This document shows, piece after piece, positions 1 through 64,000 of a stretch of 64,000 nucleotides of DNA. Origin of the DNA: Candidatus Woesearchaeota archaeon. GTDB taxonomy: Archaea > Nanobdellota > Nanobdellia > Pacearchaeales > GW2011-AR1. The stretch lies in contig CAZCCD010000003.1 of assembly GCA_964497435.1 (NCBI GenBank), forward strand, positions 53,683 through 117,682, read 5' to 3'. A model generated the notes under the pieces. It was not told the DNA's origin. It saw nothing but the letters and a program-made list of their open reading frames with translations, and searched no databases. Positions within the stretch are counted from its first letter, which is position 1. Each line of letters begins with the position of its first letter. The position numbers and the translations under genes are program-made.

Positions 1-1439
1 AAATCAATTTTTAATTTCATAAATTCCTTGATTTTAATTAAATTATGTTTTTTCCACCATACATATCTCTGCTTTTTAACATTTAATTCTTTTAAGGAAT
101 ATTTCTCAAAAACATTTTTAATCGGGTCTCCGCATAAAAAATCTTCCTCAAAAATTTGAAGATGATCCATTAAATTTATTTCATTAACTTTATTACCTTC
201 AATTGGAAGAGTCCTTGGAACAGCGATGAATGACCTCCCCTCTTTCAAATCAGTTGGTTTAATCTCGATAAGCCCATCTTCCCCTAAAGAAAAAAGAGAG
301 TGATCTTGAGTTACTTTTATCTTTCTTCCTGTAGATGTTAATACTTCATAAATATCTTTTTTAACTTTGTGTTTAATGTATGAGCTTGGTTTAACAAAAA
401 TAATCTTGCCTTTTTCATCAATTGTCATAACTTCTGCATCTATTTTCTTTTCTACAAATTCTTTAATAGTTACATTTCTAATAATTCCTTTTTCCTTCAC
501 AATTATTTTTGAATCACCTGTAACACTGTCTTCAATACTGACGATTCTTGCTTCTGGAGGTATAAAGAATACTATCGCATTCAACAAAGTCGTTTTTCCC
601 GACGCTGTTCCTCCTGTTATAAGTATATTCATCTTATATTCTATTAAAAGCCACAGATAAGCTATCATTTCAGGGCTTAGAGTGTTCATTGACAATAATT
701 TAGGAGGAGTCCAGGGAGTTTTTGTGAATTTTCTAATTGTGAATGTAGGGCCCTTGCTTGTTATGTCTTTAGTGTAAGTTGCATTTACCCTGCTCCCATC
801 AGGAAGACTTCCATCAAGTATAGGATTAGCATATGAAATATATTTCCCGGCTCTTTGTGCAATCTTTTCTATAAAACTAGTAAGCCTTTCAAGGTCATTA
901 AATATAACACTTGTCCTCATATTCCTAAATATTCTATGGACTATGTATATATGATTATCGACTCCATTACACTCTACGTCCTCAACAAAATAATCTTTTA
1001 TAAGAGGATCAACCTCATTATAGCCTACAAAATCTCTAACAATATAATAATAAATTTTAGAGTAAGTTTCGTAACTCATCATTATCCCAAGCTCAACAGC
1101 TATAAGTTTGAATCTCTTGTCAATGTAATCAAGAAGATTATCAAGGCTTTTTTCAACAACCTCCTCAAAGTTAACTAGATCTCTCATTGCAGAAATTATC
1201 TGGTCTTTATATGTTTCTTCTATTTCATTTAATTGAGGTTCTTCAACATCATAAACTAACTCATAGTTTTTAAAATCCCAATAAATATGAGTAAAACAAA
1301 AAGGAGAAACTAAAGCATATCTTACATCTATCTTTGTTTTATCTCGTATTTTTTTTAAATTTGGAACTCTTGGATTAAAGTCCAGAGCTACTCTCGGATA
1401 ACTTTCTATTCCAGGAACCAGTTTACTTTTATTATCCAT
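1..1439 (-). CDS. Type IV pilus/archaellum-family secretion ATPase (FlaI/TadA/VirB11-GspE superfamily), 3'-truncated by window edge, interrupted by an intein
   Basis: Reverse translation from ATG at 1439 gives MDNKSKLVPG...; the conserved ...PDGSRVNATY...GPTFTIRKF region; Walker A GGTASGKTTLLNAI; then ...RIVSIED followed by intein-like sequence (SVTGDSKIIVKEKG..., block-B-like GRKIKVTQDHSLF). Not in ORF track because it runs off the window. Confidence 0.8.
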   Translation of the reverse strand, partial: MDNKSKLVPGIESYPRVALDFNPRVPNLKKIRDKTKIDVRYALVSPFCFTHIYWDFKNYELVYDVEEPQLNEIEETYKDQIISAMRDLVNFEEVVEKSLDNLLDYIDKRFKLIAVELGIMMSYETYSKIYYYIVRDFVGYNEVDPLIKDYFVEDVECNGVDNHIYIVHRIFRNMRTSVIFNDLERLTSFIEKIAQRAGKYISYANPILDGSLPDGSRVNATYTKDITSKGPTFTIRKFTKTPWTPPKLLSMNTLSPEMIAYLWLLIEYKMNILITGGTASGKTTLLNAIVFFIPPEARIVSIEDSVTGDSKIIVKEKGIIRNVTIKEFVEKKIDAEVMTIDEKGKIIFVKPSSYIKHKVKKDIYEVLTSTGRKIKVTQDHSLFSLGEDGLIEIKPTDLKEGRSFIAVPRTLPIEGNKVNEINLMDHLQIFEEDFLCGDPIKNVFEKYSLKELNVKKQRYVWWKKHNLIKIKEFMKLKID

Positions 1440-1977
1440 TTAACACCTCTGTATTTATTAGTGTTTTTCCAGCAACTGTTCCTTTGTTTGCTATCGAAAG
1501 TTTGTAAGGAACAGGAGCTTTATTAAGTGTTTTTGCCTCTTCTTTATTTTGGTATGATATGTTATATACTCCGCTATAGTTGCTTATTAATGTTACTTTT
1601 TTTATCCTTCCTTGATCCTCTGTCCTTGCAATTATACTTCCTACTTGAACGTCTTTTCCAGGCTGTGTAAACTCATGTTTTCCCTCAAGTTCAAAAACAA
1701 TAAAATCCTTCTGGCTATCAATTATTAATTTTCCATCTTTAATCCCTAGGTCAATTATTCTTTTATTTTCAGGCCCGCCTTCTACGACCGAATTGATTAT
1801 TAAGTTTACATCTTCTAACATATTTATACTTTGTTCAATTGTTGCTTTATCCTGTATTTCTTCAACCTTTGGCCTCGCAAATGTCAAGAAAAGGCCTATG
1901 ATTGTTAAAGCTATCAAAGTGTAAATTACAGTTTCAACCCATACCTGACCTTGCTTTCTCTTATATTTATTCACCAT
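1432..1977 (-). CDS. Archaeal type IV pilin-like protein (class III signal peptide)
   Basis: N-terminus MVNKYKRKQGQ|VWVETVIYTLIALTIIGLFL: basic residues, Gly, then a hydrophobic helix, typical of the prepilin peptidase substrate motif. Its stop overlaps the ATPase start by 8 nt. Confidence 0.6.
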   Translation of the reverse strand: MVNKYKRKQGQVWVETVIYTLIALTIIGLFLTFARPKVEEIQDKATIEQSINMLEDVNLIINSVVEGGPENKRIIDLGIKDGKLIIDSQKDFIVFELEGKHEFTQPGKDVQVGSIIARTEDQGRIKKVTLISNYSGVYNISYQNKEEAKTLNKAPVPYKLSIANKGTVAGKTLINTEVLNG

Positions 1978-2219
1978 CTTTTTTATTAAAATAATAAAGA
2001 ATTTGATTATTTAAAGTTAATCAAATTGTTTGACTCATTTTATATAATATTATTTACTTTAGTTTTTACCTTGATTTTTCAGATACTATTATAATCTTTA
2101 ATATAAATTAACTTTAAGGGATATGTTCATTGTAAGTCTTGTTTATTTTTATCATTAATATAAACATCAATTCTTGTATTAAATAGAATTAAGTTTATTT
2201 CATATAACAAAATAAATCT

Positions 2220-2747
2220 TCATATAAAGAAACAATTGTCAACTTCTGTTAATGTATCTGAAGCATCGCACTGGTTTCTGTTAACTACTGGTGCTATTTT
2301 TATTGAATCAGGCCTTCCCATTCCAGCCGAGGTTAAATTATATATGTATGTTAAGCCAGAATTTTTTGCAGGAAGAGCCACTTGAGTGTATGGTTTATTA
2401 TAAGGCCGTACATCAGTTACTGTTTTGTTTGTATAAGTAATCTTAAAACTTTTTGTCTGCCCCACTGCTGATACTGAAACTAAAAGCTCTTGAATTTCTT
2501 TATCTCCTATGTCAACTGAAAAAAGAAGGTAATTTGATGTTGCATTATAACAAGTATACTGGTCATTTAATGATACTTTTCCGAATATATCAAAACAACT
2601 TTCACTTTGTTCTAGCTTTTTTTCAGTTATATTATTTACAACAACCCAAAGCACGCCGACTAGTGTGACAGCAATAAGAATTAAAAGAAGGGTTGCAACT
2701 ACTGTCGCCATTCCTATTTTTTCTTTGTCTTTATTAATTTTTTTCAT
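2220..2747 (-). CDS. Archaeal type IV pilin-like protein (class III signal peptide)
   Basis: N-terminus ...KEKIG|MATVVATLLLILIAVTLVGVLWVVV; the rest is N-glycosylation-sequon-rich (N-x-S/T). Confidence 0.6.
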   Translation of the reverse strand: MKKINKDKEKIGMATVVATLLLILIAVTLVGVLWVVVNNITEKKLEQSESCFDIFGKVSLNDQYTCYNATSNYLLFSVDIGDKEIQELLVSVSAVGQTKSFKITYTNKTVTDVRPYNKPYTQVALPAKNSGLTYIYNLTSAGMGRPDSIKIAPVVNRNQCDASDTLTEVDNCFFI

Positions 2748-3227
2748 CTAAAAAACCTCAATTTCATAACTATTTTGTTTTTCATCGCAAGTATGTGTTC
2801 TTTCCCCTTTTTCAGATGTGCCAAGAAGGACAGGGGTCAATATAATACTTTCGGCAGAGCCAGTATATGAACTTATATCTTCAGAATAGCTTCCTCCTTG
2901 AGCAAGACCTTTGTCAGGCCATGTAGATATGTCTTCTAAATCCATAGACTCTCTGCTTCCTCCTCCAACTATTTTTATCTTCATTCCAAAAATAGGGATG
3001 TTTCCGTCGTTAACAATAGACAACTCTCCATTGTAGTAATCAGCCGTAAACTCTACTTTTTGGCATGTTAACTCAATATTTTCTCCTCCGAATTTTGTTA
3101 TTGTTTCTCCTCCTATTCTCCTAAACCATAAAAATATAATCAATGCAATTACAACAACCATTGCCACTAAAAGCACTGTAGCAATAACAGGAGAGACACC
3201 TTTTTTTTCACTCCTATTTTTTTTCAT
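2748..3227 (-). CDS. Archaeal type IV pilin-like protein (DUF361-like class III signal peptide)
   Basis: N-terminus ...SEKKG|VSPVIATVLLVAMVVVIALIIF, the canonical archaeal pilin pattern. Confidence 0.7.
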   Translation of the reverse strand: MKKNRSEKKGVSPVIATVLLVAMVVVIALIIFLWFRRIGGETITKFGGENIELTCQKVEFTADYYNGELSIVNDGNIPIFGMKIKIVGGGSRESMDLEDISTWPDKGLAQGGSYSEDISSYTGSAESIILTPVLLGTSEKGERTHTCDEKQNSYEIEVF

Positions 3228-3264
3228 TGTTTTAAAAAGGTATCCTTATTTTTAAATTTTTATA

Positions 3265-3825
3265 TTAACTTGAACAGCTTAATATTTCTTTGATTTTTTT
3301 CTCTGCTCCACAATTTGCAAAATCACGCTTATTTTCTCTTTCCTGCCATCTTGCAGGTGTTATTTCTAATGTTGATATAGGGCCTACATTATTTAAATTG
3401 TAAATATGAGTTATTTCGTTTCCAGGATAAAAAGAGTTGTTGTTTCCTTCAGCAAAAAGCACAGCTTCCCTGAATTTATATACATTTCCAGTATTAACTA
3501 GACTATCTATTAAACTTATTGTTGCCTGTTTTTCAGGATTGTCACTGGCCTTTATTATATATCCAGCAATATCAAACCTTCCATTATTGACTAGAGTTAT
3601 ATTCAGCACGCTGCCTGTGCAGTTGTAAAAATAACTTTTAACTCCTATAGATGTTCCATCAGGACATTCAATCTTTTCTTGAGGAACATAAGATTTCATC
3701 CACATATAGAGTATTCCGCCCATTACAACAGCTATGGCTACTAAAAGCACATATCCTATTAGCTCGCTTACACCGCTTCTACTTTTCCAAAATACCTTAG
3801 TTTGTCGCAACATAAATTTCACCAT
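3265..3825 (-). CDS. Archaeal type IV pilin-like protein
   Basis: N-terminus ...KSRSG|VSELIGYVLLVAIAVVMGGILY. Confidence 0.6.
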   Translation of the reverse strand: MVKFMLRQTKVFWKSRSGVSELIGYVLLVAIAVVMGGILYMWMKSYVPQEKIECPDGTSIGVKSYFYNCTGSVLNITLVNNGRFDIAGYIIKASDNPEKQATISLIDSLVNTGNVYKFREAVLFAEGNNNSFYPGNEITHIYNLNNVGPISTLEITPARWQERENKRDFANCGAEKKIKEILSCSS

Positions 3826-4333
3826 TTATTTCTTGAGATATTATGAAATAAAAATTTTCTCCTTTTCTTATTTCAAAAGTGTAATTTGTATCATATTTCT
3901 GGACATTTATTACATACTTAACAGGGCTCCCATATGAAGTTATACTTGATGGAATTGTTATCTTGTTTCCATTATCATATGTAAATGTATCCATATTAAT
4001 TACATCGGGGCCTATTGGTGGTGTTGTCCTGTTTCCTACTATGTATATTATTTCAACATCTTCTCTGACATAACTCGAGAAATTCCTTGTGAAGCTATTC
4101 CACGAATATACTCCAGTATATGCTCCTTGATTTAATATTTTCCCACTTTCAACACCCAATTCTTCAGCAAGTTTTTCTACTCTTGTATTGATTATTTTTT
4201 TTGAAGTGTTTGTTATTAATATAAGGCCTGCCATGAGAGCTATTATGGCCATTGCAGCAATTAAATAAATCTGACCTCTTTTATTCGACCACGCCTGGAC
4301 AAATTGACCTCCTTTATCCTCTTTTTTAATCAT
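3797..4333 (-). CDS. Archaeal type IV pilin-like protein
   Basis: N-terminus ...SNKRG|QIYLIAAMAIIALMAGLILI (KRGQ motif). First gene of a co-directional pilin-pilin-pilin-pilin-pilin-ATPase array. Confidence 0.65.
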   Translation of the reverse strand: MIKKEDKGGQFVQAWSNKRGQIYLIAAMAIIALMAGLILITNTSKKIINTRVEKLAEELGVESGKILNQGAYTGVYSWNSFTRNFSSYVREDVEIIYIVGNRTTPPIGPDVINMDTFTYDNGNKITIPSSITSYGSPVKYVINVQKYDTNYTFEIRKGENFYFIISQEINGEIYVATN

Positions 4334-4337
4334 TAAT

Positions 4338-4375
4338 AAAATAAGAAAATGTATTATTTAAAGTTAATTAAAAAT
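4338..4375 (-). promoter_or_regulatory. Putative archaeal TATA-box promoter for the pilin operon
   Basis: Minus-strand TTTAAATAAT about 25-30 nt upstream of the ATG at 4333. Confidence 0.3.
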
Positions 4376-4442
4376 AAAATAAATATAGAGACAAGAACAA
4401 TTTGAATTAATTAAAACTAAAAATCATTTAATCTGAGTTTAC

Positions 4443-4702
4443 GTAGACTCAGAGGTTTGCTGCTTAAAACACCAAAAAGTTTTTCTTATTCTTTCTCGGT
4501 TTTGCGACCCGCCAAGCACCTTAACAAATGTTTAGGGCTGCTCCGATCAAGGCCTGACCCATTTTGCATCTGCAAGATCAAGACGGACAAAACGTCAACG
4601 TCCGAATAAGGGCTTACTGATATTCCAATCACGCCCCTCCTTACAGTCTGCCATAAAGCCCATTTGCAAGCAGCGGAGGGCTAACCCGCCAACCTAGTCT
4701 AC
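4443..4702 (-). ncRNA. Signal recognition particle RNA (SRP/7S RNA), archaeal type (boundaries approximate)
   Basis: A GC-rich island in AT-rich DNA. The minus strand has GGGUCAGGCC...GGAGCAGCC, matching the conserved helix-8 motif GUCAGGUCC/GGAAGCAGCC. The 5' GUAGACU pairs with the 3' AGUCUAC to form a terminal helix. A TATA-like TTTTTAAATAAA sits about 30 nt upstream on the minus strand. Confidence 0.65.
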
Positions 4703-4734
4703 ATTTTTACTTTAAGAATGTTTATTTAAAAACC

Positions 4735-4947
4735 TTACTCTTGAGGCGATCTGCCTGTTGAGTTTCCAAATCTATAGGAAACATACCTCTCATAGAGAGA
4801 AGGATCTCGTGGAGGCAAAGGATTTGAATGAATTGTCGTAAACAATCCTGTTGGATTAAGCTCTCCAAGCCTGTCAATTATGCTTTTCCCTATTGTTATG
4901 CTATCTACAGATTCATCTTCCTTTCTGTCGTATTCTTCATTTATCAT
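4735..4947 (-). CDS. Hypothetical small protein (uncertain)
   Basis: 70-aa ORF of non-repetitive composition directly upstream of the SRP RNA promoter; no recognisable motif. Confidence 0.3.
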   Translation of the reverse strand: MINEEYDRKEDESVDSITIGKSIIDRLGELNPTGLFTTIHSNPLPPRDPSLYERYVSYRFGNSTGRSPQE

Positions 4948-5203
4948 CTACAACACCTCTTTTTATATTATATAAACTTTATTGTATTTAAGCTTTACTT
5001 TTTGTTAATAAAATCTAGAGTATAACATAAATAATGAATACACTCGCTTTAACTCGTGCCTCGACTTTAATATTAATATAAAATTAGTAAAGTCAAAACA
5101 CTCGGCTCGTACATTAACTATAAATTAACCTAGTAAAATCTAATAGACAAATTCATAGCTGGGATTAATATTCGATATGATTTTAGAATTAATAATAAAT
5201 CAA

Positions 5204-5971
5204 TTACTTTATTGGAACAACTTTGTTATTAACAATTATCTGTTTTGGAACCTTACCTTTAGATTTTGAAAAATAATTCCATATTAATATAATTGCAAGT
5301 ATTATAATTATTAATCCAAACGACCTTGCTGGTGATTTAATAAAGTTATTTATACCAGAAAGGAAAGCACCTGTTATGCTATCTGTTACACTTGATTCAC
5401 ATTCCTTAAATGTTGCTGGTTTCAATGTTTCTGTCCCGCAGGCATTTTGATCTTCACAAGTTCTTGTCCCGCATTGGCCTTCTACATTACTCCATTTACT
5501 ACATGACCAGCTTTCTACACATGCTGTTGAGATTCCAGGCTCGTTATTTGAAGATATTGTGATGACAGAACCTCCACCGCCATTGCCACCATTTCCATTA
5601 CCTCCACCTCCACCGCCATTACCCCCATTGCCACCATTTCCATTAGGAGGCAATTCTCCACAACTTCTTGTGTTGAATGGTGGATCACAGTTTTTAGGCC
5701 TCAAATTTTCAGTATCGCATAAAGGATTTGTTTGGATGCAGATAAATGTCTTTTGATTATTCTCCTCACATGTCGTTTCATCCCAGAAACTTGAACTCCA
5801 ATCTTCTTGGCATCCTGCAAAAACTCCTCCGCCAGTGCTTACTTTTAAAAATCCATGCTCTGTTTCAGCGATTGAAAATCCAAATCCTCCAATAGCTAAC
5901 GCTAAAATAAACATCACAATTGCAAATTTTTTTTGTTTCATTTCCATCAGAACGTATTTAATTTTACTCAC
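5204..5971 (-). CDS. Cys-rich secreted, membrane-anchored protein with Gly/Asn-rich linker
   Basis: N-terminal signal/TM, many Cys, an NGNGGNGGNGGGGGGNGNGG linker, C-terminal TM helix. Its start overlaps the stop of the giant gene by 8 nt. Confidence 0.6.
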   Translation of the reverse strand: MSKIKYVLMEMKQKKFAIVMFILALAIGGFGFSIAETEHGFLKVSTGGGVFAGCQEDWSSSFWDETTCEENNQKTFICIQTNPLCDTENLRPKNCDPPFNTRSCGELPPNGNGGNGGNGGGGGGNGNGGNGGGGSVITISSNNEPGISTACVESWSCSKWSNVEGQCGTRTCEDQNACGTETLKPATFKECESSVTDSITGAFLSGINNFIKSPARSFGLIIIILAIILIWNYFSKSKGKVPKQIIVNNKVVPIK

Positions 5972-8900
5972 AATCTAAATCTTCAATATCTATATCTCCA
6001 TCACAATCATTATCTATTGAATCATCACAAACTTCAGTTTCAGGTACACACTCTGGCTCAGGCTCTTCACATATGTTTGTCAAAGATTCAATCCAGTATT
6101 CTAGCTCATGAACCCCAGGTCCTATCGCACTCATGTCTTCTGAATCAAGCTCAAGGTGCAATTCAAATTCTGTCCTGCCATTTATCTCACTGCATTGTAA
6201 CTGAAGGAATTCAGCATCTGTTATAAACCAGCATAATCCTGTTTCAGGGTCCCAGAAATCACCAACTTCTCCACATTCTTGTTCTGTTAAGCCAGATTCA
6301 TGCCTTAATCCAACTGTGGCACTCTCTCCTGTTTCAGGATTTGTTATTATAGCATTCATATCCCCAGGAGTCACAAGGCCTTCTATCTTATTTAGCCAGA
6401 ACTTAATGCTGTTGTCTCCCCTCATGCAAATATTGTAAGTAAAGTCACAAATACCGCCTTCTTCAGGGTCAATTCCGCATATTGCAGGGGTTATAAATTC
6501 AACAAAAATACCATCTAAAAGAGTTTCTTCAACTTCTTTACAATTTTCATTTCCATTACCATCTTCTGCACAGACCTTAAGAATATAATCTCCAGCAGGA
6601 AGTTCTTTGTTCATTATACCTTCCCATGTTACTGTCTGTCCATAATGCACAATATTTAAGTCAATTTCTCTAAGTGGTTCGTCTCCTTCATCTACAGGAG
6701 TTGCCCATAATTCAGCCCATGCTCTTATTACGCCTGATTTTTCATCATCTATTGAAGCAACTATTTTCTGGACACACATTTCTATTTCTCTTTCGTTTGA
6801 ATTAGGATTCCTTATTATTATTTCAGGACCTGCAGAGTCAACATTATCCCATTCAATGTTTGCTTCTCCAACATTTCCTAGGGCATCTCTGCAGAACCAT
6901 TCAATATTATGTAGTGAATCTTCCTGGAAGTTAAATCCATAACCATCTTCTTCTGTTAAAGAACAACAGAAAGGAACCCAATCTTGTGATTCTTCACTAT
7001 ACAATTCTTCAATTTCTCCTCCAAATTGTTTGCAATATTGCTCTGTTAAGAATGGAGGAGTTTCTTGATTATCGTCATCCCATGATATTCTATAACAAAG
7101 AGATTCATGGTCAACAGGATGTGGTTCTCCATCTTTACAGCTTAAAGTTATTGGTGTTTCACCTGTGACAAACCATGCAGGCCATTCTCCTTGAGGTCCG
7201 CATAATTCTTCATCACCTACACAAGGATATTTTGGCTCTCCAACTTCTTTATCTGTTAAAGGAGCTGTATTATCAACAAACACACACTGTTTATTCACTC
7301 TTTCTGTTTTTTCAACATTATCAACACTGTAGTATTCAATTAGGTGGCATGATTCCTCGGTTTTATAGAATGGAATGCCATGATAAGTGTTCCATTCACC
7401 TCGTCCAACAGCTTGCTGGCAAACATCTTGATTCAAACAGTTCTCATCATCAACAAGAGTATTTCTCCAGAAAGTTTCACTTATTCCAGAAGGATGAGGT
7501 GCCTGATCTCCACCATCAAGGTAAACAGCTGTTTCAGAGCTTATCCATGCAGGGAACCATTCTTCTTTTTCTTCATCAAACTCACACATTTCTTTTAAGC
7601 ATAATTCAAGTGCTTCACCATCTTCTCCAGCTTCATATCTGCACCAATCCTGACAAGTAAAGTAAGGACCATCAAATGACTTTGTTGTAACTGGTGGTGT
7701 TTTATCAACAATAAATGTTTCTTCATCAACTACTCTATTTCCTAGAGCATCTTCACACTCTATTACTAGATTATGGCTTGATTCTTCTGGGAATTGAACT
7801 ATAAACTCACTTCCAAGTTCATCATCGCCAGGTATAACATTTCCACCATTAACAGTGTAACTCCATTCACAAGTCACATCATTTACAGGATGAGGTTGAG
7901 GATCTTCAACACTAACATGAATTTCAGTAACACCATCAATATAACATACATCTTGGCTACCCGGTTTTGGAGGGCATTGTCCGTAACTAGGGCCCACAAT
8001 TTCTTTAGTTATTTTAGGAGGCACTGAATCAACAATATCAATTTCTCTATGTGGTTCTTCAGCTGTTCCATCTGAATTTCCAAGAGCATCAACACAATAC
8101 CATTCTAAAACATGTCTTGAATCTTCTTCTTTGTAAATTGTAACTTCTCCATCTTCTTCAACCCAATATTCAGGAGGCCGGCTTCCCTCTAAATAATCTC
8201 TCCAGTAAAGAGTCACATCATCTATTGGATGTGGTTCTTGATCAGCACAAGATAGAGTTATTGGAGTTTGTTGAGTTATGAACCAATCACACTGTCCATC
8301 TTGAGGTTCTGGTGGTTGACCGCCAATTCCACATGTACCTTCTTCAATTTCATAAGCTTTTAAATGATTATTCTCGAACATTCTTACCCAGATAGCACTC
8401 ACTGGGAAAGTAGCATCATCACACTCTAAATCTTCAGGCCTGTCTCCTGGTGCAGAAAATTCTCCGAGATTTGTCTTTGAGTCTTTGTCAAATCTAAATA
8501 TTTTATCCCCACCATTATTTGCTAAATATAAATCTTCTCCTCCAACAGCAATACCGCTATTCCCAAAAGGAATTCCTGGGGCAAAGCTATCAACAACTGA
8601 ACCAGTTAAATTTAATTCATAAACAGTTGGTCCAACATCACGACTAAACCATATTCTATCATCGCTGTCAGAATTTGGATCGTTTTCGTCATATGCTAAA
8701 CCATCACAAAAATGGAAATGATCTCCTGGAAGTGTTTCTATTAGTGTTACATCACCATTTAATTCTAATTTATATAACTTATTTGGAACACCATTTGAAC
8801 AAGCCCATATTACATTTCTCTTTGCATCATAACCCATTGCACCTAAATTTATTGCCGGACTTGTAGCCAACTCTCCTATTTCTGAGCCATCGTCTGGATT

Positions 8901-10544
8901 AATTAATTTTATAACTGTTGTTTCATCAGGAACATACAAAACTGTGCCATCAAAAGCTACTCCGACATTACTGAAAGCACCAACATCATCTGACATTGTT
9001 ATATCTCTAAGAAGATCTCCAGGTGAATTATGCTCTTCGTTATTTCCATTTTCTCCGTTAATATTATCTCCTCCATTTCCATTTTCCTCACAAGCAACTT
9101 TTGGCTCTCCAACTTCTTTCTTTGTGATTGGTGGCAAAGCATCAACAATATCTAATTCAAAGTGATGCCTTTCTTCATTAGTACAACCATCACTTGCCCA
9201 GTATTCAATCAAATGGCAGGAATCATCTATTAAATTCAAGTGAACATCTTCATTAGGCAATCCTTGCCCAGAATCTTTAAGAGTCCATACAGGTTCTCTT
9301 ACAGTGCAATCTTCACTAAACCATATTCTCCAATTTATTACAGGATTGTCAGAGATTTCATGGTCAGGAGTGTCGGGGTCTTCGGCAGAAAGCCAGATTT
9401 CTGTTCCAGGCTTAACATAATAGCAACCATCTGTTAAAGCATTGCCATTTGCTGTTGTATAATCACAATTAAAAGAAACCTCGTCTGCAAAATCAATTTT
9501 CTTTTCTGTTACTGGAGGAACAGTATCTTTTATGAAAGAAACAATAGGATTGAATGTGAATTTACCCCAGTTTTCTTGTCCGTCTTTTCCATGTAACTGG
9601 ACATAATGTGTTCCCTCACTTAAATCATCTAAATCAATAGTAGCTTCAACATCTTCACATCTTTCATTGAATGAGCCATCAGAAGCAGTCATTGGAATTC
9701 CCCGCCAATTTATTGGATTATCTTCATCAATAAAATATTCAGCAGCTTGTATTCTTGACTCATCATCACAGACATTTCCAGATACAATAGGATCATCACC
9801 ACAAACTAAAAGTTCTTCTGGGTTACATTCATCATTTAACTTAATTCCATTTTCATGTTGCAAATTATCTCCTTCTTCACATGTTGGGTAAAAAGGAGGC
9901 AGGCAGTCAACATCTATTCTTATTGTTTCACAATCTCCCCAATTTCCAGCAACATCTTGTCCTCTAACATGTACATTAATGCTTCCGTCTTGTGTACCCA
10001 CTCCGCTTTTTGTTACAGCTTCAACCAATGAATTATAAAGCCCGTCTGTTGCATTAAGTGGATTTCCACTCCCTTCTGCTCCGCAAGTTGCTCCTCCAAG
10101 GAAATATTCAGCTTCTGCAATTGCAGAACACTGATCAGTCTCTAAGGCATCTATTTTTATCTTGCAGGCATCAACAACTTTTACAGCAGTTAAATCAGAA
10201 GTAACAGGGCCAGTTTCGTCAGGAAACTCATTAAAAACACAACCCTGTTGAACATCACAAGAAAAATCTCCACACTGATCTCCAGGTTCACAAAGAGAAT
10301 CATCAGGAGTATAAACACATCCTGTTTGTTCGTTACAAGAATCAACTGTACAAGAAACACCATCGTCACAAACTATAGGAGTATTCACACACCCACCACC
10401 CTCAACACATTCATCTATTGTGCAGGCATTTCCGTCGTCACAGTTCTGTGGAGAACAAGCACTCACAGAAGAACCAAAATTAATTATCCCAATTATAAAT
10501 ATCAGCAAAACTAAAGAAATTTTCACGTCTTTTCTTAAACCCAT
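5964..10544 (-). CDS. Giant secreted Cys-rich surface protein (1526 aa) with CxxxNxCTxDxC repeats, beta-propeller-like region and C-terminal MopE-like CxDxDNDCDG motif
   Basis: Signal peptide MGLRKDVKISLVLLIFIIGIINFGSSVSA; repeats CDDGNACTIDEC, CDDGVSCTVDSC; C-terminus CDDSIDNDCDGDIDIED. Confidence 0.75.
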   Translation of the reverse strand: MGLRKDVKISLVLLIFIIGIINFGSSVSACSPQNCDDGNACTIDECVEGGGCVNTPIVCDDGVSCTVDSCNEQTGCVYTPDDSLCEPGDQCGDFSCDVQQGCVFNEFPDETGPVTSDLTAVKVVDACKIKIDALETDQCSAIAEAEYFLGGATCGAEGSGNPLNATDGLYNSLVEAVTKSGVGTQDGSINVHVRGQDVAGNWGDCETIRIDVDCLPPFYPTCEEGDNLQHENGIKLNDECNPEELLVCGDDPIVSGNVCDDESRIQAAEYFIDEDNPINWRGIPMTASDGSFNERCEDVEATIDLDDLSEGTHYVQLHGKDGQENWGKFTFNPIVSFIKDTVPPVTEKKIDFADEVSFNCDYTTANGNALTDGCYYVKPGTEIWLSAEDPDTPDHEISDNPVINWRIWFSEDCTVREPVWTLKDSGQGLPNEDVHLNLIDDSCHLIEYWASDGCTNEERHHFELDIVDALPPITKKEVGEPKVACEENGNGGDNINGENGNNEEHNSPGDLLRDITMSDDVGAFSNVGVAFDGTVLYVPDETTVIKLINPDDGSEIGELATSPAINLGAMGYDAKRNVIWACSNGVPNKLYKLELNGDVTLIETLPGDHFHFCDGLAYDENDPNSDSDDRIWFSRDVGPTVYELNLTGSVVDSFAPGIPFGNSGIAVGGEDLYLANNGGDKIFRFDKDSKTNLGEFSAPGDRPEDLECDDATFPVSAIWVRMFENNHLKAYEIEEGTCGIGGQPPEPQDGQCDWFITQQTPITLSCADQEPHPIDDVTLYWRDYLEGSRPPEYWVEEDGEVTIYKEEDSRHVLEWYCVDALGNSDGTAEEPHREIDIVDSVPPKITKEIVGPSYGQCPPKPGSQDVCYIDGVTEIHVSVEDPQPHPVNDVTCEWSYTVNGGNVIPGDDELGSEFIVQFPEESSHNLVIECEDALGNRVVDEETFIVDKTPPVTTKSFDGPYFTCQDWCRYEAGEDGEALELCLKEMCEFDEEKEEWFPAWISSETAVYLDGGDQAPHPSGISETFWRNTLVDDENCLNQDVCQQAVGRGEWNTYHGIPFYKTEESCHLIEYYSVDNVEKTERVNKQCVFVDNTAPLTDKEVGEPKYPCVGDEELCGPQGEWPAWFVTGETPITLSCKDGEPHPVDHESLCYRISWDDDNQETPPFLTEQYCKQFGGEIEELYSEESQDWVPFCCSLTEEDGYGFNFQEDSLHNIEWFCRDALGNVGEANIEWDNVDSAGPEIIIRNPNSNEREIEMCVQKIVASIDDEKSGVIRAWAELWATPVDEGDEPLREIDLNIVHYGQTVTWEGIMNKELPAGDYILKVCAEDGNGNENCKEVEETLLDGIFVEFITPAICGIDPEEGGICDFTYNICMRGDNSIKFWLNKIEGLVTPGDMNAIITNPETGESATVGLRHESGLTEQECGEVGDFWDPETGLCWFITDAEFLQLQCSEINGRTEFELHLELDSEDMSAIGPGVHELEYWIESLTNICEEPEPECVPETEVCDDSIDNDCDGDIDIEDLDCE

Positions 10545-10767
10545 GTTTAATTTTACATTTTAGTGTATTTAAACATTATTGTGGTGCAGGGAATATTTCG
10601 TAACTTTTAATTTAACAATAGCTAACTTTTCCAACTTGTTAATAGTGATAATATTGGTTTTTGTTTTTTAGATACCACCCAATTCTATCCAAAAGCACCT
10701 CTTACTTTACAGCTCACTATTCAGTAAATTATTTATATTCCTTTCCATTAGGTTTGATAGGAGATAA

Positions 10768-12082
10768 TATGTGGAACGATAGAAAAGACGAAGCATACAA
10801 GTTAGGAGTTAGAGACGGTCAGAGAGGCGGTTTTTTAGATGATTTTACCCATAGTCTTTCGAAAGGTATAAACACTTCTGAGAGTGATAAGGTGTATGAT
10901 GAAGGTTATGTATATGGTGCAAATCATAGGTACGATGTGAGATCTTTTGGAAAATCTGACAATTCTAAATCTGCATGGGGTTCTACAGAATCTGATAATT
11001 CTGATTTTCAGTCTTCTTATAGCGATGGGAATTCTTACGATGGTTGGAGCTCTGATAGTGGTGGGAGTTCTAAGTCAAGTGGTGGAAGTGGATTTTTCTC
11101 TTTTGTTGTTCGGACATGTATCACTATTGCCTTGCTTGGTGCTTTTATGAAAGCTTGTAATGAAAATTTTGGTGGCGATAATCGTGGGAGTATTGTGAAT
11201 ACTTATGGTCGTGGTAATCGTGGAGGTACTGGTAATCCTGTGCCTGGATACACCCCCTCTCATTATCCAGTTCCTGTCGTGCAACACACTCGTAGGAGCA
11301 ATAAAAAGTATAAAGTTAAAGCTATATATGAGGTTCGTCCAGGCGATACGATGTGGGAAATTGCTAAGACGTTTGGTGTACCCATTTCGGCGCTACTAGA
11401 GGTAAATAATATCAGTCGTGGTTCTCGTATTTATGTGGATCAAAAACTTCGTATTCCTTTGATGGCTCATAGTTTGAACGAGCAGAATGAAATCAACAGA
11501 GGCCTAGAGGTTGTGATTGCCTCTACTCCCAATAAGAATATCCAGACTACTTATAAAGTAAGGCGAGGTGACACGCTCTATGATATTGCCCGCCGATTTG
11601 GAACCACGCCTACCAATTTGCTAGAAATTAATGGACTTCATAGAAATAGCCGAATACACATAGGGCAGGAATTAAATGTAACAGGACAGGATGAAGGTGG
11701 TCGTAGAAAGAGTCTTGTGAATAAAGTTACAGAATTCCAGAAATCGGATAGTAACCAAAGCTCGATTCCGGAAATAGTAATACCTGAAAAGGAGTTCCAG
11801 AAGTTACAGAATGACATTCGTGAGATGAAGGAACAAGTTGTACGAGACAAAATTGATGCTCTGAATGAAATAGGGGAGGCATACAAGGCCCATCAAATAT
11901 CAGAAAAAGAAAAAAATGAATATGTTAAGTTAGTCACAAATTATAATCCCATTATCGATAACTTCAGAACCAAAGTAGTCGGTTTTGAAATGTTCCAAAA
12001 ACGGCAAAAAGATAAGTTAATTGAACTGATTTACAGCGATGAGATAAATTCAGATTCTATACGTGTCGCGTCTGACTTCTAG
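10768..12082 (+). CDS. LysM-domain membrane protein (2 LysM repeats, coiled-coil C-terminus)
   Basis: GGAG RBS then ATG at 10768; a central TM (FFSFVVRTCITIALLGAFM); two LysM repeats (YKVKAIYEVRPGDTMWEIAKTFGVPISALLEVNNI..., YKVRRGDTLYDIARRFGTTPTNLLEINGL...). Locally higher GC than surroundings. Confidence 0.75.
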
Positions 12083-12245
12083 GATGTTGCTCCATAAAAT
12101 GTATAAGACTATGACATTTATGTCTGTTGGAAGCACAAAAAACATTTTAACATACCTTTATAAACCTGAAATATCGCTTCTTATTAGACGAATAGAAAGA
12201 AATTTCTAAGTTGTTATATATAAATAGATATGGAGGAATACACAA

Positions 12246-12431
12246 ATGGGATATAATAAGAGTTCAGGATATAGGGGTTTTGGAAATAACTTTAATATTG
12301 GACCAAGAGAAATGCACAAAGCTGTTTGCTCTGAATGCAAAAAAGATTGCGAAGTGCCGTTCAAACCTACAGCAGGCAGGCCGATTTTCTGCAAGGAATG
12401 CTACGCCAAGAAAAATCCAAGAAGATTTTAG
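12246..12431 (+). CDS. Small zinc-ribbon protein with RGG/FG-rich N-terminus
   Basis: MGYNKSSGYRGFGNNF...CSECKKDCEVPFKPTAGRPIFCKECY: a CxxC...CxxC zinc ribbon with the VPFxP...RPIxC pattern. Confidence 0.5.
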   Translation: MGYNKSSGYRGFGNNFNIGPREMHKAVCSECKKDCEVPFKPTAGRPIFCKECYAKKNPRRF

Positions 12432-12548
12432 TTAATCTTTTGGCTTATTTTATTATTTTTTATAATTTATTTTTATATGTATTTGTTTTTAGCCATTTAT
12501 GAATCCTAAAAACCCAGCTTTGTGTAATAAATAGGGAGATGTGGTTTT

Positions 12549-13346
12549 CTATATAGGATTCTCACTCTTTGCAGGTTCTGGGAATTTGCCATTAATAGCC
12601 TTGTTTACAATATCTTTGACTTCAGCAGAAAAATCTGTACTAATCATCCATTGAAAATATGAAGGATCGCTTTTGGATACAAATTCAAGTGTTTTCCCTT
12701 TGTATTTATTTCCAAAATTTATAATAGCCTTTCCTTCAAACCACGCAAATTTCCCATCCTCATCGATCCATAAGGGATTTTTTGGATTACAAAATTCATA
12801 CAAACCAGAAATGTCATGTGGTAAAACATCATGCTGCCCTAATTGAGATTCAAGGACATCTATTGTTGCTCTAACGTCAGAATGTGCCCGGTGAGCGCTT
12901 TCTAAAGGTTTGTCGCAATATTTTAAATGAGCCGCATTTAAATCTCTTGGCTCTAACTTATGATAAATAGTTTGAACATCTACTATTTTTCTTCCCTCTC
13001 TTGAATAATTTATCCCTGCTCTTTTAAATTCAGATTCAAGAAATAATAAATCAAATTTGGTTCCAAATCCACCTAAATCGCAATTATTTATAAAATCAAT
13101 TAATTTTTTGGCAAATTCTTTGAAGGTTGGTTTCCCTTTAACATCAGCATCTTTTATGCCATGAATTTGTGTGGATTCAATAGGGATAAGCATATCAGGA
13201 TTGATAACAGAATTTAAGGTTTCTTCTGTTCCATCCGGATGGATTTTTATTATGCATATCTCTATAATTTTATCTTGCTGGGTATTTAGACCGGTTGTTT
13301 CAATGTCAATAAATGCAATGGGTCTTGTAAGTTGTAGACTTGTCAT
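12549..13346 (-). CDS. DEDDh 3'-5' exonuclease (DnaQ/RNase T-like)
   Basis: Exo I FIDIETTGL; Exo III HRAHSDVRAT. Confidence 0.75.
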   Translation of the reverse strand: MTSLQLTRPIAFIDIETTGLNTQQDKIIEICIIKIHPDGTEETLNSVINPDMLIPIESTQIHGIKDADVKGKPTFKEFAKKLIDFINNCDLGGFGTKFDLLFLESEFKRAGINYSREGRKIVDVQTIYHKLEPRDLNAAHLKYCDKPLESAHRAHSDVRATIDVLESQLGQHDVLPHDISGLYEFCNPKNPLWIDEDGKFAWFEGKAIINFGNKYKGKTLEFVSKSDPSYFQWMISTDFSAEVKDIVNKAINGKFPEPAKSENPI

Positions 13347-13497
13347 AGTGTATCCTAAATCTAAATTTATTTAAATCTTTTTATATGGAATACTTTCTAC
13401 ACAAAATCTTAATTTATACACAAGAGCTACTATTTGCACAGAATCAAAAAAACCAAAACTACTTAAAAAATCTTTACTTTAATGATAATAGAAAAAA

Positions 13498-13710
13498 ATG
13501 AGATTAAAAAAGATACCAAGGACAGATTTAGAGTATGTTGAATTTTATGCTAAAAAACTTAAAGAAAACCCTGAATTTTTCAAACAGCAGAAAGAGTTAA
13601 TAGAAAGCCAGCTAGAAAGCAGCTCTTCTTTGGCTAAAAAAAGGTTTCCAAAAGAAGACTTTAAAATTCAGGCAAGAATTTATCTAAAGAAAATAGGGCT
13701 TCTTTCTTAA
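13498..13710 (+). CDS. Hypothetical small protein
   Basis: 70-aa ORF, charged, plausible coding composition. Confidence 0.3.
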   Translation: MRLKKIPRTDLEYVEFYAKKLKENPEFFKQQKELIESQLESSSSLAKKRFPKEDFKIQARIYLKKIGLLS

Positions 13711-14507
13711 TAACTATACCATAAGACTAATTTTCCTTCATCGTCTCTTAAAAATAGGCTGTCTCCTGTTTCTGTCCAGATATATTCTTCTTCATTCCAG
13801 AATAAAACATTATCTTTATCTTCTTCATATCCAATCTCTATCCTAATTTCTTTATTTAATGTAAAATTAGAAAAAGTGAATATCTTTCTTCCTTCATCTT
13901 TTATTGTCCAGTTGTCTAAATTACAAGAAAATGAACAGCTGTTTTCCAAGATTACACTTTGGTCTTTTACATTTAATTGTTTTAATTCTATACAACTAGA
14001 ACATTCATCTTCTGATTTTTCACATAAATTCAAATTATTTTCAAGGCAGATATTCCAAGCAGCTTTAAAATCATTATAATATTTATCTTTACCTTGAGGG
14101 AAATAAAAGTTTGCAAAGCCATTTTCAACTAATTTAAGATTTACATTTTCTTCATCAACTATAACATATCTTAATTTTCTTTTGTATAAATCTAAATCCT
14201 GTCCAACCCTCTCCATCCTTACAAACCTATTAAGAATTAAATTTTCTAAAAATTTTTTAGATTCATCGTAATACAACTGGCCTTTTTCAGGAGTGTTGAT
14301 TCCAAGAAGCCTTACACTTGTTCCGTTAACTTTTATTGTATCTCCATCAATTACTCTCTCAACTATTCCAACTTCATAATCATTAAGCCAATTAGTCAGC
14401 AGTTTGTTAAGAAAAGGATAGTCTATTATAAAAAGAATTAATATTAACAATGATATTAAGAGTTTCAGCTTTATTTTTTCTTTTTCTTTTTTTTCCAGTT
14501 TAACCAT
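13707..14507 (-). CDS. Membrane-anchored thermonuclease (staphylococcal nuclease/SNase-like) with C-terminal beta-rich domain
   Basis: N-terminal TM; VIDGDTIKV...VRLLGINTPE matches the SNase catalytic core (DGDT...RLxGIDxPE). Confidence 0.75.
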   Translation of the reverse strand: MVKLEKKEKEKIKLKLLISLLILILFIIDYPFLNKLLTNWLNDYEVGIVERVIDGDTIKVNGTSVRLLGINTPEKGQLYYDESKKFLENLILNRFVRMERVGQDLDLYKRKLRYVIVDEENVNLKLVENGFANFYFPQGKDKYYNDFKAAWNICLENNLNLCEKSEDECSSCIELKQLNVKDQSVILENSCSFSCNLDNWTIKDEGRKIFTFSNFTLNKEIRIEIGYEEDKDNVLFWNEEEYIWTETGDSLFLRDDEGKLVLWYSY

Positions 14508-14762
14508 ATATAATGTGAGGAACCAAGGTTCCCCTTCACAACCCCTCCTTTAAAATAGTAAGAGTATTTTATATTAATTATGGTAGAGGAAAACATTGGT
14601 TTTATGAACTTCATTCCACCGCCACGATATTTAGTCTCACTTCGTTCGATATTGATAAATTGTTAATATATAAAAGCTTAATTATTCTTTGCTTAACTAT
14701 ACTTCTGCTTTACACAGAGAATGCGACTATTCTTGGCTTTATTCTGTAACCTTTTTAATAAG

Positions 14763-14784
14763 TGAGCGAGTTTACGAGTTAGCT
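14763..14784 (+). promoter_or_regulatory. GC-rich motif TGAGCGAGTTTACGAGTTAGCT immediately upstream of the TATA-like box of cutA
   Basis: 22/24 identical to the reverse complement of 40876-40897, which sits upstream of the cyclophilin gene. AAATTATATATA follows at about 14812, ATG at 14844. Confidence 0.4.
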
Positions 14785-14843
14785 TTTGAGCAAAACGAAG
14801 TGGTGTGAGTAAATTATATATACCTCTTCCTCTTTACAAAATT

Positions 14844-15161
14844 ATGAAATCCAAAAACTTAATCTTTATATACATAACAAACCCCTCAAAAGAAGAAGCT
14901 GAAAAAATAGCTAAATATTTATTAGAACAGAAGCTGATTGCTTGCGCAAATATATTTCCTATTCATAGCATGTATTGGTGGAAAGGAAAGATAGTTGAAG
15001 AAGGCGAGTTTGTGTTAATTGCAAAAACTCTGGAAACTAATTATAAAAAAGTTAAAGACGAAGTTGAAAAAATCCACTCCTACACTATTCCATGTATAAT
15101 AAAAATTCCTGTAAATCCCAACGAAAAATATGGTGATTGGCTAGAAGGAGAGTTAAAATGA
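14844..15161 (+). CDS. cutA: Divalent-cation tolerance protein CutA
   Basis: ACANIFPIHSMYWWKGKIVEEGEFVLIAKT matches the CutA1 core (ACxNI...S.YxWKG.I.E..E). Confidence 0.75.
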   Translation: MKSKNLIFIYITNPSKEEAEKIAKYLLEQKLIACANIFPIHSMYWWKGKIVEEGEFVLIAKTLETNYKKVKDEVEKIHSYTIPCIIKIPVNPNEKYGDWLEGELK

Positions 15162-15451
15162 ATTTCAACGAACGATGTTATTCTGTATTAAGGAAAGTCC
15201 CTCGTGGCAAAGTTACAACCTATGGTGAAATAGCTAAAGCATTAAATTCTAAAGCATATAGGGCTGTTGGAAATGCAATGAACAAGAATCCATATGCGCC
15301 TAAAGTCGCATGCCATAGAGTAATAAATAGCGACGGAACTCTCGGCGGGTTTGCATCTGGAATAAAGAATAAAGTTAAAATGCTAAAAGCAGAAGGTGTT
15401 GAAGTTGTTAATAATAGGGTGGATTTGGATAGATTTCTTTATAAATTTTAG
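15158..15451 (+). CDS. MGMT-family protein (methylated-DNA-protein-cysteine methyltransferase DNA-binding/active-site domain only)
   Basis: YGEIAKAL...VACHRVINSDGTLGGFASG carries the PCHRV active-site motif; ATGA start/stop overlap with cutA. Confidence 0.7.
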   Translation: MNFNERCYSVLRKVPRGKVTTYGEIAKALNSKAYRAVGNAMNKNPYAPKVACHRVINSDGTLGGFASGIKNKVKMLKAEGVEVVNNRVDLDRFLYKF

Positions 15452-15527
15452 ATTTCTATAATTCTTCTAATTAATTAACAGCTACAAACAATAACCTTTT
15501 TAAGTAGACTTCTGTAAAAGTTATATC

Positions 15528-15633
15528 GCGAGGGTGTCGGAGCGGTCAAACGAGCAGCCCTTAAGTTAATAATCGATATTAGAAGAAAGGCTGTGGCTTA
15601 GTGCCTGCGCAGGTTCGAATCCTGTCCCTCGCA
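15528..15633 (+). tRNA. tRNA-Leu(UAA) with 22-nt intron at 37/38
   Basis: Acceptor GCGAGGG pairs perfectly with CCCTCGC; T-arm GCAGG-TTCGAAT-CCTGT; discriminator A73; anticodon stem CAGCC/GGCTG; loop CUUAAG, then intron 15566-15587 (ttaataatcgatattagaagaa), then A38; long variable arm. Confidence 0.75.
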
Positions 15634-15663
15634 TGAATATGTGTGGAAATTAGAGCTTGAAAT

Positions 15664-16077
15664 ATGGCAAGAATAGTACTTTTATCGTGTGTAAGTAGAA
15701 AATTAGGACATAAAGCCAAGGCTAAAGAATTGTATATTAGTACTCTTTTTAAAATGAATTTGAAGTATGCAGAATCGTTTAGCCCCGATAAAATATTCAT
15801 TCTTTCTGCAAAACATGGTTTAGTTGGTTTGGAGGAGGAAATTGAACCCTACAATAAAACACTAAATAATATGCTTTCTAAAGATATTAAAGAGTGGGCA
15901 AATAATGTTATTAGTGAATTAAGAAAAGTTGCAGACTTGGCAAACGACGAATTTATTTTTTTAGCAGGGAACAAATATAGAAAATTTTTGATTCCTCACA
16001 CCACAAAGTACAAAATCCCACTCGAAGGGCTAGGCATAGGAAAACAATTGTGGTTTTTAAAGGAGAAAATAGCATGA
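15664..16077 (+). CDS. Conserved hypothetical protein (unassigned family), first gene of a two-gene module
   Basis: 137 aa, MARIVLLSC...ELYISTLF...IFILSAKHGL...EPY...W; starts 30 nt after tRNA-Leu; stop overlaps the next gene by ATGA. Confidence 0.6.
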   Translation: MARIVLLSCVSRKLGHKAKAKELYISTLFKMNLKYAESFSPDKIFILSAKHGLVGLEEEIEPYNKTLNNMLSKDIKEWANNVISELRKVADLANDEFIFLAGNKYRKFLIPHTTKYKIPLEGLGIGKQLWFLKEKIA

Positions 16078-16709
16078 ACAAATTTTGCAACAAAGTCCAT
16101 CAGCTTATTAACAGCATGAAAAGATTCAATTTTCCTTTTGATGAAAGCAAAATTCCAAATGATGGAATCTATGTTTTGTTTGAAAAAGGCGAGAAAGGAC
16201 ATGGTTTTGACAGAATTGTAAGAATAGGAACGCACACTGGTAGTAATCAATTAAGATCAAGATTATTCCAACATTTCTTAAACGAAAACAAAGACAGAAG
16301 CATCTTTAGGAAAAATATTGGAAGAGCCTTGCTTAATAAAGCAAGAGACCCATTTCTTAATCTATGGGAATTAGATTTAACGACGAAAAAAGCCAGAGCA
16401 GAGCTTGCTGGAAAAATCAATTTATCAAGACAAAAAGAAATTGAAAAAGAAGTCACAAAATATATCCAGGATAACTTCAGTTTTGTTGTCTTTGAAGTTC
16501 CACAAAAAAATAAGCGCCTCAATTTCGAAGCAAAATTAATATCAACAGTTTCCCTCTGCGAAGAATGTGAACCCTCACAAAATTGGCTTGGATTGTTATC
16601 TCCAAAAAATAAAATAAGAGAGAGCGGACTTTGGCAAGTTAATGAGCTTTACAAAGAACCATTAAATGAGAATGATTTTGATGAATTGCGAAAAATTATT
16701 AAAAAATAA
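16074..16709 (+). CDS. GIY-YIG family nuclease
   Basis: GIYVLFEKGEKGHGFDRIVRIGTHTGSNQLRSRLFQH reads as GIY...(R/Y)IG...R...H, the GIY-YIG catalytic core. Confidence 0.65.
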   Translation: MNKFCNKVHQLINSMKRFNFPFDESKIPNDGIYVLFEKGEKGHGFDRIVRIGTHTGSNQLRSRLFQHFLNENKDRSIFRKNIGRALLNKARDPFLNLWELDLTTKKARAELAGKINLSRQKEIEKEVTKYIQDNFSFVVFEVPQKNKRLNFEAKLISTVSLCEECEPSQNWLGLLSPKNKIRESGLWQVNELYKEPLNENDFDELRKIIKK

Positions 16710-16760
16710 TTTTTTACTAACTGATTCAAATATCTTACACAATCTTATATTGATTAAATA

Positions 16761-16961
16761 CTACTTCTTCCCTTGCTGAATTTTCACTCCAAGCTCTTCA
16801 AGTCTCTTTATATGGCCATGAATGAGAGCATCAACAACATGAACCAATCTTACAAATTCTGTTCTTTCGTTGACTAATGTGTTTAATGCGCCTTTATGAT
16901 AGCCAATTTCTTCTTCCCGAGACATTCTTGGAGTTTTTTCCTGTGTTACCATGAAAATCAA
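16761..16961 (-). CDS. Hypothetical small protein
   Basis: 66-aa ORF with coding-like composition. Confidence 0.35.
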   Translation of the reverse strand: MIFMVTQEKTPRMSREEEIGYHKGALNTLVNERTEFVRLVHVVDALIHGHIKRLEELGVKIQQGKK

Positions 16962-17140
16962 TATTCAGTATATTTATAAAGGTAATCTTTAATATCAGTC
17001 CCGCCCCAATCCCCAACCACCCACCCTAAGATTTTAAGTAATTAGGTAATATCTACAATCAATTTTTCATAAAGTATATTGCTAAACAGATTAATCCAAT
17101 TTTCAAAACCTTTATAACTTCTTTCTTCTTATCCTGTTTT

Positions 17141-17758
17141 ATGAAAGATAAACCCCTATTATTTGTATTAACAGACAAGAAATTTTCCTTCCTTGATAAA
17201 AGTCTTTTTATTTTGTATTCGCTAGGATTAATATTCTGCTTTTACCTCCTTGCAAGGACGTTTTGGATAGACCTAAAAATAAATTACCTCGGCCTGATTA
17301 TCGCTTTAATTTTATTATTTTTACTTCCTAAAATCCAGCAAAAATACAAAGACAAATCTCGCACAGTTAAACAACGTAGATTTGCTAAGGCAAGTGATTA
17401 TGCTGCGGAAGCTGTTTCAAAACTACCGGGTGCTTATGTAAAAACACAACTTTCAATTTATATGTTGGGAATTTTATTTCTTGTGACCATTATTTTTACC
17501 ATTATTATACTTGCCATTTTAAAGCTAATGTATGTTACTGTCTTTGGAGTTTACTTGTCTTTAATAGTATTCATTTTAGAGGGTGTTGTTTTTTCTTTAT
17601 TTGTTATAAAAATAGTTATTAGAGAATATCGTTATTATAATCAAGTTGCAGCCAAAATTAATATTAAATATATTCCTTTAAAGTATAAGATAATTGCTTG
17701 GACAATTTTTACTCTAATCTGTATACTCGTTATTTATAGAGTATTATTTGTTAAGTAG
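17141..17758 (+). CDS. Hypothetical integral membrane protein
   Basis: Multiple hydrophobic helices. Confidence 0.5.
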   Translation: MKDKPLLFVLTDKKFSFLDKSLFILYSLGLIFCFYLLARTFWIDLKINYLGLIIALILLFLLPKIQQKYKDKSRTVKQRRFAKASDYAAEAVSKLPGAYVKTQLSIYMLGILFLVTIIFTIIILAILKLMYVTVFGVYLSLIVFILEGVVFSLFVIKIVIREYRYYNQVAAKINIKYIPLKYKIIAWTIFTLICILVIYRVLFVK

Positions 17759-17828
17759 TTTTGGTAAGTTTTATAATCTCTATTATCTTTATTTCGTCAT
17801 ATCCTTTTTTAGGAGGTAAAAAAGTCAA

Positions 17829-19514
17829 ATGAAAAAAGTGGTGGTCGATGTTTTAGAGAAAGCGTTAAAAGAGCTTAAAGTAGAAATCACTAGAGAGGAA
17901 ATAGAAAAACTTATAGAAATTCCTCCTTCACTCGAATTTGGAGATTATGCTTTTCCTTGCTTTTTTTTGGCTGATAAATTAAAAACCTCTCCTCATTATG
18001 CTGCCCTTGAATTAAGAAAAGTAATCCAAACTCCCTCATTCACAGATTTTGATGATATCCAGACTCAAGGACCGTATCTCAATTTTTTTATTGATAGAAA
18101 AAACCTAGCTAGACAAGTTGTTTGGGAAATAATTAATCAAAAGAAAAATTATGGGAGAGTTAATTTAGGAAAAAGAAAGAAAGTTATTGTAGAAATGTCC
18201 TCACCAAATATTGCAAAGCCATTTGGAATAGGCCATTTGAGGTCAACAATAATAGGAAACTCTCTCTCAAAAATACACGAGTTTTTAGGATATAAAACAA
18301 TAACAATGAATTACCTTGGAGATTGGGGGGCCCAGTTTGGAAGAATCCTTTTTGGTTATACAAAATTCGGCAGAGAAGATTTCCTATTAAAAAATCCTAT
18401 TCACCATCTATTAAATGTCTATGTTAAGGCGAGTAAAAAAAGATATGACAAAGACGCAAAAGAATGGTTTAAAAAACTCGAAGAAAAAGACAAAAAAGCC
18501 TTACTCCTCTGGAAATTATTTAAAACACTTGGGACAAAGGATTTTGAAAAAATTTACAAATTAATGGGAATTAAATTTAATGTTTATTCTTCGGAATCAG
18601 AGTCTATCAAGTACACTAAAAAAGTCCTCGCAGAGATGCAATTAAAAGGGCTTGTAAAAAAAAGCCAAGGAGCATTGATTGTTGATTTGAAGAAATATGG
18701 CTTAGATGTCTCTATTCTTATAAAAAGCGACGGCACAACAACATATGCTTTAAGAGATCTTACTGCAGCAATAAGAAGATACAAAAAATACAAATTCAGT
18801 TCTATGATTTATGAAGTAGGTCAAGAACAAACCCTCTACTTTAAACAATTATTCAAGATGTTAGAGTTAATGGGTTATGAATGGTCAAAAAATTGTATCC
18901 ATGTTTCTCATGGTTTGTATCTAGATCAAAGAGGCAAGAGAATGGCAACAAGAAAAGGAAAAATAATTTTCATGAATGATATTATTGATGAAACAATATC
19001 TCTTGCAAAAAAAGAAATCTCAAAGAGGTCTAAGGTAAGTAAAGAAGAGTTGGAAAGAAGGGCAAAGAAAGTAGCAACCGCAGCAATTTTCTACGGCGAT
19101 TTAAAAAACAACAGAAACAACAACATGATTTTTGATATTAAGAAATTCGTGTCTTTCGAGGGAGATACGGGTCCTTATCTTCTCTACAGCTACGCAAGGG
19201 CAACATCAATTTTAACAAAGGCAGGAAGCGACGAGAAATTCAAGGTTTATGATTTAGAAAATAAAGAGTTAGAGCTTGTACAAAAATTATCCATCTTTCA
19301 AGATGTTGTAATAAAATCTTATAAAACATTAAACCCATCGATAATAGCTAATTATTCTTATCAGCTCTCAAAAATCTTCAATGAATTTTATCATACATGC
19401 CCTGTAATAGGTTCTCAGCAAGAAGAATTCAGGCTTGCATTAGTCGAAGCCTTCAGAGTTGTTTTAAAACACTCTCTGAATCTTTTGGGAATTGAAACTC
19501 TCGAGGAGATGTGA
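17829..19514 (+). CDS. argS: Arginyl-tRNA synthetase
   Basis: Class I HIGH region SSPNIAKPFGIGHLRSTIIGN; overall ArgRS architecture at 561 aa. Confidence 0.85.
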   Translation: MKKVVVDVLEKALKELKVEITREEIEKLIEIPPSLEFGDYAFPCFFLADKLKTSPHYAALELRKVIQTPSFTDFDDIQTQGPYLNFFIDRKNLARQVVWEIINQKKNYGRVNLGKRKKVIVEMSSPNIAKPFGIGHLRSTIIGNSLSKIHEFLGYKTITMNYLGDWGAQFGRILFGYTKFGREDFLLKNPIHHLLNVYVKASKKRYDKDAKEWFKKLEEKDKKALLLWKLFKTLGTKDFEKIYKLMGIKFNVYSSESESIKYTKKVLAEMQLKGLVKKSQGALIVDLKKYGLDVSILIKSDGTTTYALRDLTAAIRRYKKYKFSSMIYEVGQEQTLYFKQLFKMLELMGYEWSKNCIHVSHGLYLDQRGKRMATRKGKIIFMNDIIDETISLAKKEISKRSKVSKEELERRAKKVATAAIFYGDLKNNRNNNMIFDIKKFVSFEGDTGPYLLYSYARATSILTKAGSDEKFKVYDLENKELELVQKLSIFQDVVIKSYKTLNPSIIANYSYQLSKIFNEFYHTCPVIGSQQEEFRLALVEAFRVVLKHSLNLLGIETLEEM

Positions 19515-19718
19515 ATTATTTTATACACCAAAAAATTACATTCGCTTCGCTCGCAGATTATCTTTGCTATGAAATAGGCTCTGCCATATTTCTTCGCATG
19601 AAATATTATTAAGGCAAAAAGTTATAATTAAAATAAAAATATGAATTATCATTAACTTTAATCAAATAACTAGCACGTTTTACGAGATAGCAATCTCGAA
19701 CGAACATAATGAGCGAAT

Positions 19719-20069
19719 CTATATTTTTGTTGCTTCTTCTAACCTTGACTTTAAATTTTTTCCAGCGACCCTGTTTTTTCTTTTGATTGTGTTCCTTAAA
19801 ATAAAAGTAACTTCATCATTTCTAGGGCCAAGAGAATCTTTTCTACTTAGTTCAGGTATTGATATAAAATACCACTCGGTTTTTCCTCTCTTATCTTTTA
19901 ACTCACCGATAATTAATCTAGTATATTCTTTGCTATTAGGACTATAATAAGTGCTAAAATAAACGCCAAGATGTTTCCCATCAATTGTATCTGCACCAAA
20001 ATCAGGTTTATTTTTAAATCCATACTTCCTAATTGCTTCTTCATCTAAATATCTAGTTAAATTCACCAT
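19719..20069 (-). CDS. Hypothetical protein
   Basis: 116-aa ORF, no recognisable motif. Confidence 0.4.
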   Translation of the reverse strand: MVNLTRYLDEEAIRKYGFKNKPDFGADTIDGKHLGVYFSTYYSPNSKEYTRLIIGELKDKRGKTEWYFISIPELSRKDSLGPRNDEVTFILRNTIKRKNRVAGKNLKSRLEEATKI

Positions 20070-20195
20070 TGAAAAAAATTGTAGACCATCTATTTAATAA
20101 TTTCTATTTTCAAAAACATCTGTTAGTTGTAAAATCAAAACATATTTAAACAAAAAAATCCTGATTTTAATAATTAAATTAAAAAAGAGGACGAA

Positions 20196-20624
20196 ATGGT
20201 TCAAGAAAAAAAGATGAATGAGGAGTTTTTCTCCAGACTTCATAAAGAGCTTACAACTGCAGGCGAGTTAATAAGGGCTAGGCAGGAAGAAAAGCAAGGG
20301 CTTCTTGATGAATTTGATGCAGAATGTAAGAGATTCTTCTTTGGAAAAATCTCAGAGAAATCTTTGGCTGCTTCTGTCAAGAAAACAAACAATGAACTTA
20401 GAAGACTTGACAATGAGATAAGGGCAAATATAAGAAGGGTTAGAAGTGTTGCCAATAGAGCAACGAGTCTGACATCTGCGCAATCTCCAATTGCATTCAG
20501 GGCAACAATGTCTGGAATAGCTGGAGGAAGAGCAAAGAAAGTTAAAAAGAGAAAAGCCAGAAGAAAGAAAAGACATTCCAAAAGAAGGAAAGTTGTGAGG
20601 AGAAAAGCCAAGAAAAAAAGATAA
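20196..20624 (+). CDS. Hypothetical protein with poly-basic C-terminal tail
   Basis: C-terminus KKVKKRKARRKKRHSKRRKVVRRKAKKKR; a coiled-coil-like N-terminal half. Confidence 0.45.
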   Translation: MVQEKKMNEEFFSRLHKELTTAGELIRARQEEKQGLLDEFDAECKRFFFGKISEKSLAASVKKTNNELRRLDNEIRANIRRVRSVANRATSLTSAQSPIAFRATMSGIAGGRAKKVKKRKARRKKRHSKRRKVVRRKAKKKR

Positions 20625-20703
20625 TTTTTTATTTTAACTTTTTAATATATTTTATGTTCTTGAGAACAATTAAATTTTTATATTCTTAAACAGATTTTAT
20701 TTT

Positions 20704-21876
20704 ATGAAAAGTTTAAATCCGGTTTTGAAAAACATTAAAATTCCAGATATAGTTGAGATGAGAAACTTTTTAATGCAGATTCATGATTCTATGAGATTAG
20801 AATCTGGAGAGCCAGATTTTCCGACTCATGATGTTGTGAAAGAAGGAAATAAAAAAGCCTTGGACGAGAACAAAACTTCTTACCCACACTCTTCTGGAGT
20901 TTATGAGTTACGAAATGCTTTATTAAAAAAATGCCGGGAAGAGAACGGAATCCCTCTTGGATCTCCAAATGATATAATTATAACTAATGGAGGAGTTGGA
21001 GCAATATGCTGTTCTTTAGCAGCAGTCGTAGATCCATTTTCAGGAGATGAGATAATAATTCCTGATCCTAATTGGGGTACTACTGAAATCTTAATGAAAT
21101 TTTGTAGCGGGATTCCAGTTAAAGTTGAACTCGAAAGAGACAATGGTTTTAGATTAAATCCTTCAGATCTTGAAAGAAAAATAAGTCCAAGAACAAAAGC
21201 CGTGGTTATCAATTCTCCACACAATCCAACAGGGGCTGTTTATTCAAGGCAAGATTTACAGGAAATTATCAGCATTGCTGAGAAACATGGGATATATCTT
21301 TTAAGTGATGAAGCCTACGAACACATTGTCTATGATGCAGAACATATCAGTCCAGCCTCATTGTCAGACTATAAGGGAATTATTTCTCTTTTTACTTTTT
21401 CTAAAAGCTTTGCAATTCCAGGATTAAGAGTAGGTTATACAGCTACTAAAAATAAAGATGTTATGGAGAATTTACAAAAAACTGTTTTTTGCACAGCTAA
21501 TGGAGTTAATTCAATAGCCCAGTACGGGAGTTTAGAAGGTCTTGAACATGAATTAGAGACCAAACCCTGGATTCAAAGTATGGTTTTAGAATATAGAAAA
21601 AGGAGAGACATTTTAGCCGAAGGAATTGCCTCTTCAAGACACTTAGAGTTGACTCACTTACCTCAAGGAGCTTTTTATGTTTTTCCAAGGATTAAAAACT
21701 TTGATGGCAGTGATAAAGATTTTGGAGATAGATTACTTAAACTAAATCCTCCAATAGGAAGTGTTCCAGGCTCTTCTTTTGGAGAAGCTGGAAAAGGTTA
21801 TATAAGATTTGCTTATTCAACATCAACAGAAAAAGTCAGACAAGCAGCAGAAATTTTAAGTGAGTTAAAGTTTTAA
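20704..21876 (+). CDS. PLP-dependent aminotransferase, class I/II (aspartate aminotransferase family)
   Basis: SKSFAIPGLRVGY PLP-lysine motif; NSPHNPTG. Confidence 0.8.
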   Translation: MKSLNPVLKNIKIPDIVEMRNFLMQIHDSMRLESGEPDFPTHDVVKEGNKKALDENKTSYPHSSGVYELRNALLKKCREENGIPLGSPNDIIITNGGVGAICCSLAAVVDPFSGDEIIIPDPNWGTTEILMKFCSGIPVKVELERDNGFRLNPSDLERKISPRTKAVVINSPHNPTGAVYSRQDLQEIISIAEKHGIYLLSDEAYEHIVYDAEHISPASLSDYKGIISLFTFSKSFAIPGLRVGYTATKNKDVMENLQKTVFCTANGVNSIAQYGSLEGLEHELETKPWIQSMVLEYRKRRDILAEGIASSRHLELTHLPQGAFYVFPRIKNFDGSDKDFGDRLLKLNPPIGSVPGSSFGEAGKGYIRFAYSTSTEKVRQAAEILSELKF

Positions 21877-21880
21877 TTTT

Positions 21881-22167
21881 TTATCCGTAGTTGATAGCTA
21901 TTTGATACATTATAAATAAAATTACAATTACTGAAATTAATATAGCTAAATATTTTGTAATGTTATTCCATTCATTTTTCCTTGAGAGTTTAGCTATTAG
22001 TAAACCAACTAACCATAATGGAATAATCGAGAGTAATGCGGCGAAAGTAAGAACTATAAAAGCAATAGCAGCTAATTCATGAGAAAAATCAAAATTTAAG
22101 AATATTATAAACCAGCCAACAATTCCAAGAATTACTGTAATAAAACCAGTTTTTTTAGATGATTCAT
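21881..22167 (-). pseudogene. Small membrane protein paralog of 22170..22376 with apparent -1 frameshift at an A7 homopolymer
   Basis: ATG at 22167 reads MNHLKK then stops. The downstream frame encodes TGFITVILGIVGWFIIF...SIIPLWLVGLLIAK, homologous to the neighbour's IITTLIGIIGWIVFI...SIIPLWLIGLLIGW. One extra A would restore a 95-aa ORF. Confidence 0.5.
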
Positions 22168-22169
22168 TT

Positions 22170-22376
22170 TCACCTTTTTTTACTAATTAACCATCCTATT
22201 AACAAACCAATAAGCCATAAAGGTATTATTGAAATTATTGCTATTACAATATAAATGAATCTACCAATTTCTCCCTCTCCTCCGCCGAATTGAGATGTGC
22301 TTATAAATACAATCCATCCAATAATTCCAATCAAAGTAGTTATTATCGCACTTTTTAACGGATAGCTAAGTTTCAT
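22170..22376 (-). CDS. Small membrane protein (two TM helices)
   Basis: MKLSYPLKSAIITTLIGIIGWIVFI...IIPLWLIGLLIGWLISKKR. Confidence 0.5.
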   Translation of the reverse strand: MKLSYPLKSAIITTLIGIIGWIVFISTSQFGGGEGEIGRFIYIVIAIISIIPLWLIGLLIGWLISKKR

Positions 22377-22394
22377 CTTTCATCTACTTCCATC

Positions 22395-23201
22395 TCACTT
22401 CACAGGCTTCATTTCTCCCCAAGATAATTCAAACATTTGCTCCATAGCCTGAGAAAAGAATTCTGTATTTATCCACACTCCAATGTCATAATTAGGATGG
22501 AATTTCTCATCATCAAGGAGCATGAACATTAGCTGTTTTGAATCAATAATTGCGAATCTTGCCTTTGATTTATCCATATGCCTTACTTCTGCAACTTTTT
22601 TCAATTCTTTTGCAACCTTTAAATTATTATTGTTTATTGGAGCAGCGATTCTTATTTTTACTCCTTTTTTCTTGCATTTCTCAAAAGTTGGCATTAATGC
22701 TTCCATTTTTCTATTTAAGCCTTCAGATGTAGTCACCAAAGTCACTGATTTTTCAGCCTCTCTGAGCATCATGTCTAAATGATTGTATATATTTTGTCTT
22801 CCTTTTATGCTTCCAGAAAGGTCAGAAGGTTCAATAAACTTTACACCTTTTGTAAATAATCCAGTAAGCTCTTCAAGAACCTCATCTCCTTTCAAAGAAT
22901 CAAGTCTCTTGGTTCTTTCCTGTGCATATTTAACAAGATTTTTTTTAACTCTCTCAACAACCTCTTCTGGCTTCAAGGCTACAAACTTAATTGGCTTTCC
23001 AAGCTTCATTACAATAAATCCTTTCTTTTCAAGACTTTCAAGAATATCATATGTTCTTGATCTTGGAACATCTGAAATATTAGATAACTCTCCAGCTGTT
23101 GATGTCCCACGAGATAAAAGTGCTGTCCAAACCTTTACTTCATAAAGATTAAGGTCAAATATTTTTCTTAATCTGCTCAAAAATTCATCTTTTACTATCA
23201 T
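22395..23201 (-). CDS. TrmB-family transcriptional regulator
   Basis: N-terminal wHTH (LNLYEVKVWTALLSRGTSTAGELSNISDVPRSRTYDILESLEKKGFI) plus a C-terminal TrmB-like domain. Confidence 0.7.
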   Translation of the reverse strand: MIVKDEFLSRLRKIFDLNLYEVKVWTALLSRGTSTAGELSNISDVPRSRTYDILESLEKKGFIVMKLGKPIKFVALKPEEVVERVKKNLVKYAQERTKRLDSLKGDEVLEELTGLFTKGVKFIEPSDLSGSIKGRQNIYNHLDMMLREAEKSVTLVTTSEGLNRKMEALMPTFEKCKKKGVKIRIAAPINNNNLKVAKELKKVAEVRHMDKSKARFAIIDSKQLMFMLLDDEKFHPNYDIGVWINTEFFSQAMEQMFELSWGEMKPVK

Positions 23202-23289
23202 TTTGATATGTTTACTCCACCTTTCTTATTTTTAAACATTGTTGTCTTGTAAAAGGGTAAATCGCGTCACTCACTAATTAGTAGTCAAT

Positions 23290-26115
23290 TTAGCGAATAA
23301 TAACAATCTCACCCTTTTTATCTTTTATTTGAAAGTTTGTTTTGTTTTTAAATGTTTCCTTTAAAGTTGTGACAATTTCCAAACTCTTTGAATTTGTCCT
23401 TCTCTCGACGAGATTTTTTTGACTTTCAATTATTTTTTTAAATTTATCGTCGGTAATTATAATGACTTTAACTCTCTCTTTTTTCTGCAATCCAATTTTT
23501 TTCCTAAAATCTTGTATCTGCCTTGACAATTCTCTGGCATAACCCTCTGCCTCAAGCTCTGGAGTTAAATTAGGATTCAATTTCACACTTGGAACATCTA
23601 ATTTATTAATCCTATTAAAATGAATTTCTTTTACATTTAATTGATTTTTTATTATTTCCATAAGCTCTTTATTTATATCAAAATTTGAACTTATATCTGC
23701 AGCTTTTAGAGGCCATTTTAACCCTATCCCTATTTTATCTCTTTCAGATAAACCAATTTCAATTATCTTTAATGTAACATCAAACTTTAGTTCAAGTTTT
23801 TGATCAATCTTCTTCTTATCAGCTTTGGGCCAAGAAGATAAATGAACACTTTCGTCTTTTATAATTCCTTTTTTTATCAACTCCTGCCATGTTTTTTCTG
23901 TGACGAAAGGGCAGAAAGGAGCAAGGAGTTTTGTAAGAGTTATATAAGTTTCTTGAACAACAAATTTCGCTTCTTCGTCTTCAGTAGATAATCTACCCCT
24001 AACTATTTGTATATATCCTCTTGAAAAATCATTTAACCAAAAATCTTGTAATGCTCTTATGGCTGAGTGTGGATGAAGATTTTCTATTTCATCTGTAACT
24101 TTTTTTATTAAAGAGTTTAGTTTAGAAATTATCCACAAATCTTCTACCCTTTTTATCTGAATACTTTTTGAGTTTTCTACCAAATTGCTAAGATTATAAA
24201 AAATATTTAAATTATTTCTCGGTTCTTTTGCAACATGAAATCCAAATCTCATTTCTTGACTTGGATCTTGGATGCAATATAAAAGCCTCATTACATCTGC
24301 ACCAATTTTTTTTGCAGCATCATCAAAAAGGATGGAATTTCCCTTACTTTTATGCATTTCTTCACCTTTTTCATCTTTTAATGTTTCATATCCATAAAGA
24401 GATTTAAAAGGAGCTTTTCCTGTTATAGTGACGCTAGCCCACATTAAAGCATTAAACCAACCCCTTGCTTGTCCAGGCATACTTTCAGATATTAGCTCTG
24501 CAGGAAACCATTTTTTCCAATATTTTCTGTCATTTAAATAATTAAGGGTTGAAAAAGGAACAATACCTGCATCAAGCCAGGCATCTCCAACATCTAAAAT
24601 TCTTGAAACTTCTTTATGGCATTTTTTACATTTTATTTTTATTTCATCTATCCATGGGCGATGAGTATCTTCAAGATTATCAACCTTTTTTTTATCAGTA
24701 GCATGTTCTCTTAATTCCTTTAAACTTCCAGCAACAAATATTTCTCCACATTCACATTCCCAGATAGGTAGAGGAAGACCCCAATATCTTTTTCTTGAAA
24801 TGAGCCAATCTCCCATATTTTTGAACCATTCTTCTTGCCTTACTTTTCCATATTCAGGGTACCACCTAATTTTTCTATTTTCACTGATAAGTTTTTTTCT
24901 TATTTCTTCACATTTTATGTACCATTCATCCACTAATCTGAAAACAAGTTCTTCTCCACATCTCCAACAATGAGGATACCTGTGTTTGTAAGGAACAACC
25001 TTGTAAGAGAAACCATTTTTTTCCATATCCTCTAAAACAAGTTTATTAACTTCTGAGTATTTCTTTTCAGAAAAATTTCCAAAACCCTTAGAATAAATCC
25101 CTGATTCGTCTAAAGGAGAAATCTCATTTAATTTTAATTTTTTTCCTAATTGATGATCTTCTGCTCCACATCCAGGAGCAATATGAACAATCCCTGTTCC
25201 TTCTTCTTCAGAAGCCAATTCCCATAAAACAACTTTATGCTGTGATTTTTTTTGACAGTTAAAATTTTTATAAGGCATTTCATAATTAATTCCTTCCAAC
25301 ATCTTTCCTTTCTTCTTCTCTAATATTTTATAATGCCCTTTCAATTCACAAACTCTTTTTTCAGCAAGCCAGTAGAAATTTCCTTCTTGTTCTACTTTTA
25401 CATAAGTTATATCTTTATTTACAGCTATTGCAACATTTGCAGGAACTGTCCAAGGAGTAGTTGTAAATATCAGAAAATATTCTTTCTTTCTCCCCTTTAT
25501 AGGAAATTTCATAAATAAAGCAGGATGAACAACCTCCTTGTAGCCTTCTGTGACAATGTCGTGCTTAGAGCTTGCTGTACCGCACCTCCAGCACCAAGGA
25601 ACAGAATCATTTCCTTTGTATAGCCAACCTTTTTTATGGTATTTTTTTATCAGATACCAATTATGAAGATTATTATCATCAGTCATTGTGTAATAAGAAC
25701 TACCCCAATCCATCCACTGACCAAGTCTTATTGATTGTTCTGTTTGAATTTTAGAAAATCTTTCAACCCTTTTTCTACATGAATTTACAAAATTCAATAT
25801 CCCAAATTTTTCTATATCTTTTTTATCTTTTAATCCTAAATCTTTTTCTTCCTCTCTTTCAATCCACAAACCTTGACAATCAAACCCATTCTGAAATCTT
25901 TGTTCAAATCCTTGCATTGCTTTAAATCTCTGAAACATATCTTTATATGTTCTTCCCCATGCATGATGAACTCCCATAGGATTATTTGCAGTTATTGGAC
26001 CATCAATAAAACTAAATCTCTTTTTACCTTTGTTCCTCTTCTTTAGTTTTTCAAATATCTTTTTTTCATTCCAGAACTTTAAAATTTCTTTTTCTATCTC
26101 CTGTGCATTGTACAT
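23290..26115 (-). CDS. ileS: Isoleucyl-tRNA synthetase
   Basis: GFDCQGLWIE (GWDCHGLPIE-like), WCWRCGTASS, VHIAPGCGAEDH, RYPHCWRCGEELVFR, DWLISRKRYWGLPLPIW, KSKGN (KMSKS-like). Confidence 0.8.
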   Translation of the reverse strand: MYNAQEIEKEILKFWNEKKIFEKLKKRNKGKKRFSFIDGPITANNPMGVHHAWGRTYKDMFQRFKAMQGFEQRFQNGFDCQGLWIEREEEKDLGLKDKKDIEKFGILNFVNSCRKRVERFSKIQTEQSIRLGQWMDWGSSYYTMTDDNNLHNWYLIKKYHKKGWLYKGNDSVPWCWRCGTASSKHDIVTEGYKEVVHPALFMKFPIKGRKKEYFLIFTTTPWTVPANVAIAVNKDITYVKVEQEGNFYWLAEKRVCELKGHYKILEKKKGKMLEGINYEMPYKNFNCQKKSQHKVVLWELASEEEGTGIVHIAPGCGAEDHQLGKKLKLNEISPLDESGIYSKGFGNFSEKKYSEVNKLVLEDMEKNGFSYKVVPYKHRYPHCWRCGEELVFRLVDEWYIKCEEIRKKLISENRKIRWYPEYGKVRQEEWFKNMGDWLISRKRYWGLPLPIWECECGEIFVAGSLKELREHATDKKKVDNLEDTHRPWIDEIKIKCKKCHKEVSRILDVGDAWLDAGIVPFSTLNYLNDRKYWKKWFPAELISESMPGQARGWFNALMWASVTITGKAPFKSLYGYETLKDEKGEEMHKSKGNSILFDDAAKKIGADVMRLLYCIQDPSQEMRFGFHVAKEPRNNLNIFYNLSNLVENSKSIQIKRVEDLWIISKLNSLIKKVTDEIENLHPHSAIRALQDFWLNDFSRGYIQIVRGRLSTEDEEAKFVVQETYITLTKLLAPFCPFVTEKTWQELIKKGIIKDESVHLSSWPKADKKKIDQKLELKFDVTLKIIEIGLSERDKIGIGLKWPLKAADISSNFDINKELMEIIKNQLNVKEIHFNRINKLDVPSVKLNPNLTPELEAEGYARELSRQIQDFRKKIGLQKKERVKVIIITDDKFKKIIESQKNLVERRTNSKSLEIVTTLKETFKNKTNFQIKDKKGEIVIIR

Positions 26116-26214
26116 AAATTAATTAAGAAAATAGAGATTTTTAAACTTCTCTAAATGTCATTAAAATCTCCTCTTCGCTGTATAACAATCACTGTCATGA
26201 ATTTTAATATAAAA

Positions 26215-27297
26215 TTATTGTAAATATTTTAATTCAATCTTAATTATCTTATCATCTCCTTCATTGATACTCCCTCTTCCGTCTCTATTGCTTGTCGAGA
26301 CATACAAAAAGTTATTGTGAATAGTTACTGCTCTTAGTCTTCCAAATTGATTTTCAAAATGTTTTTTTAGTGTTTTTTCTTTTATATTATACTGATAAAG
26401 AGATTCTCCTCTTAAACCAGAAAAGAAAATATTGCCTTGAAAAAATACGGCTGATGATGGCGCCCAAGTTTCAGAGCTACCAGAATGCACAATCGGAGTT
26501 TTCATTGATTCTTTTGATTCATCTCCTTGAATTTCTGGCCAGCCATAATTTTCTCCTTTTTCAATAAAATTTAATTCATCAAAGTCAGATCTTCCGTGCT
26601 CTGTTGCCCATAAATTACCTTTTTCATCCCATGCGAGTCCTTGCGAATTTCTATGGCCGTAAGAATAAATCTCATTATTAAAAGGATTGTCTTCTGGAAT
26701 ATTTCCGTTTTCATCAATTCTCAAGATTTTTCCAGCCAAAGAATTTATATCTTGTGCATTTTCAGGGTTTCCTGCATCTCCAGTTGTCGCATATAAATAT
26801 CTATTAGGACCAAATTTAATCCTTCCGCCGTCATGATAAGAAGCCCCAGGAATCCTGCTTAAAATAATTTCTTTATTTTCAAGGGAATTTTTTTCTAAAT
26901 TTAATCTGTATCTTTCAATTCTGTTTTCAATTTTTCCGTCGATATTTGAAGTAAGGTATAAATAGATAAGTTTGTTTTGTTCAAAATTAGGGTGCAATGC
27001 TAAACCAAGTAACCCCCCTTCACCTATATGATTAACTCCCTCGACTTTTATTATTTTCTTGTCCTGTCCTATCCTAACTAAATTTCCAGGACGTTCTGTT
27101 ACTAACATTTCTTCATTAGGAAGAAACTCTATTTCCCAAGGAATGTCTAATCCTTCTGCAACAATTTCAAAATTAGAAAAATTTTCTTCGTTATTTTTTT
27201 CATCAGGAAACATTGCTAAATAAATTAATAATGCGGCTGACAAGATTACCAATAAGAATAATATAATTGCTATATTTTTGCTAGTTCTATACTTCAT
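26215..27297 (-). CDS. PQQ-dependent soluble sugar (glucose/sorbosone) dehydrogenase family protein, membrane-anchored
   Basis: GLLGLALHP, HDGGRIKFGPN..LY.TTGD, YSYGHRNSQGLAWD..GNLWATEHG; N-terminal TM. Confidence 0.75.
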   Translation of the reverse strand: MKYRTSKNIAIILFLLVILSAALLIYLAMFPDEKNNEENFSNFEIVAEGLDIPWEIEFLPNEEMLVTERPGNLVRIGQDKKIIKVEGVNHIGEGGLLGLALHPNFEQNKLIYLYLTSNIDGKIENRIERYRLNLEKNSLENKEIILSRIPGASYHDGGRIKFGPNRYLYATTGDAGNPENAQDINSLAGKILRIDENGNIPEDNPFNNEIYSYGHRNSQGLAWDEKGNLWATEHGRSDFDELNFIEKGENYGWPEIQGDESKESMKTPIVHSGSSETWAPSSAVFFQGNIFFSGLRGESLYQYNIKEKTLKKHFENQFGRLRAVTIHNNFLYVSTSNRDGRGSINEGDDKIIKIELKYLQ

Positions 27298-27373
27298 AAA
27301 TATTCATATTTACAATACTTAAATAATTTTGCTGATTTTAAAAATTCTTCAAAATCTCCTCTTCTGTGTCGGC

Positions 27374-28087
27374 TTATAGATGATTCAGTGAGAGATGTTC
27401 TAATACATCCCGCTCCACAAAATGCAGCTTTCCAGGAATAATAATACAAAATGGCTTTTTCATTTTTTTATCCTTTAAATTTTCAATTTTATCATATAAA
27501 ACCTTGCTTTCGTCAGTTCCTAATCTTGAACAAATAATTATTTTATCAATTTTTAATTTATATTTTTCTAAAGCTTTTTTCAGTTTACTTAAGGTCTCAT
27601 TCAGTTCTAAGCCAATATCAACAAGAATCAAAGAGTGAGCATTAATCTTTAAATTATCTTTAACAACTTCAATAAAACTATCTGCCTCATGTTTTGGAAT
27701 GCTTGTTGTTTTTCCGAATTTATAGATTTGCAAGCCTGTTTCTCCAATAGCATCTAGAATAGAAGCTGAATGAATAACTTTAATTTCCACTTTTTGTTTT
27801 TTTGCTTCTTCAATTAAAGTTATATGTGTTGTCGCCATCAAAGGATTTCCATAAACAAGCAATGCAATGTCTTGTTTTTTAGCTTCTCCAATCAAAGAAA
27901 GGTTTTCAACTTTTTCTCTGTCAGATATTTCTATTTTAATTTCAAGATGTTTTTCTAATTCTTCTTTAGTATAAGGAAGCTCAACAGTGTAACTCTCTAA
28001 GTAAACCTTTTTGCTAGATTTTATTGCATGATAGGCTTCTCTAGAATATCCTTTCATGTTTAAACCAAGACCTATGAGGTATAACAT
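27374..28087 (-). CDS. dph5: Diphthine synthase (Dph5)
   Basis: MLYLIGLGL...YLESYT N-terminus and overall tetrapyrrole-methylase-like fold of diphthine synthase. Confidence 0.75.
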   Translation of the reverse strand: MLYLIGLGLNMKGYSREAYHAIKSSKKVYLESYTVELPYTKEELEKHLEIKIEISDREKVENLSLIGEAKKQDIALLVYGNPLMATTHITLIEEAKKQKVEIKVIHSASILDAIGETGLQIYKFGKTTSIPKHEADSFIEVVKDNLKINAHSLILVDIGLELNETLSKLKKALEKYKLKIDKIIICSRLGTDESKVLYDKIENLKDKKMKKPFCIIIPGKLHFVERDVLEHLSLNHL

Positions 28088-28185
28088 ATCAAAAGAAAAA
28101 GTTAAGGGGTTTTAAAGGTTTTGAAGAATAAAAGTGGAATAAAAATGCAAAAATCTTTATATAGGGGTGTTTTATTGGTTAGGAT

Positions 28186-28416
28186 ATGGCAAAGAAAATG
28201 TCTAAAAGTCTTCCACCTTTGTACACCCTGTCTTGCAAGGCTATTGGATCAGGGGATTGTGGTTTTTCTGTGACAACCCATAGCCATGATGAAGCTAAGA
28301 AAGCTATGTGGGCGCACGCAAGATTTTCGCATCCTGAAAAACTCGAGGCAATGTCAGAAGAGCAAAAGCAAGGAATGGCAAAGATGATGAATGACTTATT
28401 GTCTAAGAAGAAGTAA
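28186..28416 (+). CDS. DUF1059-family small metal-binding protein
   Basis: CKAIGSGDCGFSVTTHSHDE...HARFSHPE pattern. Confidence 0.6.
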   Translation: MAKKMSKSLPPLYTLSCKAIGSGDCGFSVTTHSHDEAKKAMWAHARFSHPEKLEAMSEEQKQGMAKMMNDLLSKKK

Positions 28417-28564
28417 TTGTAGAAAAGATTCATTAGAAATTAATAAGAAAACATCAAGGAATAAATTGCTGTCTTTATGAATTGGCTATTTTTGATTTAG
28501 AATTAGGAAAGATGAGTGGTTGGAGTTGATGGATAATTTTTTATATGTGGTTTTTATTGTATTT

Positions 28565-28900
28565 ATAACATGGCGAAAAAGGATTATGCTAATTGGAGTA
28601 AAACCGAATTAGTTAAGGAACTTGATAAATTAAGCAAAAGAAAAAAGTATGGTATAGTTTGGGAAGAAGCTTTTATGTGATGAAATCTTTGGTGAAGACA
28701 ATTTTATAGAGAATATAATCTGGCGTAAAAAAGAAGGTAGTGGACAACAAGATGAGTACTTAGTTACTGAACATGAATATATCCTAGTTTATGCAAAAAA
28801 TAATAATGACTCTCAAAGAGAGCTTCCAGTGAACGAGGGGAAAAGCTTTATGAATATCTCAAAGAATATTTAAAGAAGACAAGAGATTCTCTAAAGTAAG
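28565..28900 (+). pseudogene. Remnants of an N6-adenine DNA methyltransferase (type III Mod/type II beta-class) gene
   Basis: Fragments in different frames: AKKDYANWSKTELVKELDKLSKRKKYGIVWEE (MTase N-terminus) and LFCDEIFGEDNFIENIIWRKKEGSGQQDEYLVTEHEYILVYAK (post-DPPY region). Interrupted by stops; no intact ORF. Confidence 0.6.
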
Positions 28901-28989
28901 TGGCTTGCTTTTTGTCTGAAGAGGATGGATTGGATAGGCGGGGAGAGATTTTTCTAAAGATTTATTAAATGTAAAAAGTTTATAATTTA

Positions 28990-29322
28990 ATGAATGGGAA
29001 TTTAGAGTATTTTGTGCAAAAGATTAATAGGTATTCTTCTAGTAATATAGAAATAACTGATTATTGCAGGGAAAAAATGAGCCAAAGAAATATTGAAGAG
29101 AGTTTGATTATCTCTACATTGTTCTCAAAAAATCTTCATTATGCTGAAGAACAATTAAAAAAACATAAAGGAACTGCTGAAAAGAGATATAAATTAATAT
29201 TCCCTATAAGTTCTAAGTATAATCTAATTATTATAGTCGCATTTTATCAAAAGGTTTTAAAAGTTGTGAATGTTATTAAAACTAGTAAGAAGTTGGAGAA
29301 ATTATGGAAAAAGCAGAAATAA
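28990..29322 (+). CDS. DUF4258-family protein (putative toxin of DUF4258/DUF2283 pair)
   Basis: 110 aa; overlaps the downstream DUF2283 gene by 19 nt, the typical pair arrangement. Confidence 0.5.
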   Translation: MNGNLEYFVQKINRYSSSNIEITDYCREKMSQRNIEESLIISTLFSKNLHYAEEQLKKHKGTAEKRYKLIFPISSKYNLIIIVAFYQKVLKVVNVIKTSKKLEKLWKKQK

Positions 29323-29657
29323 AGGTAATGTATGACAAAGACGAGGATATTTTGTCTTTGTTCAAGGAAAATAGGAAGGCCAAACTGAGCCAGGAGATTA
29401 ATCTACCGGATGGTGACCTAGTTGTTGATTTTTCCTCTGACGGATTAGTCGCAGGATTAGAGTTCTTCAACGCATCAAATTATTTTCCGTTTCTAAAAAA
29501 TGTGAAAGTTAATAATATTAGAGCTAAAATGAGCATAAAATATGGAGAGAATGCAATTAACATCTTTTATAATGTAATGGCTTCAGGAGAGAAAGATCTA
29601 CCTCTCAAACAGATTATAATTTCCCCATATAGTAAGAAGTTGGTGTTGGAGCATTGA
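29304..29657 (+). CDS. DUF2283-family protein (putative antitoxin partner)
   Basis: MEKAEIKVMYDKDEDILSL...DGDLVVDFSSDGLVAGLEFFNAS matches the DUF2283 pattern (MKIxYDxEADxLYI...GxIVGIEIxxAS). Confidence 0.6.
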   Translation: MEKAEIKVMYDKDEDILSLFKENRKAKLSQEINLPDGDLVVDFSSDGLVAGLEFFNASNYFPFLKNVKVNNIRAKMSIKYGENAINIFYNVMASGEKDLPLKQIIISPYSKKLVLEH

Positions 29658-29702
29658 TTAGCAAGATTTCTGGTTTGAAGAGGAGGATTGGTGGTGATGG
29701 GT

Positions 29703-30470
29703 TTAAATTAAACTATAATTTCCTTTTCCACTAAATTTTAACAATCCTTTGTCTCTTAATATTTGCAGTTGCTGTCTAATTTTTGCTTTAACATGGCTAT
29801 TCTTTGGATGAAGTTTTGACAATTCAACCTCATGTTTGTAAACATCTTGTAGATTAAATCGTCTCTTGTTTAATGAATGGATAGTATTTAGGATGTCACA
29901 TGTCCAACCCCTATCGTTTAAAGGTAATTTCCTCATAAAATTAATTTGCTTCCATTGCGACAATATTTTTTCTTTTTTAATTATATCTCCCTCTTCTATC
30001 ATGATTATCTTCCCTTCTGGTGGAATTTTGTTAATCAAAATGTTACATCCTACCCATCCAGCTCTTTTAGCGTTTTCTGAAAGAGGCTTCCTTTTCTCAA
30101 TAATTGATTCAGTAAAGAAGAAAAAAGGAATTAAATATAAATTTTTAACTAAATAATCTAAAGTGTACTGTAATAAAAAGAAGTTTGGTCTAAAATTATT
30201 TTTTATAGACTCAATCATTACTTTGTGAGCCCCATCATTTATTTTCTTTCCAAAATTATTTTTTTGGCTTTTTAATTGAAACTTTTCTTCACATCTTGGA
30301 CAGAAAAAATCATCGATAGGGTTGTTATTTGGAAAAGCTAAAATTTTCCTATTTGAACAATTTGGACAAAATATGTTTTTTCCCACCCACTTTTCTGTTA
30401 TAACCCTAACCCTCTGACTATTACTCTTGTACTTTTGAAACACTTCATTTTCAAAAATAGATAAATTCAT
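29703..30470 (-). CDS. DpnI-family methyl-directed (G-m6A-TC) type IIM restriction endonuclease
   Basis: YKSNSQRVRVITEKW, CPNCSN...FFCPRCEEKFQLKSQKNNF, INDGAH, RPNFFLLQYT, RKPLSENAKRAGWVGCNI, RGWTCDILNTI, and C-terminal wH KIRQQLQILRDKGLLKFSGKGNY. These closely parallel S. pneumoniae DpnI as recalled from memory. Confidence 0.7.
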   Translation of the reverse strand: MNLSIFENEVFQKYKSNSQRVRVITEKWVGKNIFCPNCSNRKILAFPNNNPIDDFFCPRCEEKFQLKSQKNNFGKKINDGAHKVMIESIKNNFRPNFFLLQYTLDYLVKNLYLIPFFFFTESIIEKRKPLSENAKRAGWVGCNILINKIPPEGKIIMIEEGDIIKKEKILSQWKQINFMRKLPLNDRGWTCDILNTIHSLNKRRFNLQDVYKHEVELSKLHPKNSHVKAKIRQQLQILRDKGLLKFSGKGNYSLI

Positions 30471-30547
30471 AGGACATATAGATTATTATTATTCATAAAT
30501 CTTTTGTTGATGATCATCTTTAAATATACTTATCGATTAATAAAAAT

Positions 30548-30865
30548 ATGAAAATAACTCAATTTACTATCCAGAGAACATTTTTTGTGCAACATAATGG
30601 AAAAATTTATTACGTGGATTATCTTAATTCAGATGGTCATATTCTTGGTTTATTAAATAGAAATAATTGGGAAATCTACAACGAAGATTCTAATGAGCTA
30701 AATATTTATTCCTTTAAGGGCGACTCTAAGAAGAAAGAGAAGGAGACAAATGACAATAGAAAACTCTTTATTAGATTAGTCAATTTTTGCATAAAACATT
30801 TTGATAATTATCAACCCTTAAAAGAAAAGACAAAAAAAGGGGAGATAAAATTGAAGAGAGCTTGA
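30548..30865 (+). CDS. Hypothetical protein (first of a tight uncharacterised pair)
   Basis: 105 aa, no motif; stop is 1 nt from the next start. Confidence 0.45.
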   Translation: MKITQFTIQRTFFVQHNGKIYYVDYLNSDGHILGLLNRNNWEIYNEDSNELNIYSFKGDSKKKEKETNDNRKLFIRLVNFCIKHFDNYQPLKEKTKKGEIKLKRA

Positions 30866-30866
30866 A

Positions 30867-31094
30867 ATGACAACTAACATAGATACAGGGGAACAAATAC
30901 CTCCATGTAAAAATCATCTTTGGCTTTATATGAAAACATTAAAACATGAAGACGGACGAGAAGGTTATATGTTGTATTGTCCTTTTTGTTGGCAAAAGAC
31001 AATTCACATCCCTGATTTTTCAGAAGAAGAATTTGTGAAAATGGTTTTTGAAAAGTATGATAAATCAAAGATTGGGAGAAGAACAATAAAATGA
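30867..31094 (+). CDS. Hypothetical small Cys/His zinc-binding-like protein
   Basis: 75 aa; CKNH...CPFC arrangement. Confidence 0.45.
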   Translation: MTTNIDTGEQIPPCKNHLWLYMKTLKHEDGREGYMLYCPFCWQKTIHIPDFSEEEFVKMVFEKYDKSKIGRRTIK

Positions 31095-31226
31095 CCCCCA
31101 TTTAACCTTTCCCCTCTTCCCCCTCAACTCCGCCGTCTACATCCTCTACTCCCTAACTTCTGATGAGATAAAAATAGTTGAGGAGAGTCTGAAATGATGG
31201 CAAAATCCTGAATTTCCTTAACCTAT

Positions 31227-31739
31227 ATGTCTACAGAAAGTTTTATAAATAATGTAGACATATATAATCTTATGGTTTATACAGAGATTCAGGAAAGAAA
31301 TAATAAGAAGTATTTTTATAGAGTTATTTCTATCAGAAAAAGAAATAGAGTTTCAAAAAAAAGAAAATACTTAGGTGTTAACTTATCTGTAAAAGAATTA
31401 ACTAAAAAAGAAAAAAGAGCAGATGAGGAGTTTAGAGTAAAAAATGAGGATGCAAATAAAAGAGCCATAGAAAAAATAAAGCCAAGAATAATTAAAATTT
31501 TAAAGAAAAATAAGATAAAGAAGGCAGGCATATTCGGAAGTTTTGTAAAAGGAAAACTGAAAAAAAATAGTGATATTGATATTTTAATAGAACCAGCAAA
31601 GGGGATGGGTTTAGAATTTGTCGGGGTTAAATTAGAGTTAGAGGATGAACTTGGAAGAAAGGTTGATTTAGTCACTTACAAAGGGATCCATCCTTTAATT
31701 AAAAGAAAGATTTTAGAAGAAGAGATAAGAATATTATGA
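31227..31739 (+). CDS. Nucleotidyltransferase (MNT/MntA-like, Pol-beta superfamily) with basic N-terminal extension
   Basis: GIFGSFVKGKLKKNSDIDILIE reads as GxxGSxxxG...DxDxL. The 5' end lies in an 11-bp inverted repeat (atatgtctaca...tgtagacatat). Confidence 0.65.
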   Translation: MSTESFINNVDIYNLMVYTEIQERNNKKYFYRVISIRKRNRVSKKRKYLGVNLSVKELTKKEKRADEEFRVKNEDANKRAIEKIKPRIIKILKKNKIKKAGIFGSFVKGKLKKNSDIDILIEPAKGMGLEFVGVKLELEDELGRKVDLVTYKGIHPLIKRKILEEEIRIL

Positions 31740-32098
31740 AACGAGGATTAAGATTATTTATAGAAGATATATTAGAATCAATTAGATTAATAGAAAGATA
31801 CGTTAGGAATGTCTCTAAGGAGAATCTCGGCAATGACCAGAAATTAAAAGATTCTGTTGTAAGAAGATTAGAAATAATTGGAGAGGCAGTTAAAAATATT
31901 CCAGATAATTTTAGAGAAAAATATCCAAAAGTTCCTTGGAAAAAAATTGTGGGGTTAAGAGATATTATAATTCATACATATTTTAACATAGACTTCGATA
32001 TTACATGGAATATTATTAAAAAAGACCTTCCAGACCTAAAAGAAAAAATGTTGAAAATAAAAACTGAAGTAGAAGCCGAAGAAAAAAGAGGGCAGTAA
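31736..32098 (+). CDS. HEPN-domain protein (DUF86/HepT-like RNase toxin)
   Basis: RLEIIGEAVKNIP...YPKVPWKKIVGLRDIIIH Rx4-6H motif; ATGA overlap with the MNT gene. Confidence 0.7.
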   Translation: MKRGLRLFIEDILESIRLIERYVRNVSKENLGNDQKLKDSVVRRLEIIGEAVKNIPDNFREKYPKVPWKKIVGLRDIIIHTYFNIDFDITWNIIKKDLPDLKEKMLKIKTEVEAEEKRGQ

Positions 32099-32161
32099 AG
32101 AGGATTAATTCCTTTAAACCTTCCCCCAAATCCTTATAAACCATTATTTCTTCAATATTTC

Positions 32162-32575
32162 ATGGCATTAGATTTCAACGTTAATCTTCTTGCAGTCCTT
32201 ATTGCAGGAATAGCTGGCATGGTTGTTGGATGGTTATGGTATGGCCCTTTATTTGGAAAAGTCTGGATGAAACTTTCTAACATGTCTAAAAAAGACATGG
32301 ATGTTGCAAAGAAAAAAGGCATGGGAAAATTATATCTCGCTGCCTTAATAGCAACTTTAATCAGCTCTTATGTTCTTGCCTTGTTCATAGGCACTGTTGG
32401 AACAGGATTAAACTCAGCCCTATTAGTCGCTTTTTTTGTCTGGCTCGGTTTCATAGCAACAATACAATTAAGCCCTGTCTTGTGGCAGAATCAGCCTGTT
32501 TCATTGTTTATACTTAATGCTGCTTATTACCTTGTTTCTTATGAAGTAATGGCAATAATTTTGAGTTTGTGGTAA
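32162..32575 (+). CDS. DUF1761-family membrane protein
   Basis: LIAGIAGMVVGWLWYGPLFGKVW signature; 4 TM helices. Confidence 0.55.
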   Translation: MALDFNVNLLAVLIAGIAGMVVGWLWYGPLFGKVWMKLSNMSKKDMDVAKKKGMGKLYLAALIATLISSYVLALFIGTVGTGLNSALLVAFFVWLGFIATIQLSPVLWQNQPVSLFILNAAYYLVSYEVMAIILSLW

Positions 32576-32663
32576 ATCATTTAATAATCCGGCATTTGTC
32601 TTTCTATAAATTCTATTATTTTAGTTTAGTGATTAGAACTCTTCCAGCATTAATCCAGATTTC

Positions 32664-33056
32664 TTAAGCAGGAATCTTCTTTTTTTCTAAAATATAAGAT
32701 TTAGTAAGTATCCAATCAAGTTTTATAAGATTCTGAACAAAAGCATTTTCAAGATTAAGTTTATAATAATCAGACTTTCCAATTCTCCTTGTTTTTACAA
32801 CGAAACCAGATTCTATAAATTTATCGATGAATTTTTTAAGGCTGTTATAACTAACATTACTCTCCCTTGCTATTTCAGTAAGTGGAAAATCAAAAAAATG
32901 ATTCTCTATCATAAAATCAATTACTCTAAGCTGAGGAGTATCTCCAAACTGCTCCAAAAACAAAGACTTTTCTTTTTTAGTTCTCATACTATTTTTTAGA
33001 TTAACTAGTTTATAAATATTTCTATTGAAGCAAAGATATTTCTTTTTTAGAAACAT
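32664..33056 (-). CDS. Winged-helix DNA-binding protein (start possibly the internal MRTKKEK)
   Basis: QLRVIDFMIENHFFDFPLTEIARESNVSYNSLKKFIDKFIESGFVVKTRRIG is wHTH-like. Confidence 0.5.
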   Translation of the reverse strand: MFLKKKYLCFNRNIYKLVNLKNSMRTKKEKSLFLEQFGDTPQLRVIDFMIENHFFDFPLTEIARESNVSYNSLKKFIDKFIESGFVVKTRRIGKSDYYKLNLENAFVQNLIKLDWILTKSYILEKKKIPA

Positions 33057-33084
33057 TTAAAAATTATAGAAACAATACTTAGAA

Positions 33085-33348
33085 ATGTTATTAGAAGTGG
33101 AAAAGGCACAAATTCTATCCAAGCTCGCAAGAGGAAAAGGAAACTGGGGCGCAAAATATGACAGGTTGGAGCATTTCAAAAGATTTCCAAATCTCGATAG
33201 AATAATAAAGGAGTTAGCGAATAAAGGATGGATAATTATTTGCAAAAAACCAGATTATATAGGAATATCATTAAACCCAAGATACAAGAGAGAAATTATT
33301 GGATTTGTAGAGGAAAAACTACCTTATCTAAAAGGAATGATTAAATAA
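33085..33348 (+). CDS. Hypothetical small protein
   Basis: 87-aa ORF divergent from the wHTH gene. Confidence 0.35.
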   Translation: MLLEVEKAQILSKLARGKGNWGAKYDRLEHFKRFPNLDRIIKELANKGWIIICKKPDYIGISLNPRYKREIIGFVEEKLPYLKGMIK

Positions 33349-33372
33349 ATATTGATGACCTTAACTAGACAT

Positions 33373-33621
33373 TTATCTTTTCTTTTTCCTAATCAAACTC
33401 CTGCTTGTAACTACAGCAATAAAGAAAAAAGTAAATAATAAAGCATCATTTCCAGCTATTAATCCATAAAGCCCAATTGCTAAACTAATAATTATGATTA
33501 ACTTAAACCATTTTTGTCCTTGTTTAAGCTCTTCTTTTGTAACCCTAGCTAACCAATTTCCAATAGGAATTCCTAGAGTTAGGACAATCAAAGCAATTAA
33601 AAGTTTCAACACCTCATTCAT
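33373..33621 (-). CDS. Small membrane protein
   Basis: Two hydrophobic helices. Confidence 0.4.
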   Translation of the reverse strand: MNEVLKLLIALIVLTLGIPIGNWLARVTKEELKQGQKWFKLIIIISLAIGLYGLIAGNDALLFTFFFIAVVTSRSLIRKKKR

Positions 33622-33656
33622 GAATAGTTTAAGTTAGATAAGTTTTTAAATTTGTT

Positions 33657-33989
33657 CTAAGCAGATTTTAATATCTCAGAAACAGTGGATAGATACCTTT
33701 CTACATCTTTTTCATCATTATAAACCGTTAAATTAAAGTGATTAACTTTTTCTTCTCCACTAGCATGAATGTTTGAGTCTACATATGGCATAAGCCATCC
33801 TCCAACCCTAATTCGCGTATGAGTGAATCTTCTGTTGGATCTGACAGAGCCAAGTTTATAATCTGTTTCATAACAATCTCTAATATGTTGAACTCTCCAG
33901 CCAACTCTTTTCGCAGCTTCACTTAAAGCATTTTTCAAAGCCTCAGCGCTAACCTCTGTTTCCAAACTAACTTTACCCATTATAATCAC
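33657..33989 (-). CDS. Hypothetical protein
   Basis: 110-aa ORF. Confidence 0.4.
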   Translation of the reverse strand: MIIMGKVSLETEVSAEALKNALSEAAKRVGWRVQHIRDCYETDYKLGSVRSNRRFTHTRIRVGGWLMPYVDSNIHASGEEKVNHFNLTVYNDEKDVERYLSTVSEILKSA

Positions 33990-34104
33990 AGCATTCTAAA
34001 GTTTATATCTTTTTCTATTATTTCTTGCAACTATCAAGCTCCCCTCTTATAAGTATTTCTGTTAAATAAGTTAATAGGATTATATAAATTTAATTATAAT
34101 CTAA

Positions 34105-35832
34105 TCAATCTCTAAACTTTTTTATCTCTGCAATTTCCTGCAAAACTCTTAGCTCAGAACTTGATAGAAGGTCTTTGTTTTTCTTGAAATTTTTAAACTG
34201 GCTTTGGCTTATGTCAGTATAAAGGAAATTTATGTCTTTTATTTTTCTTTCAAAGTTTGTTCCTGGAATTGAAACAGCTAATTCTTGTCCCTCAATAGCT
34301 TCTTCAACTGATTTATTTTCAGACTGAAGGTTTTTAATTTTTCCAATTTTTTCTCCTGTTTCATCAATTAAATTCAGTCCTTGTTTTAATTTTCCAGCCT
34401 CAACTCTTATTCCAAAAATTGCAGGATTTGTATTCCTGAAAACATACTGATGGAGAATTCTTGCTTTTCCTATTGTTGTCAATTCCATTAATCTTTTTTT
34501 CTCAATTTCTCTCGCCTTTTCTTCTCTCCAAATTTTTAAATTATCTATTAGTTTGTAAATGACATCATCCATTATTATTTTTACATTTCCTTGCAATTCT
34601 TTTGCATCTTCATTCATTCTTACATTAAATCCTACAATCACAGAGTCTAGTTCATTAATATCTAAATTAGCTTTAGCATTAATAATATCATTTTTGTTTA
34701 TATCTCCAATTCCTGCCCTTACCACTAGAATGTTTGCCTGCCTTAAAAGAACAAGTAAAGCCTCTAAACTTCCAAGGGAATCAGCTTTTGCAATAATTCC
34801 TTGTTTGTTAATTTTGAGGGTTTCCGAAATTTCTTTTTTGAACTCTTTTTTTATTTCTTCAATATTGTCTTTAAATAATACAAAAGGCATGCCAGGTAAA
34901 ATATCTGTCTTTTCAGTTAACTGCATTCTAATTCCTGTCGCTGCCCTGACATTTTTCACAGGTCTGAATTTATCATGTAAAGGTTCTATTTCTTCCAAGA
35001 CTCTTATTTTATTTATTACTGGCTCTCCTTCGAGATTCGATATCGCAATTTTATTGTCTTTTGACAAAACACCGTCGTATAATATTGCCTCGGCATAATT
35101 ATTTGTCTTTTCTTTTTTAACTTCAAGAATTACCCCCTTTGGTTCTTTGCCTAGTTTTAATTTATCAACAAGATATTTCTGACTCAAACCACACAACATC
35201 ATTATTAATTCTGGAAGTCCTTCTTTTGTTTTTGCAGAGCAGGGAATCATGGCAACTTTTTGTGTGAAGTCTTTTATGTCCCAGAATAAATCAGCTTCAA
35301 ATCCATGACTATGCAAAGCTCCCACTAAAGTGTAGAATCTTTCATCAAAAACTTGTTTCACATTTATTGATTGTGATTCAATATTTGTTTTTAAATCATC
35401 ATTGAGTTTTCTCCATCCAGAGATATTATCTATTTTATTTAAGGCGATTAAAAAAGGAACTTTATTTATTTTTAGGATTTGTATGACTTCTGCTGTTTGA
35501 GGTTTTATTCCTTCATTAATGTCTATTACTAAAATCACCAGGTCAGCCAAGCTTCCCCCTCTTTTCCTTAAATTTGAAAAAGCCGCATGTCCTGGAGTGT
35601 CGATTAATAAGAAACCAGGAATGTTCAATTTTATTTTTTTCTTGTCTATCAAAGGACAGGCTTTTTTCAACTGGCTTATTGGATAAGATGTAAATGAAAT
35701 TTTTTGTGTTATGCCTCCAGCCTCTCCTTCTGCAATGTAAGTTCCTCGTAAAGCATCGGCTATGCTTGTCTTTCCATGATCAACATGACCTACTACAGTT
35801 ATTATTGGCTGGCGAATTTTTGTTTTTTCCAT
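34105..35832 (-). CDS. infB: Translation initiation factor aIF5B (archaeal IF2-like GTPase)
   Basis: G-domain at the extreme N-terminus RQPIITVVGHVDHGKTSIADALRG, AGGITQKI, LIDTPGH, NKID; 575 aa with no bacterial-type N-terminal extension. Confidence 0.85.
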   Translation of the reverse strand: MEKTKIRQPIITVVGHVDHGKTSIADALRGTYIAEGEAGGITQKISFTSYPISQLKKACPLIDKKKIKLNIPGFLLIDTPGHAAFSNLRKRGGSLADLVILVIDINEGIKPQTAEVIQILKINKVPFLIALNKIDNISGWRKLNDDLKTNIESQSINVKQVFDERFYTLVGALHSHGFEADLFWDIKDFTQKVAMIPCSAKTKEGLPELIMMLCGLSQKYLVDKLKLGKEPKGVILEVKKEKTNNYAEAILYDGVLSKDNKIAISNLEGEPVINKIRVLEEIEPLHDKFRPVKNVRAATGIRMQLTEKTDILPGMPFVLFKDNIEEIKKEFKKEISETLKINKQGIIAKADSLGSLEALLVLLRQANILVVRAGIGDINKNDIINAKANLDINELDSVIVGFNVRMNEDAKELQGNVKIIMDDVIYKLIDNLKIWREEKAREIEKKRLMELTTIGKARILHQYVFRNTNPAIFGIRVEAGKLKQGLNLIDETGEKIGKIKNLQSENKSVEEAIEGQELAVSIPGTNFERKIKDINFLYTDISQSQFKNFKKNKDLLSSSELRVLQEIAEIKKFRD

Positions 35833-36124
35833 AGAATTAGATGGAAAATGAAGGATTAAAAGGTTTTGGGTTCGAAGAAAATAAAATTTGTTAAGGAAGG
35901 GTGACCGAAGCCAGCAAAGTGAAATCCTAAGATATACTTATGCTGATTGCCCCACCCAATCCTCAACAATATATTAAGGTGCTTAAAATATTTATATTTT
36001 TTGAATCTTTAGTCCATATATTAATTATTCAAATTCAAAGTCATCATGATTCTTTAATTAGAAGAGTTTATTATTAAGTTTATAAATTTGAAAGATTTAA
36101 AAACATACTTTTTCTTCAAATTTT

Positions 36125-36421
36125 ATGAAACAATATTCACTCAAAGATCTCGACAAAATATATAATCTTGAAATTGAAAGAGTAGTGAAAATAATAAATG
36201 AAGCAAAAGCTAAGCTTGTTCTCCTTCAATTTGCAGATGGTTTGAAGGCTTATGCTGTCTCTATTGTTGATGAATTAAGAGAAAAAACAAATGCCGAATT
36301 TGTAATCTGGATGGGCAGTTGTTTTGGAGCCTGCGATTTTCCTGTTGGTGTTGAGCATTTAAAGCCAGAGATAGATTTGATGATTCAGTTCGGTCACAAC
36401 GAGCTGATGCCGTCATATTAG
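36125..36421 (+). pseudogene. dph2: N-terminal fragment (98 aa) of diphthamide synthesis protein Dph2
   Basis: AKLVLLQFADGLKAYA...GSCFGACDFPVGVEHLKPEIDLMIQFGHNEL matches the Dph2 N-terminus (RVxIQxPEGL...YGACD...GHS), but the ORF stops after about 98 of an expected ~340 aa. No in-frame continuation is evident. Confidence 0.5.
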
Positions 36422-36715
36422 GAATAGAGCAAATAATAAAAAATAACTGAATCACAATAATGTTTAAATAGATTTTACCCTAGTTTAAATTATGTCCTTA
36501 TCAGAAATAATACAGACAGCAGTGGTAAGTGCTGATAAACCAGTATTTTTAGCGTTGGAGTTAGATAAAATTATTAGAGAAAGGAATATAACTCCTGAAA
36601 AATTCGTCCAAGCTTCACACTCCGCAGCTAAATATTTAGATTCTAGTGGAAGAGAAAAAGAATTTTATAGTTGTGTTTTGATTTATAGACTTTAAATCCA
36701 CTACTGATTTTTTGT

Positions 36716-36994
36716 TTATTTGTTGGTATAATCTGCAAAACTATAAGTAAAAAATATATCACTGCCTTTCATCCTGAATGCCTCTCCAGAACCATAATTA
36801 TAAATAACATAATCAATTCCTTCATCTAAATCCCCCTCTGGATTTACTCTTGGACTAGAAATGCTTGGGTCATTAGTTATTGTAATTCCTACCTCTAAAT
36901 CAAATTTTCTAGCTAATGTAAAAAATTCTCCAAGTGTTCTTTCAGTCATTAAACTGCTTACCAACCTATTCTTAAGATCTACTCCTCTTCCCAT
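36716..36994 (-). CDS. Hypothetical protein
   Basis: 92-aa ORF. Confidence 0.3.
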   Translation of the reverse strand: MGRGVDLKNRLVSSLMTERTLGEFFTLARKFDLEVGITITNDPSISSPRVNPEGDLDEGIDYVIYNYGSGEAFRMKGSDIFFTYSFADYTNK

Positions 36995-37026
36995 ATAAAA
37001 AATAAATTTTGATGGTTAATAAATAT

Positions 37027-37722
37027 TTATATCCATTTCATTAGAATTGCCAAGCCGACCAAAAACAATAGTATACCTGAAATCAAATGCAGCATTCTTA
37101 CATGACTGTCTTTCCAGCCTGTGACTTCATCAACTTTTGCAAAGCCGAAGTAAATTATCAAGGTTATTATCATCATTGGTAAAACAAAAATAATATTATA
37201 ATAAACAAGCCATGGCAATGCTTTTAAGATTCCTAATTCAAATAACAAACCAGAGGCAATTATATAAGGACCCATTGTGCAAGGAAGGAGAAATAATGTT
37301 AGAACAAAACCCAAAACAAAAGCCCCCCATGGTGATGCAATTCTTTCAGTCATTTTTTTTGCCCGCGGTCTTAAAAATAAAGGCATCTCTGTCGCAAAGC
37401 TTCCTTTTTTATAATTAATAGAATCTTTTATATTCAAGGCTCCGAGAATCATCGATATTATCGCCAATCCATTATAGATTATTTTTGAATTCTCTCTTAA
37501 AAATTCTGCGAATATCTTAAAGAACTGCACAATTATAAGGCCATAAAACATGTATCCTAAAAAAACAGCGAGAATGAATGCAGCTCCTGCGTAAAGGACT
37601 TTTTTCCTTTTTCCAGGATTTTTAATTAAGACAGTCATTAAAACCATCGCGAGTATAGCTATCTCGCATGGATTCACAGAGTCAGCAAGTGCTAACGATG
37701 TAATCTTAATGAAGTCTGTCAT
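37027..37722 (-). CDS. ccdA: Cytochrome c-type biogenesis/thiol:disulfide interchange membrane protein CcdA/DsbD family
   Basis: Multi-TM; conserved Cys in TM1 (ADSVNPCEIAIL) and TM4 (LLPCTMGPYI), the two-Cys CcdA signature. Confidence 0.7.
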   Translation of the reverse strand: MTDFIKITSLALADSVNPCEIAILAMVLMTVLIKNPGKRKKVLYAGAAFILAVFLGYMFYGLIIVQFFKIFAEFLRENSKIIYNGLAIISMILGALNIKDSINYKKGSFATEMPLFLRPRAKKMTERIASPWGAFVLGFVLTLFLLPCTMGPYIIASGLLFELGILKALPWLVYYNIIFVLPMMIITLIIYFGFAKVDEVTGWKDSHVRMLHLISGILLFLVGLAILMKWI

Positions 37723-37877
37723 ATTTTACAGAATGAATTATTATTTTTAAATTTAAGTTATTTTTTGTCTCGCTTCGCTCAATTATTTTTTATTGTTAAT
37801 ACAAAAAATCTCTGTTTTATTACTATCTTGTTTTCTCTTTTTAGCATTAACTTATTTTAAGCGAGCTTCCAAATGTG

Positions 37878-37952
37878 GAAGAACCAAGGTTCTTCTAAAC
37901 TCGCAACCTTGTTCGTTGTGAGTTCAGCAATTTGTCTCACAAAATTGCTCGC
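37878..37952 (+). repeat. Structured repeat element copy A (perfect 7/8-bp hairpin plus two imperfect hairpins)
   Basis: GAAGAACCAAGGTTCTTC hairpin, then AAACTCGCAACC..CGTTGTGAGTT and AGCAATTTgtctcacAAAATTGCT. The 56-nt core is about 86% identical to 56447-56515. Confidence 0.6.
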
Positions 37953-38006
37953 ACTACCATTCCTTTTAAATGCAATAGGAAGCAAGCCGGATAACTATAT
38001 TTTATC

Positions 38007-38351
38007 TCAACATCCTGTCAAAGTCTTTAATCTATCAATGCTTTGCACTCCAACATACTGCTGTCCATTAATAACCCATGTCGGAGTTCCTTTAATATCC
38101 TGACATTTATCTCTCTCATAGAAACAATCTACTTTATCTAGGTATTTGTAATAGCCTCCAAACATATCTTTTTGAGTTTCACAGTGAGGGCATCCTAATT
38201 GAACATACAAAGTTGATTTTTTACCTATGCATTCAGCAACTTCTTGCGTTGTTTGAGCTTTAGGACCTTTTACAAGAATAAATATAGCAATTACAACAAC
38301 ACCAATAATTACCAACCAGTTTATCCAACCACTCTTTTTTTTCATTAACAT
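38007..38351 (-). CDS. Membrane-anchored thioredoxin-like thiol-disulfide oxidoreductase
   Basis: N-terminal TM; LGCPHCETQ CxxC active site. Confidence 0.65.
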   Translation of the reverse strand: MLMKKKSGWINWLVIIGVVVIAIFILVKGPKAQTTQEVAECIGKKSTLYVQLGCPHCETQKDMFGGYYKYLDKVDCFYERDKCQDIKGTPTWVINGQQYVGVQSIDRLKTLTGC

Positions 38352-38610
38352 AATAATGGGCTTTTACTTTTAAATGTTTGGATAAAATTAATTCAGATAT
38401 GGTTTGATGTAAATAATATAACTTCATTTATTTATTAATTGTAAATTAGGGTTATTTTATAAACTAATTATAAGCATAGAAACTTTCTCACTTCTCATTG
38501 ATATTAATTTACTTATTACGAATCAAATTTAAGTTAAGGGTTTATTTTACATTGAAATAAGTTTTGGTTCAAACTCTGTACAAAGCCGAAACATTAATAA
38601 AACCAAATCT

Positions 38611-39540
38611 TTGATTCTAATCATGGATCTTATTATTGGTGCTACAAGCAAGGTTGCGAGAGAATATGTTAATCATTTAGTTGAAATAGGGGTTGATAGT
38701 TATTTAGTTTCAAGGTCAGGAAATCAGAATATTTTTCCTCGCACTAAGAATATAAGAGGCCATCTTGTCCAGGATTTAGCTTCTAGTGAATGGGAGATAA
38801 GTGACTTTTTGAAAAACGGAGATTTTTCACGAGTCATATATTTTGCTGCAGTAAATACCTGTAAGCCAGAATTTATGCAAGAGTCTTTTGAAGTTAATTA
38901 TAATGCTGTTTCCAGAATTATAGACTCAATCTTGCCAAGAGATTTACAATTTAGTTATATCTCTACTGACATGGTTTTTACAGATAATGATTTTTGTGAT
39001 GAAAATAAAATCCCTTTATCACCTTTTGGAGAATATGGAAGATTAAAGAGAAAAGGAGAAATAGCTACTTTAAGTTATGGTAATGGTTTAGTTGTGAGAC
39101 TCGGGAATGTTATAGGGACAAGAAAAGATTTTTTGACAAATATTGCTTGCGAGTTAAATAAAGGACAAAAAATACCTGTCTGGACCAATGTTTATAATGT
39201 TTTTACTGGAATTAACGATGTCTTTTTAGTATTAGACAAATTAAGAGAATATCTAGGAAGTCAAAGAGTTTTTCATGCTATTTCTAGAGGAGAGCCTCTT
39301 TCTAGGCACGAGCTTGCAAGGGATTTTGTTTATTTTTGTGTTAAAAGAGGAATTTTGCCTAAAGATTCTCTTGATAGAATTAATCCTGTTAAAGCAAATT
39401 TAAGAGATGGAAGACCGAGTTTTTTAGGATTAACCAACGAGATAACTGAAAGAGAGCTTGGAATTAGCTCTGGTTCTTTATTTGAATCTATAGAAAGTAG
39501 TATGAGTAGAGGATATCCTTACTTAATAAAAATTCAATAG
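38611..39540 (+). CDS. NAD(P)-dependent epimerase/reductase (dTDP-4-dehydrorhamnose reductase RmlD-like SDR)
   Basis: ISTDMVF, YGRLKRKGE (YxxxK); Rossmann N-terminus. Confidence 0.55.
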   Translation: MILIMDLIIGATSKVAREYVNHLVEIGVDSYLVSRSGNQNIFPRTKNIRGHLVQDLASSEWEISDFLKNGDFSRVIYFAAVNTCKPEFMQESFEVNYNAVSRIIDSILPRDLQFSYISTDMVFTDNDFCDENKIPLSPFGEYGRLKRKGEIATLSYGNGLVVRLGNVIGTRKDFLTNIACELNKGQKIPVWTNVYNVFTGINDVFLVLDKLREYLGSQRVFHAISRGEPLSRHELARDFVYFCVKRGILPKDSLDRINPVKANLRDGRPSFLGLTNEITERELGISSGSLFESIESSMSRGYPYLIKIQ

Positions 39541-39818
39541 TCTGGCAACTCTTCTGGGTTTTCGACTCGTATTTCTTCATCAAGAGTTTTCTGGCTGCCT
39601 TCTTCCTTTAGGCTTTCTTCACTTATTGAATTTACCATTTCCTTGAATTTTTCCAGATGCTCTGCAGGAATTTTGACTCCTGCTTTTGTAAACCCAGTAT
39701 ATCTTTCACTCGTGACAAATTCCCTAATAGTCAAACCTTTTCTTCCAGCAAAATCATCTAATCTTACAATTATGTCAGTTGTGTTGTTTTTCGGTATTTT
39801 TCCTATGTCTTTTTCCAT
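39534..39818 (-). CDS. PC4-like ssDNA-binding transcriptional coactivator domain protein
   Basis: IIVRLDDFAGRKGLTIREFV...TGFTKAGVKIPAEHLEKFKEMV resembles the PC4 core (V.V.EFKG...IREYY...PGKKGISL..EQW). Confidence 0.45.
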   Translation of the reverse strand: MEKDIGKIPKNNTTDIIVRLDDFAGRKGLTIREFVTSERYTGFTKAGVKIPAEHLEKFKEMVNSISEESLKEEGSQKTLDEEIRVENPEELPDY

Positions 39819-39865
39819 GAGGATTAAAGATTTAATATGTATTTAAGTTTTATTATATTGTATTT

Positions 39866-40225
39866 TTAAGGAAAAGGGATATCCCGATGATTATCTTGTC
39901 TGCCTTTCCAACAAGGTCCAAAATTTATCCATTCTAATTTAACTCCTGTTTTGTAATCTTCATAAATTAAACCTACATTATCTCCGTCTATTGCCTCTGT
40001 AAAAACTTCTAACCTTCCGATTTCTTTTTCATCTTCCAATTGAAATAGAGAATATGTTGTTTTTTCTGGCTCTCCGTTGACACTAACTCCCACAAAAGAG
40101 GGTAGTCTACCTTCTAACAACCTTATGCCTATATTTTTTCCAGGATGGTTTTTTACTATATAGTTGAATAAATTAGGCCTTTCTTTTTGTAGCAATTGAT
40201 CTTTTTCCACCCTTTGTATTTCCAT
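39866..40225 (-). CDS. Hypothetical protein
   Basis: 119-aa ORF. Confidence 0.4.
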   Translation of the reverse strand: MEIQRVEKDQLLQKERPNLFNYIVKNHPGKNIGIRLLEGRLPSFVGVSVNGEPEKTTYSLFQLEDEKEIGRLEVFTEAIDGDNVGLIYEDYKTGVKLEWINFGPCWKGRQDNHRDIPFP

Positions 40226-40282
40226 ATTTTATTCTTATTTTAAGGGTATTTAAGGTTTATTAAGATTTACTTCGTATTTGCC

Positions 40283-40843
40283 TTATTCAATAATAGAAGT
40301 CTTAATTATCCTAACTTCTTCCAACGGCTTGTCTTGAAAATCTGTTGAAGCTTTCGCAATTTCATCAACAACATCCATTCCCTCAACAACTATGCCGAAA
40401 GCAGGATGTTTTGAATCAAGAAAGTTATTATCAACTAAATTAATGAAAAACTGGCTTCCGCCCGTGTTTGAGCCAGCGTTTGCCATTGAAATTGTTCCAC
40501 GATTATTTTTATTTCCTCCAGAATGCGTGAATTCATCTTTTATTGTGTAGCCAGGGCCTCCTGTTCCAGTTCCTGTTGGATCTCCTCCCTGTATCATGAA
40601 ACCATTAATTACTCTGTGGAAAATAACTCCATAATAAAACCCCTCTCTAACTAACTTCTCGAAGTTTCCAGTTGTTATAGGCATGTCATCATATAACTCA
40701 ATAACTATATTTCCTTTATTTGTCTCAAGCAAAACTTTTTTCCCCATATTTTCAGTTGTTTTTCCGGTTAAAGATCCTTTTCCAAAGAGGAAAAAAGTAA
40801 TAATTAGCACTGCAATTATTATTAAGACAGCACTTATTTTCAT
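40283..40843 (-). CDS. Secreted cyclophilin-type peptidyl-prolyl cis-trans isomerase
   Basis: N-terminal TM/signal; FHRVINGFMIQGGDP, GSQFFI. Confidence 0.85.
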   Translation of the reverse strand: MKISAVLIIIAVLIITFFLFGKGSLTGKTTENMGKKVLLETNKGNIVIELYDDMPITTGNFEKLVREGFYYGVIFHRVINGFMIQGGDPTGTGTGGPGYTIKDEFTHSGGNKNNRGTISMANAGSNTGGSQFFINLVDNNFLDSKHPAFGIVVEGMDVVDEIAKASTDFQDKPLEEVRIIKTSIIE

Positions 40844-40875
40844 GAAAAGAAGAAAATTTAAGAGTTTTTAAATTT

Positions 40876-40897
40876 TAGCTAGCTCGTGAAACTCGCT
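40876..40897 (-). promoter_or_regulatory. GC-rich motif (reverse complement TAGCGAGTTTCACGAGCTAGCT) immediately upstream of the TATA-like box of the cyclophilin gene
   Basis: 22/24 match to 14763-14784 upstream of cutA; followed on the minus strand by TAAAATTTAAAAA and the ATG at 40843. Confidence 0.4.
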
Positions 40898-41184
40898 AGA
40901 TATTTATTATATGTAAATTAATGATAAGTAAGGTTAAACAACATGAGTTTATGTTATCACTTAAACGAGTAGTAATTAAAATTATCAATGGGCGAGCAAG
41001 TATATCTTTTTTACTTAATAGGTTTTATGTCTTTGTTATTTCTATTAGAATCCTCTTAATCCAACCAAAATATCATTCTTAAATAAGGAAGTATTGCTCT
41101 TAAAATTGTTTGGAATATCATTTTGAATATAGTAGAATTGAGTATTTAAATACAAGTTATCACTATTAAGATTAGTTTTTATAT

Positions 41185-41493
41185 CTAATCTTTCATCTCT
41201 ATTTTTATATTCACGCTTTTTGGAATTTTCATCCTCATTATATGATGCAGGACTTTTTCATTTGAAGGCATATCAATTAATCTTTTATGAATCCTCATCT
41301 CAAATCTGTCAAAAGTCGCTGTTCCGTTTCCACAAGGTGATTTTCTTGTCGTAATCTTAAGTTTTTTAGTTGGCAGAGGAACTGGCCCAGAAATCACAAT
41401 TCCAGATTTTTGAGCCACATCTTTAATAGAATTACAAATATCATTTAACATCCCTATGTCTACGCTGTTTAGTTTTATTCTTACCTTGCTCAT
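41185..41493 (-). CDS. rps10: 30S ribosomal protein S10 (uS10)
   Basis: KVRIKLNSVD...ISGPVPLPT...RFEMRIHKRLIDM. Confidence 0.85.
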   Translation of the reverse strand: MSKVRIKLNSVDIGMLNDICNSIKDVAQKSGIVISGPVPLPTKKLKITTRKSPCGNGTATFDRFEMRIHKRLIDMPSNEKVLHHIMRMKIPKSVNIKIEMKD

Positions 41494-41755
41494 AGAATTA
41501 AATCTGAAGATTAGTTTAAAAAGGTTTTTATATAGTAATTACTTTGACTAAATATGAAAATTAAGGCTGGAAAAATTCCAAATTCATTAAGATTAGAAGA
41601 GAGTGTGGAATTTTGTGAAGAAGAAAATATTATAAGAAGATTTGTAAATGGTGATATTAATATCTATGGGTTTATGTATGAAATGGATGTAATATATGGA
41701 CAGACCCAATCAAAAGATACGTATTCAATTTAATAACTAACCAATTACCATCTTT

Positions 41756-44401
41756 TTAGTTATCGTGATTCTCCTCACTCCAGAAATGTTTTTTATTATT
41801 TACATTTTTCAAAACATCAAAAATTATTAAAAGCAAAAAGGCAGAGCCTATGCTTATCATCCATTCAGTAAGGCTTAAGGGAGAGGTTTCAAATACTTTA
41901 TTTAAAGGAGTGTATATAATAGCAAGAGTCGCCATTATTGATATTAGGCTTGCGTAAAAAAGATATTTATTTATAAGAGGAGATCTATTCAAGACTCCTT
42001 TCCTGAAAGATCTAAAATTAAATGCCCCTGCTATTTCTAAGGCTATTAAGACTACAAGTGCAACAGTTCTTGAATGAGTGACATCTCCTCCAAGTATATT
42101 GAAGTCTATGTAAAATGCTGTTAAAACTATCAAGGCCATTAGAGTTCCTGCAAAAAATAATAATAAAAATAGTTTTTTATTTAACAATTCTGAATTTTTT
42201 CTTGGCCTTTCTTCCATGATGTCTGTCGATGAAGGATTTAAGCCAAGGGTTATTGCAGGCAGATCATCAGTTACAAGATTCATAAACAAGATTTGCAACG
42301 CCAAGAGAATTGGTATAGGCCATCCTAACACAGGAACTAACAATGCCCCAAAAAATAATATAGACAGCTCTGCAAAATTACAAGATAATTGGTAACTAAT
42401 AAACTTTCTTGAGTTGTTGAATATTGTCCTTCCTTCTTTTATTGCATCAACTATTGTAGCGAAATTGTCGTCTTTTAAAACCATATCAGCCACTGACCTT
42501 GAGACATCTGTCCCGTTTTTTCCCATGGCAACTCCTATATGTGCTTCTTTCAATGCAGGAGCATCATTAACACCATCTCCTGTCATTGTGATTATTTCCC
42601 CATTCGCCTTCAGGGCTTTCACGATTCTAAGTTTATGTTCTGGCCTTACCCTCGAGAATATTATAATTTTATTTATCCTTTTTTCTAATTCCTTATCACT
42701 CATATTATCAATTTCCTCACCCTCGACAATTTCACCCTCACCTAATCTTATTTCTCTTGCAATAGACAAGGCAGTTTCTTTATTGTCTCCTGTTATCATT
42801 TTTACTTTTATTCCAGCTTGCTTGCAGAGTTTTAAAGCATCCTTGACCTCTTCTCTCGGAGGATCTTCCATTCCAACCATCCCTAAGAAAATCATTTCTT
42901 TTTCAATATCTTCTTTAAGTTTTTTTCTTTTGTATGAAAAAGCAACAACCCTTAATGAATTAGAAGTCATTTGATTATGTATTTCATGAAGTTTCTTTCT
43001 TTCTTTTTCAGTAAGCCTAAATACTCCGTTATTTCTTTTTATATGACTGCATTTCTTTATAATAACCTCAAATGCTCCTTTTGAGTAAACTGTTTTTTCG
43101 TTTTTTTCTTTAACTACAACAGACATCATTTTTCTTTCTGAGCTGAAAGGAAGCTCTTCTTCGATATTCAATTTTAAGTCTTCTTTGAAATATCCTGATT
43201 TTGCAGCCATGACTAATAAAGCGCCTTCTGTAGGAGTTCCGTTAATATGAAATATTTTATCTTCTCCTGTCCTTTCAATAAAAGAATCATTACAAGCTAC
43301 AGAATTTTTTATTAAGAGATTTAATGTTTCTTCTTTTTTTACATTAACTACTCTCCCATCTCTTAAGAAATTCCCTTCAGCAACATATCCAACACCCTCT
43401 ACTTCAAATTTTTTATTGTCAGCGTAAATTTCCCTCACTGTCATCTCGCCTTTTGTTATTGTCCCTGTCTTATCAGAGCAGATTATTGTCGTCTCCCCTA
43501 AAGTTTCTATTATCGACATTCTATTGACTATTGCATTTTTTTTAGCCATTCTATATGCTCCTAAAGACAGAGTTGTTATTAATACAACAGGAAATCCTTC
43601 AGGAAACGAGGCGACAGTTATTGCAATGATTAAAATTAGGACTTCTATTACATGTTCTCTAGAGAAAGACGTATCTTGTGTGAATACAATAATTCCTGTT
43701 AGTAAAGCTGTTACAAAACCAATTATCGAGATATATTTTGAAATTTTATTCACCTTTTTCTGGAGAGGAAGTTCTTTTTCACTTATAGAAATCATTCCTG
43801 CTATTTTTCCGAACTTTGTGTTCATCCCTGTTTTAATTGCTTGGGCAACACATTTTCCACTTATTACAAATGAACCCATAAACAAAGTATTTTCTTCGCC
43901 ATATTTTTTTACGTCTTTAACTACTTTTTTCGTTATTTCTTTTGACTCTCCTGTTAAAATAGATTCATCAACTAAGATGTCTTTTTGTTCTAATATAATA
44001 CAATCTGCAGGCACTTTTTCTCCACTTCTTAAAACAATTATGTCTCCTGGAACAATGTTTTTTGAAGGAATCTCTTTTTCTTTTCCATCTCTTATGACTA
44101 TAGATATAGGCATTAACATGTTTTTTAGGGCACTGATTGCTTTTTCTGCCTTATATTCCTGAACAAATCCAGTTGAAATTACAATAAAAATAACAACAAA
44201 AATTGTATAGGCTGTTATTTTTTCTCCGACAAAAAAAGAAATAATCATTGCTGTGAAAAGAAGATAAACAATAAAATTGCCTTTTAACTGCCTTAATAAA
44301 ATATTTAAAGATGATACTTCGTTTACGTCTTTAATTTCATTATAACCTTCTTTCAGGAGTTTTTCTTCAACCTCTTTTTCAGACAACCCTTTTTTTTCCA
44401 T
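41756..44401 (-). CDS. Cation-transporting P-type ATPase (type II, Ca2+/Mg2+-like)
   Basis: ICSDKTGTIT, MITGDN, TGDGVNDAPALK; 10 TM helices. Confidence 0.85.
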   Translation of the reverse strand: MEKKGLSEKEVEEKLLKEGYNEIKDVNEVSSLNILLRQLKGNFIVYLLFTAMIISFFVGEKITAYTIFVVIFIVISTGFVQEYKAEKAISALKNMLMPISIVIRDGKEKEIPSKNIVPGDIIVLRSGEKVPADCIILEQKDILVDESILTGESKEITKKVVKDVKKYGEENTLFMGSFVISGKCVAQAIKTGMNTKFGKIAGMISISEKELPLQKKVNKISKYISIIGFVTALLTGIIVFTQDTSFSREHVIEVLILIIAITVASFPEGFPVVLITTLSLGAYRMAKKNAIVNRMSIIETLGETTIICSDKTGTITKGEMTVREIYADNKKFEVEGVGYVAEGNFLRDGRVVNVKKEETLNLLIKNSVACNDSFIERTGEDKIFHINGTPTEGALLVMAAKSGYFKEDLKLNIEEELPFSSERKMMSVVVKEKNEKTVYSKGAFEVIIKKCSHIKRNNGVFRLTEKERKKLHEIHNQMTSNSLRVVAFSYKRKKLKEDIEKEMIFLGMVGMEDPPREEVKDALKLCKQAGIKVKMITGDNKETALSIAREIRLGEGEIVEGEEIDNMSDKELEKRINKIIIFSRVRPEHKLRIVKALKANGEIITMTGDGVNDAPALKEAHIGVAMGKNGTDVSRSVADMVLKDDNFATIVDAIKEGRTIFNNSRKFISYQLSCNFAELSILFFGALLVPVLGWPIPILLALQILFMNLVTDDLPAITLGLNPSSTDIMEERPRKNSELLNKKLFLLLFFAGTLMALIVLTAFYIDFNILGGDVTHSRTVALVVLIALEIAGAFNFRSFRKGVLNRSPLINKYLFYASLISIMATLAIIYTPLNKVFETSPLSLTEWMISIGSAFLLLIIFDVLKNVNNKKHFWSEENHDN

Positions 44402-44498
44402 TTTTTACAGCAGAATTAGTTATTTTTTATTTAAGAGGTTTGCGGTTTTGGTGTTTTATTAAATTACTATCATCCTTAAAAGGTAATTGGTTTTTAAT

Positions 44499-46451
44499 CT
44501 ACCTTCTTCTAAATACGACAATCAGAATCAATAACAAAACAATTCCTATTCCAAAAACAGGCAAGAGTATTAACCAAATGTTGCTAACTTCACCTAGACT
44601 GAAATTGTTTTTTGGACTTTCTGTTTTTTTATCTTGGTCAGTAACTTTTATCGCTGGTTCTTCTAATTTAATAGTTGGAGTGAAAGCGCCCGTCTTTTCT
44701 TTACCAGAATTATCGACTAATAAATTTGAATCAAGAGTGTTTCTTATTACATCATTATCCTTTTTATCATCTTTCTTTTTATCAATATCAAAATCTCTTG
44801 TTTCTGAAATTCCTTTATTTCCATGAATATCAACACATTCTATTCTCCAATTGTAACCCTCATCGCTGTCTAACTCTTGCCTGAATATATTTTCTACATC
44901 TTTTTCAATAACATTATCTAAATCCTCAAGATCTCCGTCGATAATTAAACTACAACTTGCTATATTTGACTCATCAGAAACTTTATACCTGAAAGTTATA
45001 GTCTTATCGCTTTTTGATGTTTCAAAATCTTCATTGTCGTCTGGATCGAGTAAAGTAATTGTTGGAGGAGTTGTGTCTTTGGATAATTCTTCTTCAATCG
45101 CGTTTTCAAATACTTCATATGGTTGTGCTCCGCTAATTAATCTTCCGTTAACAAAAAATGCTGGCACACCTGCAACACCTTTACTAATACCCTCATTAAT
45201 ATCATCTTCTACTCTTGACCCAATATTACTGTTATAAAAACAACTACTAAATTTATTCATATCAAGCCCTATTTCCTCGGCATAATTTTTTAAATCTGTG
45301 TCTGATAAGGCATTTTGATTTTTGTACAGAAAATCTATGTACTCAAAAAACTTATTTTGATATGAGGCACATTCTGCAGCTATTGCTGAGTTTTTGGCGT
45401 GAGGATGAATGCTCTTTAAAGGAAAATGCTTAAGAACTAATTTTACTTTTCCTGTATCTATATAATTTTTCTTTATCAACGGGAAAGTGTTGTTGTACCA
45501 TCTTGCATCAAAAGGACCTTCAAAGTCAGTGAACATTTCTAAAGTAACCGGCGCAGTTTTTTGTCCTAATGTTCTTTGAAGGTCAGTTCTAGGAGGATGT
45601 TCCACTTCAAAAGGCAAATCACTAGGATATTTCTCTAAATATGCTTCTACTAATGGTGATGGAAATACCAACTCTTCTGCTGAATCTTGGATTGCTAGAA
45701 CGAAAATTATTAAATTTTCATGAGGCCAGATTATAGCTATAATACCCTCATCTTTAAAAGTGTAAACGAAATTCTCATTAATCTTTTCTAATGTTAATTC
45801 TTCTTCACCTTCTTTAAGAAATTCTTTTAAGGACAAGCTGTCTTCAAACTCAATAACATTCACCCCATAAAGATTACCATCACCTTTGTCATAGTATGAA
45901 AAATACATTTTAAGAATTCCTTCATCAGATTCTGGAATTTCAATCATTGCAGATTTATCATATTTGTAATCGTCTATATCTTCTATTATCATGACCTCTC
46001 TAATTTCTGTTAGATCTACGTAAAAATCAGCTTTTGCATTTCCAGAATTTTCAAATTCATCTTCACATGTTACGCTTATTATGTAATTTTCTCCTTCTTG
46101 TGTTTCTTTAAGATTTTTAATTTGTTGCATATGGAGTTTTCCTCCAGTTATTTCCATTTCAACTGGGGGCATTCCCCCTCCATAGTATGGACCACGAAAG
46201 CCAAGGCTATACAAACAAATAGCATTTTCATCTGTTTCAACAACTAAAGATGTAAAATCTCCTTTTACTGTTGAGCCGTTTTCTGGCAAGATTATTTCTA
46301 TTATTGGAGAAACCTCTTCTGGAGGTGATGTTTCAAAATCTTCATACGTATAATTAAAAGTTTTATAAAGATCTCTATCCAAAGCACTTACAACCCCAGC
46401 TAGAATTATCACCCCTAAAATTGCAAGGAACAAGATACTATTTTTTGCCAT
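44499..46451 (-). CDS. Secreted, C-terminally membrane-anchored protein with DsbA-like thioredoxin-fold domain lacking the CxxC active site
   Basis: Signal peptide; the DsbA-like region has DFEGPFDARWY where DsbA carries the CPxC motif (recalled here as DFQCPFC); C-terminal TM WLILLPVFGIGIVLLLILIVVF. Confidence 0.55.
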   Translation of the reverse strand: MAKNSILFLAILGVIILAGVVSALDRDLYKTFNYTYEDFETSPPEEVSPIIEIILPENGSTVKGDFTSLVVETDENAICLYSLGFRGPYYGGGMPPVEMEITGGKLHMQQIKNLKETQEGENYIISVTCEDEFENSGNAKADFYVDLTEIREVMIIEDIDDYKYDKSAMIEIPESDEGILKMYFSYYDKGDGNLYGVNVIEFEDSLSLKEFLKEGEEELTLEKINENFVYTFKDEGIIAIIWPHENLIIFVLAIQDSAEELVFPSPLVEAYLEKYPSDLPFEVEHPPRTDLQRTLGQKTAPVTLEMFTDFEGPFDARWYNNTFPLIKKNYIDTGKVKLVLKHFPLKSIHPHAKNSAIAAECASYQNKFFEYIDFLYKNQNALSDTDLKNYAEEIGLDMNKFSSCFYNSNIGSRVEDDINEGISKGVAGVPAFFVNGRLISGAQPYEVFENAIEEELSKDTTPPTITLLDPDDNEDFETSKSDKTITFRYKVSDESNIASCSLIIDGDLEDLDNVIEKDVENIFRQELDSDEGYNWRIECVDIHGNKGISETRDFDIDKKKDDKKDNDVIRNTLDSNLLVDNSGKEKTGAFTPTIKLEEPAIKVTDQDKKTESPKNNFSLGEVSNIWLILLPVFGIGIVLLLILIVVFRRR

Positions 46452-46518
46452 TCTAGGTTAAAATTCCAACCTATTAAAGGTATTTAAACTTTTTTATACT
46501 TTAAAAATCCTGCGAAAA

Positions 46519-48234
46519 TTACACTCTATCCTTCTCTGTCTTTGGATGCTCCTGACCTTCCTTGATTCTTTCTTTCAGCTCTTTGATATGCCTCTGCTTT
46601 TCTATTTCATATTCTATCTTGCTGTCTTTATTTTTTTCAATTATTTGAGCAGTATATTGACCTCCGAGGAAATGTGGGAGAATTACGTAGTCTGCTCCTT
46701 CATCATAGAGTTTAAATGCTTCTGAAATATGTCTTGCAGTCACTATGATAACAATATTTTTATTCATCTTTTTCAACAATCTCAGTATCATTAAATTAGT
46801 GTCTATTTCAGGAATCGTCGAGACAACTACTTTAGATTTTTTGATATTGATATTTTCTAGAAATTCTGTGTTTGAGACATCTCCATAGATGCAGTTAACA
46901 CCTCTTGCCTTCAATTTCTTTACCCTTTCTGGATTAAAGTCAACTACAAGATAGCTTTTTTTCATTCCCATAAATAACTTCATTATCGAGAAACCTATTC
47001 TATTTTCTCCAAATAAAATGTAATCATAATGTTTTTTCCCCATTGATACATCTTCCTTTGTTTTTTCTCTTTCGAAAATATTTAGATAATTTGACAGTCT
47101 TGGATAAATTTTTTCAGAATATTTTATTAAGTAAGTTGAGCCAGCTATAGTCACTAGTCCTATTAATGTTACAAAAGAAAGAATCTCGCCTTGTATATGG
47201 CCTACCTTAACCCCTAGTGCGATTAATATTAAAGAGAACTCGCTTATTTGCGCGACTGTAAGTCCTGCCATGAAACTTGTGTTTTTGCTATAGCCGAAAT
47301 AACCCATTAAAACCATTACAATAAGAGGGTTTCCTATGAGGATAAAAAGAGAAAATATTGCAGCTGGCAAGATTACAGAAGATACATTAATGAAAATCAT
47401 CTGCGAGCCGAGGAGTATGAAGAATGAAATTATGAAGAAGTCCCTTAAAGGTCTTAGTTTTGAACTTACTTCATAACTGTAAGGCGAGATAGAAAGAATT
47501 ACTCCTGCAATCAATGCTCCAACTTCAATAGAAAAGCCTGCATAGAAAAACAAAGAAGCCAGACCAAGCCCCCAGGCAATGGAAAAGACAAATAAAAGTT
47601 CTTGAGATTTTGCGAAAAATGAGCTTAGTTTTGGCAGGACAAATCTGCTTAAGGCAATTAAAACTCCGAATATAACAACTCCTTTAATTAATGTATAAGC
47701 AATCACTGTTTCTGCACTTGAGCTGCTTGAGAGAGATGAGACTATCATTAGAATTATAATTGCTATAAAGTCCTGAACAAGAAGGAAACCTATTGAAATC
47801 CTTCCATAGAGTTTGTCTAGGGCATCTTTATCAGAAAGTAATTTCATTATTATAATCGTAGAAGAAAAAGTAAGCGCAACAGCAATGTATAAAGAAGTTA
47901 TTTTATCAAAGCCAAGAGCTATTCCTATTAGATAACCTATGATTGATGTGAATATAACCTGTCCAACTCCGGTTATTAAAGATATTTTCCCAACTTCTTT
48001 GACAACCTTTGGACTTAAACTCAAACCAACTATAAAGAGAAGAAAAGCAATTCCTATTTCAGAGAAAGTATTTAATGTATCTCCTTGAGGAAGAAAATTG
48101 AAAAACAAAGGGCCCAATATAATTCCAGAAATAATATATCCAATAATCAGCGGCTGTTTAAGAATTCTCATTATGAAAGAAACACCTAAGACAACTAAAA
48201 TCAATAGGCTTAACTGAATAAAAACATGACTCAT
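46519..48234 (-). CDS. Cation:proton antiporter (CPA2/KefB-like) with C-terminal RCK/TrkA-N domain
   Basis: 12 TM N-terminal half; C-terminal Rossmann ILFGENRIGFSIMKLF...VVDFNPERVKKLKARGVNCIYGD. Confidence 0.75.
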   Translation of the reverse strand: MSHVFIQLSLLILVVLGVSFIMRILKQPLIIGYIISGIILGPLFFNFLPQGDTLNTFSEIGIAFLLFIVGLSLSPKVVKEVGKISLITGVGQVIFTSIIGYLIGIALGFDKITSLYIAVALTFSSTIIIMKLLSDKDALDKLYGRISIGFLLVQDFIAIIILMIVSSLSSSSSAETVIAYTLIKGVVIFGVLIALSRFVLPKLSSFFAKSQELLFVFSIAWGLGLASLFFYAGFSIEVGALIAGVILSISPYSYEVSSKLRPLRDFFIISFFILLGSQMIFINVSSVILPAAIFSLFILIGNPLIVMVLMGYFGYSKNTSFMAGLTVAQISEFSLILIALGVKVGHIQGEILSFVTLIGLVTIAGSTYLIKYSEKIYPRLSNYLNIFEREKTKEDVSMGKKHYDYILFGENRIGFSIMKLFMGMKKSYLVVDFNPERVKKLKARGVNCIYGDVSNTEFLENINIKKSKVVVSTIPEIDTNLMILRLLKKMNKNIVIIVTARHISEAFKLYDEGADYVILPHFLGGQYTAQIIEKNKDSKIEYEIEKQRHIKELKERIKEGQEHPKTEKDRV

Positions 48235-48355
48235 TTTTCCCTCTTTTAATAAATTATAAATTAAAGTTAAAATTCCTTTTTATATTTTTTTAATGCTCTT
48301 TATCTGGTTTTTCCATCACAATAATTAATTTAAACCAAAAACAAATCTTTAATTT

Positions 48356-48685
48356 ATGCCAGGTAGTAGATTAATAGAGATTGCAAAAGGAGGAAATTAT
48401 AGGGTTGTTGAAACAAACGAAATAATTCCTGGCCATAGAATAACTCCTTATGGGATTCCTCATTCTCCCTTAGAACTTTCTGCTATAGAAGAGATTAACT
48501 CCTCGAGTAGTCTTGATTTTGAGCAAGCCCGCACTAAAAATGAAAGGCAAATTAAATCATTGGCCAATAATTATGCTAATGAGTGGGGTTCAAGCTTTCA
48601 TTATCTTGAGTTTACTCACGAATCCACACCAATAAAAGACGGCTCTAGAGTCTCTTCTTTCGCAAAAATCCAATTGTATGTTTAA
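48356..48685 (+). CDS. Hypothetical protein
   Basis: 109-aa ORF. Confidence 0.4.
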   Translation: MPGSRLIEIAKGGNYRVVETNEIIPGHRITPYGIPHSPLELSAIEEINSSSSLDFEQARTKNERQIKSLANNYANEWGSSFHYLEFTHESTPIKDGSRVSSFAKIQLYV

Positions 48686-48702
48686 AGAACTAGCTATTAT
48701 TT

Positions 48703-49359
48703 TCAATCATCATCATCTTTATCTAGTGCTCCTACAGCTTTGAAGAATCCATATGTTATCCTTAAAATTGTTTCCAAGAAAACAATAAATAACAGATATA
48801 TTATTATTTGGTTGAATAAAGACGGGATCTGCGATATGTAACCAAGAACTCTTCCAAAATCGAAGAACAAATTTGGTTGAGATATGAAAACTATTAAAAT
48901 TGTTAGTGGGAATAATATAGAGATATTTTGAGCAAGCTCTTTTCCATATTTTGGAGTGTATGCAACCATTCTTATCGCACCTATTAATATTACAGAAACT
49001 ACCATTATATTTGTTATTCCATTACCATCGTCTATTAAAATAAGGAATATTGTGAAAACAGAAAACCATAAGAATACAATAATTGGTAAGATTAAAATAT
49101 ATTCTATTAAGTAAAGGATTCCTGCTAGAAATTTTGAGAAAAAAGGATGCCTTGATGTATTGTACTTGCTTAGGTTTAAATTAAGTAAGTTTTTATTCGA
49201 GATAAATTTGTGGAATTTCCAGAAAAATATGCAATAGAGAAAGACTATGAGAACAAGTATGAATAAGTTTATACTCTGCTGAGTCCATGCAGGAAATCCA
49301 GATATAAATGATGTATATCTTTCCTGAATTGACAAGCCGAGATTTTCTATCACCCCCAT
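48703..49359 (-). CDS. Hypothetical integral membrane protein
   Basis: Multi-TM. Confidence 0.5.
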   Translation of the reverse strand: MGVIENLGLSIQERYTSFISGFPAWTQQSINLFILVLIVFLYCIFFWKFHKFISNKNLLNLNLSKYNTSRHPFFSKFLAGILYLIEYILILPIIVFLWFSVFTIFLILIDDGNGITNIMVVSVILIGAIRMVAYTPKYGKELAQNISILFPLTILIVFISQPNLFFDFGRVLGYISQIPSLFNQIIIYLLFIVFLETILRITYGFFKAVGALDKDDDD

Positions 49360-49465
49360 GAATTAAAATGGAGAGGATTGTTTATAAAATTTCCCATAAT
49401 ATATCTTGCAGTAATATCCAATGAACGAAACATTTATAAATAAGACTATTCTTACTAGTCTTACA

Positions 49466-49741
49466 ATGGAAATAGAAATAACAAAGATGACTTCCAAAGG
49501 CCAGGTAGTTATCCCTCAAGATATAAGGGAAAAGGCAGAGATAGAAGAAGGAGAAAAGTTTTTTGTTTACGTAAGCGGAGACTCTATAATTCTTAAAAGA
49601 ACTAAGGATTTTAAATCTGCAAAAAGCATGGAAGAATTTGAAAGAGTTTTTAAGAGTGCATGGAAAATAGCAAAATCTAAGGGGATAACAAAGGAAGACG
49701 TAGAGAAAGAGATAAAAGCTGTAAGAACTAATAAAGAATAA
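49466..49741 (+). CDS. AbrB/MazE/SpoVT-family antitoxin
   Basis: MTSKGQVVIPQDIREKAEIEEGEKF looped-hinge-helix motif; start likely the internal Met (MEIEITKM). Confidence 0.6.
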   Translation: MEIEITKMTSKGQVVIPQDIREKAEIEEGEKFFVYVSGDSIILKRTKDFKSAKSMEEFERVFKSAWKIAKSKGITKEDVEKEIKAVRTNKE

Positions 49742-50145
49742 TGTTAAAAGTTGTCCCAGATACAAATGTATTAGTTTCTGCTTTTATAGCTGAAGGAAAT
49801 GAATACAAGGTTTTAAAGTTAGCAAGATTAGGTAAAATTCAGTTAATTCTTTCTCCAGAAATCTTAGAAGAATTTAATGACGTAATAAGCAGGGAAAGAT
49901 TTGGTTTTTCCAAAGAACAAATATCTGATTTCAACACACAAATACTAACTACAACTTCTAATTTTGTTCAAATCAAGGAAAAACTGGATGTTGTAAAAGA
50001 TGATCCAGATGATAATAAAATTGTGGAGACTGCTGTTTCAGGAAAAGTAGATTATATCATTAGCGGGGATAATCATTTGTTAAAGCTAAAGAAGTTCAGG
50101 AAGATTAAGATAGTTAGTGCAGGAGAGTTTTTGAAGAGTGTTTAA
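49741..50145 (+). CDS. PIN-domain toxin (TIGR00305-like PIN family)
   Basis: VVPDTNVLVSAFI...SGDNHLL; TAATG stop/start overlap with the AbrB gene. Confidence 0.65.
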   Translation: MLKVVPDTNVLVSAFIAEGNEYKVLKLARLGKIQLILSPEILEEFNDVISRERFGFSKEQISDFNTQILTTTSNFVQIKEKLDVVKDDPDDNKIVETAVSGKVDYIISGDNHLLKLKKFRKIKIVSAGEFLKSV

Positions 50146-50160
50146 TATTTTATTTAAGAG

Positions 50161-50715
50161 CTACCATGTTGGTAATAATCCAAATATTCCAGCGAGACTA
50201 ACCACAAAAGCCCAATATTGCAACAGTATAAGTATGAATGCTATAACTTTAGGTTTACCTTTAATGTTTTTCACCACCCACGATGCTAACAAAAATCCTA
50301 AAGCAATGGGAATTAATCCAATTCCCAATGTAGAAATAACAAAAATAAATAATGTAAAAAAACCCATGATTAGAAAAACAATAGGGGTTGGTATTGCAAA
50401 AGCAAGAATTATGTACTCTAAAAAATATCCATAGCCAAATGCAACAATCCATCCTTCTGCAAAATTAAATGTATTAATTACTACTGTTATCAGATAGGTC
50501 GCTAAAAATATAAAAAGAGTTTTATTATGGCCATGTTTTTTAAGATAACCTAAAAAACCTCCTATAAAAACAAAATTTCCAATAAATAAAAGAATGAACA
50601 AAACAGACATAAATGTGATGGTTGAAGGTGTGTTTATGGTAAGATACGAGACGATCAAGATTAATGTGAATATAAAGCCAATAACCCCTCCAACCCAAAT
50701 TGCTTTATTTTTCAT
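50161..50715 (-). CDS. Hypothetical integral membrane protein
   Basis: 5-6 TM helices. Confidence 0.5.
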   Translation of the reverse strand: MKNKAIWVGGVIGFIFTLILIVSYLTINTPSTITFMSVLFILLFIGNFVFIGGFLGYLKKHGHNKTLFIFLATYLITVVINTFNFAEGWIVAFGYGYFLEYIILAFAIPTPIVFLIMGFFTLFIFVISTLGIGLIPIALGFLLASWVVKNIKGKPKVIAFILILLQYWAFVVSLAGIFGLLPTW

Positions 50716-50717
50716 TT

Positions 50718-51827
50718 TTAATAAGTAAAAGTAATATTACAATTGTCTTTGATCCATGTATGGTATGGTTCAACACAATACCACATTATTTCGGGAATAA
50801 TTCCTGGCGAACAATCAATTCCATCATAGTTTGGGCAGGTATATTGTCCTTCAACGACCAGACAACTTTCTCCTTTTAATTCTCTTGAACGCCACCAACC
50901 ACTTTCACTTTCAGTGCAAGCAATCTCCTTAAAACTTTCATTTATTAAAATGCCTTCGTTATTTATTATGAAGTTATTTTCAATAGTTTTTGTACCGCAT
51001 GATGTACAAACGGTTGCACAAGCCTGGCCAGGTCCACAACTACTACAACATCCAAAGCCATAATTTGCAGTAAGATTAACGTACCACTTATTATCTAAAA
51101 AACTAATTTCTTCATCAATGATATTCCAAATATCATTAAGAGGCACCCCCTCCATGTTTGCAGATGTAGAATTCTTTGCTATCTCTAAGATTTCTGCTTT
51201 AGAAAATACCTTAACTAATTCACATTGATTGTTAACACATTTTGGCAGGAAAAACTTATTACATAAACTCCCAGTACAACCAATATTAGTGCAATCAAAC
51301 TGAGATTCCCAATATTCTGAATAATTTTTATTAACCGAAGTGTAAAGGCAGTTAGAACCGGCACAACAATTATTCATAACTTGCACACAATCACTATCTT
51401 GTTCACAATACTTCATTTCTTCTATTGTAAAATTCTTAGGAATGGTTTCTTCTTTATCAGGAAATCTGCCAAAATTTTCTAGGCATTCAACCTCAAATAT
51501 TCCTGCTTGAGAGCAAAATTCCACATTATATGACTCTAAAGCTACTCTCAAAAAACAATATTCTTTTGTACCATCGCGCCAAGGAGAAGTCCATCTAACT
51601 TTTGGATCTATCGTATCCGTAGAACCTAACCTGTTACATATGTTTGGAGCATTTTCTTTTACTGCATAATTGCTAATACACATTTTTCCACCATCAAAAA
51701 GATTATTTGGAAAAGAGTAACACAAATCAGCGTTATTTATAATGTAAGGAAGATTTTTTAGAAGAATAAGTAGAATAATTAAGGAAAATAAGACTATGAC
51801 TGATATGAGTAATGTTCTTTTTTTCAT
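50718..51827 (-). CDS. Secreted Cys-rich hypothetical protein
   Basis: N-terminal signal/TM; more than 30 Cys. Confidence 0.5.
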   Translation of the reverse strand: MKKRTLLISVIVLFSLIILLILLKNLPYIINNADLCYSFPNNLFDGGKMCISNYAVKENAPNICNRLGSTDTIDPKVRWTSPWRDGTKEYCFLRVALESYNVEFCSQAGIFEVECLENFGRFPDKEETIPKNFTIEEMKYCEQDSDCVQVMNNCCAGSNCLYTSVNKNYSEYWESQFDCTNIGCTGSLCNKFFLPKCVNNQCELVKVFSKAEILEIAKNSTSANMEGVPLNDIWNIIDEEISFLDNKWYVNLTANYGFGCCSSCGPGQACATVCTSCGTKTIENNFIINNEGILINESFKEIACTESESGWWRSRELKGESCLVVEGQYTCPNYDGIDCSPGIIPEIMWYCVEPYHTWIKDNCNITFTY

Positions 51828-51943
51828 AAATACTCCAAGAACCTAATACCTTTAAACTTTACTAAATTAATTACAGCTTCCTCCCACACTCCGCGTAATC
51901 TTCTCTTCAATAAATTTAAATAACAATCTTTCTTATTTTAATT

Positions 51944-53221
51944 ATGATAGACATAAAACTCATTCGTGAAAATCCAGAGCTTGTAAAAGAGAATATAAAA
52001 AAAAGATTTAAGGATCACTTAGTTCCTGTTGTCGATAGAATTAAGGTTTTTGATGAGGAATGGCGTGGATTTAAGTACGAAGAAGATAAATTGAGGTCTG
52101 ACAGAAATAAAATATCAGAAAAAATAAATCAGGCTAAGAAAAACAAAAAACCGGTTAATATTCTTTTAAAACAAGCTAAACAAATTCCTGTTAAAATAGA
52201 AAAGCTTGAGGGGAAAAGAAAAAATCTTGAAAACGAAATTAAAAAACTTCTAATGCAGATTCCAAATTTTCTCGACAAAACTTCTCCTATTGGAAAAGAT
52301 GAGAAAGACAATGTCGAATTGAGAAAGTGGGGGAAAACTAAGAAAAATCCTAAATTAGTTAATCATGCTGAATTAACAGAGAAAATGGGTTTTGCTGATT
52401 TTGAGGCTGGCAGAAATAACTCTGGGCAGGGATTTAATTATTTGCTTGGAGAGATTGCAAAGCTAGATTATGCTCTTCAAAGATATGGTCTTGACTTTTT
52501 ATCTAAGAAAGGATTTACTTTTGTTGTTCCTCCAATGCTTCTTAATCATGAGGCTTTACTTGGGGCTTTAAATGGCTTGCAGGATTTTGAAAATGTTGTT
52601 TATAAAATTGAAAATGAAAATTTATATTTGATTGGGACAGCAGAACATTCTCTAGTTTCGCTCTTTAAAGACAAGACAATTCAAAAAAAAGAACTGCCAA
52701 TAAAACTTTGTGCTCTCACCCCTTGTTTTAGAAAAGAAATAGGTGGTCATGGTGTTGACACAAAAGGACTTTTTAGAATGCACCAATTTAACAAAGTTGA
52801 ACAAGTTGTTTTCTGTGAACCAAATAGGTCTTCTGAAATCCTAGAAGAAATGCAGAAAATAACAGAAGAATTTTTTAAAACCTTGGAGATTCCTTTTAGA
52901 GTAATTGCTATTTGTTCTGGTGATCTTGGAAATAAGTTTTCAAAGCAGTATGATATTGAAGCATGGTTTCCAAGGCAGGGGGAATATAGGGAAGTAACAA
53001 GTGCAGGAAACTGCACTGATTTTCAGGCAAGGGCTTTAAATATAAAATCCGATGATAAAGGGAAGAGAGAGTATGTCCATATCTTGAATAATACAATGGT
53101 TGCAACATCAAGGGCAATGGTTGCAATACTTGAAAACTTCCAGCAAAAAGACGGAAGCATAAAAGTTCCTAAGGTTTTGTGGAAATATGTTGGGAAGAAA
53201 GTGATAAAGAGGAAAGAGTAA
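51944..53221 (+). CDS. serS: Seryl-tRNA synthetase
   Basis: N-terminal coiled-coil arm; class II motifs FRKEIGGHGVDTKGLFRMHQFNKVEQ, TSAGNCTDFQARAL. Confidence 0.85.
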   Translation: MIDIKLIRENPELVKENIKKRFKDHLVPVVDRIKVFDEEWRGFKYEEDKLRSDRNKISEKINQAKKNKKPVNILLKQAKQIPVKIEKLEGKRKNLENEIKKLLMQIPNFLDKTSPIGKDEKDNVELRKWGKTKKNPKLVNHAELTEKMGFADFEAGRNNSGQGFNYLLGEIAKLDYALQRYGLDFLSKKGFTFVVPPMLLNHEALLGALNGLQDFENVVYKIENENLYLIGTAEHSLVSLFKDKTIQKKELPIKLCALTPCFRKEIGGHGVDTKGLFRMHQFNKVEQVVFCEPNRSSEILEEMQKITEEFFKTLEIPFRVIAICSGDLGNKFSKQYDIEAWFPRQGEYREVTSAGNCTDFQARALNIKSDDKGKREYVHILNNTMVATSRAMVAILENFQQKDGSIKVPKVLWKYVGKKVIKRKE

Positions 53222-53259
53222 TTTTTCTTGCTAACTAGGAGATTATTCACTCTAAAGGT

Positions 53260-53403
53260 TCTCATTAAATTTCTTAATGAATATCTTGGCTACAATAGGA
53301 TAATGATCTGAGATTTTAGTTTTAATGCATTTAATATCGGACATATCAAATTTATTTTTATGGGCAATAAGATAATCTAAAGTAATAGGGATTTTGGTTT
53401 ATA
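53260..53403 (-). pseudogene. C-terminal remnant of an endonuclease/exonuclease/phosphatase (EEP) family nuclease
   Basis: Minus-strand frame ...YLIAHKNKFDMSDIKCIKTKISDHYPIVAKIFIKKFNENL* with the EEP C-terminal SDHxP(V/I) motif; no upstream ORF body. Confidence 0.45.
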
Positions 53404-53456
53404 TGTGCTGCTAATTTTATTTTAAATTTTAATAAAGAGGTTAGTTATATATAAAA

Positions 53457-55742
53457 TTAAGAAATATTAATTATAATATTATTACTCATGCTAACGAGCA
53501 AATCTGCTTCTTCATTTTTTATTTTGTTTTCTCTTTGTGCGTCAACTTCTTTTATAAATGACTGAAGCTTATTAATCGCATCTTGTCTCTGATTAGAATT
53601 TAATGCGGTCAATGCATCTTTCGCGGCCTGAAGTTTAGTATCTAAACTACTTTCAATACCTTGCTGTAAATTTAATGTTTTAACTTGATTTATTAATTCC
53701 TCTATAGTATCCTTGCAACCATTTGAATTTGCATCAAAGCCGCTCGAATCTTCTAGAGGGCACTGATCGAATTCATCACGAATGCCATCGCCATCTCTGT
53801 CGAGTTGGAGGATTAAGTTTACGGGCCGAATAGGGTCAATTGGTTGGCCTAGAGAGGCAAAACCACTAGCAATAACCTCATCAACAATAATTTCTCCATC
53901 CGAACTAGACATTTGAAATGTTATATTATAAGGACCATCTCCTATACCTATGCCAGTAATATTATAAAATCCCGAGATAATTTCGCCAAGAAGAATTTCT
54001 TGGGGTTCTGTTCCTGGTCCAGAGTAACCTACACTATCGCCTATTTCATTAACACTCGAATTTAAAGTAGGATCAAAGCCTATTCTTCTCCCTAAAGGAT
54101 CTGTAAAAAGAATATTAATTGGGGAGTTACCCTTACCTGTACCTGCCTTACAATCCTCATCTCCTATGAGAGCATAATGTACAGCATCTCTTGTACCATA
54201 AGGTCTGTGTAATCCTGCTTTTTCAGCTAAAGTGTCTATATCTTCACCTGATATACTTTTTTTATTTTTATTACTTGAATTTATGCATGAAGTTACACCA
54301 TTAATAACTTCACAAATTACTATATCCACTGCTTTTCCTACTTCATGTAGAGATGTATTCTCCTTGCACACACCATCTCTAATTCCATGTTTAGCAATTT
54401 CTTCATCTACCTTTTTCTTAAGTTCTTTACATTTTGAATTATTAAAATCAGCATTAAGTAATGAAGTATTCCTTTGTTTTATTTCATAAAAATGCGCTTG
54501 ATAAGCTGTTGGTCTAAACCCGGATGTAACCTGAAAAGTCTGAATACCGGGTAAATTCAATATAAGATTTTCAAAATTATCAACAGAATTGTTAAGAGTC
54601 TGGTTCATATGAGCACGATCCACTATCTTACCATTTGCAGCTTCAAATTGTTGCGCCATGTTAGGAACAGGAGGAGTATAATTAACTTCTAGCTCGCTAA
54701 TTGGGGTAAGATCTTTAATAATATTACCTGACTTATCAACGCATTCAGGTTTGGAGGGGCATGAAAACGTACATCCTATTTTACCATCATCATTCCATCC
54801 ATCAGTGGTATCACAGGTATTATCCTTTCCTGAACCCGATGAGTTTACTATTATAAAATCACCACGTGCATTAAAACATGCCTTATTGTTATTTACTGTA
54901 TTATTATGTGAGTTTCTAAAACCAATACCATGAAGAGTACTATTTTCTACTATATTATTAGTAATAGTATTGAAATTGGAAGAAAAAATAGTGATAAATC
55001 TATTCCCAGCAGGACCTTTCAAAATATTTGATGATAGTATGTTAAAGCTAGAATCAAAAAATATAATAAAATTAAGAGTGTTTGATGAGACAGTGTTAAA
55101 ATATGAATTTCTAAGAGTAATTAATCCTGAACCGAATCCAGTTTGTGTATTAGAAGTTATCACATTGAAGTTGGAGTTAAACAGATGAACATCATTAGAA
55201 TTCGAGGTAATCGTGTTGGTATTAGAAGATATAAGTGAAATTGCACCTATATTTGAAGCTAGTAGGTTAGAGTCTGAATCGACAATACGAATAGAACCAA
55301 GATTATAGAGAAGAGTGTTAGCATTAGCATTAGTTAATTCTATTAGTCCGTATATTGCCCTGCAATTTTTTATTGTGACTCCAAACTTAGAATCCAAAAA
55401 TATACTATTAAGGTCAGCATCATTGCAATCAAAAGTGACGGAGTTTGAGCAGATATCTGCGATAAATCTAATTGGAGAATCAGTTGGGCCATTAAGTACA
55501 TATGAATAAGTAACATCACAACCAGTACCCCTTGCATTTATGCATTCAGGGTCAGTCCACGGGCATTCATCACAGGTATTAGGAATTCCATCAGGACCAT
55601 CACCTGGACCATGATTTGGTGGGCACCCTCCTTGCATGCAACCACGATGAATACAACCTGGATGAGATAGAACTAAATTATCACCAGTAAAAATGATTAT
55701 AAATGTAAAAATTATTATTAGATTTATTTTTTTATTTTTCAA
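53457..55742 (-). CDS. Secreted right-handed parallel beta-helix repeat protein with C-terminal Ca-binding-like Asp-rich motif
   Basis: Signal peptide; tandem ~22-aa repeats (NTITSNSNDVHLFNSNFNVITSN...); DRDGDGIRDEFDQC. Confidence 0.6.
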   Translation of the reverse strand: MKNKKINLIIIFTFIIIFTGDNLVLSHPGCIHRGCMQGGCPPNHGPGDGPDGIPNTCDECPWTDPECINARGTGCDVTYSYVLNGPTDSPIRFIADICSNSVTFDCNDADLNSIFLDSKFGVTIKNCRAIYGLIELTNANANTLLYNLGSIRIVDSDSNLLASNIGAISLISSNTNTITSNSNDVHLFNSNFNVITSNTQTGFGSGLITLRNSYFNTVSSNTLNFIIFFDSSFNILSSNILKGPAGNRFITIFSSNFNTITNNIVENSTLHGIGFRNSHNNTVNNNKACFNARGDFIIVNSSGSGKDNTCDTTDGWNDDGKIGCTFSCPSKPECVDKSGNIIKDLTPISELEVNYTPPVPNMAQQFEAANGKIVDRAHMNQTLNNSVDNFENLILNLPGIQTFQVTSGFRPTAYQAHFYEIKQRNTSLLNADFNNSKCKELKKKVDEEIAKHGIRDGVCKENTSLHEVGKAVDIVICEVINGVTSCINSSNKNKKSISGEDIDTLAEKAGLHRPYGTRDAVHYALIGDEDCKAGTGKGNSPINILFTDPLGRRIGFDPTLNSSVNEIGDSVGYSGPGTEPQEILLGEIISGFYNITGIGIGDGPYNITFQMSSSDGEIIVDEVIASGFASLGQPIDPIRPVNLILQLDRDGDGIRDEFDQCPLEDSSGFDANSNGCKDTIEELINQVKTLNLQQGIESSLDTKLQAAKDALTALNSNQRQDAINKLQSFIKEVDAQRENKIKNEEADLLVSMSNNIIINIS

Positions 55743-55858
55743 TTTTGCCTCTAAATCCCATCAATTAGATAAAATAATACACTAAATTATTTAAATTTTG
55801 TTATATTGTAAAATAAACTTTGAAACTTAACATTTTTAATATTGATAATAATAAAAAA

Positions 55859-56278
55859 TTATCTGAATATAGCTTTAAAAGGATTTTTCCCTCTTCGTAG
55901 CATTCTTGCTCCTATTTTCCAACGCCTCCACTCCCTTTCTACATAATGTCTTACAGAATAAGATTTAAGCCTTTCTTTCAACTCGCTTAAATTATGTTTG
56001 TCTAGATATTCTCTTAACATTGTTCTTGCACACATAGCTGAACGATTATATTTATCTAGTAAAGATTCAGATATTCCTTCATTCTGAACTTCTTGATGAA
56101 GGTTTCTTTCTTGATTCAACATATTAGCTATATGGTAAACCCCAAATGCAGCAACACCTCCATAGATTGGAATTTTTATGAGGAGAGAGTGATCTGATTC
56201 AGCAATTGCGAGAGAGCCTGAGAGAGCGCATAAAGTCCCAAAAGGGTCTGTTTTAGCAATTCCTATTGTGCCCCCCAA
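55859..56278 (-). CDS. Hypothetical protein
   Basis: 139-aa ORF. Confidence 0.4.
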   Translation of the reverse strand: MGGTIGIAKTDPFGTLCALSGSLAIAESDHSLLIKIPIYGGVAAFGVYHIANMLNQERNLHQEVQNEGISESLLDKYNRSAMCARTMLREYLDKHNLSELKERLKSYSVRHYVEREWRRWKIGARMLRRGKNPFKAIFR

Positions 56279-56382
56279 TTAATTTGTCAAGCACCATAGA
56301 TTTTAGGAGATTTTTCAGTTTAAAAACTATTATGTGATTTGAACCAATAGTTTTTTAAACAAATTTTCTATTTTCATTATAT

Positions 56383-56629
56383 GCCCATATGGTCTAACGG
56401 CTATGACGCTAGCCTGTCGCATGGCGAGGACACCTAACGGTTTCCTTTAACTCGCAACCTCACTCGTTGTGAGTTTAGAAATTTGTCTCGTGAAATTGCT
56501 CGGCTTAACCTTCCCTAAAGGGTTCAACGCGGAATTCATAATGACACTTTTTTCGCTTGACTTCCCTTAAGAAATTATGGGGAGAAATGCAGAACGCTGG
56601 AAACCCGGGTCCGACTCCCGGTGTGGGCG
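56383..56629 (+). tRNA. tRNA-Asp(GUC) interrupted by a ~175-nt intron at 37/38 (exons about 56383-56419 and 56595-56629)
   Basis: Acceptor GCCCATA pairs with TGTGGGC (one G-U); G73; D-arm GUC(U)/(U)GAC with G10; anticodon stem CUAGC/GCUGG (C-G, U-G, A-U, G-C, C-G); loop C-U-GUC-G then intron then C38; T-arm CCGGG-TCCGACT-CCCGG. Asp identity elements G73, G34U35C36, C38 and G10 are all present. A 4-bp GCAU/AUGC helix bridges the two splice junctions (BHB-like). Confidence 0.6.
56447..56515 (+). repeat. Structured repeat element copy B, inside the tRNA-Asp intron
   Basis: TAACTCGCAACCtcactCGTTGTGAGTTtAGAAATTTgtctcgtgAAATTGCTCGG; about 86% identical to 37897-37952. Confidence 0.6.
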
Positions 56630-56664
56630 TAGAATTTATATAATAAGATTTCTAGGAAGGTAGA

Positions 56665-57840
56665 ATGGGGATATTTGATTTTTTTAGAAAAATAACTAAG
56701 ACAAACAATTTTGAAGAGATTGTTATAGAAAAGCTAACTTTTTTTGAGATTGAAAATTGGATTGAAAGGAGAATAAGAGAAAATGAACTTAAGGAGAAAG
56801 AGATTCTCTTTGTGGCCGGATGGAAGATTAAGGATTTTATTAAGGAACTTAGAGAGAAAATAGTAATTTTAAAGGGTGTTGATGTTGATGCAAGAAAGGA
56901 GAAAGATGAGATTAAAAACATTGTAATTGATAGTAGAAAAAAATATATAGAACTTGTGGAAGACTTAATTGAAAGATTAAATAACCTAGAAGAACCAAAA
57001 TTAGAGAGATTTATTGAGAGGATAAATAAGATTTTCTTTGATTTTAATAAAAGCTCATTTAAGAATTATGAAAGGGCTACAATTTTAATTGGAAAAGAAA
57101 TGGCAAGTATAAAATTCGGTGTAAGAGCTTTTTCTAAGGACCTATTAAAAACATACGAAAAAGGTAAAAGTGTTGTGGATTTTTTTAAAAGGATCTCTTT
57201 AGTTAAGTCGAAATTAGATATGATTCCTTCCATTGATAGAACCTTTGGAAAAATTAGTGAAACGATACTATCTCTTAATGGAAAGATAATGGATAAAGAA
57301 GAAGAAAATAAAAAAATCTTGGAAGAAATAGAAAAAATTAAGAAGAGTTCTAATTATTTGGGGTATTTGAGAAATCAAAAAAAGATCGAATCCCTAAAAG
57401 AAGAGTTAAAAAATGATATTTTTAGATTAAAACAACTTCTTGATTTTAAGGCCTTAGCTAATTTTTTCCACATAAACGAAGAACAAATGAATATCTTAAA
57501 AAATTATAAAGAAGATTTTTATACACACTTTATAGAAGACGATGGAAAATCAATTATAAGTTTGTTAGATGAAGCTAAATTAAACAATGAGAAAATATTA
57601 GATAAAATAGAAAAAATATATTCTAAATTAGAAGAAACAAAAAAACATGAACAAGAAATAAAAGAAGACGAAACCCAAGAATTATATCCTAAAATAAAAG
57701 AAATTGTATTAGAAATTGACAATCTAAAAATAGAAAAGGCTAAAGAAGAAAAAAGACATGAGAAACTAAAAACAAATAAGGAAGAGTTAATTAGTATATT
57801 AAAACAAGAGCTTGGTAAGATGAATGTGGAAGTAATTTGA
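56665..57840 (+). CDS. Coiled-coil (Lys/Glu-rich) hypothetical protein
   Basis: 391 aa of heptad-like K/E-rich sequence. Confidence 0.5.
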   Translation: MGIFDFFRKITKTNNFEEIVIEKLTFFEIENWIERRIRENELKEKEILFVAGWKIKDFIKELREKIVILKGVDVDARKEKDEIKNIVIDSRKKYIELVEDLIERLNNLEEPKLERFIERINKIFFDFNKSSFKNYERATILIGKEMASIKFGVRAFSKDLLKTYEKGKSVVDFFKRISLVKSKLDMIPSIDRTFGKISETILSLNGKIMDKEEENKKILEEIEKIKKSSNYLGYLRNQKKIESLKEELKNDIFRLKQLLDFKALANFFHINEEQMNILKNYKEDFYTHFIEDDGKSIISLLDEAKLNNEKILDKIEKIYSKLEETKKHEQEIKEDETQELYPKIKEIVLEIDNLKIEKAKEEKRHEKLKTNKEELISILKQELGKMNVEVI

Positions 57841-57855
57841 GTTCTTTGGACTGTC

Positions 57856-58779
57856 TCAAACAATTACTTTATCTTTAAACTTAACTCTTTCCTCTTTATA
57901 AGTAAATGTTTCAACAATTCCACCGTAATTTCTTTCCAAATGAGAAACTGTTTCTTCAGCTAAATGTTCAGGAGTAGAAGCTCCAGAAGTAACTCCCAGA
58001 TTTCTAACTGCTTCTAACCAAACTGGTTTAATATCTCTAAATGTTGAGATTAAATATGCATCGACATTATTTATTGCTGCTGTTTCAACTAACCTTTGTG
58101 AATTAGAGCTGTTCTTACTTCCTATAATTAAAAACAAGTCCACCATTTTCGCCATTGCCATTACAGCTTCCTGCCTGTTTGTCGTGGCATAACAGATATC
58201 ATCTTGAGGCATTACAAAATTAGGAAAATCTGTTTTTAGTGCTTTGACTATTGGTTCAACATCATAAGAAGATAAGGTTGTTTGAGTTATTCCAGCGACT
58301 TTAGCCTCCCTAGGTATTGAAAGCCTCTCGACATCTAGAGGAGTCTGAACTAAATGAATTCCCTGAACCTGCCCCATTGTACCCCTTACTTCTTGATGTC
58401 CCCCATGGCCTATCAAAACTACTTCATACCCTAATCCAAAGTATTTTCTTGCTTTTGTGTGCACTTTACTAACTAAATCGCAAGTAGCATCGTTCACTCT
58501 CATGTTTCTTTTTCTAGCTTCTAGATATACTGATTCAGGGCTCCCATGCGCTGAAAGAACTACTCTAGCTCCATCAGGAACTTTAGAGATATCTTCAACA
58601 AATATGGCATTATAATTTTCTGTTAAATCTCTCACAACGTGTTCATTGTGAACAATTTCATGAATCATGTAAATGGGTTCACCTGGAAAAGCTTCCGCAA
58701 CTCTTTTTACAGTATCTACAGCTACTTCAACTCCAGCACAATAACCTCTGGGCTTTGCAAGAATAATTCTTTCAAGCAT
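57856..58779 (-). CDS. ispH: 4-hydroxy-3-methylbut-2-enyl diphosphate reductase (IspH/LytB)
   Basis: PRGYCAGVEVAV, IYMIHEIVHNEHVV, SAHG, DATC, ITQTTLS, DICYATTNRQEAV, GSKNSSNS, GASTPE; collinear with E. coli IspH. Confidence 0.85.
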   Translation of the reverse strand: MLERIILAKPRGYCAGVEVAVDTVKRVAEAFPGEPIYMIHEIVHNEHVVRDLTENYNAIFVEDISKVPDGARVVLSAHGSPESVYLEARKRNMRVNDATCDLVSKVHTKARKYFGLGYEVVLIGHGGHQEVRGTMGQVQGIHLVQTPLDVERLSIPREAKVAGITQTTLSSYDVEPIVKALKTDFPNFVMPQDDICYATTNRQEAVMAMAKMVDLFLIIGSKNSSNSQRLVETAAINNVDAYLISTFRDIKPVWLEAVRNLGVTSGASTPEHLAEETVSHLERNYGGIVETFTYKEERVKFKDKVIV

Positions 58780-58854
58780 TCAATTTAATCTAATGAGCAA
58801 TTAATAAACTTAATGAAAAATATAAAAACCCCAATTTCTTTATAATAAGGTCAA

Positions 58855-59193
58855 ATGAAACAGGTAATTTTAGACACGAGCTTTATCTTGACATGTTTGA
58901 AGCAGAAGATAGATTTCTTTGAAGAACTTGAACTTGAAGGATACCAAATAATAATTCCAAAACAAGTCTTAAATGAGTTAAAAGGATTAAAATCAAAACT
59001 TGCCTTAGATCTTTTAAGTTATCATAAATACAAGACCATAGATTTGGATTCTAAGAATGTTGATGATGGGATAATCAGGTATGCAGAAGAAAATCCAGAG
59101 GTGATTGTAGGGACTCTAGACAAAGGAATACAGGATGAAATTAAAAATAAGAAGATTATAATTAGGGGAATGAAGAAGCTAGAGGTTGTTTGA
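58855..59193 (+). CDS. PIN-domain protein
   Basis: QVILDTSFIL N-terminal acidic motif; about 110 aa. Confidence 0.5.
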   Translation: MKQVILDTSFILTCLKQKIDFFEELELEGYQIIIPKQVLNELKGLKSKLALDLLSYHKYKTIDLDSKNVDDGIIRYAEENPEVIVGTLDKGIQDEIKNKKIIIRGMKKLEVV

Positions 59194-59209
59194 AATATTA
59201 ATAAATTTT

Positions 59210-59500
59210 TTAGAAAATTGTTTTTCTATTGACAGCTCTCACAACAATCCAATGCAAAATTGCAAATATAAAAATAAATCCTGCAAGAAAAAAGAGAGCA
59301 TAACTATTGGTTTTATCTATATAAAATACAATAATTCCTAATGCCAAACTAACAAAAGCTAAAACAAAAGGTATTACTGGGTGGGGTTTTCTTGAGACAA
59401 TTCCTCTTCTTTCTAAGCTCTTTATGTATCTTAAAAGATTCATTTTAATTATCTTTGTTTCTTTTCTTTTTAACTCTTTATCTAGAATAAACTCCATCAC
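59210..59500 (-). CDS. Small membrane protein
   Basis: Two TM helices. Confidence 0.4.
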   Translation of the reverse strand: MMEFILDKELKRKETKIIKMNLLRYIKSLERRGIVSRKPHPVIPFVLAFVSLALGIIVFYIDKTNSYALFFLAGFIFIFAILHWIVVRAVNRKTIF

Positions 59501-59585
59501 ACAAAAATATATAAACTTCCCATACCCTTCAGTTTTATGGGATTTAATCTCTTTTATAAATTAAATTATGGGAGGTTAATATAAA

Positions 59586-59798
59586 TTGAATAAACTTTTA
59601 GCTTTAGGAATTCTGGCTTTGGTTTTAGGAACAGCTTTTGTTATTGTTTCTACACCGAGTGTGAGTGCGACACCCTATCCAACATCAATTTTACCAGGAC
59701 ATTGTATGGATGATGAATTATATGGATGGGATGCTAATTATGTTGGTGGTCCTAGAATAGGCCAAGAACCTGCACCTTCATGTCCAGGCATTGATTAA
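59586..59798 (+). CDS. Small secreted protein
   Basis: Signal peptide MNKLLALGILALVLGTAFVIVSTPSVSA. Confidence 0.4.
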   Translation: MNKLLALGILALVLGTAFVIVSTPSVSATPYPTSILPGHCMDDELYGWDANYVGGPRIGQEPAPSCPGID

Positions 59799-59815
59799 GA
59801 ATTATTTTAATTTTT

Positions 59816-61414
59816 TTATTTTATTTCTGCCTCTCCCACTGCCCAACTAGTTGGTTGTGAACCCAGATCTCTTTCTCTTTTAGTAAATGCAATTATGTAA
59901 TATTCTCCGGCTTTTAAGGTGTCAGGAATTTCTACGTTTAAAGCAAGAAGAGCATTAGGGTTTTCCATATTAAGACTTTTTGTGAATATTGATGGAGGAA
60001 GTCCTTCGTTAGATTTTGTTGTCATCCTTTCTTTTGTTTCGCTTGTGCTGCCAATATCAAAATACCATCTGGGAGGCAAATCCACTATCACTTCAGCTTT
60101 TCTTTCTTTTTTAGGAGTTAATGAAAGATACAATTCACTATTGCTGCCCGCATCTAAAACAGGGATTAACAAGTTTTCTTCTCTTCCTCTAGTTAATATT
60201 ATGTCTGGATATAGTTCAGGAAATCCTCCTGGACCAAGTTGTTTTATTTCCCATGGTTGTAATCCATATTTTGGAAATGTATAAACAAATCCCTTTTCTG
60301 TTGCTTTATCCCCACTTCTAACTCTAACTCCTATATGAATATCTTTAGTTTCATTATTTTTTCCAACTATATGAAACGGCTTAGTATGAATTTTTTTAGA
60401 AATTCTTGTATCATCACCCATGACAAAAGATACGGCAACTCTAGAAGAATCTCCATCTATAATTTTTCCTTCTGGAGTCATTATTGAATAAATAACTGAA
60501 AATTCTCCTCTTGAGCTATCTCCATTTCTAGCTTTTCTCCCAGCAATTTCTCTAGTTGAGAGATAAACATTTATCAATGCACTTGCCCTATCCCATTTCT
60601 TGCTAGGATCTCTTGATCCATTTGAATCTATCGGAAATAACATACTGCCGATCCCATCAACCTTTAATCCTCTAAAAGGAGTTGTTGAATAAGCAACATC
60701 TTTTGCATTTTCAAAAAATCTCCTGTCAGCATCTGTTGTTCTTGGGTCTCTATATTTATCAACAATGCCACAAGAATTCTCAGAAGGATCGATTGTAACA
60801 AGTCTTTTTATATCGTCGCTGGTTGAGAGGATTTCAAACTCTCCTTTTTTATCTCTTTCAATTCTGGCTTTAAAACCATTTGGAAAAGTGTAAACATTTG
60901 CAGCACGATTCTCAATTTCTCTATCAGGCACTCCCAATCTTGTGATAAGTTGGAATAAAATGTCTCCTGGTCTGGCCCCCCATCCTAATGCTGTCTTAAC
61001 TCTTTCTTCTAATTCTCCTTCAGCTTCTAAAAATTCATTAACAACAGAGGTTTTTATAGGATCTAAAACATACAGAATAGTTTGAGCATTTTTCATCACT
61101 TTATTAGAATCTTCAGGTAATCTTAATTCTAAAATTCCTCTATAAAGAGTTGCTTCTCTTGACATTTCTCCTTTATAAGATGCAGCCAACATTGATAAGT
61201 CTGCAACAGCATAAAAATAAGCCCAATTATCTAAAGTAAGGTTTTTAAGGCTGGAATAAAATTCACTATTCTTAAACTGTGAGGATTCAATCACATAACT
61301 TCCGGTTTGAGCATTTACATTTATCGGGGTAGAAAAAGCAATGGCTGTTGCTGCAACAAAACTTCTTCCACTTTGAGATCTAAAAGTTTTGTTTAATTTA
61401 TCTATTAATCCCAT
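59816..61414 (-). CDS. Secreted hypothetical protein
   Basis: N-terminal signal-like segment; 532 aa. Confidence 0.5.
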   Translation of the reverse strand: MGLIDKLNKTFRSQSGRSFVAATAIAFSTPINVNAQTGSYVIESSQFKNSEFYSSLKNLTLDNWAYFYAVADLSMLAASYKGEMSREATLYRGILELRLPEDSNKVMKNAQTILYVLDPIKTSVVNEFLEAEGELEERVKTALGWGARPGDILFQLITRLGVPDREIENRAANVYTFPNGFKARIERDKKGEFEILSTSDDIKRLVTIDPSENSCGIVDKYRDPRTTDADRRFFENAKDVAYSTTPFRGLKVDGIGSMLFPIDSNGSRDPSKKWDRASALINVYLSTREIAGRKARNGDSSRGEFSVIYSIMTPEGKIIDGDSSRVAVSFVMGDDTRISKKIHTKPFHIVGKNNETKDIHIGVRVRSGDKATEKGFVYTFPKYGLQPWEIKQLGPGGFPELYPDIILTRGREENLLIPVLDAGSNSELYLSLTPKKERKAEVIVDLPPRWYFDIGSTSETKERMTTKSNEGLPPSIFTKSLNMENPNALLALNVEIPDTLKAGEYYIIAFTKRERDLGSQPTSWAVGEAEIK

Positions 61415-61471
61415 ACTCTACATAGGCATAACTTCTATATATAAATTTTGCTTTTTGGGAACAAATATTTA

Positions 61472-62149
61472 TCATCTATTAATAACATGAAATCCAGATA
61501 TTATTTCCTTAAAAAAATCCTCAAGATTTGCTCTTTTACTTTCAGGCAATTTGTTCGTATTATCTAATACTTGAATGATATATCCTCTCTGATTTTTAAT
61601 TAACGTAGCTATTAAATGTTTTACTTCACTAGTTGTGCCTTTATAATTAACTGATGAAATTGTTTGATGAATCAATGCTGGGCAGTTGTCAATTACAATG
61701 TTCTCGTCATTTCCCCTATATTCTTTATTTTCAATAAATCTCCTTGGCACAATTCTGGCAATTGCCATTCCTATATAATATCCTTCTTTTGAAACATTAT
61801 GAAGAGTGTCCAAAGATGTGACACTATCGACCCACATCACACTTAAAATTGCTTTATCACTAAAAAATCTGTCAATTCCTTCACTGCTCGTGTTTTGAGT
61901 TTGTCCAGTGCTGTCTGGGTTAAGTGTGTCTACTTTAAACCCCTCATTTAACGGATTAACACTTAAGCCATACCTTCCAAGATTGCTAGTGTAAACTAAT
62001 TTTGTTACCTTTTCATTAACTTCATCTTCTATTAAAACATTTTCAAGTCTTGATGTATCTTTAGATAATGGATTTGCTGTTAAAGAAGAAAAACCGTTCA
62101 GGCTTGGCCAGGTTAAAGAAGCAACCATTAAATATGGTAAAATTTTCAT
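61472..62149 (-). CDS. Secreted hypothetical protein
   Basis: Signal peptide MKILPYLMVASLTWPSLNG. Confidence 0.5.
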   Translation of the reverse strand: MKILPYLMVASLTWPSLNGFSSLTANPLSKDTSRLENVLIEDEVNEKVTKLVYTSNLGRYGLSVNPLNEGFKVDTLNPDSTGQTQNTSSEGIDRFFSDKAILSVMWVDSVTSLDTLHNVSKEGYYIGMAIARIVPRRFIENKEYRGNDENIVIDNCPALIHQTISSVNYKGTTSEVKHLIATLIKNQRGYIIQVLDNTNKLPESKRANLEDFFKEIISGFHVINR

Positions 62150-62253
62150 TAAATGCTCTAATTTTTATTATTTTTAAATTTTTTGTATGCAGAAACTTTA
62201 AAAACCAACTTTTACTATTTTTTACAACTATCTAAAGATAAAATTAAAATAAA

Positions 62254-62871
62254 ATGTTCTATTTAAGTGAAGTTGAAGATTATGTAAGAGTCGCGCCAAA
62301 GCTTTTTGGTCTGCCTACTATGGAGGCTATTGAAGAACAACTTAAAGAAATTTATTCTAATTATTACGATGAAGAGCTTGGAAAAGTCATAACTGTCGTA
62401 GAAATCCTTAATGTTGGAGAAGGAGTCATGATACCCGGAGATGGCGCTGCATATTATAAATCAGCATTCAAACTCTTGACATGGAAGCCTGAATTACAAG
62501 AGCTTTTATTTGGTGAGATAGCAGAAATAACTAATTTTGGAGCTTTCATTAACATGGGAGTAATGAGGGGGATGATTCATATAGGTCAGACAATGGATGA
62601 TTATGTTTCATTTTCAAAATCAAATGTTCTAACTGGAAAGGCTTCAAAGAGATCATTGAAGGCAGGAGATTTATGCCTTGCTAGAATAGTTGCAATAAGC
62701 CATAAAGGTGAAGAGCCAAAAATTGGATTGACAATGAGACAGCCGGGTCTCGGTAAATTAGATTGGATTAAAGAAGATCAAATTAAGAGAGAAAAAGCAG
62801 AGAAACTTGCTTTGAAAGTAGAAGAGAAAACACCAAAAAAAAGCAAGAAGGAGAAGAAAGACAAAAAATGA
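62254..62871 (+). CDS. rpoE: DNA-directed RNA polymerase subunit E' (Rpo7/RpoE)
   Basis: N-terminal RNP-like domain plus S1 domain (GDGAAYYKSAFKLLTWKPELQELLFGEIAEITNFGAFINMGVMRGMIHIGQ...IGLTMRQPGLG). Confidence 0.85.
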   Translation: MFYLSEVEDYVRVAPKLFGLPTMEAIEEQLKEIYSNYYDEELGKVITVVEILNVGEGVMIPGDGAAYYKSAFKLLTWKPELQELLFGEIAEITNFGAFINMGVMRGMIHIGQTMDDYVSFSKSNVLTGKASKRSLKAGDLCLARIVAISHKGEEPKIGLTMRQPGLGKLDWIKEDQIKREKAEKLALKVEEKTPKKSKKEKKDKK

Positions 62872-62920
62872 AACAAAAAATAAATTATAAATTTCCATTT
62901 TATTTCCTTTGGAGGATCAA

Positions 62921-63109
62921 ATGAAACAAAAAGCATGCAAGATTTGTAACGCAATTTATGAGACAGGAGATAAATGCCCAAAATGCGGGGCTAGAGAATT
63001 CACAGATAATTTCAAAGGAAGAATTGTTGTTGTAAATCCTGAAAAATCAGAAATGGCTAAAAAATTAAAAATTAAAGGTAAGGGAAATTATGCAATTAAA
63101 ACTAGATAA
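62921..63109 (+). CDS. spt4: Transcription elongation factor Spt4 (RpoE'')
   Basis: KACKICNAIYETGDKCPKCGAREFTDNFKGRIVVVNPEKSEMAKKLKI; zinc ribbon plus NGN-binding region. Confidence 0.8.
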   Translation: MKQKACKICNAIYETGDKCPKCGAREFTDNFKGRIVVVNPEKSEMAKKLKIKGKGNYAIKTR

Positions 63110-63110
63110 C

Positions 63111-63452
63111 ATGGAATTACATAAAGTTTCTAAAGAATTTGAGAACAAATTATTTAAGAGGAAAGAAATAGAATTTGTTATAGTTTCTAATTCTGTTCCA
63201 AGCAGAAAAGATGTTGAAGAAATTATTTCAAAAAAATATTCAACTAACCCTGAAAATATAAAAATAAAGAAGATTCACGGGAAATTTGGAACCAAAGAAT
63301 TTAATATTATTGCTAATGTTTATGATTCTGAAAAGGAAAGAGATTCTACAGAGTTTCACAAGAAGAAAGATGTAGAAAGAAGGAAGAAACCTGAAACTCC
63401 CAAAGAAAATCCTAAAGAAGAAAATAAACCCGAAGAACAAAAATCTGAATAA
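63111..63452 (+). CDS. rps24e: 30S ribosomal protein S24e
   Basis: FKRKEIEFVIVSNSVPSRKDVEEIISKKYS...IKKIHGKFGTKEFNIIANVYDS. Confidence 0.8.
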   Translation: MELHKVSKEFENKLFKRKEIEFVIVSNSVPSRKDVEEIISKKYSTNPENIKIKKIHGKFGTKEFNIIANVYDSEKERDSTEFHKKKDVERRKKPETPKENPKEENKPEEQKSE

Positions 63453-63454
63453 CA

Positions 63455-63661
63455 ATGGCTGATAAAGGAAAAAAAGGAAAGAAGCCCCATAAAAATAAAC
63501 CGACTAGCAAGAAATATTCTAAGTATAAAATAGATGGCGGAAAAATAACAAGGGAAAAGTTCTGTCCAAGATGTGGGCCAGGAATATTTTTAATGAATGC
63601 AAATGACAGAGTTTATTGTGGCAAATGCCATTATAGCGAGTTCTTGACTAAAAGTAAATAA
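63455..63661 (+). CDS. rps27ae: 30S ribosomal protein S27ae
   Basis: YKIDGGKITREKFCPRCGPGIFLMNANDRVYCGKCHY zinc ribbon. Confidence 0.85.
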   Translation: MADKGKKGKKPHKNKPTSKKYSKYKIDGGKITREKFCPRCGPGIFLMNANDRVYCGKCHYSEFLTKSK

Positions 63662-63785
63662 TATCAATAATTAGTCAAGGACGAGCAGAGTTTATAAGTA
63701 AAGCAAAATAAAATATTAATAGTTACTTATGAACGAGTAGAATTCTTGACCAAAAGTAAATAATATCAATGAATATTAACTTATT
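63627..63785 (+). repeat. Three imperfect ~50-bp tandem repeats spanning the 3' end of rps27ae and downstream
   Basis: ttcttgactaaaagtaaataatatcaat (63640) is repeated as ttcttgaccaaaagtaaataatatcaat (63741), with a more diverged middle unit (gacgagcagagtttataagtaaagcaaaataaaatatt). Confidence 0.55.
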
Positions 63786-64000
63786 CCACAACTTTTTTAA
63801 TTTTAATATAAAATTGGGCAAATTAATTCCAATAACAAAGTTATCTTCACAGAATTAATTTATTAAGCCCGCAAATTAATTTACTCTTTTGAGTTAATTT
63901 GAATATGATATTTTAATTTAAACCCTGGTCAGCGATATTCTTCGTTTTAAGCCTTTCTAATTTCTTCGAAATTATAAACCCTGGGATAGATGTATTGAGT

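Follow-up and report, generated by a model that had tools for sequence, protein, structure and literature searches.

A 64-kb stretch of archaeal DNA (hereafter the window) carries an intact gene for a DpnI-family nuclease, together with the decayed remains of a type III mod gene less than 1 kb away. We read the nuclease as a stand-alone type IIM enzyme of a DPANN archaeon, and the mod wreck as its neighbour in a small islet and not as a former partner; we give this reading a probability of roughly 0.78.

The first-pass annotation had likened the minus-strand open reading frame at 29703–30470 to DpnI, and at these same coordinates we found a full-length member of that family. PF06044 (DpnI) matches residues 5–181 with an E value of 1.1e-70 and 237.5 bits (Pfam gathering cut-off 26.7), covering profile positions 4–182 of 183, and PF17726 (DpnI_C) matches residues 186–252 (E 5.9e-28, 97.3 bits, cut-off 23); these matches and the structural model bear out the claimed PD-(D/E)XK-type N-terminal domain and C-terminal winged helix. 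R.DpnI (4ESJ) is 45% identical and collinear over 248 residues (phmmer E 3.3e-77, query 6–253, chain 8–255), and PADLOC assigns the protein to mREase_II (E 2.2e-87). An AF2 model (pLDDT 92.9), whose winged-helix domain comprises three helices and a three-stranded sheet, matched 4ESJ in Foldseek with a TM score of 0.89–0.94 and an rmsd of 1.9–2.4 Å. These matches to DpnI exceed chance by far. We counted 7,816 DpnI-family homologues of the nuclease at E ≤ 1e-10; NCBIfam has no model for it or for its small neighbour genes.

Table 1. Features of the nuclease locus, in window coordinates
Feature	Position	Strand	Remarks
mod remnant 1, type III	28532..28667	+	38 bp of upstream sequence and codons 1–33; deletion junction at end
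mod remnant 2	28658..28873	+	Mod residues ~157–202, after motif IV; out of frame with remnant 1
Two small genes, 110 aa (no family) and 117 aa (DUF2283)	28990..29657	+	Between mod remnant and nuclease gene
DpnI-family (putative type IIM) restriction endonuclease gene, Q-subfamily	29703..30470	-	Intact, 255 aa
Winged-helix C-terminal domain	29715..29915	-	PF17726, residues 186–252
PD-(D/E)XK-type N-terminal catalytic domain with Cys4 zinc site	29928..30458	-	PF06044, residues 5–181
Two small ORFs, 105 and 75 aa	30548..31094	+	Divergent from nuclease gene; no family matches
MNT nucleotidyltransferase and HepT (HEPN) toxin–antitoxin pair	31227..32098	+	Pfam, PADLOC

Alignment to DpnI 4ESJ, whose residue roles are described in PMC4117772 and PMC3424567, shows the window nuclease to be identical at Q18, E25, N48, D53 and K66, at the methyl-pocket residues L129, R135, W138 and G140, and at R126 (DpnI numbering), and it thereby keeps all the GATC base contacts (Q18, N48, R126 and R135). 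In its own numbering the kept residues include C35/C38/C57/C60, E26, D54, K67, R127, L130, R136, W139 and G141; E25, D53, K66 and the Cys4 zinc site are invariant across 120 homologues. The DpnI winged helix reads a second Gm6ATC (PMC3424567, also for its residue roles), and K229, R231, Q232 and Q235 in the recognition helix of that domain are kept as K230, R232, Q233 and Q236, while E228 is replaced by A229 at a position that varies within the family (D, A, P or E).

DpnI E64, whose mutation to alanine abolishes activity (PMC3424567), is replaced by glutamine (Q65) in the window nuclease. Because 70 of 192 family members carry glutamine here, the residue at this position does not define the DpnI family. 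In a neighbour-joining tree, in which about three changes suffice to account for the E64/Q distribution, the window nuclease falls in a clade of 63 leaves, 60 of them with Q, and all other catalytic residues are invariant there; at the methyl pocket and the base contacts neither the E nor the Q subfamily shows any variation. From these sequences, the Q-type members appear to make up a large, stable, near-monophyletic subfamily of DpnI. Decay of the enzyme as the meaning of Q65 was ruled out, since Q spans the clade while the other catalytic residues stay conserved. Mrr and MspJI are active modification-dependent enzymes. Among the nuclease-domain fusions listed in PMC11037411, the Mrr catalytic domain is given the motif PD-QXK, so that a glutamine at the second 'acidic' motif position is common to Mrr-type domains and the window enzyme; the likeness is one of analogy only, as no relationship in sequence between Mrr-type domains and the DpnI domain is detectable, and Mrr-type enzymes carry other sensor domains and cleave at a distance. 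Residue conservation and the Mrr-type precedent together suggest that the Q65 nuclease is active.

The ArgRS encoded in the window has its best named relatives in Pacearchaeota and Nanoarchaeota, in agreement with the DPANN-type host proposed earlier, and on this sequence evidence the host is taken to be a Pacearchaeota- or Nanoarchaeota-like DPANN archaeon. A search for an intact methylase was also run on the window: no intact amino-methylase ORF ([DNS]PP[YFWH]) is encoded within the 64 kb, where the nuclease gene is stand-alone and the sole methylase sequence is the dead mod remnant. Of all tetramers in the window, GATC, with 83 sites, shows the strongest depletion (observed/expected 0.48), which a methyl-dependent enzyme alone does not explain. 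Scans of the window for tRNA genes and Rfam families found nothing.

The methylase sequence lies about 830 bp from the 3′ end of the nuclease gene, on the opposite strand and beyond the genes at 28990–29322 and 29304–29657. It had been described as out-of-frame pieces of an N6-adenine methylase, and this holds: the frame at 28658–28873, carrying LLCDEIFGEDNFIENIIWRKKEG...HEYILVYAK, matches PF01555 (N6_N4_Mtase) with 31.9 bits, which exceeds the gathering cut-off (E 1.7e-7, profile positions 64–110 of 221), and the short ORF at 28570–28680 (MAKKDY...YGIVWEE) shares its first 32 residues with the N-termini of methylases in which a DPPY motif follows. PF01555 is the only Pfam family matched, and the methylase is of the beta class; nothing related to Dam/DpnM (alpha class, PF02086) or to DpnA was found in the fragments. 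In the PDB the remnant is closest to two Mod subunits of type III systems, 6k0w and EcoP15I Mod, which outscore MboIIA, CcrM and RsrI-type enzymes by far. Joined to the N-terminal part of a relative (P0123), the remnant aligns to Mod residues ~50–265 of EcoP15I Mod 4ZCF and Mod 6K0W (E values of 5e-23 and 3e-20), and it shares with type III Mod a YG(I/L)VWE-type N-terminus and an EIFGE(D/E)NF...HEYILVYAK block. Unlike in a functional type III Mod, no DPPY, target-recognition domain or AdoMet motifs are present in the region 28532–28873, and there is no res gene; some 80–100 of ~579 residues survive, in two frames. The fragments are a pseudogene remnant of a type III Mod and not a functional gene; residues ~34–156, DPPY included, everything after about residue 205, and res have been lost.

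Remnant 1 (136 bp) is 96% identical in nucleotides to two contigs, L082 and L091, with no further nucleotide match on either. On L091 the shared start belongs to a complete mod gene (579-aa Mod), a 726-aa ResIII/Helicase_C (Res) protein is encoded next, and this mod–res operon is preceded by a Rep_1 (rolling-circle Rep) gene; remnant 2 has 50% amino-acid identity to residues 157–202 of this Mod. Because the 5′ 136 bp are 96% identical to a mod gene accompanied by res and Rep_1, the remnants mark a separate, mobile type III system, and the kind of mod gene behind them would travel with res and a rolling-circle Rep gene. L082 holds an independently truncated copy of the mod gene, on a contig without any DpnI gene. 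It took an exact 32-mer DNA search of metagenome contigs to reveal the intact relative on L091; viral contigs, searched likewise, gave no match, and the joined methylase fragments brought up 7 short proteins only in a word-indexed search for homologues. Similarity to Res or Rep was found nowhere in the 64-kb window, and neither the other side of the nuclease gene nor the remainder of the window holds a further methylase remnant.

The surroundings suggest a variable small islet, in the order mod remnant, DUF2283 pair, nuclease, two small ORFs and MNT–HepT pair. The 110-aa and DUF2283 (E 2.7e-8) genes overlap by 19 bp, in an architecture like that of a toxin–antitoxin pair; profile searches found no family for the 110-aa protein. 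The MNT–HepT pair (Polbeta/NTP_transf_2 E 6.5e-16, HepT-like E 6.3e-31, PADLOC PDC-S09) would complete a small defence/toxin–antitoxin islet. The small ORFs on either side of the nuclease are not conserved beside DpnI homologues elsewhere. A search of 27900–33200 for direct or inverted repeats as island boundaries returned just short AT-rich chance matches, and promoter and terminator scans, made with bacterial models that do not apply to archaea, did no better than shuffles.

Relatives of the nuclease differ in what lies next to them. In four of nine distinct close relatives an intact CcrM-like DPPY methylase of 272–278 aa is encoded directly downstream, on the same strand and 61–104 bp away, and among these paired relatives the methylase is better conserved (76–86% identity) than the nuclease (61–71%); the window holds no trace of such a gene. 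One of these pairs lies on contig JAHWHQ010000035.1 of GCA_019323195.1. Nucleases with and without a partner do not fall into separate groups (the partnered L087 is 78% identical to the solitary L094), so the function of the nuclease is probably the same alone or paired. CcrM is a GANTC enzyme, and since the partner methylase is closest to CcrM it would not conflict with the nuclease; a methyl-dependent reading fits the paired relatives only if the partner does not make Gm6ATC. Whether E or Q stands at position 64 does not predict an adjacent methylase (present beside 11 of 57 E-type and 8 of 23 Q-type members, detected with an approximate E. coli Dam sequence used as a detector only). Five contigs (L018, L019, L031, L053 and L061) have a DpnI-like gene directly adjoined by a truncated methylase fragment, beta-class or Dam-like. 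A scan of genome contigs gave, among the matches listed, mostly bacterial DpnI-family members with 44–51% identity.

The first-pass annotation had seen in the fragments a cognate methylase lost when, or before, a methyl-dependent nuclease took over, as in pneumococcal DpnII-to-DpnI exchange. The closeness of a decayed N6-adenine methylase to the nuclease gene and the methylase fragments adjoining DpnI-like genes on the five contigs are in keeping with this, as are published frameshifted methylases immediately beside DpnI-like genes, described as 'avoidance of genomic conflict' (Helbrecht et al. 2024, PMC11037411). Those cases resemble the window in having a PD-(D/E)XK–winged-helix nuclease with an inactivated amino-methylase nearby, but their methylase is directly adjacent, whereas the window has a type III mod remnant, two genes off and on the other strand, for which there is independent evidence of mobile origin. 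Nor is the nuclease 'flanked' by fragments, which lie on one side only with two intact genes between. The remnant is Mod-like and not Dam/DpnM- or DpnA-like, its intact relative sits in a mod–res operon beside a Rep gene, and its sister copy decayed where there is no DpnI gene; the islet ORFs include no DpnII-like or other conventional GATC nuclease remnant, and those close relatives that have a partner methylase carry a different one, the CcrM-like enzyme. Nothing supports a link of the mod remnants to GATC or to a DpnII-to-DpnI exchange, and a lost cognate methylase has very little chance of being the right account. Genome conflict would connect the two genes differently: a mobile mod that made m6A at nuclease-sensitive sites (containing GATC, or star sites) would have come under selection for inactivation. 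Against such a conflict speak the habit of type III Mod enzymes of modifying a single strand at asymmetric sites, together with the preference of DpnI for GATC methylated on both strands, and likewise the truncation of the same mod gene on L082, where no DpnI gene is nearby, and the common decay of mobile restriction–modification genes without conflict; the target-recognition domain, which would set the specificity of the Mod, is deleted. Even with the remnant and nuclease close together in one islet, the conflict-avoidance logic of the published precedent (PMC11037411) and the star activity of DpnI on m6A outside GATC (PMC3424567), we consider this explanation unlikely.

It could also be that the Q-subfamily is not methyl-dependent at all, and comprises either conventional, methylation-blocked enzymes partnered by the CcrM-like methylase, the window copy being an orphan R, or non-cutting proteins that bind m6A or GATC. 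The intact and better conserved downstream methylase of four relatives, the loss of activity in DpnI E64A and the depletion of GATC would fit, but the methyl-pocket and base-contact residues are the same in both subfamilies, E-type members have adjacent methylases too, solitary and partnered nucleases are intermixed, the CcrM-like partner would present no conflict, and Q is cited as belonging to the Mrr catalytic-domain motif. With no methylase beside it, an ordinary GATC-cutting enzyme would, moreover, meet each of the GATC sites counted above, and we hold a Q-subfamily without methyl-dependent cleavage to be quite improbable. A similarly long shot is that the DPANN-centred PD-QXK nuclease and CcrM-like methylase form a new kind of module, if the methylase acts on GATC or is coupled to the nuclease, the window copy then being a solitary derivative. 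If true, the paired module may give methylation-triggered self-cleavage as abortive infection or, alternatively, its nuclease may have reversed methyl-dependence, and the strong GATC depletion of this genome might be the footprint of the PD-QXK nuclease.

On the preferred reading of a stand-alone type IIM nuclease, homology to DpnI suggests that the enzyme would act as a monomer in which the Zn-stabilised PD-(D/Q)XK domain and the winged-helix domain each read fully methylated Gm6ATC, and that it would cut the strands one after the other inside the site. DNA entering from Dam-type-methylating hosts or viruses would be destroyed and the cell's own unmethylated GATC spared. Compared with R.DpnI of Streptococcus pneumoniae (4ESJ/4KYW; type IIM, Gm6A^TC), the window enzyme has the same length, the same two domains and likewise a stand-alone gene, and differs in the E64 to Q and E228 to A replacements and in its archaeal host; its locus shows no sign of the DpnI/DpnII cassette polymorphism. 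We know of no dpnD-like neighbour at the window gene, dpnD being familiar from the pneumococcal literature.

Nearer relatives are HLD43519.1 (Nanoarchaeia), MBW2974602.1 (Woesearchaeota), and MBU1004627.1 and MDO8460299.1 (Nanoarchaeota), Q-subfamily proteins of the same size with 58–62% identity. The earlier suggestion that a type IIM system would be new to DPANN archaea was overstated: GenBank holds many homologues from Nanoarchaeota, Woesearchaeota and Altiarchaeota MAGs, named 'DpnI domain-containing protein' or 'restriction endonuclease'. Public databases already contain the window nuclease itself and DPANN homologues by the dozen, and Pfam and PADLOC suffice to identify the window gene as coding for a type II methyl-directed restriction enzyme; only six DPANN genomes were included when archaeal restriction–modification was surveyed in 2023 (PMC10609329). 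m6A-dependent restriction would belong to the DPANN defence repertoire, with the window gene as a clean example, and a defunct methylase in the vicinity of a methyl-dependent nuclease is not necessarily a former partner. Several archaeal lineages, among them Methanomicrobiales, Nitrososphaerota and Halorubraceae, persistently carry Dam-like methylation of GATC (PMC10609329), so an episymbiotic DPANN cell with this nuclease would be expected to discriminate against the DNA of such lineages or of their viruses. The DpnI genes of DPANN and CPR MAGs likewise sit in small defence/toxin–antitoxin islets, for example with MNT/HEPN pairs, although their flanking genes differ from those of the window and some, unlike the window copy, have the CcrM-like methylase downstream.

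The ORF that the first-pass annotation had likened to DpnI, with exactly the extent and strand given there, is unambiguously a DpnI-family member by sequence and fold. The Pfam families DpnI (E 1.1e-70) and DpnI_C (E 5.9e-28) jointly span the whole protein; R.DpnI (PDB 4ESJ) aligns with it end to end at 45% identity (E 3.3e-77); and the PADLOC model 'mREase_II, Type II methyl-directed restriction enzyme' matches over 253 of 256 positions (E 2.2e-87). An AlphaFold2 model built with 46 homologues as input had a pLDDT of 92.9, and its strong PDB neighbours were DpnI structures only (4ESJ: TM 0.89-0.94, rmsd 1.9-2.4 A). By homology to DpnI, the nuclease would be a monomer that nicks each strand in turn inside the site and in which both domains recognise the pair of methyl groups lying close together in Gm6ATC; two-domain reading and sequential nicking are the DpnI mechanism (PMC3424567, PMC4117772).

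We took residue roles from these two structure papers (PMC3424567, PMC4117772), which describe catalytic residues E25, D53, E64 and K66, a zinc site of four cysteines, base contacts Q18, N48, R126 and R135, a methyl-binding cleft of L129, R135 and W138 with G140 in support, and a winged-helix recognition helix bearing E228, K229, R231, Q232 and Q235. The window protein retains all but two. E228 is replaced by alanine, at a position where family members have D, A, P or E; in the catalytic site of this ORF, which had been said to parallel DpnI almost motif by motif, E25, D53, K66 and the zinc cysteines are kept but E64 is glutamine (Q65 in the window protein). Because an E64A mutation abolishes DpnI activity (PMC3424567), we examined this position more closely. 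The best 120 homologues carry E in 64 cases and Q in 56; the family, at 192 distinct members, splits into E64 (122) and Q64 'PD-QXK' (70) subfamilies, and on a neighbour-joining tree of these members about three changes account for the distribution. The window protein falls in a clade of 63 leaves, 60 of them Q, and it and all eight close relatives examined are Q-type, while none of the 120 closest homologues, its clade included, departs from D53, K66, E25 or the cysteines. The few changes and invariant remaining residues argue that glutamine here is a stable functional variant; we rejected Q65 as a mark of decay, since Q is clade-wide alongside that invariance, and infer that it is catalytically competent. 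The Mrr catalytic domain has been cited as having a PD-QXK motif (PMC11037411); we found no report in the literature of a characterised Q-type DpnI-family member.

In a homologue search, 7,816 proteins matched the nuclease at E<=1e-10. Among the matches listed in a scan of genome contigs are family members from Patescibacteria, Proteobacteria, Acidobacteriota, Firmicutes, Methanosarcinales and Thermoplasmata. A survey of more than 1,000 winged-helix fusion nucleases found 87% to be stand-alone (Helbrecht et al. 2024, PMC11037411). NCBI already contains an identical protein, encoded on a 124-kb contig, and a Logan contig (L001) is 100% identical across the gene. The host is a DPANN-type archaeon, as had been supposed: the best named relatives of its ArgRS, at 62-69% identity, are Candidatus Pacearchaeota and Nanoarchaeota MAGs, which justifies the label, and the AT-rich window (GC about 31%) also encodes a class I aaRS and an aIF5B-type GTPase among its archaeal housekeeping genes. 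The suggestion that type IIM systems are undescribed in DPANN goes too far. Close homologues in Nanoarchaeia, Nanoarchaeota, Woesearchaeota and Altiarchaeota already bear the names 'DpnI domain-containing protein' or 'restriction endonuclease'. We found no biochemically characterised DpnI-type enzyme from DPANN in the literature; a 2023 survey of archaeal R-M systems covered only six DPANN genomes (PMC10609329). The window nuclease would therefore add a taxon record for DpnI-type enzymes in DPANN, not a new kind of system.

Features of the nuclease islet and of the loci compared with it (window positions unless a contig is named)
Feature	Position	Strand	Description
LysM neighbour	5964-10544		1,526 aa
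LysM protein	10661-12082		473 aa
Mod remnant 1	28532-28667	+	Mod residues 1-33
Short ORF	28570-28680	+	starts MAKKDYANWSKTELVKELDKLSKRKKYGIVWE
Mod remnant 2	28658-28873	+	Mod residues ~157-202, 50% identity
Identity with L001	28835-31030		
Gene pair	28990-29657		110-aa protein and 117-aa DUF2283 protein; intact, 19-bp overlap
Nuclease	29703-30470	-	255 aa
Q65 codon	30276-30278		
Two small ORFs			no assigned function; side away from remnants
MNT (Polbeta/NTP_transf_2) and HepT	31227-32098		toxin-antitoxin pair, overlapping genes; side away from remnants
GATC sites near nuclease	28247, 29595, 30512, 31685		
Type III element	L091:6439-11704; L082:681-2386		
mod, L091			579 aa, PF01555 E 1.6e-38; opened by the common 136 bp
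res, L091			726-aa ResIII/Helicase_C protein; start overlapped by mod stop
Rep_1, L091			rolling-circle replication protein, just upstream of mod
Nuclease-methylase pairs	L085:6001-7664; L087:6001-7668; L095:4001-5681; L002:32-1600 (approx.)		L085/86, L087/88, L095, L002
Close homologues without methylase			window, L083/84, L092, L093, L094

The decayed N6-adenine methylase fragments reported near the nuclease are real. Remnant 2, which reads ...LLCDEIFGEDNFIENIIWRKKEGSGQQDEYLVTEHEYILVYAK..., matches PF01555 N6_N4_Mtase above the gathering threshold (31.9 bits, profile positions 64-110 of 221), and the short ORF opens with 32 residues identical to the beginning of database proteins in which ...IDPPYNTG... 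follows. Joined to the N-terminal part of its relative P0123, remnant 2 best matches type III Mod (6K0W, E 5e-23); EcoP15I Mod matches the same join at E 3e-20, and MboIIA, CcrM and RsrI far more poorly. Exactly 136 bp, comprising the promoter region and codons 1-33 of a mod gene, are common to the window and two otherwise unrelated metagenomic contigs, L082 and L091, at 96% identity, with nothing else in common. On L091 they open an intact gene of a type III R-M system that is carried by an element with a Rep gene, and by their sequence the window fragments derive from such a system on a mobile element. The two remnants lie in different frames; Mod residues ~34-156 (DPPY included), the target-recognition domain, the AdoMet motifs and res are absent, and there is no Res or Rep similarity anywhere in the window. 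L001, from an independent assembly of short-read run SRR12113430, ends inside the mod remnant, where strain heterogeneity or a repeat may have broken the assembly. L082 carries the same element as L091 (97% identity over 1,657 bp); the two contigs bear Rep_1, a small zinc-ribbon ORF and the mod-res operon. Because L082 also has TP_methylase, Methyltrans_RNA and ribosomal L10 genes of bacterial look, the element may have moved between CPR-like bacteria and DPANN archaea.

That these fragments are the nuclease's former partner finds no support: they are type III Mod-like, a class whose own nuclease is Res, and one has decayed elsewhere without a DpnI gene, mod on L082 being independently truncated at 143 aa on a contig that has none. 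A Dam-, DpnM- or DpnA-like identity was rejected, as the best matches are type III Mod. Nor do they flank the nuclease gene; they lie on one side of it, on the opposite strand, and two intact genes separate them from its 3' end. We also compared nine distinct close homologues, most from DPANN MAGs: the window protein and eight others with 57-62% identity to it. In four, an intact DPPY methylase of 272-278 aa lies 61-104 bp downstream of the nuclease and on its strand. This partner is closest to CcrM (PDB 6PBD, E 4e-56), with 235-245 bits on the NCBIfam CcrM model, far under its equivalog cut-off; the window gave no tblastn match to it, so the clade's accompanying methylase is also not what decayed here. 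Methylases in paired loci are 76-86% identical against 61-71% for the nucleases, and the paired L087 and solitary L094 nucleases share 78% identity, so that paired and solitary forms are intermixed. The simplest reading is a partner of non-GATC specificity, which fits both the CcrM resemblance and this intermixing; it is highly improbable that the DPANN Q-subfamily and the CcrM-like partner are coupled in function as a new type of module.

In several bacterial loci, detected with a Dam seed, an intact Dam-like methylase lies 3 bp upstream of a DpnI-like gene (L074, ~9000-12000), or the DpnI-like gene abuts truncated Dam-like/beta-class fragments (L018, L019, L031, L053, L061). These fit 'dam-replacing' insertions and the published genome-conflict cases, in which DpnI-like genes directly beside frameshifted methylases were read as 'avoidance of genomic conflict' (Helbrecht et al. 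2024, PMC11037411).

None of the islet neighbours is conserved next to DpnI homologues elsewhere, so the nuclease is a module in its own right, set in a defence/TA islet of variable content. The gene pair between remnant and nuclease has a toxin-antitoxin-like architecture; no family was detectable for its 110-aa protein. The MNT-HepT pair on the other side is of canonical type; similar MNT/HEPN pairs also occur beside DpnI homologues in L083, L093 and L094, not orthologous in sequence to the window pair.

By its predicted specificity, the nuclease would require a host that does not methylate adenine in GATC, which agrees with the lack of any ORF across the 64 kb with [DNS]PP[YFWH] in a methylase context. 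Of the 256 tetranucleotides, GATC is the one most depleted in the window relative to expectation: a maximal-order Markov model predicts 171 occurrences and 83 are present (observed/expected 0.48, the lowest of all; z -8.1). GANTC is not depleted. In 65 DpnI-bearing loci, each at least 10 kb long, the GATC ratio had a median of 0.74 and was under 0.6 in 23, Streptococcus oralis among them; at L057, 58 sites are expected and 0 occur. By itself a methyl-dependent nuclease does not explain this, since it exerts no selection against unmethylated GATC, and the depletion is more likely a trace of past exposure to GATC-cutting enzymes.

Elsewhere in the window lies a protein with two LysM domains (E 2.7e-31), adjoined by one whose sole match is the cysteine-rich Dicty_CTDC repeat; LysM, which binds peptidoglycan or chitin, may in a DPANN archaeon be tied to host attachment.

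Follow-up and report, generated by a model that had tools for sequence, protein, structure and literature searches.

Two short open reading frames, here called ORF1 and ORF2, lie one nucleotide apart in a defence island of an archaeal contig, and the question raised by this locus is whether such closeness reflects a functional pair. A preliminary description of the window (the whole stretch of DNA that we analysed, 64 kb in length) had proposed that they form a novel toxin-antitoxin (TA) or defence accessory pair. The two reading frames and their neighbours are the following:

28990-29657: an unassigned 110-aa ORF overlapping a DUF2283 gene, further upstream of ORF1 than dpnI
29703-30470, minus strand: dpnI, the gene of a DpnI-family methyl-directed (G-m6A-TC) restriction endonuclease, by Pfam and PADLOC
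30548-30865, plus strand: ORF1, 105 aa, ATG start
30818-30865, plus strand: AbrB-like tail of ORF1 (residues 91-105), with similar tails in ORF1 homologues
30867-31094, plus strand: ORF2, 75 aa, ATG start, with a zinc-ribbon-type CxxH...CxxC arrangement, a C-terminal helix and a basic tail
31227-31739, plus strand: MNT nucleotidyltransferase (Pfam Polbeta/NTP_transf_2)
31736-32098, plus strand: HepT (Pfam HepT-like, 6e-31), which forms a toxin-antitoxin pair with MNT

The preliminary description was accurate with respect to the reading frames themselves. Their coordinates and lengths were exact, the junction reads TGA-a-ATG with a gap of 1 nt, and the CKNH...CPFC arrangement noted in ORF2 is present as C14-K-N-H17 and C38-P-F-C41. 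Their placement between the DpnI gene and the MNT/HEPN pair was confirmed by Pfam and, for DpnI, also by PADLOC. No family had been recognised in either ORF, and indeed neither had a match at a meaningful E-value in Pfam, NCBIfam, PADLOC or PHROGs. Nothing significant was obtained either when all members of the two family alignments were scanned with Pfam. The product of dpnI matched PF06044 at 1.1e-70 (profile positions 4-182 of 183), the winged-helix profile PF17726 (DpnI_C) at 5.9e-28 (positions 2-68 of 70) and the PADLOC profile mREase_II at 2.2e-87, and by this coverage it is a full-length member of the DpnI / Dam-replacing family with both the catalytic and the winged-helix domain. Housekeeping genes mark the bounds of the island, namely a diphthine-synthase-like ORF and an aIF5B-like GTPase, both read from their translations. 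The island holds bona fide TA pairs, namely the DUF2283 pair and MNT/HepT. No recognisable TATA box lies between ORF2 and MNT; since none is evident before 31227, MNT-HepT is possibly co-transcribed with ORF1-ORF2.

Both ORFs are genuine genes under purifying selection. The homologues of ORF1 fell into 21 clusters (clustering at 90% identity) with 44-63% identity, several of them labelled as Nanoarchaeota MAGs, and a profile search of 1.84 billion representatives yielded a family of 90 clusters at 50% identity. Three long repetitive proteins from the profile search (P0099, P0134 and P0135) were discarded as low-complexity or repeat artefacts. The homologues of ORF2 formed 24 clusters, all 63-90% identical, and one of them was labelled as a CPR bacterium. 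Estimated by the Nei-Gojobori method, dN/dS was 0.06-0.14 for ORF2 (dS at least 1.2) and 0.10-0.40 for ORF1 in the three comparisons that could be computed, synonymous sites being saturated in the rest. The preliminary description had named unconserved ORFans or an absent coding signal as outcomes that would speak against its proposal; the homologue clusters and the low dN/dS of both genes show otherwise.

The core of ORF1 spans residues 1-90, with an NSDG...NRxNW loop and an LIxFCIKHFxDY helix, and the residues that are invariant in the family alignment include N27, S28, N37, R38, W41, C81, K83, F85 and Y88. Its AF2 model has three beta strands and one long helix, and neither Pfam nor the model indicated a helix-turn-helix (HTH). 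Two candidate identities were rejected for ORF1. Matches to DUF4926 were weak, and DUF2283, the antitoxin-like partner of DUF4258, has a VD..SDG..GL-type motif in common with ORF1, but the hhalign probability was 2.2% over 14 columns. In the ORF2 alignment, C38, C41 and H47 are invariant, and conservation reaches 90% or more at C14 and H17. The AF2 model of ORF2 (pLDDT 76) places strands on the flanks of both Zn knuckles; with two conserved knuckles on modelled beta hairpins, ORF2 has the build of a zinc ribbon and is predicted to bind zinc. ENOD40 was dismissed as its identity, because the match consisted of a short CWQK-type motif and fell under the curated cutoff. A DNA-mimic anti-restriction protein was considered for both families and rejected, since neither is acidic enough (median pI about 7.7 in both).

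Whether the two genes belong together was judged from the loci of their homologues. Loci were obtained by exact-protein look-up of homologues, by a scan of GTDB genomes (16 loci) and by a scan of JGI metagenomes (53 loci), and their organism labels were Pace-, Woese- or Nanoarchaeota, together with some MAGs labelled 'Methanosarcinales'. Collapse at 95% nucleotide identity gave 57 distinct ORF1 copies, 53 of which had at least 300 nt downstream; the distinct ORF2 contexts numbered six, the window included. ORF2 followed ORF1 in 1 of the 53 ORF1 loci, and that one was the window. Outside the window, both genes were present only in L098-L100, which originate from related sequencing runs and encode the identical ORF1 protein, and neither ORF1 nor DpnI was found in the other ORF2 contexts (0/5). 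Co-occurrence of homologues, which the preliminary description had suggested as a check, was therefore confined to the window's own population, and this result largely refutes the view of the two genes as a TA or other pair.

The preliminary description had overlooked the conserved partner of ORF1, which is the adjacent divergent DpnI gene. ORF1 is linked to a divergent restriction nuclease gene, mostly DpnI, and the DpnI gene stands head-to-head with ATG-initiated ORF1 across a spacer of 54-94 nt. As the loci were retrieved via ORF1, the linkage counts represent the share of ORF1 copies with DpnI: a divergent DpnI gene was present in 12 of the 22 ATG-type ORF1 loci having at least 900 nt upstream, and about 40% of ATG-type copies were without DpnI upstream. 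It was found in at least 16 distinct ATG-type loci, as well as in three loci of the F3 type, where a further gene, F3, lies in between. Loci with the DpnI-ORF1 arrangement are the window, L001, L005, L023, L025, L034, L041, L045, L049/L052/L053, L051, L058, L063, L065, L074 and the contig of P0005. DpnI identity across the ORF1-linked loci ranged from 42% to 97% and correlated with ORF1 identity (r=0.69, Mantel p=2e-4), which fits inheritance as one unit. In L034, the unit is flanked by fragments of a Dam-type (MethyltransfD12) and an N6_N4 methylase gene; PF06044 is named after 'Dam-replacing' behaviour, and the arrangement in L034 recalls it. Other ORF1 loci have a different divergent neighbour:

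L018: a type I HsdR (Pfam ResIII 5e-44, EcoEI_R_C 3e-31)
L070: a BglII-family endonuclease with a wHTH gene (3.6e-34)
L057: a DUF3800 protein
L020: a 320-aa protein with no Pfam match and, by eye, a GIY-YIG-like motif

The region between dpnI and ORF1 contains three elements that lie close together:

30492-30499, minus strand: putative dpnI TATA box TTTATGAA, read from the sequence, centred about 25 nt before the dpnI ATG
30509-30518: 10-bp palindrome GATGATCATC, with GATC at 30512-30515, at the BRE position of the ORF1 promoter
30519-30526, plus strand: ORF1 TATA box TTTAAATA, starting 29 nt before the ORF1 ATG, its function assigned by the archaeal promoter consensus

The promoter A(t)GATCATCTTTAAATA is common to all stand-alone ORF1 genes. 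The distance from the start of the TATA box to the ATG was 29-31 nt in 21 of the 22 distinct stand-alone ORF1 promoters, which implies that ORF1 mRNAs are leaderless. The dpnI mRNA would also be leaderless if it is transcribed from the putative dpnI TATA box, which lies 19 nt from that of ORF1, and since the divergent TATA boxes lie on either side, the palindrome would be located between two back-to-back promoters. GATC was found in the same register in 20 of the 22 promoters, the exceptions being a 1-nt shift or GATT, and the full palindrome ATGATCAT in about 13. GATCAT carries as much information (1.4-2.0 bits) as the TATA box, with 0.2-0.5 bits in the flanks, and the motif is kept while flanks and synonymous sites are saturated. 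The ORF1 promoter thus has a conserved GATC/TATA element, with GATC exactly where TFB binds.

This element is not a generic BRE, since only one of the 50 TATA-like boxes in the window, that of ORF1, has a GATC within 8 nt upstream. GATC as such is depleted in the window, with 83 sites observed vs 189 expected. DpnI cuts GATC only when it is methylated, so that its presence at the TFB-contact position of the partner's promoter is suggestive. The element accompanies ORF1 with non-DpnI neighbours too (L018, L020, L021, L057, L064, L072 and L073), which weakens the case for a specific tie between GATC and DpnI. Sensitivity of the promoter to methylation is, at this stage, a hypothesis.

ORF2 keeps different company. 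It is typically the trailing, often translationally coupled cistron of R-M or defence operons with varied partners, as can be seen from the gene order in its contexts outside the window:

L102-L104: HsdM, HsdS, a 1-nt gap (TAA-g-ATG), ORF2
L015: a TaqI_C-type methylase/specificity protein (Pfam 2.2e-13) that ends in VIEESLK and a stop, with an ATGA overlap with the ORF2 start
L012: an SNF2/HNH helicase, an N6_N4 methylase, a 55-aa AbrB/MazE-like gene (2.7e-5) and, 24 nt later, ORF2
L007/L008: an SLFN-type helicase and MazG, an Excalibur-like membrane protein, ORF2, MazE/ParE, an integrase
L038: a gene fragment of no assigned identity upstream of ORF2

In two of the six contexts (L007 and L038) no R-M gene is located immediately upstream; L008 has an N6_N4 methylase near the ORF2 locus. 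The combination of varied partners and a tightly constrained ORF2 sequence suggests a generic target (DNA, RNA or a conserved host factor) and not a particular enzyme. Because ORF2 couples likewise to other upstream genes, the 1-nt spacing in the window is not a sign of partnership. The term 'defence accessory pair' is therefore half apt: each gene is recurrently attached to R-M genes elsewhere, which makes the accessory label fair for each singly, but the two are not paired.

How ORF1 and ORF2 came to be adjacent can be read from the sequence on both sides of ORF2:

30851-30870, plus strand: left copy of a 20-nt imperfect direct repeat, TTGAAGAGAGCTTGAAATGA, spanning the ORF1 stop and the ORF2 start
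31117-31197, plus strand: non-functional 3'-end relic of a TaqI_C-type methylase gene, FPLNSAVYILYSLTSDEIKIVEESLK followed by a stop (coding 31117-31194)
31178-31197, plus strand: right copy of the repeat, 85% identical to the left and forming the last 20 nt of the methylase relic

The nucleotide similarity of the window to other ORF2 loci is restricted to about 30850-31086. The 17 nt before the ORF2 ATG (ATTGAAGAGAGCTTGAA) differ very little from those where methylase and ORF2 meet in L015, though they are read in another frame, and the relic is 50% identical over 26 aa to the C-terminus of the L015 methylase (E 0.003, tblastn against the window). On the side of ORF1, the tail KKGEIKLKR matches the AbrB-like tails of the homologues P0019 and P0005, and in L041 the AbrB-like ORF1 tail has an ATGA overlap with a different gene downstream. 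Since direct repeats and the 3' end of a methylase gene bracket ORF2, the ORF1/ORF2 junction is a chimeric recombination joint: recombination at sequence resembling the 3' end of a methylase gene inserted ORF2 between ORF1 and MNT, or exchanged it into that place.

We consider it probable that ORF1 and ORF2 are separate small accessory genes of R-M loci in Woese-/Pacearchaeota-type DPANN archaea, which recombination placed side by side in the window's lineage only, which are now expressed as a leaderless bicistron and which may both modulate or regulate their R-M neighbours. The parts of this explanation differ in strength. With moderate confidence, ORF1-ORF2 would be transcribed without a leader from the GATC/TATA promoter, divergently from dpnI and possibly together with MNT-HepT. 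With low confidence, ORF1 may be a controller-like modulator or safety factor for the nuclease next to it, with either the shared divergent promoter or the nuclease itself as its target, and the expression of ORF1 could depend on whether the promoter GATC is methylated or occupied. Equally tentatively, ORF2 may be a Zn-ribbon nucleic-acid-binding modulator that is co-expressed with the R-M operon ahead of it.

Alternatively, both genes could be selfish or hitch-hiking cassettes of the island, serving their own spread or an unrelated role, in which case their proximity to R-M genes would be a deposit of recombination. The variable neighbours are in line with this, as are the recombination scars, direct repeats and AbrB-like tails common to several junctions, the integrase and ParB near ORF2 in L007 and L012, and the narrow, highly similar ORF2 family with its one homologue labelled as a CPR bacterium. 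However, DpnI genes with identities as low as 42% and as high as 97% retain the divergent geometry and the spacer, their divergence is correlated with that of ORF1, the promoter element is conserved, and three independent cases have ORF2 specifically at the 3' end of an R-M operon. Moreover, no relatives of ORF1 or ORF2 were found in IMG/VR contigs or INPHARED phages, nor of ORF2, for which alone PLSDB was searched, in plasmids, and a viral or plasmid origin was rejected on these grounds. We thus regard hitch-hiking as unlikely.

A second alternative arises from a distinct subfamily of ORF1. At 17 loci, ORF1 lacks an ATG, GTG or TTG start and begins with ATC or ATA, exactly 1 nt past the stop codon of F3, a conserved gene of 58-62 aa; the consensus of the F3/ORF1 junction is AAAGGCGAT-TAA-A-ATC-AAA. 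Most of these frames are intact (77-96 codons), and L024 has the same geometry with an ATG start. Two proteins, P0061 and P0077, are encoded by single ORFs in which an N-terminal extension precedes the ORF1 domain. Together, the geometry and the fused proteins point to either coupled re-initiation at a non-canonical codon or a +1 frameshift. F3-type ORF1 is often followed by wHTH-MNT and HEPN cassettes, and some loci are tandem arrays with relics of ORF1 3' ends. From this, ORF1 might be thought to belong with the downstream MNT-HEPN module, as its third component or regulator, and not with DpnI. ORF1-like genes lie directly upstream of wHTH-MNT and HEPN in 6 of 14 F3-type loci and directly upstream of the cassette also in L079, L024 and the window, and in the tandem arrays ORF1 3'-end relics precede further MNT genes. 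This adjacency is less specific than it seems, because MNT/HEPN cassettes are very abundant in these islands; in addition, most DpnI-linked ATG-type loci are without MNT downstream of ORF1, and in the window ORF2 and the methylase relic separate ORF1 from MNT. Membership of ORF1 in an MNT-HEPN module is accordingly quite unlikely.

A bolder version of the accessory-gene explanation ascribes a sensory role to the promoter, and to us it appears decidedly improbable as a whole. Here the GATC at the BRE would be a methylation sensor for ORF1 and maybe for dpnI. A foreign Dam-type methylase, for example a viral one, would methylate GATC in the host and alter the binding of TFB or of a repressor; the altered binding would switch ORF1, and maybe also dpnI via the shared 19-nt region between the TATA boxes. 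ORF1 would then tune or restrain the methyl-directed nuclease, while ORF2, as a generic Zn-ribbon modulator, would plug into the 3' end of R-M operons. If true, archaea would have a controller circuit of a non-HTH kind for a modification-dependent restriction enzyme.

Finally, a novel two-gene TA or defence module, in which the 1-nt coupling reflects co-function, has next to nothing to recommend it beyond the spacing, the small sizes, the location among TA and R-M genes and the stability of the arrangement in the window's own population (L098-L100), as against a lack of co-occurrence beyond that population, a chimeric junction with direct repeats on both sides, equally tight coupling of ORF2 to unrelated upstream genes, and no toxin or antitoxin family signal for ORF1 or ORF2 in Pfam, NCBIfam, PADLOC or PHROGs. 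Neither gene is a toxin or antitoxin of the other.

R-M systems in DPANN archaea are reported to be under-represented and little studied (PMC12988326). With the ORF1 and ORF2 families, the annotation of archaeal defence islands gains two new markers. The conserved archaeal promoter bears the target sequence of the neighbouring enzyme itself, and the DpnI-ORF1-GATC unit is a specific, testable lead in a lineage with little-known defence biology (PMC12988326). The locus also calls for caution, since a recombination scar, and not a partnership, can lie behind the close spacing of small ORFs in an island. With type II TA modules, ORF1 and ORF2 share the appearance of two short, closely spaced ORFs amid bona fide TA pairs, but they differ in having neither conserved co-occurrence nor a toxin or antitoxin family signal.

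Among known systems, ORF2 is most readily compared with Lar-like proteins and the N-terminal Zn ribbon of MqsA, as it has about 75 aa, a CxxH/CxxC ribbon and a position beside R-M genes; unlike a phage-encoded protein, it is a product of the host, whose R-M operons carry its gene at their 3' end. Identity with these proteins was rejected: PHROG 6795 reached only E=0.13, there was no Pfam Lar match at E<=1, and the BFVD matches 'Restriction alleviation protein' and 'MqsA' had E of about 0.2-0.5 and TM <0.45.

ORF1 resembles the R-M controller (C) proteins C.PvuII, C.AhdI and C.BglII in being small and tightly linked to a restriction endonuclease gene, in having a promoter that overlaps a partly palindromic conserved element (ATGATCAT) and in occurring with several nuclease types. 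C proteins are Xre-type HTH dimers, whereas ORF1 is archaeal and without an HTH by Pfam and AF2; despite its nuclease linkage, it was for want of the Xre-type HTH not classified as a C protein proper. Furthermore, L070 already has a separate wHTH gene beside its BglII-like nuclease, and DpnI, the partner of ORF1, has no cognate methylase that needs timed expression. To our knowledge, it is not clear for any organism how methyl-directed enzymes like DpnI, which lack a partner methylase, stay safe or regulated. GATC lies in core elements of Dam-methylation-sensitive promoters such as those of the IS10 transposase, pap and agn43. The ORF1 promoter likewise has its GATC inside a core element, where adenine methylation could change the binding of an initiation factor or regulator. 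The former are bacterial sigma-70 promoters in Dam+ hosts, while that of ORF1 has an archaeal BRE and its GATC adjoins a gene whose product destroys methylated GATC.

The pneumococcal DpnI cassette consists of dpnC and dpnD, of which dpnD, of unknown function, is kept beside the DpnI endonuclease gene (PMC4471560). By gene position alone, ORF1 is comparable to dpnD, as it too is a second gene beside a DpnI gene, although orientation and domain of life differ. In conclusion, small accessory genes of R-M systems are known, and what is new here are two undescribed families of small proteins that track R-M genes, together with an unusual promoter.

In the spacer between ORF2 and the MNT gene of the window (31117-31197), the final 26 codons and the stop codon of a TaqI_C-type restriction-modification (R-M) methylase gene are retained. 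The relic shows that loss or exchange of an R-M gene took place here. In locus L034, one of those collected around ORF1 or ORF2 homologues, the DpnI-ORF1 unit (L034:4668-6395) is flanked by short pieces of two methylase genes, N6_N4 (68 aa) and Dam-type MethyltransfD12 (44 aa); the latter is encoded antisense to ORF1 and overlaps its 3' end. It looks as if the unit took the place of a GATC-methylating R-M system. Across the whole window, several 4-bp palindromes occur far less often than base composition would predict (ACGT 0.17, GTAC 0.25, TCGA 0.40, and GATC 0.44), which is consistent with long-term restriction pressure.

ORF1-like genes were also found in tandem arrays, in which each cassette comprises an ORF1-like gene, a wHTH-MNT gene (~190 aa), and a HEPN gene (~160 aa):
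L028:3200-6300, cassette array
L029:5800-8500, cassette array
L030:2900-6700, cassette array
L031:1400-3100, cassette array
Some ORF1 copies in the arrays are pseudogenised, and additional MNT genes are immediately preceded by short remnants of the ORF1 3' end (LIxFCIKHFxDY). Together, these remnants point to cassette duplication and shuffling.

In one subfamily (17 loci), ORF1 lacks a canonical start codon and is preceded by F3, a conserved gene of 58-62 aa:
L022:5811-6267, F3-ORF1
L027:4618-5044, F3-ORF1
L028:3224-3662, F3-ORF1
L029:5823-6270, F3-ORF1
13 further loci, F3-ORF1
The first ORF1 codon is ATC or ATA and begins exactly 1 nt past the F3 stop, with the junction consensus AAAGGCGAT-TAA-A-ATC-AAA. 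The ORF1 frames in this subfamily are mostly intact. This arrangement suggests either that translation re-initiates at a non-AUG codon, coupled to F3, or that a programmed +1 frameshift is used. In the homologous proteins P0061 and P0077, a single ORF encodes the ORF1 domain preceded by an N-terminal extension.

In the window, a perfect 12-nt inverted repeat (TATATGTCTACA / TGTAGACATATA), with arms 17 nt apart, spans the MNT start codon (31224-31264), and the half-site GACATATA also immediately adjoins the dpnI start codon (30473-30485). These elements could form an operator common to MNT and dpnI, or the repeat could fold in RNA into a hairpin covering the MNT start.

An unassigned 110-aa ORF overlapping a DUF2283 gene adjoins dpnI (window 28990-29657). 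Near another DpnI-ORF1 unit there is likewise a DUF2283 gene, whose neighbour is 111 aa long (L042:1979-2684); given its presence near both units, this pair may be a recurrent island neighbour. Small membrane-anchored Excalibur-like proteins (DxDxDGxxCE) occur beside ORF2 in two otherwise unlike contexts, upstream (L007:5631-5960) and downstream (L012:6210-6470). One ORF2 homologue (P0040, 63% identity) is assigned by its annotation to the MAG of a Candidatus Paceibacterota (CPR) bacterium, a label reflecting either a binning error or gene transfer across domains between ultra-small cells that co-occur.

An ORF1 homologue also resides within a BglII-family R-M locus (L070:2674-4452), where the gene order is BglII-family endonuclease (3.6e-34), 82-aa wHTH gene, ORF1, and methylase fragment. 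In this promoter, the GATC closely follows the TATA box instead of preceding it. BglII-type sites (AGATCT) include GATC.

Follow-up and report, generated by a model that had tools for sequence, protein, structure and literature searches.

The 64-kb stretch of archaeal DNA analysed here (the window; G+C content 31%) carries two copies of a short structured repeat, one in an intergenic spacer and one inside a tRNA intron. Related copies are found at unrelated loci of other archaea, and the family to which they belong is real and apparently undescribed, a literature search having brought up no description of it. We consider it probable that this family is a short, non-autonomous selfish DNA repeat, specific to Pacearchaeota-like DPANN archaea. 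Several observations support this reading: the repeat exists as a multi-copy family, its copies have unrelated flanks, one orthologous site is free of the insert, the copies that lie in protein genes have open frames, and a motif of the bulge-helix-bulge (BHB) type surrounds the copy located in the tRNA intron.

The conserved core of the repeat is 95 nt long and is composed of three hairpins, H0, H1 and H2, followed by a CUCGGCUUAACCUUCC tail. It is present twice in the window, on the + strand in both cases, at 37874-37968 (copy A) and 56423-56519 (copy B). A covariance model of the 95-nt core, built from family copies and called R1, scores copy A at 95.5 bits (E=4e-20) and copy B at 100.3 bits (E=3e-21); the third-best + strand match in the window reaches only 10 bits. 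In copy A, sequence and fold place H0, GAAGAACC AA GGTTCTTC (as a whole, GAAGAACCAAGGTTCTTC), at 37878-37895. Pattern matches and folding place H1, AACTCGCAAC/GTTGTGAGTT, at 37898-37924, with a 10-bp stem that includes one G.U pair and a 7-nt loop, and H2, AGCAATTT GTCTCACA AAATTGCT, at 37926-37949. The 3' tail, CGCACTACCATTCCTTTTA, was delimited by alignments at 37950-37968 and is a variant of the consensus CGGCTTAACCTTCCTTT. A previous reading of this DNA, made from the sequence alone, had already recognized a structured repeat present twice, and the core that it described is real, but the unit is longer than the 56 nt then proposed: the hairpin GAAGAACCAAGGTTCTTC, which it took to precede the repeat, is H0 and forms part of it. 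The identity of the two 56-nt cores, first put at about 86%, is about 84% by our own count, and 37898-37963 is 80% identical to 56449-56514 over 66 nt. It had also been stated that the substitutions largely preserve the hairpins. This is true, but only trivially, since all the differences between copies A and B in H1 and H2 are either in loops or one-sided, and hence the two copies provide no covariation evidence. Copies A and B represent different variants and, being only ~84% identical, are not recent duplicates of each other.

The family was surveyed by scanning genome, metagenome and viral collections with the exact H1-hairpin pattern. This gave 31 loci in metagenomes and two in genomes, the latter both titled Candidatus Pacearchaeota, and the viral collection yielded no match in two scans. 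About two thirds of the loci found by pattern share sequence far beyond it. On the fetched loci, R1 gave 23 matches, corresponding to 17 distinct copies, all of which lie on Pacearchaeota-like contigs. The inserted units are ~110 to ~300 nt long. The consensus is (AU)GCGAGGAcACC-loop-GGUUUCCUUU for H0, AACUCGCAACC-nnnn-UCGUUGUGAGUU for H1, GCAAUUUUGUCUCGYRAAAUUGC for H2 and CUCGGCUUAACCUUCCUUU for the tail; the words CTCGC/GCGAG recur in the elements. The H1 stem is invariant in all the copies found, but this is uninformative because the pattern used to find them required exactly that, and H2 shows only one-sided variation across the family (e.g. U-A to U.G). Rfam searches agree with the earlier statement that the repeat matches no known family. 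At the gathering threshold, no match other than to tRNAs was obtained in the window or in 16 loci, and at E<=10 nothing was found over H0-H2 and the tail of either window copy; a weak match to COG2908 (14.2 bits, E=0.75) at 56404-56432 touches only the first 10 nt of copy B. A regular-expression search showed that C boxes (RUGAUGA) and D boxes (CUGA) are absent from both window copies, and ACA is found solely inside loops, not as a box 3' of a pocket hairpin. Two resemblances to known RNAs were considered and rejected. The CGGCUUA of the tail and the word GAGGA recall conserved regions V and I, respectively, of RNase P RNA, but no P4 pairing is possible, and the element is only ~100 nt long and multi-copy. 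The reverse complement of the tail resembles GGAAGUUAAGCC of 5S rRNA, for which Rfam gave no match on either strand.

Copy A probably split a formerly tight pair of genes. In two relatives (L038 and L041), the orthologues of a thioredoxin-like gene and of an SfLAP membrane-protein gene (55% and 65% identity, respectively) are separated by 1 nt (..TAAAATG..). In the window, 284 nt (38006 to 37723) separate these genes, with copy A in between, antisense to both. The whole 268-nt insert that holds copy A (37729-37996) is missing from the junction in L038 and L041. For this comparison, loci of relatives were obtained as neighbourhoods of the gene for the translation factor aIF5B, and L038 and L041 are the two on which the insert-free site is based. 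The aIF5B of the window shares 70-73% identity with proteins labelled Candidatus Pacearchaeota or Nanoarchaeota, which identifies the source of the window as a DPANN archaeon. IspH was discarded as a synteny marker, as it is bacterial-like and its next best homologue is only 58% identical. The insert is bordered by an 8-bp direct repeat, TAAAATAT (ATATTTTA when read along the + strand). Its right-hand copy in gene sense (37721-37728) overlaps the SfLAP start codon, its left-hand copy (37997-38004) is located 2 nt past the stop codon of the thioredoxin-like gene, and one copy occupies the position of the ancestral TAAAATG. As a target-site duplication, this repeat is suggestive only, because the 8-mer contains nothing but A and T and is found 14 times along the + strand of the window; the spacer itself is AT-rich. 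No clear target-site duplication was seen at other copies, and the fact that an AT-only 8-mer is the sole candidate counts against the selfish-repeat reading.

Copy B lies within a tRNA-Asp intron, as the sequence-only reading had it. ARAGORN with default settings and Rfam reported no RNA gene in the window, thus missing this tRNA. When introns were allowed (ARAGORN -i), a tRNA-Asp(GTC) gene with a canonical cloverleaf was found on the + strand at 56382-56630, with exons at 56383-56419 and 56595-56630 and a 175-nt intron adjoining the anticodon (56420-56594, position 37/38). A tRNA-Leu(TAA) gene with a 22-nt intron was found in the same way at 15528-15633. A BHB scan places the tRNA-Asp splice sites after 56419 and 56594. 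The motif has a central helix with 4/4 pairs (CUGU/GCAG), two 3-nt bulges and an exon helix of 5 bp; its inner helix has only 2 bp, which makes it a relaxed motif, and BHB-like motifs of comparable score also occur by chance in the same region. The core of copy B begins 4 nt past the 5' splice site. The remainder of the intron (56520-56594, + strand), delimited by alignment and carrying a TTCGCTTG motif at 56552-56559, is homologous to the sequence that follows the core in L008 and in the inserts of L013 and L016, two relatives described below.

A second tRNA intron of this type is found in the tRNA-Gly(GCC) gene of L010/L030. It is 111 nt long and consists almost entirely of the element, in sense orientation. 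In the tRNA-Asp and tRNA-Gly introns alike, the core begins 1-4 nt past the 5' splice site, and in each of them the 3' end of the intron pairs with the anticodon loop of its own tRNA (GCAG-CUGU in tRNA-Asp, GCAA-UUGC in tRNA-Gly). The earlier term "intron-borne module" describes copy B correctly, but introns are not the only places where the element is found. Three free-standing copies (L001, L015 and L018) are located 39-61 nt from a tRNA gene, and overall 5 of ~15 loci are inside a tRNA gene or at most 61 nt away from one. This clustering speaks for some connection with tRNA genes that exceeds simple tolerance, and counts against the selfish-repeat reading. These introns bear on the origin of long archaeal tRNA introns, the 175-nt and 111-nt introns being almost wholly made of a repeat that is also found elsewhere, and they conceal tRNA genes from default tRNA finders.

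Two copies in relatives are inserted in protein-coding genes. Both belong to a 5'-truncated subfamily and are antisense relative to the orientation seen in tRNA introns. In L013/L019, the MnmA protein contains 65 additional residues (134-198) at a point for which solved MnmA structures show 7, and its Pfam HUP domain is split in two. The Bud32 kinase of L016 contains 62 additional residues (125-186), placed between DLTTSNMIL and IFFIDFGLG. In both proteins, the insert is at a site where solved homologues have a short connecting segment. The two inserts have in common the peptide EPIS..EASNFA(K/R)QNCKTHNE(R/Q)GCELGNKF, which is encoded by H2, H1 and the junction when the core is read as its reverse complement. 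In each case, five of the six frames contain a stop codon, the exception being the one in use, and an open frame was obtained in only 0.25% and 0.5% of the shuffled inserts. We considered the possibility that the inserts are spliced out, and rejected it: no in-frame BHB motif that would restore the MnmA or the Bud32 protein was found, and BHB motifs, as scored, are frequent by chance. The simplest reading is that both inserts are translated; an annotator could take the resulting longer proteins to contain new domains. In the main subfamily, the sequence between H1 and H2 is shorter by one T and the junction is TTTAA, which brings a stop codon into the insert frame and would explain why genes hold only the 5'-truncated subfamily. 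A peptide-profile search of 5.8 billion proteins revealed no further insert in a coding gene, which counts against the selfish-repeat reading, and R1 detected no in-frame coding insert in the window. The intergenic copies occur in either orientation. In L020 and L029, the copy occupies the spacer between co-directional genes, and in L003 and L025 the 5' end of the element abuts the start codon of a divergent gene, encoding a thioredoxin and the ribosomal protein L37Ae, respectively.

Within a sample, the copies have the same four variable bases in the H1 loop, and between samples these bases differ. They read CTGC in sample Ga0209210 (L003, L008 and L025), CCTC in sample Ga0210377 (L006, L029 and L033), and TCTC in sample Ga0209515, in which the two copies (L011 and L015) lie on one 436-kb contig. 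L006 and L033 have ~300 nt in common, with cores that are 98% identical, and their flanks are unrelated; we had considered them as orthologous loci for a test of purifying selection, but the unrelated flanks mean that they are separate insertions. Like the loop bases common to each sample, this speaks for a spread of the element within genomes. The apparent copy number is low, 2-3 per genome fragment, which counts against the selfish-repeat reading. In 221 kb of sequence (15 loci, comprising the aIF5B surroundings of eight relatives and the window ends), no other full copy was found. Extending the search along the source contig brought up only short Logan contigs of the same strain. The sole match in the 221 kb was a weak one, to a 43-nt copy in L041 that consists of H0 and the tail, without H1 and H2; its tail variant, CGCACUACC, is otherwise found only in copy A. 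This result indicates that the element is sporadic and low-copy, and that it leaves deletion derivatives. L038 had been a candidate for a clean insert-free counterpart of the short L041 copy, and was set aside because the alignment is ambiguous.

These observations can be accommodated by a simple scheme, in which the element would land at new sites and survive only where the host is unharmed. Three kinds of tolerant sites may be distinguished. One would be a BHB tRNA intron, from whose loop the element would be removed along with the intron by splicing endonuclease and ligase (copy B); another would be an intergenic spacer (copy A); the third, seen in relatives, would be a coding gene, which could accept the element only in the one stop-free orientation and frame, at the price of an extra peptide of ~60 residues. 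Copy B presumably entered a short intron that already existed. The loop of such an intron starts a few nucleotides past the 5' splice site, so that the core would start 1-4 nt into the intron, as it does, and, with an insertion into a pre-existing loop, the intron ends would still pair with the anticodon loop of their own tRNA. As to how the element moves, an enzyme supplied in trans might recognize the strand-asymmetric hairpins and the CTCGC/GCGAG words. This is a guess, made with low confidence, and the strand bias and the clustering with tRNA genes would also fit the handling of one strand as ssDNA, or a tRNA-targeting enzyme. Pfam searches of 29 ORFs from the window revealed no transposase, integrase or other mobilizing gene. 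Likewise, no terminal inverted repeats were detected when the last 40 nt were reverse-complemented and aligned to the first 40 nt, with shuffles as reference (p = 0.37 for the copy A insert, p = 0.90 for the copy B intron). The mobile or selfish, MITE-like nature that had been suggested from the sequence nevertheless agrees with the copies at unrelated loci in relatives and with the insert-free orthologous site of copy A.

A different explanation would be that the repeat is a functional small non-coding RNA of ~100 nt, with three or four tandem hairpins, expressed from its own genes or excised from tRNA introns, the copies in coding genes being accidental. The + strand of copy A indeed folds well (z = -5.2, against -3.1 for the opposite strand). 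In H0, 6 of 8 pairs show two-sided changes that keep the pairing across the family. G.U wobbles outnumber A.C (46 versus 9 cells overall, 30 versus 9 without H1), which favours the + strand, although these counts come from an alignment fitted to the model. Both the compensatory changes in H0 and the wobble bias, which count against the selfish-repeat reading, would fit a functional + strand RNA. In addition, several free-standing copies end with a T-run after CCTTCC, a possible archaeal terminator, and the short distance from the 5' splice site to the start of the core in the two tRNA introns, as well as the clustering with tRNA genes, can be counted in favour of an RNA. Yet two copies are antisense within open reading frames, and those of L020 and L029 fill tight co-directional spacers that leave no room for a promoter. 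The copy A insert is missing from its site in two relatives, and the absence of the element from 221 kb of relatives would be odd for a needed RNA. Furthermore, no Rfam family is matched, C/D boxes are lacking, and the invariance of H1 is a product of the search. We therefore regard a functional small RNA as unlikely. The structured or regulatory RNA envisaged by the sequence-only reading finds little support in these data, given the two copies of relatives that are antisense in protein genes, and the intron is the only RNA product indicated. More generally, the repeat might be more than tolerated DNA and act in its own right as a structured, strand-specific nucleic acid, whether as a new Pacearchaeota small RNA, released from tRNA introns and stand-alone genes, or as a mobile module that targets tRNA genes and gives rise to BHB introns or lengthens them. 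This we hold to be possible but doubtful; if the intron-creating module were true, it would offer a live example of archaeal tRNA intron gain.

The element could also be viewed as a mobile BHB-type tRNA intron that spreads from one tRNA gene to another by way of RNA or by recombination, a route proposed for Thermoproteales introns, its copies outside tRNA genes being escapees. Homology between the tRNA-Asp and tRNA-Gly introns sets in at their first nucleotides and extends to 3' ends that are alike (GGAGAAA..GCARAAC), the 4 nt pairing with the anticodon loop are fitted to the tRNA in question, and related ideas appear in two published studies (PMC4090602, PMC3293823). Such an origin seems quite improbable in view of the ~13 of 17 copies that lie outside tRNA genes, without remnants of tRNA exons, and of the copies in coding genes, which are antisense, open-framed and devoid of a usable BHB. 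Moreover, the BHB motif includes exon nucleotides, and an intron cannot bring its own splice signal with it. The loop of a short pre-existing intron suffices to explain the start of the core beside the 5' splice site. Finally, there are only two clear copies in the 64-kb window, and one local alignment seemed to reach into the 5' exon of the tRNA, as would be the case if the likeness of copies A and B were due to chance or to one local segmental duplication, without wider meaning. We give almost no credence to this explanation. The H1 pattern and the H2-plus-tail pattern each have exactly two matches in the window, against 0.00 and 0.02, respectively, expected by chance; 17 distinct copies exist elsewhere; and the extension into the exon is not significant (p = 0.93). 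The 5' exon alignment is not significant in any copy, and a decayed tRNA pseudogene was rejected on the same ground. The sequence-only reading would itself have fallen if there were no further copies and the two had come from a single segmental duplication with its flanks. Further copies do exist, and the free-standing ones carry no tRNA-exon remnants, which indicates that the two window copies did not arise in this way.

Taking the selfish-repeat reading as the most probable, the closest match in behaviour among known systems appears to be that of the Rickettsia palindromic elements (RPEs), which insert in-frame into many housekeeping genes (PMC10969869). RPEs and the present repeat are alike in being short (~100-150 bp), hairpin-rich, non-coding and intergenic, in occurring in small reduced genomes, and in being found in-frame in unrelated housekeeping genes (here MnmA and Bud32), where the open frame adds a peptide. 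To our knowledge, no transposase has been assigned to either. The comparison concerns behaviour, and sequence homology would not be expected across domains of life, RPEs being bacterial and this repeat archaeal. Only 2 of 17 copies are in coding genes here, 2 are in tRNA introns, a niche of a kind that bacteria, as far as we know, do not offer, and the copy number looks much lower. The genomes of DPANN archaea are among the smallest and most compact of any cellular organisms, and we know of scarcely any description of dispersed repeat families in them. On the selfish-repeat reading, the phenomenon known from RPEs would extend to archaea, and the tRNA intron, the spacer and the MnmA or Bud32 reading frame would be three ways in which a compact genome absorbs selfish DNA.

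Other systems share some of these features. MITEs, such as Sulfolobus SM, Correia and ERIC, are likewise small, multi-copy, non-autonomous, dispersed and without coding capacity, and the presence or absence at orthologous sites, the possible target-site duplication (copy A), the internal-deletion derivatives and the occasional in-frame fusions are also reminiscent of them. However, the repeat lacks the terminal inverted repeats that define MITEs, no parent insertion sequence was found among 29 ORFs from the window, and it is the internal hairpins that are conserved, not the ends of the element. The REP/BIME and IS200/IS605-type palindromes (Y1, RAYT) resemble the repeat in having imperfect, strand-asymmetric hairpins and no terminal inverted repeats, and the hairpin of subfamily 2, ~15 nt from one end, adds to this likeness. 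The IS200/IS605 family makes no target-site duplication, in contrast to the possible one at copy A; REPs are 20-40 nt long and far more numerous. No TnpA, RAYT or TnpB gene was found among the window ORFs. Long archaeal tRNA introns that contain a conserved structured module, also found free-standing, are known from pre-tRNA-Trp: archaeal tRNA-Trp introns yield C/D box guide RNAs. Unlike these, the window copies have neither a C nor a D box, the repeat has no variable guide region, and its sequence is nearly identical across copies. Transposed tRNA introns in Thermoproteales and intron gain via mobile elements in Caldiarchaeum are dealt with in the two studies mentioned above (PMC4090602, PMC3293823). 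The points in common are related introns at position 37/38 of different tRNAs and a mobile element tied to the gain or growth of introns; the present repeat differs in that it is also found outside tRNA genes, including in coding genes, and in that no recombinase-bearing element is nearby.

In some copies, the core is accompanied by an accessory stretch. Upstream of the core of copy A, a module with a GTCTCGCTTCGCTC motif (37760-37811, + strand) forms a repeat with 14627-14678, with an alignment score of 50 (shuffle maximum, 45). Sequences resembling this module follow the core in L013 and L016 and precede it in L006 and L033. In L008, in the tRNA-Asp intron and in the inserts of MnmA and Bud32, the core is followed by an accessory stretch with a (C/T)TCGCT motif, and a similar stretch comes before it in copy A and L006/L033. 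The order of core and accessory stretch thus varies between copies, which counts against the selfish-repeat reading. The second member of the repeated module, at 14627-14678, lies close to a sequence that had already attracted attention: GAACCAAGGTTC from the H0 region of copy A was said to recur upstream of a nuclease gene, and it is indeed present there, at 14520-14531. Taken alone, this recurrence is marginal, at least two matches being obtained in 3 of 100 shuffles, and R1 scores 14513-14618 at only 8.9 bits. In the + strand region 14513-14680, an H0-like hairpin (14516-14541) adjoins the start codon of the nuclease gene, which is divergent, and the accessory motif, here a GTCTCACTTCGTTC module (14627-14678), is found ~110 nt further on; H1 and H2 are not recognizable. 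The second similarity, at 14627-14678, makes it likely that the match at 14520 is meaningful, and the region, weak as its resemblance to the core is, probably corresponds to a decayed third copy of the element.

At two metagenome loci of relatives, the 5' end of the element lies directly against a gene start. The first nucleotides of the element adjoin the start codon of a divergent thioredoxin gene at position 5503 of locus L003, and that of a divergent ribosomal protein L37Ae gene at position 1916 of locus L025. Read on the strand of the divergent gene, the element terminus is ..AGTTAAAGGAAACCGNAGGTGTCCTCGC-ATG. Upstream of that start codon, element sequence thereby contributes a TTAAAG box, at a distance of about 24 nt, and an AGGTG, at 7-8 nt. 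Since these two motifs precede the start codon, the element may provide outward promoter or ribosome-binding signals at these two loci.

A short copy of the element, 43 nt long and made of hairpin H0 and the tail without H1 and H2, is found at 1035-1077 (minus strand) of L041, the locus of another relative. It is located directly upstream of the thioredoxin-like gene; in the window, copy A is downstream of the orthologue of that gene. Comparison of this site with the locus of a further relative, L038, was ambiguous. A (C/T)TCGCT(TCGCTC) motif accompanies the element core in the window (37767-37783, 14634-14650 and 56552-56559) and at L006, L013, L016 and L033, in permuted order, 5' of the core in some copies and 3' of it in others. 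CTCGC/GCGAG words also occur in the element at its 5' end, within H1 and after H2. One match to the exact H1 search pattern, at L004/L014, was rejected as a family member: it is a chance match in an unrelated, GC-rich contig. A tRNA-Ser(GCT) with a 161-nt intron is called there (2533-2786 and complement), possibly a bacterial tRNA containing a group I intron.

Both tRNA genes of the window, tRNA-Leu and tRNA-Asp, are interrupted. The tRNA-Leu(TAA) gene (15528-15633, plus strand), with a 22-nt intron, was detected neither by default tRNA detection nor by Rfam in the window. Relatives also host a further class of selfish insert, inteins in DNA gyrase genes, with Pfam Intein_splicing matches in GyrB and GyrA across two of them (L043, 21300-21734; L048, 16996-20610).

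The window of this DPANN archaeon also encodes IspH/LytB, which belongs to the bacterial-type isoprenoid pathway (57856-58779, minus strand). Because its closest homologues, the identical source protein excepted, are just 51-58% identical and the named ones among the best are bacterial, sequence comparison suggests horizontal acquisition. A DpnI-like methyl-directed restriction endonuclease (29703-30470, minus strand; Pfam DpnI and DpnI_C, E=1e-70) is encoded in this very small genome. Two very large ORFs of secreted or surface type lie on the minus strand, one of 1526 aa with internal DNA repeats of families D1, D15 and D16 (5964-10544), the other NosD-like and of 761 aa (53457-55742).

Follow-up and report, generated by a model that had tools for sequence, protein, structure and literature searches.

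An intron-containing tRNA-Asp(GUC) gene

The window (the whole stretch of DNA analysed, 64 kb, ca. 31% GC) encodes archaeal proteins, among them aIF5B, an RpoE/Rpb7-like subunit, ribosomal protein S24e, a TrmB regulator and an archaeal pilin, together with several aminoacyl-tRNA synthetases. Exact protein matches locate it in the Logan assemblies of runs SRR12113383/4, and the host is taken to be an uncultivated DPANN archaeon related to Pacearchaeota. Positions 56383–56629 read GCCCATATGGTCTAACGGCTATGACGCTAGCCTGTCG – 175 nt insert – CGCTGGAAACCCGGGTCCGACTCCCGGTGTGGGCG, and removing the insert joins 56383–56419 (37 nt) to 56595–56629 (35 nt), restoring a complete 72 nt cloverleaf which ARAGORN calls as tRNA-Asp(gtc). 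A first-pass annotation had assembled the same two halves, at exactly these coordinates, into a tRNA-Asp with G73, GUC, C38 and G10, and the anticodon stem it proposed, CUAGC/GCUGG, is recovered in the spliced cloverleaf. The gene is laid out as follows:

56351–56359, + strand, archaeal TATA-like box TTTTTTAAA, read from the sequence, 32 nt upstream of tRNA position 1
56383–56419, + strand, tRNA-Asp 5′ exon, positions 1–37 (ARAGORN -i; identity to intronless homologues)
56420–56594, + strand, intron of 175 nt at the canonical 37/38 position (ARAGORN -i; spliced cloverleaf)
56595–56629, + strand, tRNA-Asp 3′ exon, positions 38–73 (ARAGORN; identity to intronless homologues)

The 5′ exon comprises the acceptor strand GCCCATA, the D arm containing G10, the anticodon stem CTAGC and the loop CTGTCG, with the anticodon GTC at 56416–56418, whilst the 3′ exon comprises C38, GCTGG, the 4 nt variable loop AAAC, the T arm CCGGG-TCCGACT-CCCGG with its 5 bp stem, the acceptor strand TGTGGGC and the discriminator G73; CCA is not encoded. 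The acceptor stem has 7 bp, one of them a T-G pair, and the anticodon GTC, G10, C38 and G73 are tRNA-Asp identity features. A pattern combining the D arm with CTGTC picked out 120 loci in a metagenome scan, ca. 113 of which are complete tRNA-Asp(GUC) genes of the window type. The spliced tRNA matches one intronless gene (L123) at 69 of 72 positions and more than 12 others at 66–68 of 72, with 68 in L121 and L031. Related tRNA-Asp loci carry TTTAAAAAT 34–40 nt upstream of +1, and the TATA-like box of the window is predicted to be the promoter of the gene; since it lies only 32 nt upstream of position 1, a very short 5′ leader is implied. Judged by its exons and their homologues, the locus is a genuine intron-containing archaeal tRNA-Asp(GUC) gene. 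A split, trans-spliced tRNA of the Nanoarchaeum type, with halves at separate loci, each with its own promoter, and with complementary leader and trailer, was rejected, as both halves lie on one strand 175 nt apart behind a single upstream TATA box.

Standard tRNA finders miss this gene because its intron has probably grown to 175 nt via short repeats, and the first-pass warning to this effect was borne out. ARAGORN in default mode reported no tRNA in the whole window, Rfam at the gathering threshold gave no match at the locus, and at E ≤ 10 (56250–56750) Rfam again failed to find the gene, returning matches that we attribute to chance: one CRISPR-DR63-like, at 56312–56343 in the AT-rich promoter region (22.7 bits vs. 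a gathering threshold of 37), and noise from RAGATH-17 and COG2908. The intron mode (-i) of ARAGORN, a program suggested at the outset, recovers tRNA-Asp(gtc) with a 175 nt intron from the genomic sequence. No second tRNA-Asp was found within the 64 kb window, in agreement with the earlier claim, and the sole other real tRNA there is a tRNA-Leu(UAA) at 15528–15633. An ARAGORN “tRNA-Leu(aag)” at 62055–63215 was rejected as a false positive whose 1072 nt “intron” spans the RpoE-like ORF at 62254–62871, and two scanned loci that appeared to have introns of >1.5 kb (L012 and L113) are actually intronless with an anticodon-stem mismatch.

The predicted splice junctions

The archaeal splicing motif, the bulge-helix-bulge (BHB), is a 4 bp helix that includes the first two anticodon bases, flanked by two 3 nt bulges (PMC4090602), and the register at the window junctions agrees with this definition (slashes mark splice sites):

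56414–56417, + strand, 5′ strand of the central helix H, C32 U33 G34 U35, pairing with GCAG at 56589–56592
56418–56420, + strand, 5′ bulge C36 G37 / C(i1), 5′ splice site between 56419 and 56420
56421–56422, + strand, 5′ strand AU of the outer helix h′, pairing with AU at 56587–56588, 2 bp here
56587–56592, + strand, 3′ strand of h′ (AU, 56587–56588) and of H (GCAG, 56589–56592)
56593–56595, + strand, 3′ bulge A A / C38, 3′ splice site between 56594 and 56595

The motif is therefore CUGU:GCAG with bulges CG/C and AA/C, the anticodon stem serving as h and AU:AU as h′. Each splice site follows the second base of its bulge, as a G37–C38 junction requires, and cleavage is predicted at both. ARAGORN also allows the intron to be placed one base further right, an ambiguity that exists only because C is both the first intron base and position 38; homologous introns beginning with T or A settle it in favour of 37/38. 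Every one of the 28 intron-bearing tRNA-Asp genes in the metagenomes has H = CUGU:(A/G)CAG with bulges CG/N and AA/C, and h′ ranges from 1 to 9 bp among them. In the junction alignment of these 28 homologues the BHB register pairs in 97.5% of cells, vs. 22–40% when slid by 1–3 columns, the pairing of the central helix being kept in 99% of cells, and compensatory changes occur at 3 of 3 h′ pairs and 4 of 5 anticodon-stem pairs.

A different helix, GCAU/AUGC, had been described as BHB-like in the first-pass annotation. This pairing (56419–56422 with 56587–56590) stands as the local minimum-energy one, but it is not the central helix, which is CUGU/GCAG: in it the two h′ pairs are extended by G37:C and C(i1):G, and these two additions exclude half of the central helix. 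A nearest-neighbour model favours the GCAU/AUGC conformer over the BHB by ~3.7–3.9 kcal/mol, and likewise in almost every homologue; a fold constrained to cloverleaf plus BHB has −74.3 kcal/mol vs. −81.4 unconstrained. One of the competing pairs covaries, as the first intron base changes together with the base five before the intron's last base (CG in 17, UA in 6, AU in 1, unpaired in 3). This is unexpected for a bulge base and possibly reflects a competing precursor conformer, or a helix spanning the point of ligation in a circularised intron.

Content and family of the intron

Between the junctions the intron is composed of the following segments, with no ORF of >33 aa in its 175 nt:

56427–56446, + strand, hairpin P1, AGGACACC-TAAC-GGTTTCCT, a near base-for-base match to the 75 nt intron of L071
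56449–56514, + strand, repeat copy B, a two-hairpin element, 80% identical to 37898–37963
56515–56556, + strand, additional sequence comprising part of a P2-like unit (…TTCCCTAAAGGG) and a further 34 nt, delimited by comparison with the intron family
56557–56584, + strand, linker TTGAC and hairpin P2 (TTCCC…GGGGAG), matching the family consensus TTGACAnTCAACC-TTCCTTTAA…GGAGG

An intron occupies the identical site in 27 further tRNA-Asp relatives, with lengths of 23–133 nt: nine are short (23, 28, 29, 29, 34, 41, 41, 41 and 42 nt) and the remainder longer (62, 65, 65, 67, 69, 69, 70, 71, 71, 72, 75, 77, 78, 84, 115, 123, 128 and 133 nt), so that 19 of the 28 intron-bearing genes, the window's included, have introns of 62 nt and up. 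A table of their P1 hairpins shows 15 of the relatives' 18 introns of 62–133 nt to be homologous, with a common layout: h′ is followed by P1, by a linker (TGACAnTCAACC) and by the hairpin P2, of pyrimidine/purine type (CCTTCC…GGAGG), and the last part is short and A-rich. P1 has the consensus AAGGRAACC-AA-GGTTYCCTT and its stems covary (GGAACC/GGTTCC, AGAACC/GGTTCT, AGGACC/GGTCCT and TTAAAATC/GATTTTAA).

The window intron and that of L071 share GCGA(A)GGACACCTAACGGTTTCCT and the P2 region, whilst the ~100 nt between P1 and the 3′ linker/P2 of the window intron, including the two-hairpin element, are absent in L071. These ~100 nt are made up of the 66 nt repeat, a partial second linker/P2 unit that probably arose by duplication, and 34 nt (within 56515–56556) without counterpart in related introns. 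The repeat, copy B, has two hairpins, HP1 at 56449–56475 (10 bp stem, 7 nt loop) and HP2 at 56478–56499, and ends in GCTCGG and a linker-like CTTAACC; its identity to 37898–37963 extends over 66 nt (blastn E ~1e-11 within the window). The presence of this copy had been correctly noted from the start, but it is only part of the content, the remainder deriving also from a recurrent module. By comparison with its family, the intron is a lineage-typical tRNA-Asp intron (h′, P1, linker, P2) enlarged by ~100 nt.

Archaeal tRNA introns were given a range of 11–129 nt, with medians of 12–25 nt, in a 2014 review (PMC4090602), and the predicted 175 nt exceed that range, although longer ones may exist in newer data. 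The first-pass contrast with a norm of 12–25 nt holds against these medians, but the intron is no isolated oddity: tRNA-Asp introns of 62–133 nt are common in the lineage and tRNA-Tyr introns measure 51–103 nt, with a conserved sequence of their own, so that 175 nt is the tail of the lineage distribution. Judging from these genes, some tRNAs of this DPANN lineage (tRNA-Asp and tRNA-Tyr) generally have long introns. Our literature search found no description of these tRNA-Asp and tRNA-Tyr intron families or of the repeats.

Dispersed copies of the repeat and the module

Parts of the intron recur twice elsewhere in the window:

37861–37984, + strand, copy A, a free-standing intergenic paralogue with GCGAGC, a P1-like hairpin, the two-hairpin element, a linker and a P2-like hairpin
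14515–14564, + strand, third P1-linker-P2 copy, lacking the two-hairpin element (E = 2e-5 to 2e-7 with nhmmer; 27.4 bits and E = 0.001 with a covariance model)

Copy A consists of the P1-like hairpin at 37877–37896 (GGAAGAACC-AA-GGTTCTTC), the element at 37898–37963, the linker CACTACC and the P2-like hairpin at 37959–37982, and with its P1-like hairpin and linker/P2-like 3′ part it resembles the entire composite standing on its own. Its folding energy is far lower than that of shuffled controls (z = −5.1); Rfam gave no match on it, and no BHB flanking it was found by eye. The third copy adjoins, upstream, the start of a minus-strand ORF (13707–14507). The covariance model of the module, built from three seed sequences, was too narrow and found fewer copies than nhmmer.

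Beyond the window, a search of a genome collection with the intron repeat found relatives in only two Candidatus Pacearchaeota groundwater MAGs, where five further, intergenic copies of the two-hairpin element are present; diverged relatives keep just the conserved ends ACTCGCAAC… and …AAATTGCTCGCC. Six related tRNA-Asp genes, five of them intronless and one with a 28 nt intron, carry the module in their 5′ flank, ~3–8 bases upstream of position 1 and on the strand opposite to the tRNA, and the module also lies beside other tRNA genes, including inserts flanked by a 17 or 21 nt duplicate of a tRNA 3′ end (L072 and L004). The idea that every tRNA-Asp gene needs the module, either in an intron or upstream, was rejected, as it is missing from 72 of the 77 intronless genes with enough flank. 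Viral contigs scanned for the element and the module yielded no match apart from a single coincidental one within a GC-rich coding stretch.

MITEs have terminal inverted repeats, a target-site duplication and several near-identical copies. The repeats here resemble MITEs and REP-like sequences in being ~40–70 nt long, hairpin-forming, multi-copy, intergenic and variably present between close relatives, but differ in that the copies, whilst conserved at their ends, have fuzzy boundaries, and no transposase was linked to them. When 7 copies were aligned, neither terminal inverted repeats nor target-site duplications could be recognised; several copies and an empty/filled site pair exist.

Gain and loss between syntenic loci

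Introns and modules come and go between otherwise equivalent loci. An intronless gene (L033) and two with a 41 nt intron (L080 and L116) are syntenic with 91% identical flanks, and further syntenic pairs without and with an intron are L021 and L084 (70 nt), and L060 and L104 (115 nt). The mature tRNAs of L121 and L125 are identical, yet just one of the two genes has an intron, of 77 nt. An intronless syntenic counterpart of the window locus itself was found in L095, the downstream gene being 71% identical over 390 nt. L095 also forms a pair with L030, with 83% identical upstream DNA and a common TATA box: L030 is filled, with ~41–45 nt of module sequence between promoter and tRNA, whilst L095 is empty. 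As these loci differ only in the presence of an intron or module, the gains or losses must be recent and, as read from such pairs, introns and modules both turn over on short evolutionary timescales, whether as gain or as loss.

Splicing, origin and alternative readings

We consider it highly probable that the window carries a functional, single-intron tRNA-Asp(GUC) gene spliced by EndA and RtcB, with an intron enlarged by inserted or duplicated local repeats. The TATA box ~30 nt upstream would drive transcription of a ~250 nt pre-tRNA, in which anticodon-loop bases 32–35 and the last intron bases GCAG would form the 4 bp helix between two 3 nt bulges. The archaeal splicing endonuclease (EndA) would then cut after G37 and before C38, and an RtcB-type ligase would join the exons into the 72 nt tRNA, to which CCA would be added later, and would probably also circularise the 175 nt intron; neither an EndA nor an RtcB gene was found among the ORFs of the 64 kb window with Pfam. 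The ancestral intron would have been of the lineage-typical kind, 60–80 nt long, with ~100 nt (the 66 nt repeat and the partial linker/P2 copy) subsequently inserted or duplicated, the repeat and the P1-linker-P2 module presumably being insertion-prone units in these genomes. Repeats inside the intron would be tolerated because BHB splicing removes everything between the bulges.

Neither the intron type nor the mechanism would be out of the ordinary; the length and the content set this intron apart. The Haloferax volcanii introns in tRNA-Trp, tRNA-Met and tRNA-Gln measure 103, 75 and 31 nt, respectively (PMC7714728). The window intron is like such canonical 37/38 archaeal introns in its site, one base 3′ of the anticodon, in its 3 nt/4 bp/3 nt BHB and, by analogy, in the expected route through EndA and a ligase with a circular intron as by-product (PMC4090602; PMC7714728). 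It is unlike them in its 175 nt, in having no C/D boxes and in containing a lineage-specific hairpin module together with a dispersed repeat.

One further reading overlaps the preferred one: the intron, or the module with its element, might encode a small RNA that splicing releases, probably as a circle, in which case copy A and the copy at 14.5 kb would be stand-alone genes for that RNA. The haloarchaeal tRNA-Trp intron carries a box C/D RNA, and guide RNAs of this type have a C box (RUGAUGA) near the 5′ end and a D box (CUGA) near the 3′ end. The conservation of the module sequence and of the P1 pairing across many tRNA-Asp introns, the well-folding free-standing copies (z = −5.1) and the i1 covariation, which in a circular intron would give a helix spanning the ligation junction, are all consistent with such an RNA. 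We nevertheless consider it unlikely, as the intron has neither C/D nor H/ACA boxes (no CTGA, no TGATGA) and matches no Rfam snoRNA family, no target complementarity was found, the 72 intronless genes mentioned above have neither intron nor module, and the opposite orientation of the upstream copies is more easily explained by a repeat at the DNA level than by a sense RNA.

Much less probable still is a pseudogene, in which a mobile repeat disrupted the anticodon loop, processing was lost and another tRNA-Asp copy elsewhere took over. The dispersed repeats inside the intron and the minimal, 2 bp h′ could be read this way, and the 64 kb window is the only part of the genome in view; yet the exons have no damaging substitutions (69 of 72 positions identical to an intact gene), the insert sits exactly at 37/38 within a complete BHB common to 27 homologues, and the promoter-like TATA lies at the family-typical distance. 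Archaea, moreover, typically have one copy per tRNA gene (PMC4307357).

A self-splicing group I intron can practically be dismissed. Such introns have a conserved catalytic core, a U at −1 and a G at the intron 3′ end, whereas here the 5′ exon ends in G and the intron in A, the insert has a mere 175 nt and contains a complete, covarying BHB, and Rfam gave no Intron_gpI match even at E ≤ 10 (56250–56750). Group I introns do occur in tRNA-Asp genes of bacteria (PMC13011429) and in rRNA genes of DPANN archaea, including Pacearchaeota, but all 39 archaeal ones reported are in rRNA (PMC6125680). The chance that tRNA-like halves merely happen to lie together here, or that the locus is an assembly chimera, is negligible: the sequence is metagenomic and no independent contig spanning the locus was retrieved via the neighbouring proteins, as the contig ends 2 nt short of the downstream gene and the upstream ORF is absent from the records, but both halves match >100 homologous genes base for base, the junctions lie at the exact BHB positions (we estimate the chance of a 4 + 2 bp helix in register at ~0.003) and 27 other contigs have the same architecture.

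Implications for tRNA annotation and intron gain

An essential tRNA gene thus goes undetected by ARAGORN at default settings and by the Rfam tRNA model, and genomes of this lineage would consequently score as lacking tRNA-Asp. Incomplete tRNA sets have been noted in DPANN and manual curation called for (PMC5829648). In Patescibacteria, group I introns hide tRNA-Asp and tRNA-Asn genes (PMC13011429); our case resembles that account in that an essential tRNA gene of an ultrasmall-cell lineage escapes standard annotation, but here a protein endonuclease rather than a ribozyme would be expected, and the window intron has no group I core.

Related introns have spread among tRNA genes of Thermoproteales, a process termed “intron transposition” (Fujishima et al. 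2010, in the summary given by PMC4090602), and the same summary places intron gain, tentatively, at the level of DNA, through a mechanism not yet known. The loci described here are similar in that like intron sequences occur at different loci and syntenic loci differ in intron presence, whilst they differ in belonging to DPANN and in that introns of a single tRNA species carry the recurring sequence, which also appears outside introns. The sites observed for the module and the element are the anticodon loop, the 5′ flank ~3–8 bases upstream of the gene, and positions beside duplicated tRNA 3′ ends. Tentatively, the two could be small mobile sequences that prefer DPANN tRNA genes as landing sites, a suggestion that we regard as speculative. 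If they are mobile, any copy that inserts into the anticodon loop would persist as a “new intron”, thanks to ends that can form a BHB, and the 175 nt intron would record nested insertions, making these loci a handle on archaeal tRNA-intron gain; as a variant, the excised circular intron may itself be the mobile or functional form, as hinted by the i1 covariation across the ligation junction. The upper length limit for archaeal tRNA introns, 129 nt in the 2014 review, is raised to 175 nt by this locus, and the window locus, its 27 homologous introns and the syntenic pairs together provide compact data on the gain, loss and enlargement of archaeal tRNA introns.

Presence, absence and structure of tRNA-Asp introns

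Two sets of related loci differ by the presence of the intron in tRNA-Asp(GUC). In the first, L121 and L125 encode identical mature tRNA-Asp, the sole difference being a 77-nt intron present in one and absent in the other, and in the second a 41-nt intron distinguishes L033 from L080 and L116, with the L033 and L080 flanks sharing 91% identity. As the members of each set differ only by the intron, its gain or loss in the related group is recent.

An alignment of 28 intron-bearing tRNA-Asp genes (A5) revealed covariation between the first intron base and the base five before the last intron base (CG in 17, UA in 6 and AU in 1), which in the window intron are 56420 and 56589. Within the bulge-helix-bulge (BHB) splice motif the former is a bulge base, whilst the latter pairs with U35. 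This covariation suggests that selection also maintains a second conformation; one candidate is a stem that spans the junction of a circularised intron and is capped by a CAGAA loop. The T loop of the window tRNA-Asp (TCCGACT, 56612-56618) carries C at position 55, not U, as do 19 of 113 related tRNA-Asp genes; U is near-universal at this position and is the site of pseudouridine 55.

Module copies outside introns

Copies of the module (P1 hairpin, linker and P2 hairpin) also occur outside tRNA-Asp introns, both in the window and at related loci:

Window 14515-14564, plus strand: module of the tRNA-Asp-intron type, the third in the window, GAGGAACC-AA-GGTTCC-CCTTCACAACCCCTCCTTTAAA
Window 37861-37984, plus strand: copy A, intergenic and free-standing, P1 hairpin, two-hairpin element and linker/P2
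L004, about 2960-3110, minus strand: module-bearing insert (~115 nt) beside tRNA-Ile, with direct repeats (21 nt) of the 3' end of the tRNA on either side
L072, about 2540-2640: module-bearing insert (~77 nt) beside tRNA-Ser, with direct repeats (17 nt) of the 3' end of the tRNA on either side

The direct repeats at L004 and L072 are the hallmark of an element that integrated site-specifically into a tRNA gene, or of what remains of one. Modules of ~40 nt were also found in the 5' flanks of six tRNA-Asp genes (L030, L097, L062, L058, L111 and L009), on the strand opposite the tRNA and about 3-8 bases upstream of position 1, with four in tandem at L058. L095, which is syntenic with L030, has no such module, giving an empty/filled-site pair.

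Copy A lies between two minus-strand genes and has a stable fold (z = -5.1). It matches no Rfam family, and inspection by eye showed no BHB on its flanks. The 14515-14564 copy begins ~10 nt from the ATG of a minus-strand nuclease-like open-reading frame (13707-14507) and is within its promoter or leader region. Other genes in the window were:

29703-30470, minus strand: DpnI-like methyl-directed restriction enzyme
31227-32098, plus strand: nucleotidyltransferase/HepT-like toxin-antitoxin pair, adjoining the DpnI-like gene
36125-36421, plus strand: 98-aa open-reading frame partially matching a diphthamide-synthesis profile (only the first 60 of 302 positions), possibly part of a gene that has been truncated or split
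49741-50145 and 58855-59193: PIN-domain genes

Introns in other tRNA genes

The tRNA-Leu(UAA) at 15528-15633 (plus strand) is a real gene with a 22-nt intron, so both real tRNA genes of the 64-kb window bear introns. A local search with the Rfam tRNA model gave it 44.3 bits, but it was undetected by Rfam at the gathering threshold over the whole window and by default ARAGORN. Introns of 51-103 nt interrupt tRNA-Tyr(GUA) at nine related loci (L009, L011, L031, L039, L040, L048, L057, L059 and L085, the last labelled tRNA-Asn(GTT) by ARAGORN) and share a conserved sequence of their own, …CTAAGGTGGAGATTCC…GGAA…ATGAAACCCCAAAAGCC…. They make up the second family of long introns in these DPANN contigs that is specific to one isoacceptor.
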